Source: Mycolicibacterium smegmatis | GTDB taxonomy: Bacteria > Actinomycetota > Actinomycetes > Mycobacteriales > Mycobacteriaceae | DNA: 32,000 bases | NCBI RefSeq assembly: GCF_001457595.1 | Contig: NZ_LN831039.1 | Coordinates: 4,620,001 to 4,652,000 of the forward strand | Reading direction: 5' to 3' | In this document: piece by piece, positions 1 through 32,000 of the stretch | Numbering within the stretch: the stretch's first letter is position 1 | How the letters are laid out: the number at the start of each line of letters is the position of its first letter | The notes under the pieces: model-generated | The model's database searches: none | Seen by the model: the letters and a program-made list of their open reading frames with translations, nothing else | Told to the model about the DNA's origin: nothing | Translations under genes and position numbers: made by a program

Positions 1-452
1 CCGACGCCCCATTTGGTGTGCTGCAGGTGCAGGTCCACCGGGCTGGCCGGGCCGTACAGGGCCAGCATCACGAGGCTGGCCACGATGGTCGGAAGCGCGA
101 ACGGCAGATCGATCACCGAGTCGACGATGCGCTTGCCGGGGAACTCGTCACGGGTCAGCACCCACGCGACCAGCAGGCCGAACACCGCGTTCACGACCGT
201 CACGCCCGCGGAGATCGTCAGCGTGACCTGGAAGCTGTCGACCGCCGCGTTGGAGGTCACGGCGCGCCAGAACGCGTCCCAGCCACCACCGGCGGCCTGC
301 CAAAGGATCGCGGCCAGCGGCAGCAGCACGATCACGCTCAACCAGATCGACGCCGCGCCCACGCGCAGCGAGGTACTGCCGTAGCGTCCACGGGCCGCGC
401 GGGGAGCGGGTGCTCCCGGCGCGGCCGTCGACGCCTCGGCGGGTGCGGTCAT
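1..452 (-). CDS. cysT: Sulfate/thiosulfate ABC transporter permease CysT, N-terminal part (runs off the window start)
   Basis: The minus-strand frame is open from the ATG at 452-450 to position 1. It is absent from the ORF track because there is no in-window stop. My translation is MTAPAEAST...FPGKRIVDSVIDLPFALPTIVASLVMLALYGP. It is hydrophobic and carries the DLPFALPT permease loop typical of CysT/CysW. Its start overlaps the subI stop (ATGA at 449-452). Confidence 0.85.
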   Translation of the reverse strand, partial: MTAPAEASTAAPGAPAPRAARGRYGSTSLRVGAASIWLSVIVLLPLAAILWQAAGGGWDAFWRAVTSNAAVDSFQVTLTISAGVTVVNAVFGLLVAWVLTRDEFPGKRIVDSVIDLPFALPTIVASLVMLALYGPASPVDLHLQHTKWGV

Positions 453-1498
453 CCAGTGGCCTGCTTGTAGATCTTGGTGATGGTGCCGTTGTCCTTGTCG
501 AACAGCGACGGATCGACGGCGTCCCAGCCACCGAGGTCGTCGACCGTCCACAGCTTCTCCGGCGCCGGGAAGTCCGCGGCGAACTCGGCGGCGACCGCGG
601 GGTCGACGGGCCGGAAGCCGGCCTCGGCCCAGATCTTCTGGCCCTCGGGGGTGAACACGAAGTTCTTCAGCGCGTTGGCCGCCTCCGAGTGCGACGTGGT
701 GTTGACGACCGCGACCGGATTCTCGATCTTGAAGGTCTGCGGCGGGTTGACGTGCTCGACGGGCTTGCCCTGCCGCTCGACGTAGATCGCCTCGTTCTCG
801 TAGCTGATCAGCACGTCGCCCGTGCCCTGCAGGAACACGTCGGTGGCTTCACGGCCCGAGCCCGGGCGGGTCTTGACGTGCTCGGTGACCAGCTTGTTGA
901 CGAAGTCGATGCCCGCCTCGGGGTCCTGACCGCCGTTGCTCTTCGCGGCGTACGGCGCCAGCAGGTTCCACTTGGCCGAACCCGAGCTCAGCGGACTCGG
1001 GGTGACCACCTCGAGCCCCGGCTGCAACAGATCGTCCCAGTCCTTGATGCCCTTGGGGTTGCCCTGGCGCACGACGAGCGAAACCACCGAACCGAACGGG
1101 ATGCCCTTGGTGGCGCCGGCATTCCAGTCCTCGGCGACCTTGCCGGCCTTGACCAGACGGGTGATGTCGGGTTCGACCGAGAAGTTGACGATGTCGGCGG
1201 GCTTGCCGTCGACGACGGCGCGCGACTGGTCACCGGAGGCACCGAAGGACGTGCGCACCGCGACACCCTTGCCCTCATCGGTGGCGGTGAACGCGGGGAT
1301 GATCTTGCTCCAACCCGGCTCCGGCACGGCGTAGGCGACCAGCGTCAGCGTGGTCTCGGCGTTCGCGTCGGCACCGCCGTCGTCGCCTGCGACGTCACTC
1401 GCGCCGCCGCCGCAGCCGACGGCGAGGATGCCGGTGGCGGCGAGTGCTGTGGCGGTGCGCCAGAACTTGAACTTGGTGAGCTTCTCGGTGGTGGGCAC
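449..1498 (-). CDS. subI: Sulfate-binding lipoprotein SubI (ABC transporter substrate-binding protein)
   Basis: 349-aa ORF with a GTG start preceded by GAAAGG. It has a lipoprotein signal (..ATGILAVGCGGG) and the composition of a type-2 periplasmic sulfate/thiosulfate-binding protein. It is followed by cysT with translational coupling, matching the mycobacterial subI-cysTWA order. Confidence 0.9.
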   Translation of the reverse strand: MPTTEKLTKFKFWRTATALAATGILAVGCGGGASDVAGDDGGADANAETTLTLVAYAVPEPGWSKIIPAFTATDEGKGVAVRTSFGASGDQSRAVVDGKPADIVNFSVEPDITRLVKAGKVAEDWNAGATKGIPFGSVVSLVVRQGNPKGIKDWDDLLQPGLEVVTPSPLSSGSAKWNLLAPYAAKSNGGQDPEAGIDFVNKLVTEHVKTRPGSGREATDVFLQGTGDVLISYENEAIYVERQGKPVEHVNPPQTFKIENPVAVVNTTSHSEAANALKNFVFTPEGQKIWAEAGFRPVDPAVAAEFAADFPAPEKLWTVDDLGGWDAVDPSLFDKDNGTITKIYKQATG

Positions 1499-1754
1499 TG
1501 ATGACCTTTCCTTCGGGGCTGGGGACAGAGTTGAACCGTCACAGCGGAAGGCAATGGATCAGTTTGTCGGCAAATGATCAGCCACGACTGACCCCGAACC
1601 GCGGACGGTTGGGAATCAGCGACAACAGTGCGCGTCAGCGACGACGCAGAAGCCGGCAGCAGGAAGCACCACGACGTGGCTCCCCATCGCACCGGCGGAA
1701 TGCATGGCGCGAAGAATAACAGAGACGACGGTGAACGCCGCGCCGAGAGGGGTC

Positions 1755-1841
1755 TCAGCGCGTGAGAAACCACATGACGATGACCAGCAAAACCAGGATG
1801 ACCAGCACCAACGTCACCCGCGAGCGCGGCATGCCGGTCAT
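1755..1841 (-). CDS. Candidate 28-aa single-TM micropeptide (MTGMPRSRVTLVLVILVLLVIVMWFLTR)
   Basis: This is the C-terminal part of track ORF 1755..2003. Its ATG (1841-1839) overlaps the TGA (1840-1838) of the upstream 67-aa membrane ORF as ATGA. It has a positively charged N-terminus followed by one hydrophobic helix. No homology evidence is available. Confidence 0.35.
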   Translation of the reverse strand: MTGMPRSRVTLVLVILVLLVIVMWFLTR

Positions 1842-2041
1842 TCCGATCCCGCTTCCGCCGAATCGGCGCGGCGCAGCCTGCGCACGGCGTGAACGGCCTG
1901 CGCCAGCGCGCCGTCGAGCACCACGGCGATGCCGTACGCCAACGCCAGAACCACCGGCATCACGACCGCGGTCTGCGCCAAGAAGGGCAGTCCCGTCAGC
2001 CACAGCTCAACGCCGTCCCACCAATTCAGGAGCGCGCCCAT
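1838..2041 (-). CDS. Small (67 aa) membrane protein, conserved-hypothetical type (position equivalent to Rv2401/Rv2401A)
   Basis: This is the internal ATG (2041-2039) of the spurious 281-aa track ORF 1838..2683. The product is MGALLNWWDGVELWLTGLPFLAQTAVVMPVVLALAYGIAVVLDG..., with hydrophobic helices and a charged tail. It sits between subI and the GH15 gene, as in other mycobacteria (recalled synteny). Confidence 0.5.
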   Translation of the reverse strand: MGALLNWWDGVELWLTGLPFLAQTAVVMPVVLALAYGIAVVLDGALAQAVHAVRRLRRADSAEAGSE

Positions 2042-2146
2042 GACGCAAGCGTATGCGATGGCAAAACCTGTCCCGTCCCGCCAGTAACTTTCGACACGTC
2101 CATTCCGGGTAGACGCGGCGCATATCCGCAGTCGATGATGTGCTGC

Positions 2147-4153
2147 ATGGTTCTGCAACAGACCGAGCCCACCGACGGTGCGGACAGGAAGGCGAGCGAC
2201 GGCCCGCTCACCGTGACCGCGCCGGTGCCTTACGCCGCGGGCCCGACGCTGCGGAACCCGTTCCCGCCGATCGCCGACTACGGCTTTCTCTCCGACTGCG
2301 AGACCACGTGCCTGATCAGCTCGGCCGGGTCGGTCGAGTGGCTGTGCGTGCCACGGCCCGACTCCCCCAGCGTCTTCGGTGCCATCCTGGATCGCGGCGC
2401 GGGCCATTTCCGGCTCGGCCCGTACGGCGTGAGCGTGCCCGCTGCCCGGCGGTACCTGCCCGGCAGCCTCATCCTCGAGACCACGTGGCAGACGCACACC
2501 GGATGGCTGATCGTGCGCGACGCGTTGGTCATGGGGCCGTGGCACGACATCGACACCCGGTCGCGGACCCATCGCCGCACCCCCATGGACTGGGACGCCG
2601 AGCACATCCTGTTGCGCACCGTGCGGTGCGTGAGCGGAACCGTCGAACTGGTCATGAGCTGCGAACCGGCGTTCGACTACCACCGCGTCAGCGCGACGTG
2701 GGAGTACTCGGGCCCGGCGTACGGCGAGGCGATCGCGCGCGCGAGCCGCAATCCCGACTCACACCCGACGCTGCGTCTCACCACGAACCTGCGCATCGGC
2801 ATCGAGGGCCGCGAGGCCAGGGCCCGCACGCGCCTCACCGAGGGCGACAACGTGTTCGTCGCCCTGAGCTGGTCCAAGCATCCGGCACCTCAGACCTATG
2901 AAGAGGCCGCCGACAAGATGTGGAAGACCAGCGAGGCCTGGCGCCAGTGGATCAACGTTGGGGATTTCCCCGACCACCCGTGGCGGGCCTACCTGCAGCG
3001 CAGCGCGCTGACGCTCAAGGGGCTGACCTACTCCCCGACCGGCGCGCTGCTCGCTGCGCCGACCACGTCGCTGCCGGAAACCCCGCAGGGCGAACGGAAC
3101 TGGGATTACCGCTACTCGTGGATCCGGGACTCCACGTTCGCGTTGTGGGGCCTGTACACCCTCGGGCTGGACCGCGAGGCCGACGACTTCTTCTCGTTCA
3201 TCGCCGACGTGTCCGGCGCCAACAACGGCGAACGGCATCCGTTGCAGGTGATGTACGGCGTCGGCGGGGAACGCAGCCTCGTCGAGGAAGAGCTGCACCA
3301 CCTGTCGGGTTACGACAACTCGCGTCCCGTGCGCATCGGCAACGGTGCGTACAACCAACGCCAGCACGACATCTGGGGCACGATGCTGGACTCGGTGTAT
3401 CTGCACGCCAAGTCTCGCGAGCAGATTCCCGACGCGCTGTGGCCCGTGCTCAAGAATCAGGTCGAGGAGGCCATCAAGCACTGGAAGGAACCCGACCGCG
3501 GCATCTGGGAGGTGCGCGGCGAACCGCAGCACTTCACCTCCAGCAAGATCATGTGCTGGGTCGCGCTGGACCGCGGCTCCAAGCTCGCCGAGTTGCAGGG
3601 TGAGAAGAGCTACGCGCAGCAGTGGCGTGCGATCGCCGAGGAGATCAAGGCCGACGTGCTGGCCAGAGGCGTCGACAAGCGCGGCGTGCTGACCCAGCGC
3701 TACGGCGACGACGCGCTCGACGCCTCACTGCTGCTCGCGGTCCTCACCCGGTTCCTGCCCGCCGACGATCCGCGCATCCGCGCCACGGTGCTGGCCATCG
3801 CCGACGAACTCACCGAGGACGGTCTGGTGCTGCGCTACCGCGTCGAGGAGACCGACGACGGGCTCGCAGGCGAGGAGGGCACGTTCACGATCTGCTCGTT
3901 CTGGCTCGTGTCGGCGCTCGTGGAGATCGGCGAGATCAGCCGTGCCAAGCACCTGTGCGAGCGGTTGCTGTCGTTCGCGAGCCCGCTGCACCTGTACGCC
4001 GAGGAGATCGAGCCGAGGACCGGTAGGCATCTGGGCAACTTCCCGCAGGCCTTCACCCACCTGGCGTTGATCAATGCCGTCGTGCACGTCATCCGCGCCG
4101 AAGAGGAGGCCGACAGCTCGGGTGTGTTCGTCCCCGCGAACGCCCCGATGTGA
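2147..4153 (+). CDS. Glycoside hydrolase family 15 enzyme (mycobacterial trehalase / glucoamylase-like)
   Basis: The 754-aa track ORF was trimmed to the ATG at 2147 (MVLQQTEP...); ATGs at 2135 and 2138 are alternatives. The region upstream of 2147 overlaps the small membrane gene on the other strand. The GH15 catalytic-domain signature NWDYRYSWIRDSTFALWGL and the C-terminal (alpha/alpha)6-barrel region are present. The position equals Rv2402, whose M. smegmatis orthologue is a characterised trehalase (recalled). Confidence 0.88.
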   Translation: MVLQQTEPTDGADRKASDGPLTVTAPVPYAAGPTLRNPFPPIADYGFLSDCETTCLISSAGSVEWLCVPRPDSPSVFGAILDRGAGHFRLGPYGVSVPAARRYLPGSLILETTWQTHTGWLIVRDALVMGPWHDIDTRSRTHRRTPMDWDAEHILLRTVRCVSGTVELVMSCEPAFDYHRVSATWEYSGPAYGEAIARASRNPDSHPTLRLTTNLRIGIEGREARARTRLTEGDNVFVALSWSKHPAPQTYEEAADKMWKTSEAWRQWINVGDFPDHPWRAYLQRSALTLKGLTYSPTGALLAAPTTSLPETPQGERNWDYRYSWIRDSTFALWGLYTLGLDREADDFFSFIADVSGANNGERHPLQVMYGVGGERSLVEEELHHLSGYDNSRPVRIGNGAYNQRQHDIWGTMLDSVYLHAKSREQIPDALWPVLKNQVEEAIKHWKEPDRGIWEVRGEPQHFTSSKIMCWVALDRGSKLAELQGEKSYAQQWRAIAEEIKADVLARGVDKRGVLTQRYGDDALDASLLLAVLTRFLPADDPRIRATVLAIADELTEDGLVLRYRVEETDDGLAGEEGTFTICSFWLVSALVEIGEISRAKHLCERLLSFASPLHLYAEEIEPRTGRHLGNFPQAFTHLALINAVVHVIRAEEEADSSGVFVPANAPM

Positions 4154-4156
4154 CGC

Positions 4157-5434
4157 TCAGGCCGTGCGTCGTGCCTGCGCGCGCTCCCAGGTGACGTCGA
4201 ACCGCACCTCGTGCTGGGCGGGTACCGCGAGCACGACCGGGGTGAGGCTGCTGTTGGCCGCGTCGTGTGCGACGCCGGTGAGCACGCGGCCCCCGAATCC
4301 GTCGGTGCCTGCGGGTACGTGCACGGTGAGCGCCACGATGCCGGATCCGGTATCGGTGCGCAGGTAGAACTCGTCGTCTGGCGCCACCGGGCCCTCCATC
4401 GCAAAACCGTTGCGGTCCACCACATCTGCGTGATCCACCGTGATCGCGGCACGATCGGTTGCCTGCAATGTGAACGGCCCCACCAGATCGCCGTCGACGG
4501 CGGCCCGCTCGGCGATGACGGCCACCGGCACCGTGGCGCGCCGGGCCGCGTTCGCCCCCGCGACCAGATAGTTGTACAGATGTACCACCCGCTCGGGGTT
4601 CGCGAACGCCGCCGCACCGTTGAGCCAGAACGTGACATCACCGAGGTCCACCGTGGCGCCGCGGTCGGCCACGACGACCAACCGGTAGAAGCGGTAGCCG
4701 CGGCCGGTGCGGCCCGGCCGGGCCGACGACACCGTGGTGCCGACGCCGAGCGCGCGGCGGTGCCGTCCGCGTCCGGCCTCGAGGTTCAGCCCCGATGCCG
4801 CGACGTCCTCCCACTGCCGGCCGTCGGATGACTTCTGCAGCAGCAGCGACACCGCGGAATCGGACTCCAGTTCCACTGTGTAGCCGCCCAATTGGGGTTC
4901 GCCGTCGAACTCGAACACCAACCCGTCGGCAGTCCTGCGCCTCGCGACCGGCACGTTACGGGGGCGGTTGTCGAGTTCGAGTCCGTTGGTGAAGAACCAG
5001 ATGGCGGCCTGTGTCGCGGCGATGGCCTCGTGCTCGGCGAGATTTCCCGCGCCGAGTCCGATGCCTGCGGCGCGCACCCGCCGGCTCAACTCGACGGTGC
5101 CCAGCACGGGGTACGAGTTGCGCACGATCCAGTCGATCTCGGCCTCGAACGCGCGGGCCCGCAGGTTCGGCACCGCCGACCAGGCGCCCGCGCGGTAGCG
5201 CGACGGACGGGTCGGCGCGTGACCGGTGAAGTCCAGCGAGTACGCCTCGATGTTCGGGTTGAGGCGGATCAGGTCGGTTCTGGCGGTGGCACCGTCGGCG
5301 AACACGATCTTCTCGACGGTGTGCGAGTAGGTGCCGCCGCGATAGCGCGTCATGGGCGGAAGCTCGGCGAGACGCACGAGCGGACGCGGCCGGACGGATA
5401 CGGCAGAAGAGTGCAGAACAGACAGGGCAGACAT
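4157..5434 (-). CDS. TQXA / thioester-domain (TED)-like protein that lacks any cysteine and has no signal peptide or anchor
   Basis: 425-aa ORF. The TQxA(I/V)W motif is present as AIAATQAAIWFF (Gln142). The upstream motif that normally carries the thioester Cys (..AYC[IL]D..) reads EAYSLDF (Ser66, codon TCG at 5239-5237). There is no Cys anywhere in the protein. The central segment (~aa 170-265, ..GYRFYRLVVV..DVTFWL) looks like a discoidin/galactose-binding-like beta-sandwich. Confidence 0.75.
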   Translation of the reverse strand: MSALSVLHSSAVSVRPRPLVRLAELPPMTRYRGGTYSHTVEKIVFADGATARTDLIRLNPNIEAYSLDFTGHAPTRPSRYRAGAWSAVPNLRARAFEAEIDWIVRNSYPVLGTVELSRRVRAAGIGLGAGNLAEHEAIAATQAAIWFFTNGLELDNRPRNVPVARRRTADGLVFEFDGEPQLGGYTVELESDSAVSLLLQKSSDGRQWEDVAASGLNLEAGRGRHRRALGVGTTVSSARPGRTGRGYRFYRLVVVADRGATVDLGDVTFWLNGAAAFANPERVVHLYNYLVAGANAARRATVPVAVIAERAAVDGDLVGPFTLQATDRAAITVDHADVVDRNGFAMEGPVAPDDEFYLRTDTGSGIVALTVHVPAGTDGFGGRVLTGVAHDAANSSLTPVVLAVPAQHEVRFDVTWERAQARRTA

Positions 5435-5762
5435 GGGTGTTGACTTTCTGAAAGACCGGAAACGCGCAGGTCAACGCACCGCAAAGAAGGCGGGCGGACA
5501 ACGCAGGGAAAGCGTCAGAAAATCAACAACAACAACGCACGTCGAGGCAGCGCGCGATACCGAAGCGCAGCGAAGCGACGTGTTGCATGCGGCCCACCAT
5601 AGGGCAAGTCCGCCGGATCGGCCAGTCCCGGCCCTGATCACCGTCCGGGATCCGGTCAACATCACACATTGAAATCTGTCCGCGCACTAACGCTGTCCTA
5701 GGGCCGCGGCCGCCGTATTGTTTGCCACACGACCGCACTTCGACACCCGCCGGAGGAGCATC

Positions 5763-6686
5763 ATGACGTCCGCCCAGAACGAATCACAGGCCCTCGGCGA
5801 TCTCGCCGCACGGCAACTCGCGAACGCGACCAAGACAGTTCCCCAGCTGTCGACGATCACGCCACGATTCCTCTTGCACCTCCTCAGCTGGGTTCCTGTG
5901 GAGGCCGGCATCTACCGGGTGAACCGCGTGGTCAACCCCGACCGGGTGGCGATCCACTCCGAGGCGGGCGCGGGTACCGAGGAACCGCTGCCCGAGACCT
6001 ACGTCGACTACGAGACCCATCCGCGCGAGTACACGTTGCGGTCCATCTCGACGCTGCTCGACGTGCACACCCGGGTCTCGGACCTGTACTCCAGCCCGCA
6101 CGACCAGGTCACACAGCAGTTGCGGCTGACCATCGAGACCATCAAAGAGCGCCAGGAGTACGAACTGGTCAACAACCCCGAATACGGGTTGCTGGCGCAG
6201 GCGACGCCCGAGCAGACCATCCAGACCCTGGCCGGTGCTCCGACCCCCGACGATCTCGACGCGCTGATCACCAAGGTGTGGAAGACACCCGCGTTCTTCC
6301 TGACCCATCCGCTGGGCGTGGCCGCTTTCGGCCGGGAGTGCACCTACCGCGGCGTGCCGCCGCCAACCGTCAGCATGTACGGCGCCCAGTTCATCACGTG
6401 GCGCGGCATCCCGATCGTGCCGAGCGACAAGGTGCCCGTCGAGGACGGCAAGACCAAGTTCGTCCTCGTGCGCACCGGTGAGGAGCGCCAAGGCGTGGTC
6501 GGCCTGTTCCAGCCGGGACTGGTCGGTGAGCAGGCGCCGGGTCTGTCCGTGCGTTTCACCGGCATCAACCGTTCGGCGATCGCGTCGTACCTGGTGACGC
6601 TCTACACGTCGCTCGCGGTGCTCACCGACGACGCACTCGCCGTCCTCGACGGCGTCGCCGTGGACCAGTTCCATGAGTACCAGTGA
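5763..6686 (+). CDS. Family 2A encapsulin nanocompartment shell protein (MMP-I / 35-kDa antigen type)
   Basis: Track ORF 5718..6686 was trimmed to the ATG at 5763, which has a GGAGGAG Shine-Dalgarno 5 nt upstream. The 307-aa product has N-terminus MTSAQNESQALGDLAARQLANATKTVPQLSTITPRFLLHLLSWVPVEAGIYRVNRV, the hallmark N-arm of Family 2 encapsulins. From memory it is nearly identical to M. leprae major membrane protein I. It has no cNMP-binding insertion (hence 2A) and is immediately followed by a cysteine desulfurase with a disordered N-terminal domain. Confidence 0.9.
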   Translation: MTSAQNESQALGDLAARQLANATKTVPQLSTITPRFLLHLLSWVPVEAGIYRVNRVVNPDRVAIHSEAGAGTEEPLPETYVDYETHPREYTLRSISTLLDVHTRVSDLYSSPHDQVTQQLRLTIETIKERQEYELVNNPEYGLLAQATPEQTIQTLAGAPTPDDLDALITKVWKTPAFFLTHPLGVAAFGRECTYRGVPPPTVSMYGAQFITWRGIPIVPSDKVPVEDGKTKFVLVRTGEERQGVVGLFQPGLVGEQAPGLSVRFTGINRSAIASYLVTLYTSLAVLTDDALAVLDGVAVDQFHEYQ

Positions 6687-13844: not shown

Positions 13845-15050
13845 ATGGCGGCGGGCCAGGTGTGGGCTGGAGTGGATGTCGGTAAAGAGCATCACTGGGT
13901 ATGTGTGGTCGACGACAGCGGGAAGGTGGTGTTGTCGCGCCGGTTGGTTAACGATGAGCAACCGATCCGAGAGCTCGTGGCTGAAATCGACGAGCTGGCC
14001 GAGCGAGTGTTGTGGGCGGTGGACCTGACCACGGTGTATGCCGCCCTGTTGTTGACGGTGCTGGCCGACGCTGGCAAAACGGTCCGGTACCTGGCCGGCC
14101 GGGCGGTGTGGCAGGCCTCGGCGACCTACCGCGGTGGGGAGGCCAAAACCGACGCCAAAGATGCACGGGTGATCGCCGACCAGTCGCGGATGCGCGGGCA
14201 GGACTTGCCCGTTCTGCATCCCAATGATGACTTGATCAGCGAGTTGCGGATGCTCACCGGCCATCGCGCCGACCTCGTGGCCGACCGCACCCGCACAATA
14301 AACCGGCTGCGCCAACAACTCGTCGCGGTCTGCCCGGCCCTGGAACGAGCCGCCCAACTGAGCCAAGACCGTGGCTGGGTGGTATTGCTGGCGCGCTACC
14401 AGCGTCCCAAAGCGATTCGGCAAAGCGGTGTTTCGCGGCTGACCAAAGTCTTGACCGATGCCGGTGTGCGCAACGCCGCCTCGATCGCGGGGGCTGCGGT
14501 GGCCGCGGTGAAAACCCAGACGGTGCGTCTGCCCGGCGAAGAGGTGGCCGCCGGGTTGGTCGCTGATCTGGCACGGGAGGTGATTGCCCTCGATGACCGC
14601 ATCAAGACCACCGACGCCGACATCGAGGGCCGATTTCGCCGCCATCCACTCGCCGAGGTGATCACCAGTATGCCCGGCATGGGATTTCGACTCGGCGCCG
14701 AACTCCTCGCTGCCGTCGGTGATCCCGCACTGATCGGATCGGCTGACCAACTCGCGGCCTGGGCCGGCCTGGCACCAGTGTCTCGAGACTCCGGAAAGCG
14801 CACCGGACGACTGCACACCCCCAAGCGCTACAGTCGCCGACTGCGCCGAGTCATGTACATGTCGGCGTTGACCGCGATCCGCTGCGACCCAGATTCCAAG
14901 GCCTACTACCAGCGCAAACGAGACGAAGGAAAGCGGCCGATCCCCGCCACCATCTGCCTGGCACGACGGCGCACCAACGTTCTCTACGCCCTCATCCGCG
15001 ACAACCGGACCTGGCAACCTGAATCACCCCCAAACATCGCGGCGGCTTGA
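13845..15050 (+). CDS. IS110-family transposase/recombinase (DEDD RuvC-like N-domain plus Tnp C-domain)
   Basis: The N-terminus ..VWAGVDVGKEHHW.. carries the first D of DEDD. The C-domain reads ITSMPGMGFRLGAELLAAVGDP..QLAAWAGLAPVSRDSGKR..RYSRRLRRVMYMSA, with the conserved Ser. AAGAGG lies upstream. The ATG at 13845 is preferred over the adjacent GTG at 13842. Confidence 0.9.
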   Translation: MAAGQVWAGVDVGKEHHWVCVVDDSGKVVLSRRLVNDEQPIRELVAEIDELAERVLWAVDLTTVYAALLLTVLADAGKTVRYLAGRAVWQASATYRGGEAKTDAKDARVIADQSRMRGQDLPVLHPNDDLISELRMLTGHRADLVADRTRTINRLRQQLVAVCPALERAAQLSQDRGWVVLLARYQRPKAIRQSGVSRLTKVLTDAGVRNAASIAGAAVAAVKTQTVRLPGEEVAAGLVADLAREVIALDDRIKTTDADIEGRFRRHPLAEVITSMPGMGFRLGAELLAAVGDPALIGSADQLAAWAGLAPVSRDSGKRTGRLHTPKRYSRRLRRVMYMSALTAIRCDPDSKAYYQRKRDEGKRPIPATICLARRRTNVLYALIRDNRTWQPESPPNIAAA

Positions 15051-15070
15051 CTTCTTCATTGAGAGTCCTT
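15047..15070 (+). promoter_or_regulatory. Outward-facing -35 box (TTGACT) at the IS right end; a complete promoter forms only when the ends are joined
   Basis: TTGACT (15047-15052) plus 17 nt (15053-15069) reaches the element end. Joining it to the left end gives TAAGTT (T15070 + 13601-13605), a TAnnnT -10 box. Confidence 0.4.
15065..15070. repeat. GTCCTT junction repeat (right copy)
   Basis: Identical to 13595-13600. Confidence 0.5.
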
Positions 15071-15085
15071 TCTGACCGCGACACT

Positions 15086-15109
15086 GTCCGCGCACAACTC
15101 GGCGCGGAC
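15086..15109 (-). terminator. GC-rich hairpin (8-bp stem, 8-nt loop) downstream of the monooxygenase pair; possible U-tail-less terminator or attenuator
   Basis: GTCCGCGC (15086-15093) and GCGCGGAC (15102-15109) are perfect complements. The hairpin lies 72 nt after the stop at 15181. In the IS-free state it would lie ~15 nt upstream of the permease RBS. There is no U-tract. Confidence 0.3.
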
Positions 15110-15180
15110 GATCGATTCGGTATGTGATGTCAGGCTGCAGCAGATCCGGTGACCGTGAAACCGATCAAATCGGCGGGATT

Positions 15181-16563
15181 CTATTGGAAATGAACCGATT
15201 TACGACGGAAGGCAGACGCGGGGTGTGCGTCCCCGAGAAGGGGTGAGTCACCGCCGAACAGGCGCTGCCGCAACGTCGTCGGATCGCCCACCGCACGGGC
15301 ACGACCGCGTCGCCGCAGTTCCGGGATCAGGTGGGTCGCGACGTCGGCGAAACTTCCCGGCGTGACGTGATAGGCGATGTTGAAACCGTCGACACCGGTC
15401 TTCTCGGCGTATGCCTCCAATTCGTCGGCCACCGTCGAACCGGACCCGACGAACAGTTCCCCACCGAATCCGCCGAGGCCACCCACGTAGTCCCGCAGTG
15501 TCAGACGTTCGCGCGTATCCGAATCGTTGACCGCGGCGAGGATCGACCGGCTCGCGTCGGTGTCGAACTGCTCGATCGGGCGGTCGACGCCGTACGTGGA
15601 CCAGTCGATTCCGCTGAGCGCCGACAGCAGCACCAGACCGCCCTCCAGGTCGTGGAACCGTGCCAGTTCGTCAGCCTTGGACCGCGCAGCCGAATCGCTG
15701 CTGTCGGTGACGATCTCGACCGAGGTGATGAACTTCAACGACCCCGGGTCGCGGCCGTGTGCGGCGGCCCGCCGTCGGACGTCGTCGATGTTGGCACGCA
15801 GCACGTCGGGACGCGGATCCGAGACGAACACCAATTCGGCGTTGCGGGCGGCGAATTCACGCCCGGCAGTCGAGGTACCGGCCTGGAACAGCACCGGTGT
15901 GCGCTGAGGTGACGGTTCGACGAGATGTGCACCAGGAACGCTGAAGTACCTGCCCTCGTGGGCGATGTCGTGCACCTTCGCCGGATCCGTGAACACACCG
16001 CGCTCACGGTCACGGACCACCGCGTCCGGTTCCCACGAGCCCTCCCACAGCTTGTAGGTGACCTCGACGAACTCCTGCGCCATTGCGTACCGCTCGTCGT
16101 GCGGGATCTGCCTGTCCCGGCCGATGATGTTGCGCGCCGCGCTGTCCAGCAGGGAGGTGACGATGTTCCACCCGATCCTGCCGCGCGTGAGGTGGTCGAG
16201 GGTGCTGAATTTACGGGCCAACAGGTATGGGCTCTCATAGGTGGTCGACACCGTGATCCCGAACCCCAGTCGCTGCGTGGCCGCGGCCATCGCCGACACC
16301 GCAAGCAACGGATCGGTGACCGGTGTCTGCACCGCCCGAGCCAGTGCCGCGCTGGCGTCGCCACCGAACACGTCGAGTTGTCCCACCGCGTCGGCGATGA
16401 ACAACAGGTCGAACCCGCCGTCGTCGAGCAGACGCGCGAGGTCCATCCAGTAGCCGATGTCGGTGTAGTCGGAGGTGCGGTCCTGCGGGTGGCGCCACAT
16501 TCCGAAGTTGCCGTGCGACACCGTCGACATGGTGAAAGCAGACAGCACATAGGGTTCGGTCAC
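15181..16563 (-). CDS. FMNH2-dependent LLM-class monooxygenase, NtaA/SnaA/DszA family
   Basis: The 611-aa track ORF was trimmed to the GTG at 16563-16561, which overlaps the upstream stop (GTGA). The N-terminus VTEPYVLSAFTMSTVSHGNFGMWRHP matches the family N-terminal pattern (..L.AF.M....H...G.WRHP). Confidence 0.85.
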   Translation of the reverse strand: MTEPYVLSAFTMSTVSHGNFGMWRHPQDRTSDYTDIGYWMDLARLLDDGGFDLLFIADAVGQLDVFGGDASAALARAVQTPVTDPLLAVSAMAAATQRLGFGITVSTTYESPYLLARKFSTLDHLTRGRIGWNIVTSLLDSAARNIIGRDRQIPHDERYAMAQEFVEVTYKLWEGSWEPDAVVRDRERGVFTDPAKVHDIAHEGRYFSVPGAHLVEPSPQRTPVLFQAGTSTAGREFAARNAELVFVSDPRPDVLRANIDDVRRRAAAHGRDPGSLKFITSVEIVTDSSDSAARSKADELARFHDLEGGLVLLSALSGIDWSTYGVDRPIEQFDTDASRSILAAVNDSDTRERLTLRDYVGGLGGFGGELFVGSGSTVADELEAYAEKTGVDGFNIAYHVTPGSFADVATHLIPELRRRGRARAVGDPTTLRQRLFGGDSPLLGDAHPASAFRRKSVHFQ

Positions 16564-17894
16564 GACACCGACCTCTGCGGGATGTCCAGGCCCAGATGCG
16601 CACGCAGCGTCGTACCGGTGTACTCGTGGCGGAACAGCCCACGCTTGCGCAGCACCGGCACCACCTGTTCGACGAAGAGTTCGTGCTGGCCCGGCAATCC
16701 GGAATCGCGCAGGACGAACCCGTCGGCGGCCCCGGTGGTGAACCACTCCTCGATGGTGTCGGCGATGCGTTCGGGTGTTCCCACAACCGCGGCACCCCAC
16801 CCGTTCACCGTGCGGTACAGGAACTCCCGCACCGTCGGGTTGCCCTCGCTCGCCAGATGGCGGTAGCCCGCGAGAGCGGTCTGATGGGTTTCGGTGTGCT
16901 CGGGGAACGCCGAGTCCGGGACCGGACCGTCCAGGTCGGCGCCGGTGACATCGACGTCGACCTCCAACAACCATCCGGCCTGGTACCCGGGGCTGAAGTA
17001 TTCGTACTCCTCGCACTCGGCACGACGGGCTTCCTCGTCGGTCGAACCGACGATGTAGCGCAGCGACGGTGTGATCAGCGGTGGCGCGCCACGTCCGAAT
17101 TGCCGTGACTGCTCGTGGATCTGGCCGTAGAACGTCTGTGCGCGCTCGCGGTTGCCGTGGCTGGTGAAGATCACCTCGGCGTGCCTGGCAGCGAAAGCGC
17201 GTCCGGTTTCGGAGGATCCGGCCTGGAAGAGCACCGGCTGCCCCTGCGCTGAACGCGCCGCGCCGATCGGGCCTGCGACGTCGAAGTAGCGTCCGTGATG
17301 GTTGGCCGGCCGGATCCGGCCGACATCGTTGAAGATTCCCGCCGGGCGGTCCTCGACGATGGTGTCCTCACCCCATTCGTCCCACAGCTTGCGGACCACC
17401 TCGAGTGCTTCCTCGGCGATGGCGTAGCGATCGTCGTGGTCGATCACGCCGCGCGCACTGAAATTGTCCGCCGCTGCCCGCGCGAAGCTGGTCACCAGGT
17501 TCCAGCCGGCCCGGCCACCGCTGAGGTGATCGAGCGAGAGAAGCTGGCGCGCCAGGTGATACGGGTGCGCCAGCGTCGCCGATCCCGTCACGACGAGACC
17601 GATGTGCTCGGTCACCGACGACAGCGCCGCAGTGGCGGTGAGCGGTTCGAAGTCCTCGGTGATCTTGTACGCCCACGTCGCAGGCGGGCCATAGTTCAAG
17701 CCGTCGGCGAAGAACAACGCGTCGAAGGTTCCGGCCTCGGCGGTCTGCGCGTAAGCGATCAGCCGGCGTCGCACCCCCGCAGGCGTGTTGTCGGCGGCGG
17801 GATGGCGCCACGGACCGGCTGACCGGGTGTTGCCAAAGGCCAGCAGATGAAGCTCTCTGGTCACTCCCGCGAAGTTACGGCTCACGAATGCCAC
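16560..17894 (-). CDS. FMNH2-dependent LLM-class monooxygenase, NtaA/SnaA/DszA family (paralogue)
   Basis: 444 aa. It carries ..RELHLLAFGNTRSAGPWRHP.. and the shared blocks LDHLSGGRAGWNLVTS and PVLFQAGSSETGRAFAARHAEVIF. An alternative GTG start at 17864 is possible. Confidence 0.85.
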   Translation of the reverse strand: MAFVSRNFAGVTRELHLLAFGNTRSAGPWRHPAADNTPAGVRRRLIAYAQTAEAGTFDALFFADGLNYGPPATWAYKITEDFEPLTATAALSSVTEHIGLVVTGSATLAHPYHLARQLLSLDHLSGGRAGWNLVTSFARAAADNFSARGVIDHDDRYAIAEEALEVVRKLWDEWGEDTIVEDRPAGIFNDVGRIRPANHHGRYFDVAGPIGAARSAQGQPVLFQAGSSETGRAFAARHAEVIFTSHGNRERAQTFYGQIHEQSRQFGRGAPPLITPSLRYIVGSTDEEARRAECEEYEYFSPGYQAGWLLEVDVDVTGADLDGPVPDSAFPEHTETHQTALAGYRHLASEGNPTVREFLYRTVNGWGAAVVGTPERIADTIEEWFTTGAADGFVLRDSGLPGQHELFVEQVVPVLRKRGLFRHEYTGTTLRAHLGLDIPQRSVS

Positions 17895-17965
17895 AGCCCA
17901 GGTTTGTGCTCAGCGCGAGGCAATCCCGTCACCGCACCTTCTCCCGACAGTCGATCGGCCATACG

Positions 17966-18472
17966 ATGACGGGCGTGAGCACCGCAGAGCCCCACCGCAC
18001 CGACACCACCCCTGCCCTGTCCCCCGTCGCCGCGAACCTCGAAGCGGTCGCCGAGAAGCTGGGCGTCAAGTCCGTCCTGGTGATGCGTTCCGAACCGGAC
18101 TCCATGGTGGTCGCGGCAACCGCGGGCGAGGCGACCAAGCACTACACCGTCGGCGCCGCCGGAAGGAAGGCCGGTTCCGACGCCGGGCGGGTTCCGTTGT
18201 ACTGCGAGCGTGTCGTCGCGTCCGACGAGACCCTGTTCGTGCGGGACTCACGCCAGGACAACACCTTCGCCGGCAACGAGGACGAGACCGAGTTCGGGCT
18301 GAGCAACTACCTGGGGCTCGCCGTTCACGACGGTTCCGGCAACGTTGTGGGCACCGTATGCGTGCTCGACGACACCGCACGGGACTATTCCGACGACGAC
18401 CGCAGGGAGCTCGAGGAGCTACGCGCGCAGGTCGAGCAGATCGTCGCGCGCGACGACACGGCCCTGGGCTGA
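17966..18472 (+). CDS. Stand-alone GAF-domain protein
   Basis: The track ORF was trimmed to the ATG at 17966 (MTGVSTAE..). The GAF-like core reads ..SVLVMRSEPDSMVVAATAG...PLYCERVVASDETLFVRD...NYLGLAVHDGSGNVVGTVCVLD. No output domain is present. Confidence 0.65.
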   Translation: MTGVSTAEPHRTDTTPALSPVAANLEAVAEKLGVKSVLVMRSEPDSMVVAATAGEATKHYTVGAAGRKAGSDAGRVPLYCERVVASDETLFVRDSRQDNTFAGNEDETEFGLSNYLGLAVHDGSGNVVGTVCVLDDTARDYSDDDRRELEELRAQVEQIVARDDTALG

Positions 18473-18489
18473 ATACGGCCTGAACTCAG

Positions 18490-19194
18490 CTACTCGATGT
18501 TGGCCACGATCTGGTCGACGATCTCGCTCGCCTGATCTTCGACGCCCTCGCCGCAGGCCCACGCCTCGGCGACGAGATTGGCCGCCACCGACAGTGCGTG
18601 GTGACAGCCGCCGCGCACCGCGGTGTCGGGTACCGACAATTGGCTGATCGTGGACTCCTCCGCGGTGACCTCGCCGACCACCCACTCCAGCGGCATCTGG
18701 TCGATGTCGTAGGTGGTGAGGGTTCCCACGCACCCACGCCAGGTTTCGCGTGACTGGTCGAAGAAGTCGCGCGCATGCAGATCTGACGTGAACAACACGA
18801 CGACCTGCTCGATCCAGTGCGGACTGAACGAGCCGGGTTCACGCACGATCTGGTCGCGCACCGCGGTCCATCCGGTGCCCGCATAGACCCGCTCCTGTGC
18901 ACCGAAAGCCGCTGCGAGGCAATCGGGATCGTCCATCGCCGCCGAGCTGTCGTTGAACTGGTCGAGTTCGACGGTCACGGTCAGGTCGTCGGAGCCGACG
19001 ATGTCGCCCAGCTCGCTGACCGGCAGCAACAGGTTGTCGAGATCCACCTCGGTCACCGCGGCCCCGGGCGGCGGTGCCGCCGGGTCCCGCGTCGCCGTCC
19101 CACCGACGACGGTGACGCACCCGGACAGCAGACACATGACCGCCGCGGCGGCACACGCGGTGCACAGCCGGGTCCATCGCCGCCCGGGCGTCAT
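18490..19194 (-). CDS. Lipoprotein with PknH-like extracellular sensor domain (LppR-type)
   Basis: Signal peptide plus lipobox LLSGC. The mature domain has four Cys (DPDC, WRGC, GGCH, WACG) in the spacing of the two-disulfide PknH_C fold. It lies downstream of lepA, like Rv2403c lppR (recalled synteny). Confidence 0.78.
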   Translation of the reverse strand: MTPGRRWTRLCTACAAAAVMCLLSGCVTVVGGTATRDPAAPPPGAAVTEVDLDNLLLPVSELGDIVGSDDLTVTVELDQFNDSSAAMDDPDCLAAAFGAQERVYAGTGWTAVRDQIVREPGSFSPHWIEQVVVLFTSDLHARDFFDQSRETWRGCVGTLTTYDIDQMPLEWVVGEVTAEESTISQLSVPDTAVRGGCHHALSVAANLVAEAWACGEGVEDQASEIVDQIVANIE

Positions 19195-19222
19195 GATTCA
19201 TTGTCGCTCGCCGCGCGACTTT

Positions 19223-19996
19223 TCAGGTCAGATCGCTGATCTCGTCCATGACCAGGTGCGCGATGTCGATCGCCACCGCGTCGACATCGGTGTTGCCCCT
19301 CGGACGGCTCTCCGGCTCGCTGTAGTACGCCACATCCACCTCGACGAGGCAGTTGGCCCGCACGCCGAGCGCACGGGCCACGGGAGTGATCAGGCTGTCG
19401 AGGGTATGGCCGAACTCGACGGTGGCCGCGACGACCGCATTCTCGATCCGCACATCGGTCACGTGATCGGTGAAGAATCCGCCCCGAACCGGTTCCTTGA
19501 CGATCGTGACGGTGGTGCCGTCGCAGTCCTGCCACTGCTCGGCGAACGTGTCGAAGAGCTTGTTGGCACTCGCGACGCTGTCGAGAGCCACCACGCCGAC
19601 GTTTGCGGCGAGCACCGCGCCGCCGTCCTCGTCGCCGTCGAACCCCTCGCTGACCACCTCGGTGACATCGGCGGACTCGTACACGCTGCGCTGCATGGCG
19701 CTCGTCGTGCCGACGCAATCATGCGGCGTCGCATCGCTTTCCGTCGCCAGCCCGTCGGGCATGTCCTCGATGCCACCCGATACGGCGCGGCGCCCGCCGA
19801 TGTCCTCGACCATGCGCTGATCCAGGATCTCCGAGAGTTCGTCGACGCCGGGCAACACCCTCGCGATGTCGGCTCCGCGCAGCGGCCGTGGCGCCAGATC
19901 CGCGGCCGGTTGCATCGACCCGTCGACGATCCTGGTGCAGCCCACCACCAGCACCAGGGACGCAGCCACCACCGACCACTTGGCGATCGTCGTCAT
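19223..19996 (-). CDS. Second PknH-like sensor-domain lipoprotein (tandem paralogue)
   Basis: The ATG at 19996 (MTTIAKWSVVAASLVLVVGC) is preferred over 20020 because of the G-rich SD-like tract and a canonical lipoprotein n-region. The lipobox is LVVGC. The mature domain has three Cys. Confidence 0.72.
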   Translation of the reverse strand: MTTIAKWSVVAASLVLVVGCTRIVDGSMQPAADLAPRPLRGADIARVLPGVDELSEILDQRMVEDIGGRRAVSGGIEDMPDGLATESDATPHDCVGTTSAMQRSVYESADVTEVVSEGFDGDEDGGAVLAANVGVVALDSVASANKLFDTFAEQWQDCDGTTVTIVKEPVRGGFFTDHVTDVRIENAVVAATVEFGHTLDSLITPVARALGVRANCLVEVDVAYYSEPESRPRGNTDVDAVAIDIAHLVMDEISDLT

Positions 19997-20094
19997 CAGC
20001 AACCACCCCCCGCAGTGCATACCTTCTCATGACCCTACTACGGGTCACACGTCAGCAAACGTGCGAAACGTGGCAGCCGTTCAGGCGGTGCGGG

Positions 20095-22071
20095 CTACTT
20101 CTTGGGCTTGTCGCCCGCCGCGTCGGTGGACAGCGCCGCGACGAATGCCTCCTGCGGCACGTCGACCCGGCCGATCGTCTTCATGCGCTTCTTGCCCTCT
20201 TTCTGCTTCTCGAGCAGCTTGCGCTTACGGGTGATGTCACCGCCGTAGCACTTCGAGAGCACGTCCTTGCGGATGGCCCGGATGTTTTCGCGCGCAATGA
20301 TTCTCGAGCCGATCGCGGCCTGCACCGGGACCTCGAACTGCTGTCGCGGGATCAGTTCTTTGAGCTTGGAGGTCATCTTGTTGCCGTAGGCCGACGCACC
20401 GTCCTTGTGGACGATAGCCGAGAACGCGTCGACGGCCTCGCCCTGCAGCAGGATGTCGACCTTGACCAGATCGGCCTCCTGCTCACCGGCCTCCTCGTAG
20501 TCGAGGCTCGCGTAGCCGCGGGTGCGGGACTTCAGCGAGTCGAAGAAGTCGAAGATGATCTCGCCCAACGGCATGATGTAGCGCAGTTCGACACGCTCGG
20601 GCGACAGGTAGTCCATGCCCTGCAGTTCGCCGCGACGGGACTGGCACAGCTCCATGATGGTGCCGATGAACTCGCTGGGCGCGATGATCGTGGTCTTCAC
20701 GACGGGCTCGAACACCGTGCGGATCTTGCCTTCCGGCCAGTCCGACGGGTTCGTCACGACCTTCTCGGAACCGTCGTCCTGCACGACGCGGTACACCACG
20801 TTGGGTGAGGTGGAGATCAGGTCCAGGCCGAACTCGCGCTCCAGGCGTTCACGGGTGATCTCCATGTGCAGCAGTCCGAGGAAGCCGCAGCGGAACCCGA
20901 AGCCCAGGGCCACCGAGGTCTCCGGCTCATACGTCAGTGCGGCGTCGTTGAGTTGCAGCTTGTCCAGCGCGTCACGCAGATCCGGGTAGTCCGAACCGTC
21001 GACGGGATACAGGCCCGAGTACACCATCGGCTTGGGCTCGCGATAACCCGTGAGCGCCTCGGTCGCGCCCTTGCGCGCCGTGGTCACCGTGTCACCGACC
21101 TTCGACTGGCGGACGTCCTTCACACCCGTGATCAGGTAACCGACCTCACCGACGCCCAGGCCCGCACTGGCCTTCGGTTCCGGTGAGACGATGCCGACCT
21201 CGTGCAGTTCATGGGTGGCGCCGGTGGACATCATCGCGATGCGTTCGCGCGGCACGATCTTGCCGTCGACCACACGGACGTAGGTCACCACGCCGCGGTA
21301 GATGTCGTACACGGAGTCGAAGATCATCGCGCGCGTCGGGGCGTCGGGGTCACCGACCGGCGGCGGCACCTTACGCACCACCTCGTCGAGCAGCTCGGCC
21401 ACGCCTTCGCCGGTCTTGCCCGAGACACGCAGCACGTCCGACGGCTCACACCCGATGATGTGGGCGAGCTCGTCGGCATAGCGGTCCGGGTCAGCGGCGG
21501 GCAGGTCGATCTTGTTGAGCACCGGGATGATCGCCAGGTCGCGGTCCAGCGCCAGGTACAGGTTGGCCAGCGTCTGCGCCTCGATGCCCTGCGCCGCGTC
21601 GACCAGCAGCACCGCGCCCTCGCAGGCCTCCAGCGCGCGCGACACCTCGTAGGTGAAGTCGACGTGGCCCGGGGTGTCGATCAGGTGCAGCACGTAATCA
21701 CCCGCGTCCGCGCCGTCTTGGCCGTCCTTCAGCGTCCACGGAAGCCGGACGTTCTGAGCCTTGATGGTGATCCCGCGCTCACGTTCGATGTCCATGCGGT
21801 CGAGGTACTGGGCCCGCATCGACCGCTCATCGACAACACCGGTGAGCTGCAGCATCCGGTCGGCCAGCGTCGACTTGCCGTGGTCGATGTGGGCGATGAT
21901 GCAGAAGTTCCGAATCTGCGCCGGCGCAGTGAACGTCTTGTCGGCGAAGCTGCTGATGGGAATCTCCTGGTGAGCGTGGGTCAAGCGCACGTGTTGTGCG
22001 CTTCCAGGGTATCGAGCGCGACCCGTTGCGACACAATCGCCGGGTCTGCCGCTGGCATATGCTCGATTCAT
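20095..22071 (-). CDS. lepA: Translation elongation factor 4 (LepA)
   Basis: The G-domain motifs are [14 protein letters not shown] and NKID, and the LepA-specific C-terminal domain is present. The start is uncertain: ATG at 22071 gives 658 aa, GTG at 21990 is an alternative, and neither has a clear SD. Confidence 0.93.
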
Positions 22072-22705
22072 GGTGTCGCAGTGGAAGACGTTCCAGCGAG
22101 TTCTGAAGGGCACCGAGAACCTGGTCTTCAACGAGGCGCCCAAGTTCGTGCGCCAGCTACAGAAGTCCGACAACGTGCCCCGGACCGTGCAACAGGGCAT
22201 CCAGCAGGGCATTCAGCAGGGCCTACGGCTCGGGATCGATGTGCTGGCCAGCGGCCTCGCCGGCGCCACGGCGAACAACGCACCCGCAATCACCGCGGGG
22301 CGCCCGGTGTCCAAACACGCCGTCCCGACCGCGCACCGCGCCCGCAAGGTCGTGTACTCCCCTGACCTCGACGGCCGCGCGGATCCGGGCGAGATCGTAT
22401 GGACGTGGGTGGTCTACGAGGACGACCCCACCAAGGGCAAGGACCGCCCGGTGCTGGTGGTGGGACGCGACCACCGCACCCTGCTGGGGCTCATGCTCTC
22501 CAGCCAGGAGCACCGCAGCGACGATCCGAACTGGGTCGGCATCGGCACCGGCACCTGGGACTACGACGGCAGGCCCAGCTGGGTGCGCCTCGACCGCGTG
22601 CTCGACGTGCCCGAGGAGGGCATCCGCCGCGAGGGCGCGATCCTGGACCGCGTGCGGTTCGAGGTGGTCGCCGAGCGCCTGCGCGCCGAATACTCCTGGA
22701 GCTAG
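22070..22705 (+). CDS. Conserved hypothetical protein with C-terminal PemK/MazF-like (SH3-barrel) fold, Rv2405-like
   Basis: The C-terminal half reads [40 protein letters not shown], which resembles the G(D/E)IVW..F......K.RPxLVV core of PemK-family proteins. The N-terminal half is low-complexity ([11 protein letters not shown]). It is divergent from lepA, as Rv2405 is in M. tuberculosis (recalled). The start is uncertain. Confidence 0.55.
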
Positions 22706-23475
22706 CGCCCGCCGGTTCTGCCGCCTGGACGGAACCGCACGTAGGGCCCGGCGGAGTCGCGGGTGATCTCACACCGCACGCCGTAGACGTCGGCGACGAG
22801 TTGCTCGGTGAGCACATCCGCCGGGGGTCCTGACGCCACGACCCCGCCCGCCGACAGCACCACGACGTGGTCGCAGAACATCGCGGCGAGGTTCAGGTCG
22901 TGGAGCGCGACGACGACGGTGATGTCGAGCTCGCGGATCAGCGCCAGGATCTCCAGCTGGTGGGCGATGTCGAGATGGTTCGTCGGCTCGTCGAGCAGCA
23001 GTTCCGTGGGTTGCTGCGCGAGCGCGCGGGCGATCTGCACCCGCTGACGCTCGCCTCCGGAAAGGGTGTGCCACAGCCGGTTCTGCATACCGAGCAGGCC
23101 CGTGACCGCGAGCGCGTCCCGCACGGCCGATGCCCCGTCCCCGTCGCCGCCGAACATCGTCGTGTACGGGATGCGACCGAGTCGCACCACGTCCCCGACC
23201 GTGATGTTCAGATCCGTCTCGGCGTGCTGGCCCACGAGCGCGACGCGTCGCGCGAGTGCACGGCGCGGCATCGCGGTCACCGGTCGCCCGTCGAGTTCGA
23301 CGCGCCCGGCGTCGGGTCGGTCGAGCCCGGCCAGCAGACGCAGCAGCGACGACTTTCCTGACCCGTTTGGGCCGAGAACGCCCACGGTGCTGCCCGGCTG
23401 GAAAGCCACGGTGACATCCGCGAGCACGAGCCGGCCCGAGCGCAACCACCGCACGTCGTCGGCGCGCAAGCTCAT
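22702..23475 (-). CDS. ABC transporter ATP-binding protein (FecE/FepC/BtuD-type)
   Basis: The 400-aa track ORF was trimmed to the ATG at 23475, which overlaps the permease stop (ATGA). Walker A is GPNGSGKSS, the signature is LSGGERQRV and Walker B is LLLDEPTNHLD. Confidence 0.9.
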   Translation of the reverse strand: MSLRADDVRWLRSGRLVLADVTVAFQPGSTVGVLGPNGSGKSSLLRLLAGLDRPDAGRVELDGRPVTAMPRRALARRVALVGQHAETDLNITVGDVVRLGRIPYTTMFGGDGDGASAVRDALAVTGLLGMQNRLWHTLSGGERQRVQIARALAQQPTELLLDEPTNHLDIAHQLEILALIRELDITVVVALHDLNLAAMFCDHVVVLSAGGVVASGPPADVLTEQLVADVYGVRCEITRDSAGPYVRFRPGGRTGGR

Positions 23476-24497
23476 CGCGCACCGGCCCTTCTGCGCAGCA
23501 GGATCATTGCGAACGCGGGCACGCCGAGCAGTGCGGTGACCACACCCGTGGGCAATTCCTGCGGCGCGAACACGGTGCGGGCCAGCGTATCCACCCACAC
23601 CATGAAGACGGCGCCGAGCAGCGCGACCGTCGGCAGCAACCGCCGATGGTCGGGACCGACCACGAACCGTGCCGCGTGGGGCAGCACCAGGCCGACGAAC
23701 CCGATCGCTCCTGCCGCGCTGACCAGCGCGGCCGTCATCAACGCGGTGACCACCATCAGCACCAGGCGCGCCCGCAGCACCGATACACCGAGTGTGGCGG
23801 CAGCGTCGTGACCGAACGCGAACGCGTCGAGCGTCCTGGCATGGAACACGCACACCGCGAGCCCTCCGCACACCACCAGGCCGCATGTCACGACGTCGCT
23901 CCACGCGACCCCCGCGAGGGATCCCAGCAGCCAGAACAACACCCCCCTGGTCTGCTCGGCATCAGCAGAAGACAACACGATGAAAGACGTCAAAGCCGAG
24001 AAGAGTTGCGTCCCAGCCACTCCCGCGAGCACCACCTTGTCGGTGCCGCCACCCGATGCGTAGGCCAGCACCAACACGACCGAGAAGGCGAACACCGCAC
24101 CGACGAACGCACCCCCGGACAAGGTGAGCGCTCCGCCCCCGACCCCGAGCACCGCGACCAGCACCGCCCCGGTCGACGCACCGGACGACACCCCGAGGAC
24201 GAAAGGGTCGGCGAGCGGATTACGCAGCAACGACTGCAGGATCGCCCCGCACAGCGCCAATCCGCTTCCGCATGCGGCGGCCAGCAACACCCGCGGCAGC
24301 CGAAGCTCCCACACGATGCCGTCCTGCAGACGCGTCGCCCCTGACGGCCCAGCGCCGAGATGCTCGCCGATGATGCGGTACACGTCCGAAACCGACAGCG
24401 CTGCAGGCCCGATGGTCACAGCCAGCGCGGACGACGCGACGAGCAGGACCATCGCCGCGCTCCAGACCCCAACCAGCGAGCGGGTACGCACGATCAC
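23472..24497 (-). CDS. FecCD/BtuC-family ABC transporter permease
   Basis: The track ORF was trimmed to the GTG at 24497, which overlaps the upstream binding-protein stop (GTGA). The 341-aa product has ~10 hydrophobic helices and typical FecCD blocks (..LRLPRVLLAA.., ..FVGLVLPH..). Confidence 0.88.
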   Translation of the reverse strand: MIVRTRSLVGVWSAAMVLLVASSALAVTIGPAALSVSDVYRIIGEHLGAGPSGATRLQDGIVWELRLPRVLLAAACGSGLALCGAILQSLLRNPLADPFVLGVSSGASTGAVLVAVLGVGGGALTLSGGAFVGAVFAFSVVLVLAYASGGGTDKVVLAGVAGTQLFSALTSFIVLSSADAEQTRGVLFWLLGSLAGVAWSDVVTCGLVVCGGLAVCVFHARTLDAFAFGHDAAATLGVSVLRARLVLMVVTALMTAALVSAAGAIGFVGLVLPHAARFVVGPDHRRLLPTVALLGAVFMVWVDTLARTVFAPQELPTGVVTALLGVPAFAMILLRRRAGAR

Positions 24498-25513
24498 CGG
24501 TCCGACGCCAACCCCAGCTCGCGCAGCCCGCGCGCCACCTTCTCGACCCCGTCGACCGTGCGGATCGACGGATTGAGATCGGCGCCGTTGACCACGATGT
24601 ACCGACGCTGCTGCACCGCGGTGAGCCGCCGCGTCACCGGATTCGACTCCAGGAACGCGATTTTGGTTTGCAGGGAGTCGCCTTCGATGGTTCTGCGGCT
24701 CAGATCCGCCAGTACCAGGACGTCCGGATCTCGCTCGGCGACGCTCTCCCAACTGACCTGCGGCCACTCGTCGGTCGTGTCATCGAACACGTTGCGCGCC
24801 CCGACCGCATCGGCGATGACGCCCGAAGCTCCGCAACACCCCGCGAAGTACGGGGCGCGGACATCGGAGAACCAGAACGCCATGTCCACGTCGGTACGTG
24901 TGCCCGACACCGAGTCCATCCGGCGCCGCAGGTCCCCGACGAGTTCCGCACCGCGCTCGTGGACGTCGAAAATAGCCGCCAGGTCGGTGATCTCGGTGTA
25001 GATGGCATCCATCGTGAACGGTTCGGTGCGCGCACCGTCGCCGTTGACCGAGGTCTTGCCCTCACAGTCGCTCGGCGCGAGGTACGTGGGGACGCCGAGT
25101 GCTTCGAACCGGTTGCGGTCGGCGACCCCGCCCGGGCCCAGCGTGCCACCGAACGACGCCGACACGAAGTCCGGTTCGGCGTCGAGCACGGTCTCCAACG
25201 ACGGTTTGTTCACTGCGAGCACCGGCACCCGCGCATTGTCCTCGGCGAGGTCATCGCGCACCGGGTCGGTCCACGTCGCGGTGCCGACCATGCGATCGGC
25301 CAATCCGAGCGACAGCATCACCTCCGTGGAGCCCTGGTTGAGCGATACCGCCCGCCGAGGTGAGGCGTCGACCACCACCTGCCTGCCGCAGTTGTCCACG
25401 GTCACCGGGTATCCGTGCGCGCCGGCCGAGACCGCCACCGGCGCCGCGGGTCGACCGCAACCCGCCGTGACGACGACGAGGACCGCTGCGCCGGCACACA
25501 GTCGGCGGATCAT
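24494..25513 (-). CDS. Periplasmic-binding-protein type 8 lipoprotein (siderophore/cobalamin-class SBP), copy 2
   Basis: Lipobox VTAGC. The SBP blocks are RAVSLNQGSTEVMLSLGLADRMVG.. and ..RDPDVLVLADL... It is clearly paralogous to the upstream gene. Confidence 0.88.
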   Translation of the reverse strand: MIRRLCAGAAVLVVVTAGCGRPAAPVAVSAGAHGYPVTVDNCGRQVVVDASPRRAVSLNQGSTEVMLSLGLADRMVGTATWTDPVRDDLAEDNARVPVLAVNKPSLETVLDAEPDFVSASFGGTLGPGGVADRNRFEALGVPTYLAPSDCEGKTSVNGDGARTEPFTMDAIYTEITDLAAIFDVHERGAELVGDLRRRMDSVSGTRTDVDMAFWFSDVRAPYFAGCCGASGVIADAVGARNVFDDTTDEWPQVSWESVAERDPDVLVLADLSRRTIEGDSLQTKIAFLESNPVTRRLTAVQQRRYIVVNGADLNPSIRTVDGVEKVARGLRELGLASDR

Positions 25514-26532
25514 GAGACGAGACCGAACGATTCGAGGCCCGCGGCCATCTTTTCGACCGCCTGCACCTGACGGATCCCTGGATCGAGTTCGGATCCGGTG
25601 AGCACCACGTACCGTTTGTTGCGCACCGCGGTCATGTGGCGGGTCACCGGATTGGATTCCAGGAAACCGATCTTGGCGTCCAGGGCGTCACCGTCGATGC
25701 GCCTGCGGTTGAGGTCGGCCAGCACCAACACGTCGGGATCGCGGGCTGCGACCGCCTCCCAGCTGACCTCCGGCCAGTCTTCCGATGCGTCGGCGAAGAC
25801 GTTGGCAAGGCCAAGTGCGGCGGTGTACAGGCCTGGGGCCGAACAGCATCCGGCCATGGATGGCGTCCGCAGCCCGGAGAACCAGTACGCCACGGTGGTG
25901 CCCGGCTTCGGTTCGAGCGAGGCCTCGGACAGGCGACGCTGCAAATCATCCACCAACCGCGCGCCACGTTCGGGCACATCGAACATCCGCGCCAACTGGT
26001 TGATCTCGTCGAACAGCGTGTCGAAGGTCAGCGGTTCGGTGCGGGTGACCGTCTCGCCGTCCACCTCGGCCCCGGTGCACACCGACGGTGACTGGTACGT
26101 GGCCACTCCGAGTTGCCCGAGCCTGGCGCGTTCGGCGACCACCGCGGGTGTGAATGTGTGCGCGCTCGCCGAGGTCACCAGATCCGGTTCGGCGGCAAGT
26201 ACGGTCTCCAGCGACGGATCGTTGTCGGCGAGCCGCGGGACGCTTGCATTGTCCTCGGCCAGCGCGGGCAGCACGGGATCGAACCACGTCGAGGTGCCCA
26301 CCATCCGGTCGGCGAGCCCCAGGGACAGCAGGATCTCCGTCGACGCCTGGTACAACGACACCACCCGTTGCGGTGGACGGTCGATCGTGACGGTGACACC
26401 GCAGTTCTCGAACGTCAGCGGGTAGTTCGTCGTCTCCTCGTGGGGCGACGGTTCGGTACCGCGCGCCGAACATCCCGAAAGCGCGCAGATCGCCAGCGGT
26501 AACAGGGTCAGAAGTGCGGTGATCGCACGCAT
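25510..26532 (-). CDS. Periplasmic-binding-protein type 8 lipoprotein (siderophore/cobalamin-class SBP), copy 1
   Basis: Lipobox ALSGC. The blocks are RVVSLYQASTEILLSLGLADRMVG.. and ..RDPDVLVLADL... A GAAGGA RBS lies at 26546-26541. There is an ATGA overlap with copy 2 (25510-25513). Confidence 0.88.
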   Translation of the reverse strand: MRAITALLTLLPLAICALSGCSARGTEPSPHEETTNYPLTFENCGVTVTIDRPPQRVVSLYQASTEILLSLGLADRMVGTSTWFDPVLPALAEDNASVPRLADNDPSLETVLAAEPDLVTSASAHTFTPAVVAERARLGQLGVATYQSPSVCTGAEVDGETVTRTEPLTFDTLFDEINQLARMFDVPERGARLVDDLQRRLSEASLEPKPGTTVAYWFSGLRTPSMAGCCSAPGLYTAALGLANVFADASEDWPEVSWEAVAARDPDVLVLADLNRRRIDGDALDAKIGFLESNPVTRHMTAVRNKRYVVLTGSELDPGIRQVQAVEKMAAGLESFGLVS

Positions 26533-26579
26533 CAGCCGATTCCTTCGATGCAGGGCCCAGTCGCGGAGCCGTCGACAGT

Positions 26580-26680
26580 AGATCCGGCCACAGGTGATCG
26601 GACTCGAGGCGGCAGCCTCTCACCGTTGCGCGTCAGTTCCGGATTCGCACCGGATTCCCCTGAGGTCGGCCTTCCGCACT
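26580..26680 (-). promoter_or_regulatory. Cobalamin (B12) riboswitch aptamer in the 5' leader of the ABC importer operon
   Basis: The minus-strand RNA reads GGCCGACCUCAGGGGAAUCCGGUGCGAAUCCGGAACUGACGCGCAACGGUGAGAGGCUGCCGCCUCGAGUCCGAUCACCUGUGGCCGG. It contains the conserved core AGGGAA-CCGGUG-GAAUCCGG-CUG-CGCGCAAC-GU and a B12-box-like AGUCCGAnnACCUG. It sits 50-150 nt upstream of the first SBP start. Confidence 0.8.
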
Positions 26681-26762
26681 GTAACAGCAGCACTGCCGCC
26701 GGCAGGCCCCCCGGGTTTCCGCCACGGCGCTTCAAATTCGTGGGACCGGGAACTCCAGGAAG

Positions 26763-27011
26763 ATGACTGCTGTACCTCCCGACCCCAATCCGGCCGATAC
26801 GCCCGATCTGGAACCTGGAGGTGGCGTCGCTCCCTGTGCGACGCCACCGGATTCCGCGCAGACCTCAGGCCTCGGCGAACCCGCGCCCCGCCCGAAGCAC
26901 AAGATCACCCCGACCGCCGCGGTGAGCGGGATCGGTCTGGTGTTGTTCCTCGCGTTGTTCATCGCGGCCGGCGTGTTGCTGATCCTCAACATGACCGGTG
27001 TATTCGACTGA
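26763..27011 (+). CDS. Candidate small (82 aa) tail-anchored membrane protein with a proline/acidic N-terminus
   Basis: The ORF MTAVPPDPNPADTPDLEPGGG...KHKITPTAAVSGIGLVLFLALFIAAGVLLILNMTGVFD has one clear C-terminal TM helix. GC3 rises along the ORF. The SD spacing is poor (AGGAAG abuts the ATG). Confidence 0.4.
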   Translation: MTAVPPDPNPADTPDLEPGGGVAPCATPPDSAQTSGLGEPAPRPKHKITPTAAVSGIGLVLFLALFIAAGVLLILNMTGVFD

Positions 27012-27653
27012 CTAGCGGGGTCGGCGCCACATCAGGGTCATCACCGGCCCGTCGTCGGGCAACCGCACCTCGCCGGTTACCTCGAACCCGAAGCGGGCGT
27101 AGTACGGGATGTTGTCGGGGTTGCTGGACTCCAGATACGCCGGTGCGTGTTCGGCGTCGACCTGCTCGAGGCGTGAGCGCATCAAGGCGTGGCCGTATCC
27201 GCCGCCCCGCACGACCGGGTCACTGCCGATGACCGCGAGATACCAATGGGGTTCATCGGGATGATGCTCCTTCATCAGGTCGACGACCTGCCGTCCACGG
27301 CTGAGGTGTCGCCCGAAGGCGAGCAGCAGCATCGGCAACATCCGCAGTTCTTCGGCGGGGGTCTGCTTCCAGCGGCCGGGCCCGTCCCACAGGGCCGCTG
27401 CCCCTACTCCGGTACCACCGACCCCGGTGCCGCCCACAGCGACGTCGGCGCCCCCGCCATGCAAGTGGTGATGACGTGTGAGGGCCGCGAACATGCGCGG
27501 CAGCGCCCGGGCACGACGCGCGGCGTCGGGTATCACCCACTTCGTCACCGGGTCGTCGGCAAAGGCGCGACCCAGGACCGCGGCGAGCGGAGCGACATCG
27601 AATTTCTGTGCGGATCGGACAGCGACGGCGGACACCCGCCCACCATCGCACAT
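27012..27653 (-). CDS. GNAT family N-acetyltransferase
   Basis: 213 aa. The acetyl-CoA motif region is VVRGGGYGHALMRSRLE and the C-terminal region is NIPYYARFGFEV. Its stop codon directly abuts the stop of the small + strand ORF. Confidence 0.75.
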   Translation of the reverse strand: MCDGGRVSAVAVRSAQKFDVAPLAAVLGRAFADDPVTKWVIPDAARRARALPRMFAALTRHHHLHGGGADVAVGGTGVGGTGVGAAALWDGPGRWKQTPAEELRMLPMLLLAFGRHLSRGRQVVDLMKEHHPDEPHWYLAVIGSDPVVRGGGYGHALMRSRLEQVDAEHAPAYLESSNPDNIPYYARFGFEVTGEVRLPDDGPVMTLMWRRPR

Positions 27654-27702
27654 CAGGTCAAGAGCCGGATGCGGCCAGCCCGATACGGGAACGCACCGCG
27701 CC

Positions 27703-28134
27703 TCAACGCCCCTGCGTGATGTAGGCCTGCAGCTGTTGTTGCTCGGTCTCGAGTTCTTCCATCCGGGTCTTCACCACGTCGCCGATGCTCACGATGCCGG
27801 CCAACCGGCCGTCGTCGAGCACGGGGATGTGGCGGACCCGGTTCTGGGTCATCAGCACGTTGAGGTGGTCGACGGTGTCGCGCGGAGTGCAGGTCGCCAC
27901 GACACTGGTCATGATCGACGACACCGGCTGCGCCAGCAGGCTGCTGCCACGCTTGTGCAGCTGACGGACCACGTCGCGCTCGGAGACGATTCCCTCGAGG
28001 CCGCTCTTCCCCATCACCACCATCGCGCCGATGTTCATCTCGGCCAGCCCCGCCAGCAGTTCGGTGACGGTGGCCTGCGGCGAGATGGTCACCACTGCGG
28101 TGCCCTTGTTCTTCAGCACGTCCGCGATCCGCAT
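27703..28134 (-). CDS. CBS-domain pair protein (Rv2406c-like)
   Basis: 143 aa with two CBS repeats (..IGAMVVM..GIVSERDVV.. and ..VRHIPVLDDGRLAGIVSIGDVV..). GGAGG lies 6 nt upstream of the ATG. Confidence 0.85.
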   Translation of the reverse strand: MRIADVLKNKGTAVVTISPQATVTELLAGLAEMNIGAMVVMGKSGLEGIVSERDVVRQLHKRGSSLLAQPVSSIMTSVVATCTPRDTVDHLNVLMTQNRVRHIPVLDDGRLAGIVSIGDVVKTRMEELETEQQQLQAYITQGR

Positions 28135-28211
28135 ACCGGCCTCCGATCGTGATCTGCCTCACACTAGGCTAATGGGAGCCGGGTGACACGGAAGCCGATT
28201 CGACCGTTTGG

Positions 28212-28225
28212 TGCTCATTTGAGCA
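28212..28225. promoter_or_regulatory. Perfect 14-bp palindrome TGCTCATTTGAGCA in a divergent promoter region (candidate operator)
   Basis: Read directly from the sequence. It lies between the CBS gene start (28134) and the aldo/keto reductase start (28277), in the most AT-rich part of the spacer. Confidence 0.25.
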
Positions 28226-28276
28226 TCCTCCGGCACCGGGTATCCAGGTGACCACTCCGAACGAAGGACCGCGGGC

Positions 28277-29299
28277 ATGACCACCGGAAATTCTGTCCCC
28301 ACCACCACGCTGGGTGACGATCTGTCAGTCAGCGCAATTGGTTTCGGAGCCATGGCGCTCACACCGGTGTACGGCGAGGTCGATGACGACGAGTCGCTGG
28401 CGACGCTGCACCGGTGCCTGGACCTTGGTGTGACTTTCATCGACACAGCGAACGTCTACGGCAGTGGCAACAACGAGAGGCTGATCGCCAAGCTCCTGGC
28501 AGACCGTCGCGACGAGGTCACCTTGGCGACGAAGTTCGGCATCGAGGGCAATCCGGCCGAACGTGCGTCCGGGAGTCCGAAGGTGCGTGGCGACGCCGAG
28601 TACGTACGCACCTGCATCGACGCGAGCCTGCAGCGCCTACAGACCGATGTCGTCGATCTCTACTACATGCATCGCCGAGACATGTCGGTCCCGATACAGG
28701 AGACCGTTGGCGCCATGGCGGAACTGGTCGCCGCTGGAAAGGTCCGCCACCTCGGGTTGTCCGAGGTCACTGCACAGGAGCTTCGGGCTGCGGTACGGAT
28801 ACATCCGATCGCGGCGGTGCAGAGCGAGTGGTCGATCTGGAGCCGCGATGTCGAGCGCAACGTCGTGCCGGCCGCCGCCGAACTCGGGGTGGGTTTCGTC
28901 CCCTACTCGCCGTTGGGCCGTGGATTTCTGACCGGCACTGTGCGCTCAGCTGCCGACTTGGAGTCGCCGAACGATTTCCGCAAGACGATGCCGCGCTTCG
29001 GAGCAGACTCCCTCGAGGCGAATCTGGCGGTGGTGGAGACGATCCGGTCGATCGCCGAGGCCGTCGAAGCCACCCCGGCGCAGGTGGCGCTGGCTTGGCT
29101 GCGATACCGCGCCGATGCATTCGGCGTCGCATCCGTGCCGATCCCTGGCACCCGTCGCGCTTCCCGGGTGCAGGAGAACGTCGAGTCCCTCGACGTGACG
29201 CTCACCCCTGAACAACTCGAATCGCTGGATGCGGCCGGCGCGACGGTTTCCGGTGACCGCTATAGCGATACGTCCTGGTTGTCAGTGGGTCGCGAGTGA
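28277..29299 (+). CDS. Aldo/keto reductase (AKR11/13-like)
   Basis: 340 aa. AAGGA lies 8 nt upstream. The AKR blocks are GFGAMAL, FIDTANVYG, DLYYMHRRD, GLSEV and PIPGTRR. Confidence 0.9.
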   Translation: MTTGNSVPTTTLGDDLSVSAIGFGAMALTPVYGEVDDDESLATLHRCLDLGVTFIDTANVYGSGNNERLIAKLLADRRDEVTLATKFGIEGNPAERASGSPKVRGDAEYVRTCIDASLQRLQTDVVDLYYMHRRDMSVPIQETVGAMAELVAAGKVRHLGLSEVTAQELRAAVRIHPIAAVQSEWSIWSRDVERNVVPAAAELGVGFVPYSPLGRGFLTGTVRSAADLESPNDFRKTMPRFGADSLEANLAVVETIRSIAEAVEATPAQVALAWLRYRADAFGVASVPIPGTRRASRVQENVESLDVTLTPEQLESLDAAGATVSGDRYSDTSWLSVGRE

Positions 29300-29336
29300 G
29301 TCCACGGTCCAGTCGTTTCGCCCTGGCACAGGCAGG

Positions 29337-30880
29337 TCATGATGGGGGCGGCTTGTTCCGTTCGGAAAGGTAGGCCTGGTTGCGGGCGCGCTCGTTGTTG
29401 ATCTGGCGGGCCCGCTGCGCTGCGCGGGTGAGCCGGCGCCGCGGCATCATCACGCCCCGCTGCCCTGAATCCGAACGTGGTGGGGGCGGTGGCAGCGCCG
29501 AGGTGGTGGTGTCCCACTGCGGAAACACCCACCGGCTGCCCGGCACGGTGATATGGGTGCGTCCGCTGGGCATCGTCCACACCACCCGGCCATCGGGCAA
29601 CTGCCGATCGACAAAGCCCGCCCAGAAAGTCTTGACCAAATGGTGAATCCGACACAGACACTTGGTGTTCGACGCGTGCGTGGCCCCACCCGGGAACGGT
29701 TCCGTATGGTCGATATCGCAGAACTCCGCCGGGCGGTCACATCCCGGGAAGCGACACGTCAGATCCCGCATCCGCACAAACGCCGCCAGGCCCGCCGACG
29801 GCCGGTAACCAATCTCGGCGGCCACCGAAGGCTCGCGCAGCTCCTTGACCTTCGCCCCCGAGGCGATCAACTGGGCGACCCACGGTGCCGGCACGATCCC
29901 ACCCCCGACGATCACCGCGGTGGCACGCTGCGGTGAGAATGCCGGCGCGCGTGCGGGCCCACCACCGGGCTCCGGCTCCGGCTCGGAAGTGGAGGCGGCC
30001 TCGGACTCGGCGTCGATGATGGGAATCGGGTTGCCCGCATCATCGCCGTTGACATAGGATCCGGCTTCGCATCGAGCACCGGCCGCTCGGCGAACACGTA
30101 CACCATGGTGTTGGCCGCTCGCGGATCCGTCCCGGCGGCCGGGCAGTCGGGACTGGCGCACAGGCACGCCAGCCGATCCCCACCGACGGCAATCACGCCC
30201 ATCGCATCCGAACGTCGCTGCCCCGCTGTCCGCGGATCATCGACGCAGACCCCGGCCACCAATTGCGCGATCCTCTTCAGGTACGCCTCTCTGTCGGTGA
30301 CGAGCACTCGCCCGTATATCGATGCCGTCCCCGTCTCGTCATCCGGCTTACCGAACCGGACGTCACGATCCCGCGCCGCCTGCCTGGTGCGCCGCACCGC
30401 GGCCGGATCGTACTTCTCCAACAGGCTGTCGACACTGCGCTCCAACGCGACCACCGACATCGGCCCGAACTCATGAACGCGCGACGCCAGCTCTGCATCC
30501 ACGACCGCCCACACCCGCGCATCGGTCACCAGCTGCGTCCGCCACGTCAACGTCTCCACCACCCGCGTACTCACCGCGCCCCGGGCGAACAACGCCGCCA
30601 CCCGCGGCAATCGCTCACGCAACGCCTCGGCGATCCGCATCTCCTTGGACGCCGCCCGGTGCCCGATGTTCATCGCTGCGCCCACCTCAGCAGCCGTAGC
30701 GTCCCAGTCATCACAGGCCCACGACACCACCGCGTCCTCCGAGGGCGCCGCTCGACGCGATGCCAGTTCAGCGATGAACGCCAACCGCCGCGCCGCAGCC
30801 GCCGACTCCGCGCGCGACTCAACCTCGATACCGGCAACCAGTGCCTGATCGTCGAGGTCTTCGAACATACGTTCGATCAT
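29337..30880 (-). pseudogene. DUF222/HNH endonuclease (REP13E12-family) gene split by a frameshift near 30050-30080
   Basis: The DUF222 part ([39 protein letters not shown]..., from the ATG at 30880) is in one frame. The HNH part (..[43 protein letters not shown]..., ending at 29337) is in another. The two frames overlap at 29912-30167. Confidence 0.65.
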
Positions 30881-30977
30881 GCCAGAGGCCACCGACAAGC
30901 AGCGTGCCCGCCAAAGAGCCTGCCCGACTCGTCGGTTTCCGGCGTGTCCGATGGCCCGAATTGGTACCAAGGACAGC

Positions 30978-31838
30978 ATGATCGAGGTCACCCTGCTGGG
31001 AACCGGAAGTCCCATCCCCGATCCCGACCGGGCCGGACCGTCGACGATGGTCCGCGCAGGCGGGCAGACGTTCCTCGTCGACTGCGGCCGTGGTGTACTG
31101 CAGCGACTGGCGGCCGCCGGGTCGTCAGCCTCGCAGCTCAGCGCGCTGCTCCTGACACACCTACACAGCGACCACATCGCCGATCTGGGCGACGTGATCA
31201 TCACGCGCTGGGTGAGCACGTTCACCCCCGACGCCCCACCATTGCCGATCATCGGCCCGCCGGGAACCGCGGAGGTCGTCGAAGCCACGCTCAAGGCATT
31301 CGGACACGACATCGGCTACCGCATCGCCCACCACGACGACCTCACCGCGCCCCCACCGGTGGAGGTCCACGAACACACCGAGGGCGTGGTGTGGGATCGC
31401 GACGGTGTGGTGATCCGCGTGGGCCCCACCGACCACCGGCCCGTGACGCCGACGATCGCCTTCCGTGTCGAGCACGCGGACGCATCGGTGGTGGCGGCCG
31501 GTGACAGCGTGCCGTGCGCGACACTCGACGCCCTGGCCACCGGAGCGGGGGCCCTCATCCACACCGTGATTCGCAAAGACATCATCGAAACGCTTCCGCA
31601 GCAACGCATCCGCGACATCTGCGACTACCACTCGTCGGTGCAGGAGGCCGCGGCCACCGCGGCGCGGGCCGGGGTCGGCATCCTGATCCTCACCCACTAC
31701 GTCCCGGCCATCGCCCCAGGCACCGAGGACCAGTGGCGAGAACTGGCGGCCACCGAGTTCGACCGGCAGATCGAGGTCGGCGCGGATCTGCACCGCGTGG
31801 AAGTGCACCCGGGCGTGTGCGTCAAGCCGGTCGGGTGA
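30978..31838 (+). CDS. rnz: Metallo-beta-lactamase-fold hydrolase, ribonuclease Z-like (Rv2407-like)
   Basis: The track ORF was trimmed to the ATG at 30978 ([22 protein letters not shown]), with AAGGA upstream. The HxHxDH motif is [13 protein letters not shown]. The position and N-terminus match mycobacterial rnz as I recall it. Confidence 0.78.
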
Positions 31839-32000
31839 TCAGGCCGGAGAGAGCATCTTGTGCACCGTGAGCGCAACGGTGATCGGCAGCAGGTGTTGCG
31901 GATCCCCGAGGTCCGCGCCGGTAAGGCGCTCGATCCGCTCAAGGCGGTAGTACAGCGACTGCCGTCGCAGGTGGAGCCGTTTGGCGGCCTCCGCCTTGCT
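31839..32000 (-). CDS. PucR/CdaR-family transcriptional regulator, C-terminal HTH part (runs off the window end)
   Basis: My minus-strand translation is SKAEAAKRLHLRRQSLYYRLERIERLTGADLGDPQHLLPITVALTVHKMLSPA*. This is the typical PucR C-terminal helix-turn-helix (..LH.HRNTL.YRL.RI..L.G.DL.DP..). The stop is at 31841-31839, one base after the rnz stop. Confidence 0.7.
   Translation of the reverse strand, partial: SKAEAAKRLHLRRQSLYYRLERIERLTGADLGDPQHLLPITVALTVHKMLSPA

What the first reader, a model, noticed from the sequence alone, without database searches (positions are those of the whole stretch)
4157..5434. Cysteine-free, signal-peptide-free TQXA (thioester-domain-like) protein divergently paired with the encapsulin operon
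Thioester domains of Gram-positive adhesins form a Cys-Gln thioester. The Cys lies in an ..AYC[IL]D.. motif and the Gln in TQxA(I/V)W.

This ORF keeps the Gln motif perfectly (ATQAAIW) and the context of the first motif (TDLIRLNPNIEAYSLDF), but Ser66 replaces the Cys. The codon is TCG, two substitutions away from any Cys codon, so this is not a single-base error. The protein contains no Cys at all. It also lacks a secretion signal, TM segment or sorting motif, and carries an inserted discoidin-like segment.

Possible explanations are a Ser-Gln oxoester analogue (Thr-Gln ester cross-links are known in clostridial adhesin domains), a degenerate TED reused as a cytoplasmic binding module, or a partner of the adjacent nanocompartment. 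It shares a 328-bp divergent control region with the encapsulin operon.
Basis: partly seen in the sequence, partly recalled or inferred. Interest (0 to 1): 0.7.

Follow-up and report, generated by a model that had tools for sequence, protein, structure and literature searches.

The report
Thioester-less TED protein partnering sulfur encapsulin
This gene encodes a cytoplasmic relative of Gram-positive "thioester" adhesin domains that has lost both bond-forming residues, always sits next to the sulfur-storing family 2A encapsulin genes in actinobacteria, and in mycobacteria carries a cysteine-sensing leader, so it is probably an overlooked third part of that compartment system.

Summary
The ORF at 4157-5434(-) encodes 425 aa with no Cys. 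Ser66 (TCG) sits exactly where thioester domains (TEDs) carry their Cys. The ATQAAIW helix is intact, there is no signal peptide, TM segment or LPXTG motif, a CBM32/discoidin-like domain is inserted, and 328 bp separate it from the encapsulin gene.

The chemical premise is wrong. The thioester Gln of TEDs is not the TQxA Gln but a C-terminal beta-strand Gln. That position here is an invariant Thr398-Pro399, so both reactive residues are gone, and Ser66-Gln142 proximity would not be diagnostic.

The "encapsulin partner" idea is strongly supported. Every locus with enough flanking sequence (77 mycobacterial, 6 distant, 3 reached from the encapsulin side) has TED-like, Enc2A and cysteine desulfurase genes together. 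The pair is divergent in Mycobacteriaceae and co-directional in the non-mycobacterial loci, including Propionibacteriales and Branchiibius. Encapsulin papers call this a two-gene operon.

Upstream lies a leaderless poly-Cys uORF (5588-5523) whose tail pairs with the TED ribosome-binding site. It matches the published cysteine-responsive attenuator Ms4536A and is present in 78/79 mycobacterial loci.

Best reading: a low-cysteine-induced, non-thioester accessory of the sulfur encapsulin. Its molecular action is unknown.

The parts
4157..5434 (-). TED-like ('TQXA') protein gene, 425 aa, the counterpart of M. smegmatis Ms4536 (assigned from the shared TQXA annotation and poly-Cys uORF architecture, not by sequence comparison)
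   Evidence: ORF. Pfam TED and TIGR03934 both above cutoff. 929 homologues. High GC3 of 0.86.
5237..5239 (-). Ser66 codon (TCG), at the position of the thioester Cys
   Evidence: hhalign aligns AYSLDF to YCIDV. Ser in 121/121 close homologues and in nearly all 50%-identity representatives.
4997..5032 (-). Helix segment His135-Glu136...Thr141-Gln142...Trp146 (HEAIAATQAAIW)
   Evidence: Invariant in the family. The His is specific to encapsulin-linked members; canonical TEDs have E/T/D/K and secreted relatives have W, S or A at that position.
4601..4957 (-). Inserted CBM32/discoidin-like beta-sandwich (about residues 160-278)
   Evidence: AF2 strands 162-271 with pLDDT above 90. Foldseek CBM32 hits with probability 1.0. 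Appears as a gap in hhalign against canonical TEDs. Weak F5_F8_type_C Pfam hits in relatives.
4238..4243 (-). Thr398-Pro399, at the position of the thioester-forming Gln strand
   Evidence: Canonical TEDs have K-T-Q-T-L-I there. The family has L-T-P-V. The register is uncertain by one residue, but there is no Gln anywhere in residues 385-407.
5439..5450 (-). TED ribosome-binding region CAGAAAGUCAAC, the 3' arm of the anti-SD duplex
   Evidence: MFE fold. The SD core lies inside the paired segment in 77/77 loci.
5514..5527 (-). 5' arm of the anti-SD duplex (GUUGAUUUUCUGAC), overlapping the last Cys codon and the UGA stop of the uORF
   Evidence: -59.2 kcal/mol, z = -3.67; mean duplex energy -14.4 against -6.3 for shuffles. 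Compensatory change from U-A (47 loci) to C-G (12 loci).
5523..5588 (-). Leaderless poly-Cys uORF encoding MQHVASLRFGIARCLDVRCCC*
   Evidence: Present in 78/79 mycobacterial loci with 3-11 terminal Cys. It is the only such sORF in the 32 kb window. It matches Ms4536A of Canestrari et al..
5596..5601 (-). -10 box TATGGT, 7 nt upstream of the uORF ATG (leaderless transcript)
   Evidence: TATGGT, TATAGT, TATAAT or TATCGT lies 6-7 nt from the ATG in the loci. These are invariant columns in alignment A5.
5763..6686 (+). Family 2A encapsulin shell gene (SrpI/Mmp1-like)
   Evidence: NF041162 E=1e-150 and PF19307 E=3e-98. True ATG at 5763.
6673..8352 (+). Encapsulin cargo cysteine desulfurase with a disordered N-terminal loading domain
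   Evidence: NF041166 E=9e-258. LSALATQLF and ESPDYYFL motifs correspond to LARLANEFFS and AASPYYFLDG.

Best explanation
The gene encodes a cytoplasmic member of the thioester-domain (TED) superfamily in which both thioester-forming residues have been replaced. Cys has become an invariant Ser66, and the Gln strand has become an invariant Thr398-Pro399. A CBM32/discoidin-like sandwich is inserted between the TQ helix and helix alpha3. The protein therefore cannot make the canonical Cys-Gln thioester.

It is a dedicated third component of actinobacterial family 2A cysteine-desulfurase encapsulin loci. In Mycobacteriaceae it is transcribed divergently from the shell gene on a leaderless mRNA. The first ORF of that mRNA ends in 3-11 Cys codons. 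The uORF tail base-pairs with the TED ribosome-binding site. When Cys-tRNA is scarce, ribosomes stalled on the Cys codons should unmask the site, so the protein is made under cysteine limitation.

Inferred step: the protein then acts on the sulfur-storing compartment through its conserved polar pocket and its CBM32-like and Ig-like domains. It would do so by non-covalent binding, to the shell exterior or to a sulfur-pathway ligand, tuning sulfur deposition or mobilisation.

Shown: homology, loss of the reactive pair, linkage, and the attenuator architecture.

Inferred: the cysteine response of this particular gene, cytoplasmic action on the shell, and the binding mode.
For: Homology.

Loss of Cys and Gln: read against the TED definitions in PMC4450167 and PMC6194298.

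No export signals.

Linkage. 77/80 genome loci have Enc2A 343-660 bp from the conserved Met28 codon, and 71 also have the desulfurase; the 3 failures are truncated contigs. The other flank (GH15) is kept in only 43/80. Six of 6 distant homologues (31-45% identity; Branchiibius and unnamed MAGs) lie immediately upstream of Enc2A-CyD and co-directional with it, in unrelated surroundings. Three of 3 look-ups starting from the encapsulin (Propionicimonas, Arachnia, Mycolicibacter) find the TED gene adjacent.

Attenuator. The uORF with a -10 box 6-7 nt upstream is found in 78/79 loci. The anti-SD duplex is supported. The published mechanism and the Ms4536A/TQXA locus are, and a uORF upstream of the M. 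abscessus TQXA gene is reported.

Context. The window also carries a sulfate-binding protein, an SfnB-like oxidoreductase and an FMN monooxygenase. CysK/CysE or PALP-rhodanese genes lie downstream in L090 and L088.
Against: There is no direct evidence of physical or functional interaction.

M. smegmatis MSMEG_4537-4538 alone give loaded shells (PMC11659603). The native M. paratuberculosis complex was reported as shell plus desulfurase only (cited in PMC8049743). The protein is therefore not needed for assembly or loading. However, those preparations came from conditions in which the attenuator should keep it off, and Ms4536 was undetected by proteomics.

The cysteine response of Ms4536 itself was not demonstrated.

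Five of the 6 distant (non-mycobacterial) loci scanned lack a poly-Cys uORF.

Structural similarity to solved TEDs could not be shown significantly. The best hit was 5a0g_C (TM 0.39, E=1.3, from a model with pLDDT 66).

The strict conservation of Ser66, His135, Glu136 and Asp68 hints at chemistry rather than plain binding.
Confidence: 0.6

Rival explanations
1. Non-canonical intramolecular oxoester. Ser66 O-gamma attacks the side-chain amide of Gln142 (the TQ-helix Gln). His135 and Glu136 or Asp68 act as a protease-like catalytic set. NH3 is released, giving a Ser-Gln ester that either staples the strand to the helix or serves as a reactive acyl donor.
For: Ser66, Gln142, His135 and Glu136 are invariant. 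The His is a family-specific gain. In TEDs the TQ Gln side chain hydrogen-bonds to the backbone of the Cys residue, so the two groups should be a few angstroms apart (PMC6194298). Thr-Gln esters catalysed by a His/Asp set exist in adhesin Ig domains (PMC12679949 abstract).
Against: In every characterised TED the TQ Gln is not the bond partner and is dispensable. The TQ Gln is conserved in most TEDs anyway, so its invariance carries little information. A few family members have Ala or Glu at position 66. No coordinates were available to check the geometry, and a cytoplasmic protein has no obvious need for a mechanical staple.
Confidence: 0.1
2. The remodelled TED pocket is an enzyme active site. 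A Ser66-His135-acid triad would hydrolyse or transfer an acyl, amide or ester group of a cysteine- or sulfur-pathway metabolite or of a protein side chain.
For: A cluster of invariant polar residues sits around the former thioester site: Thr53, Asp54, Arg57, Ser66, Asp68, His135, Glu136 and Gln142. Conservation is highest in this lobe. Expression is tied to cysteine limitation.
Against: No similarity to any hydrolase family was found in Pfam or NCBIfam. The spatial arrangement is untested. No substrate is suggested by the neighbouring genes.
Confidence: 0.12
3. It is a second cargo protein, loaded inside the 2A shell through its variable, disordered, Arg/Pro-rich N-terminal extension.
For: All members have a 25-100 residue low-complexity N-terminal extension. 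Family 2 cargo proteins typically carry disordered termini.
Against: The extension shows no similarity to the cognate desulfurase loading domain in 10/10 loci; scores are within the shuffled range, below its mean in 8 of 10. It lacks the LARLANEFF-like and VAPRG motifs. Residues 12-17 are predicted to add a strand to the folded domain. The desulfurase was the sole cargo detected in A. baumannii, which has no TED gene, and shells purified from mycobacteria showed shell plus desulfurase only.
Confidence: 0.08
4. It is a relic or non-classically exported adhesin-like surface protein, and its position next to the encapsulin is only inherited synteny.
For: The closest multi-domain relatives are secreted, membrane-anchored proteins with the same Ser-type TED plus F5/8C module. 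The mycobacterial 2A shell was historically called a 'major membrane protein'.
Against: Linkage survives several actinobacterial lineages, an inversion of gene orientation and complete turnover of the flanking genes. No member has a signal peptide or anchor. Purifying selection acts on about 60 invariant positions.
Confidence: 0.03

Closest known systems
Bacterial thioester domains (TEDs) of Gram-positive TIE adhesins (Cpa, SfbI, CpTIE, BaTIE; Pfam PF08341, TIGR03934)
   Same: Homologous fold. It has the N-terminal beta hairpin carrying the [YFL]-x-Phi-zeta motif, three core helices with TQxxPhiW, helix alpha3, and a closing beta hairpin followed by an Ig-like domain. As in class II TEDs, a beta-sandwich is inserted into the fold.
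   Different: Cys is replaced by Ser and the bond-forming Gln by Thr-Pro, so there is no thioester. There is no signal peptide, stalk repeats or cell-wall anchor. The insert is CBM32-like and lies between alpha2 and alpha3, not between alpha3 and strand P as in class II. The protein is cytoplasmic and genetically tied to an encapsulin.
Accessory components of family 2A cysteine-desulfurase encapsulin operons (rhodanese, serine O-acetyltransferase; Benisch et al. 2024, Andreas and Giessen 2021)
   Same: A non-shell, apparently non-cargo gene conserved next to Enc2A-CyD and tied to sulfur or cysteine limitation.
   Different: It is unrelated in fold. It has no Cys, so it cannot carry a persulfide as a rhodanese does. 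It was found here only in actinobacterial lineages and is not mentioned in the encapsulin papers read, which describe a two-gene actinobacterial operon.
Ms4536A/Ms4536 (TQXA) locus of the M. smegmatis 'Cys ribulon' (Canestrari et al. 2020)
   Same: Same architecture: a leaderless polycysteine sORF upstream of a single TQXA gene. The duplex-masking arrangement matches the mechanism shown for Ms5788A.
   Different: That study could not detect the protein or assign a function, and it did not note the neighbouring encapsulin. Here the uORF is shown in 78/79 mycobacterial loci, with a compensatory change in the anti-SD helix.
Thr-Gln ester-bond Ig-like domains (Cpe0147; Mobiluncus adhesin)
   Same: A hydroxyl nucleophile plus a His/acid set is conceivable at Ser66, His135 and Glu136.
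   Different: The fold is different (an Ig-like stalk domain), the Gln partner lies on a strand, and no homologous motif is present here.

Membership tests
Thioester domain (TED) superfamily, by homology | Significant match to the PF08341 and TIGR03934 profiles and to canonical TED sequences | tested here: met
   E=8e-10 and E=5e-17, both above the curated cutoffs. hhalign gives 99.6-99.9% probability against secreted Cys-TEDs.
Functional thioester domain | Thioester-forming Cys in the [YFL]C-Phi-zeta motif | tested here: not met
   Ser66 aligns to the Cys. The protein has no Cys at all. Ser is present in 121/121 close homologues.
Functional thioester domain | Thioester-forming Gln in the C-terminal beta strand (PhiQzetaPhiPhi) | tested here: not met
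   Canonical TEDs have KTQTLI; this family has LTPVxL with invariant Thr398-Pro399. There is no Gln in residues 385-407.
Functional thioester domain | TQxxPhiW helix next to the bond | tested here: met
   ATQAAIW, with Thr141, Gln142 and Trp146 invariant.
Functional thioester domain | TED three-dimensional fold | tested here: inconclusive
Functional thioester domain | Covalent cross-link (17 Da mass loss) or adduct formation | not testable with these tools
   Requires mass spectrometry or a crystal structure.
TIE surface adhesins | Secretion signal, stalk repeats, and an LPXTG or membrane anchor | tested here: not met
   Maximum hydropathy is 1.18. No LPXTG motif occurs in the query or in 120 homologues. 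N-termini are Arg/Pro-rich and not hydrophobic.
Family 2A desulfurase encapsulin system (as an accessory component) | Conserved adjacency to Enc2A and its desulfurase cargo across lineages | tested here: met
   Adjacency holds in 77/77 testable mycobacterial loci, 6/6 distant loci and 3/3 loci reached from the encapsulin side.
Family 2A desulfurase encapsulin system (as an accessory component) | Physical or functional interaction with the shell or cargo | not testable with these tools
   Published shell preparations lack it, but they were made under conditions in which it is probably not expressed.
Mycobacterial polycysteine leaderless-sORF attenuators (Cys ribulon) | A leaderless start (-10 box 6-7 nt upstream), a run of consecutive Cys codons at the end of the sORF, and an RNA duplex masking the downstream ribosome-binding site | tested here: met
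.
Mycobacterial polycysteine leaderless-sORF attenuators (Cys ribulon) | Cysteine-dependent expression of the downstream gene | not testable with these tools
   This was not shown even for Ms4536 in the source paper.
CBM32 / F5-8 type C (discoidin) domain | Beta-sandwich fold match and profile match | tested here: inconclusive
   Foldseek gives probability 1.0 and TM 0.50-0.56 to CBM32 modules. Pfam F5_F8_type_C is matched only below cutoff, and only in relatives. Ligand-binding residues were not assessed.

The most novel reading that the evidence does not exclude
The former thioester pocket has been rebuilt around Ser66, His135, Glu136 (with Asp68) and Gln142 to carry out new covalent chemistry. 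This could be an autocatalytic Ser-Gln oxoester. Alternatively, like adhesin TEDs attacking a host Lys, it could attach covalently to a residue of the HK97-fold encapsulin shell. Either way, it would be a cysteine-starvation-induced covalent decoration or gate of a bacterial nanocompartment.
Probability: 0.1. Interest if true: 0.9.

Novelty: new variant of a known kind. Interest (0 to 1): 0.66.

Why it matters
Family 2A desulfurase encapsulins store elemental sulfur, but it is not known how deposition is controlled or how the store is mobilised. In Proteobacteria the accessory genes are a rhodanese and a serine acetyltransferase. For actinobacteria, including the M. leprae and M. avium antigen Mmp1, the system is described as a two-gene operon.

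A third gene that is always adjacent gives a concrete candidate for the missing control or mobilisation step. It is Cys-poor and, in mycobacteria, placed behind a cysteine-sensing leader. It also explains why the function of the 'TQXA' member of the mycobacterial Cys ribulon was obscure.

For the TED field, it defines a large Ser-type clade. That clade includes secreted two-module proteins that keep the Gln. In this clade the idea of oxoester chemistry can be tested properly.

Tried and rejected
- Gln200 as the ester partner (it lies at the right sequence distance from Ser66): rejected. It is Q or E across the family and lies in the CBM32-like insert.
- 'Cysteine-free' or sulfur-poor composition as a signature: rejected. 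Neighbouring unrelated proteins are equally poor in Cys and Met.
- The conserved intergenic block as a riboswitch or structured RNA: no Rfam hit, and RNAalifold found essentially no consensus structure on either strand. It resolved instead into a -10 box, a poly-Cys uORF and a long-range anti-SD duplex.
- PDB sequence searches with the protein and with the family profile: no hits.
- Foldseek with the full model: swamped by the jelly-roll insert. A truncated N-lobe model was too poorly predicted.
- A shared cargo-targeting motif with the desulfurase: none found.
- Literature linking encapsulins and thioester domains: none. Supplementary neighbourhood tables showed PF08341 only near unrelated DyP systems, in a truncated file.
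- M. abscessus SigH data for MAB_0219: the table row is garbled and the change was not restored by complementation, so it was not used as evidence.
Full report
**1. What is there**

The minus-strand ORF at 4157-5434 encodes a 425-aa protein with ATG and TGA ends. It contains no cysteine. Ser66 (TCG, 5237-5239) lies in NIEAYSLDF, and Thr141-Gln142 lie in ATQAAIW. Both curated TED models are matched above their cutoffs: PF08341 at E=8e-10 and TIGR03934 at E=5e-17.

The neighbours are a family 2A encapsulin shell gene and its cysteine-desulfurase cargo. The shell gene has its true ATG at 5763 and ends at 6686 (NF041162, E=1e-150). The cargo gene spans 6673-8352 (NF041166, E=9e-258).

There is no TM segment (maximum hydropathy 1.18), no hydrophobic N-terminus and no LPXTG or Tat motif. 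Canonical TED proteins retrieved in the same searches score 2.0-3.0 at their signal peptides and anchors.

**2. Family and the Ser**

The word-indexed search found 929 relatives. The exhaustive search found 273 clusters at 50% identity, and 262 species genomes encode a relative. In an alignment of the 120 best hits, Ser66 and Gln142 are invariant in 121/121 sequences including the query.

Among the 50%-identity representatives, Ser persists down to about 35% identity. Three have Ala and one has Glu. Only the weakest hits (P0250, P0262, P0270) have YCID, and those proteins carry signal peptides and LPXTG or membrane anchors. Profile-profile alignment of the family against these canonical Cys-TEDs gives 99.6-99.9% probability and puts Ser66 on the Cys.

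**3. The chemical premise is wrong**

The TED literature is explicit. The thioester forms between the Cys of [YFL]C-Phi-zeta and a Gln in a weak PhiQzetaPhiPhi motif on a C-terminal beta strand. The TQxxPhiW Gln and Trp sit on helix alpha2 next to the bond and hydrogen-bond to the Cys backbone. They are not required for bond formation (PMC4450167 section 6; PMC6194298).

In the canonical actinobacterial TEDs, the bond-forming Gln is in K-T-Q-T-L-I, 20 residues before a conserved Trp. The corresponding strand in this family reads S-x-L-T-P-V-x-L-A-V, with Thr398 and Pro399 invariant. There is no Gln between residues 385 and 407. The secreted relative P0222, which keeps L-T-Q-L-G, aligns its Gln to Pro399. 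A global hhalign puts it on Thr398, so the register is uncertain by one residue.

Either way, both reactive residues are gone. Gln200 was considered as a partner but is Q or E across the family and lies in the inserted domain.

**4. Architecture**

The AF2 model has pLDDT 81 and pTM 0.78. It shows these elements in order:
- strands at 12-81, with Ser66 in strand 62-68;
- helices at 91-150, with the TQ helix at 134-150;
- an eight-strand sandwich at 162-271;
- a long helix at 281-300;
- an Ig-like domain at 305-416.

Foldseek matches the sandwich to CBM32 modules with probability 1.0. hhalign shows it as an insertion between the TQ helix and alpha3, which explains why Pfam matches only profile positions 3-74 of 102.

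**5. Link to the encapsulin**

In 80 genome loci, all Mycobacteriaceae, 77 carry Enc2A divergently upstream and 71 also carry the desulfurase. The three exceptions are contigs that end within 350 bp of the gene. The gene on the other side (GH15) is present in only 43. The spacing between the Enc2A ATG and the conserved Met28 codon is 343-463 bp in 74 of the 77.

Six distant homologues were examined, 31-45% identical. One is from Branchiibius hedensis and the rest are from unnamed assemblies. All six lie immediately upstream of SrpI-like Enc2A and the desulfurase, co-directional with them, at gaps of 61-170 bp. Their surroundings are otherwise unrelated.

Starting instead from the encapsulin, the Propionicimonas, Arachnia and Mycolicibacter loci all have the TED gene adjacent. 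In Propionicimonas it overlaps the shell gene by 11 nt. All of these proteins share AYS[LV]D and xHE[AI]IAATQAA[IL]W, and nearly all share [FL]TP[LV].

The shell is 75-92% identical across these lineages, whereas the TED-like protein is 31-69% identical.

The encapsulin papers I could read list only rhodanese and serine O-acetyltransferase as accessories. They describe the actinobacterial system as a two-gene operon. No paper combines 'encapsulin' and 'thioester' in this sense.

**6. Regulation**

The conserved block in the intergenic region gave no Rfam hit and essentially no RNAalifold consensus. Read on the TED strand, it resolves into three elements:
- a -10 box (TATGGT, 5601-5596);
- 7 nt further on, an ATG opening a 21-codon ORF, MQHVASLRFGIARCLDVRCCC*, at 5588-5523;
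- an RNA duplex between the uORF tail and the TED ribosome-binding site.

The same leaderless uORF, ending in 3-11 Cys codons, is present in 78 of 79 mycobacterial loci. It is the only such sORF in the 32 kb window.

The 14 nt spanning the last Cys codon, the UGA stop and the following bases (5527-5514) pair with the TED ribosome-binding region (5450-5439). This pairing appears in the minimum-energy fold (-59.2 kcal/mol, z = -3.67, 0 of 200 shuffles as stable). Across 77 loci the duplex averages -14.4 kcal/mol, against -6.3 for shuffled partners. The SD core is inside the duplex in 77/77 loci. One base pair switches from U-A (47 loci) to C-G (12 loci), with only 2 mismatches.

This is the architecture described by Canestrari et al. 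for polycysteine leaderless sORFs. Ribosomes stalled in the Cys tract prevent a duplex that otherwise sequesters the downstream ribosome-binding site. Those authors list Ms4536A upstream of 'Ms4536/TQXA'. They could not detect its product, and they left its membership of the cysteine regulon open. A conserved uORF upstream of the M. abscessus TQXA gene is also on record. Of the six distant (non-mycobacterial) loci scanned, one (L087) has a comparable uORF.

**7. How it most likely works**

The following are shown:
- it is a TED homologue that cannot form the canonical thioester;
- it has no export signals;
- it is genetically coupled to the sulfur-storing encapsulin in several actinobacterial lineages;
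- in mycobacteria it sits behind a cysteine-attenuator architecture.

The following are inferred:
- it is produced when cysteine is scarce;
- it acts on the compartment from the cytoplasmic side, by binding the shell or a pathway ligand.

It is not needed for shell assembly or cargo loading, because MSMEG_4537-4538 alone give loaded shells. Its absence from purified complexes is weak evidence, since they came from conditions that should keep it off.

Its N-terminal extension has nothing in common with the desulfurase loading domain, which argues against a cargo role. With no Cys, it cannot be a persulfide carrier.

The invariant polar set around the old thioester site leaves room for real chemistry. 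This set comprises Thr53, Asp54, Arg57, Ser66, Asp68, His135, Glu136 and Gln142. I therefore keep a non-canonical Ser66-Gln142 ester and a Ser-His-acid enzyme as rivals.

**8. Novelty**

The protein family is annotated as 'TQXA' or 'thioester domain-containing', and its uORF is published for M. smegmatis. Three points appear to be new, as far as the searchable literature shows:
- both bond-forming residues are replaced in a large, constrained Ser-type clade;
- this clade is a conserved third component of actinobacterial 2A desulfurase encapsulin loci;
- the cysteine-sensing leader therefore connects the 'Cys ribulon' to the encapsulin.

I class it as a new variant of a known kind.

Noticed in passing
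Proteins P0172, P0200 and P0222 (representatives; sequences): These are long secreted actinobacterial proteins (874-1125 aa, with a signal peptide and in two of three a C-terminal membrane anchor). They carry two TED modules, both with Ser at the Cys position (YSVDF, YSADF/YSADW). The second module has the same F5/8C-like insert, and in P0222 keeps a Gln (LTQLG) that hmmalign places on the bond-forming strand; P0172 and P0200 carry a similar LLQLG/LTQLG motif by eye. The first module has Glu there (RE[TN]L). They are better candidates for a genuine Ser-Gln ester than the window protein.
   Followed up: partly
L084 4907-5847, L085 4935-5850, L089 9994-10912, L081 6368-6988: A DUF4395 gene, paired with a thioredoxin gene in three of these four loci (L081 has DUF4395 only), lies next to the TED-Enc2A-CyD cluster in 4 of the 9 additional loci examined outside the 80-genome set. 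This may be a reductive route for mobilising stored sulfur.
   Followed up: no
window 449-1498(-), 9871-11106(-), 16560-17894(-): The window is rich in sulfur-acquisition genes. It has a sulfate ABC substrate-binding protein (TIGR00971, above cutoff), an SfnB-like sulfur-acquisition oxidoreductase (best hit, below cutoff) and an NtaA/DmoA-family FMN monooxygenase.
   Followed up: partly
window 5718-5765: The longest ORF for the encapsulin starts at TTG 5718. The conserved start is the ATG at 5763, preceded by GGAGGAGC, and the shell profile begins about 10 residues after it.
   Followed up: yes
window 6673-6686: The desulfurase ATG overlaps the end of the encapsulin gene by 14 nt, which suggests translational coupling. 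The same overlap appears in L081 and L084-L090.
   Followed up: no
L088 7955-9292; L090 7598-9126: Downstream of the desulfurase, Propionicimonas has a PALP-rhodanese fusion. Mycolicibacter has a PALP (CysK-like) gene followed by a Hexapep (CysE-like) gene. These echo the rhodanese and acetyltransferase accessories of proteobacterial operons.
   Followed up: no
Alignment A8 compared: The Enc2A shell protein is 75-92% identical across Mycobacteriales, Micrococcales and Propionibacteriales. Its TED-like neighbour is only 31-69% identical, and the desulfurase is 63-84% identical among the mycobacterial loci, so the rates of evolution are very unequal.
   Followed up: no
window 5602-5762: The Enc2A promoter and 5' region is much less conserved than the TED leader. 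Only short blocks recur (TTTGAATC/TTTGCATC and GCGCTAAC..TG), and no poly-Cys uORF precedes the encapsulin. In mycobacteria the two divergent units are therefore probably controlled differently.
   Followed up: partly
PMC13340314 Table 2: The M. abscessus TQXA gene MAB_0219 is listed among the most changed transcripts. Its pattern matches that of MAB_2459-2462, which the text appears to describe as sulfonate transporter and FMNH2 oxygenase genes, and is not restored by sigH complementation. The row is garbled, and orthology to the encapsulin-linked clade was not verified.
   Followed up: partly
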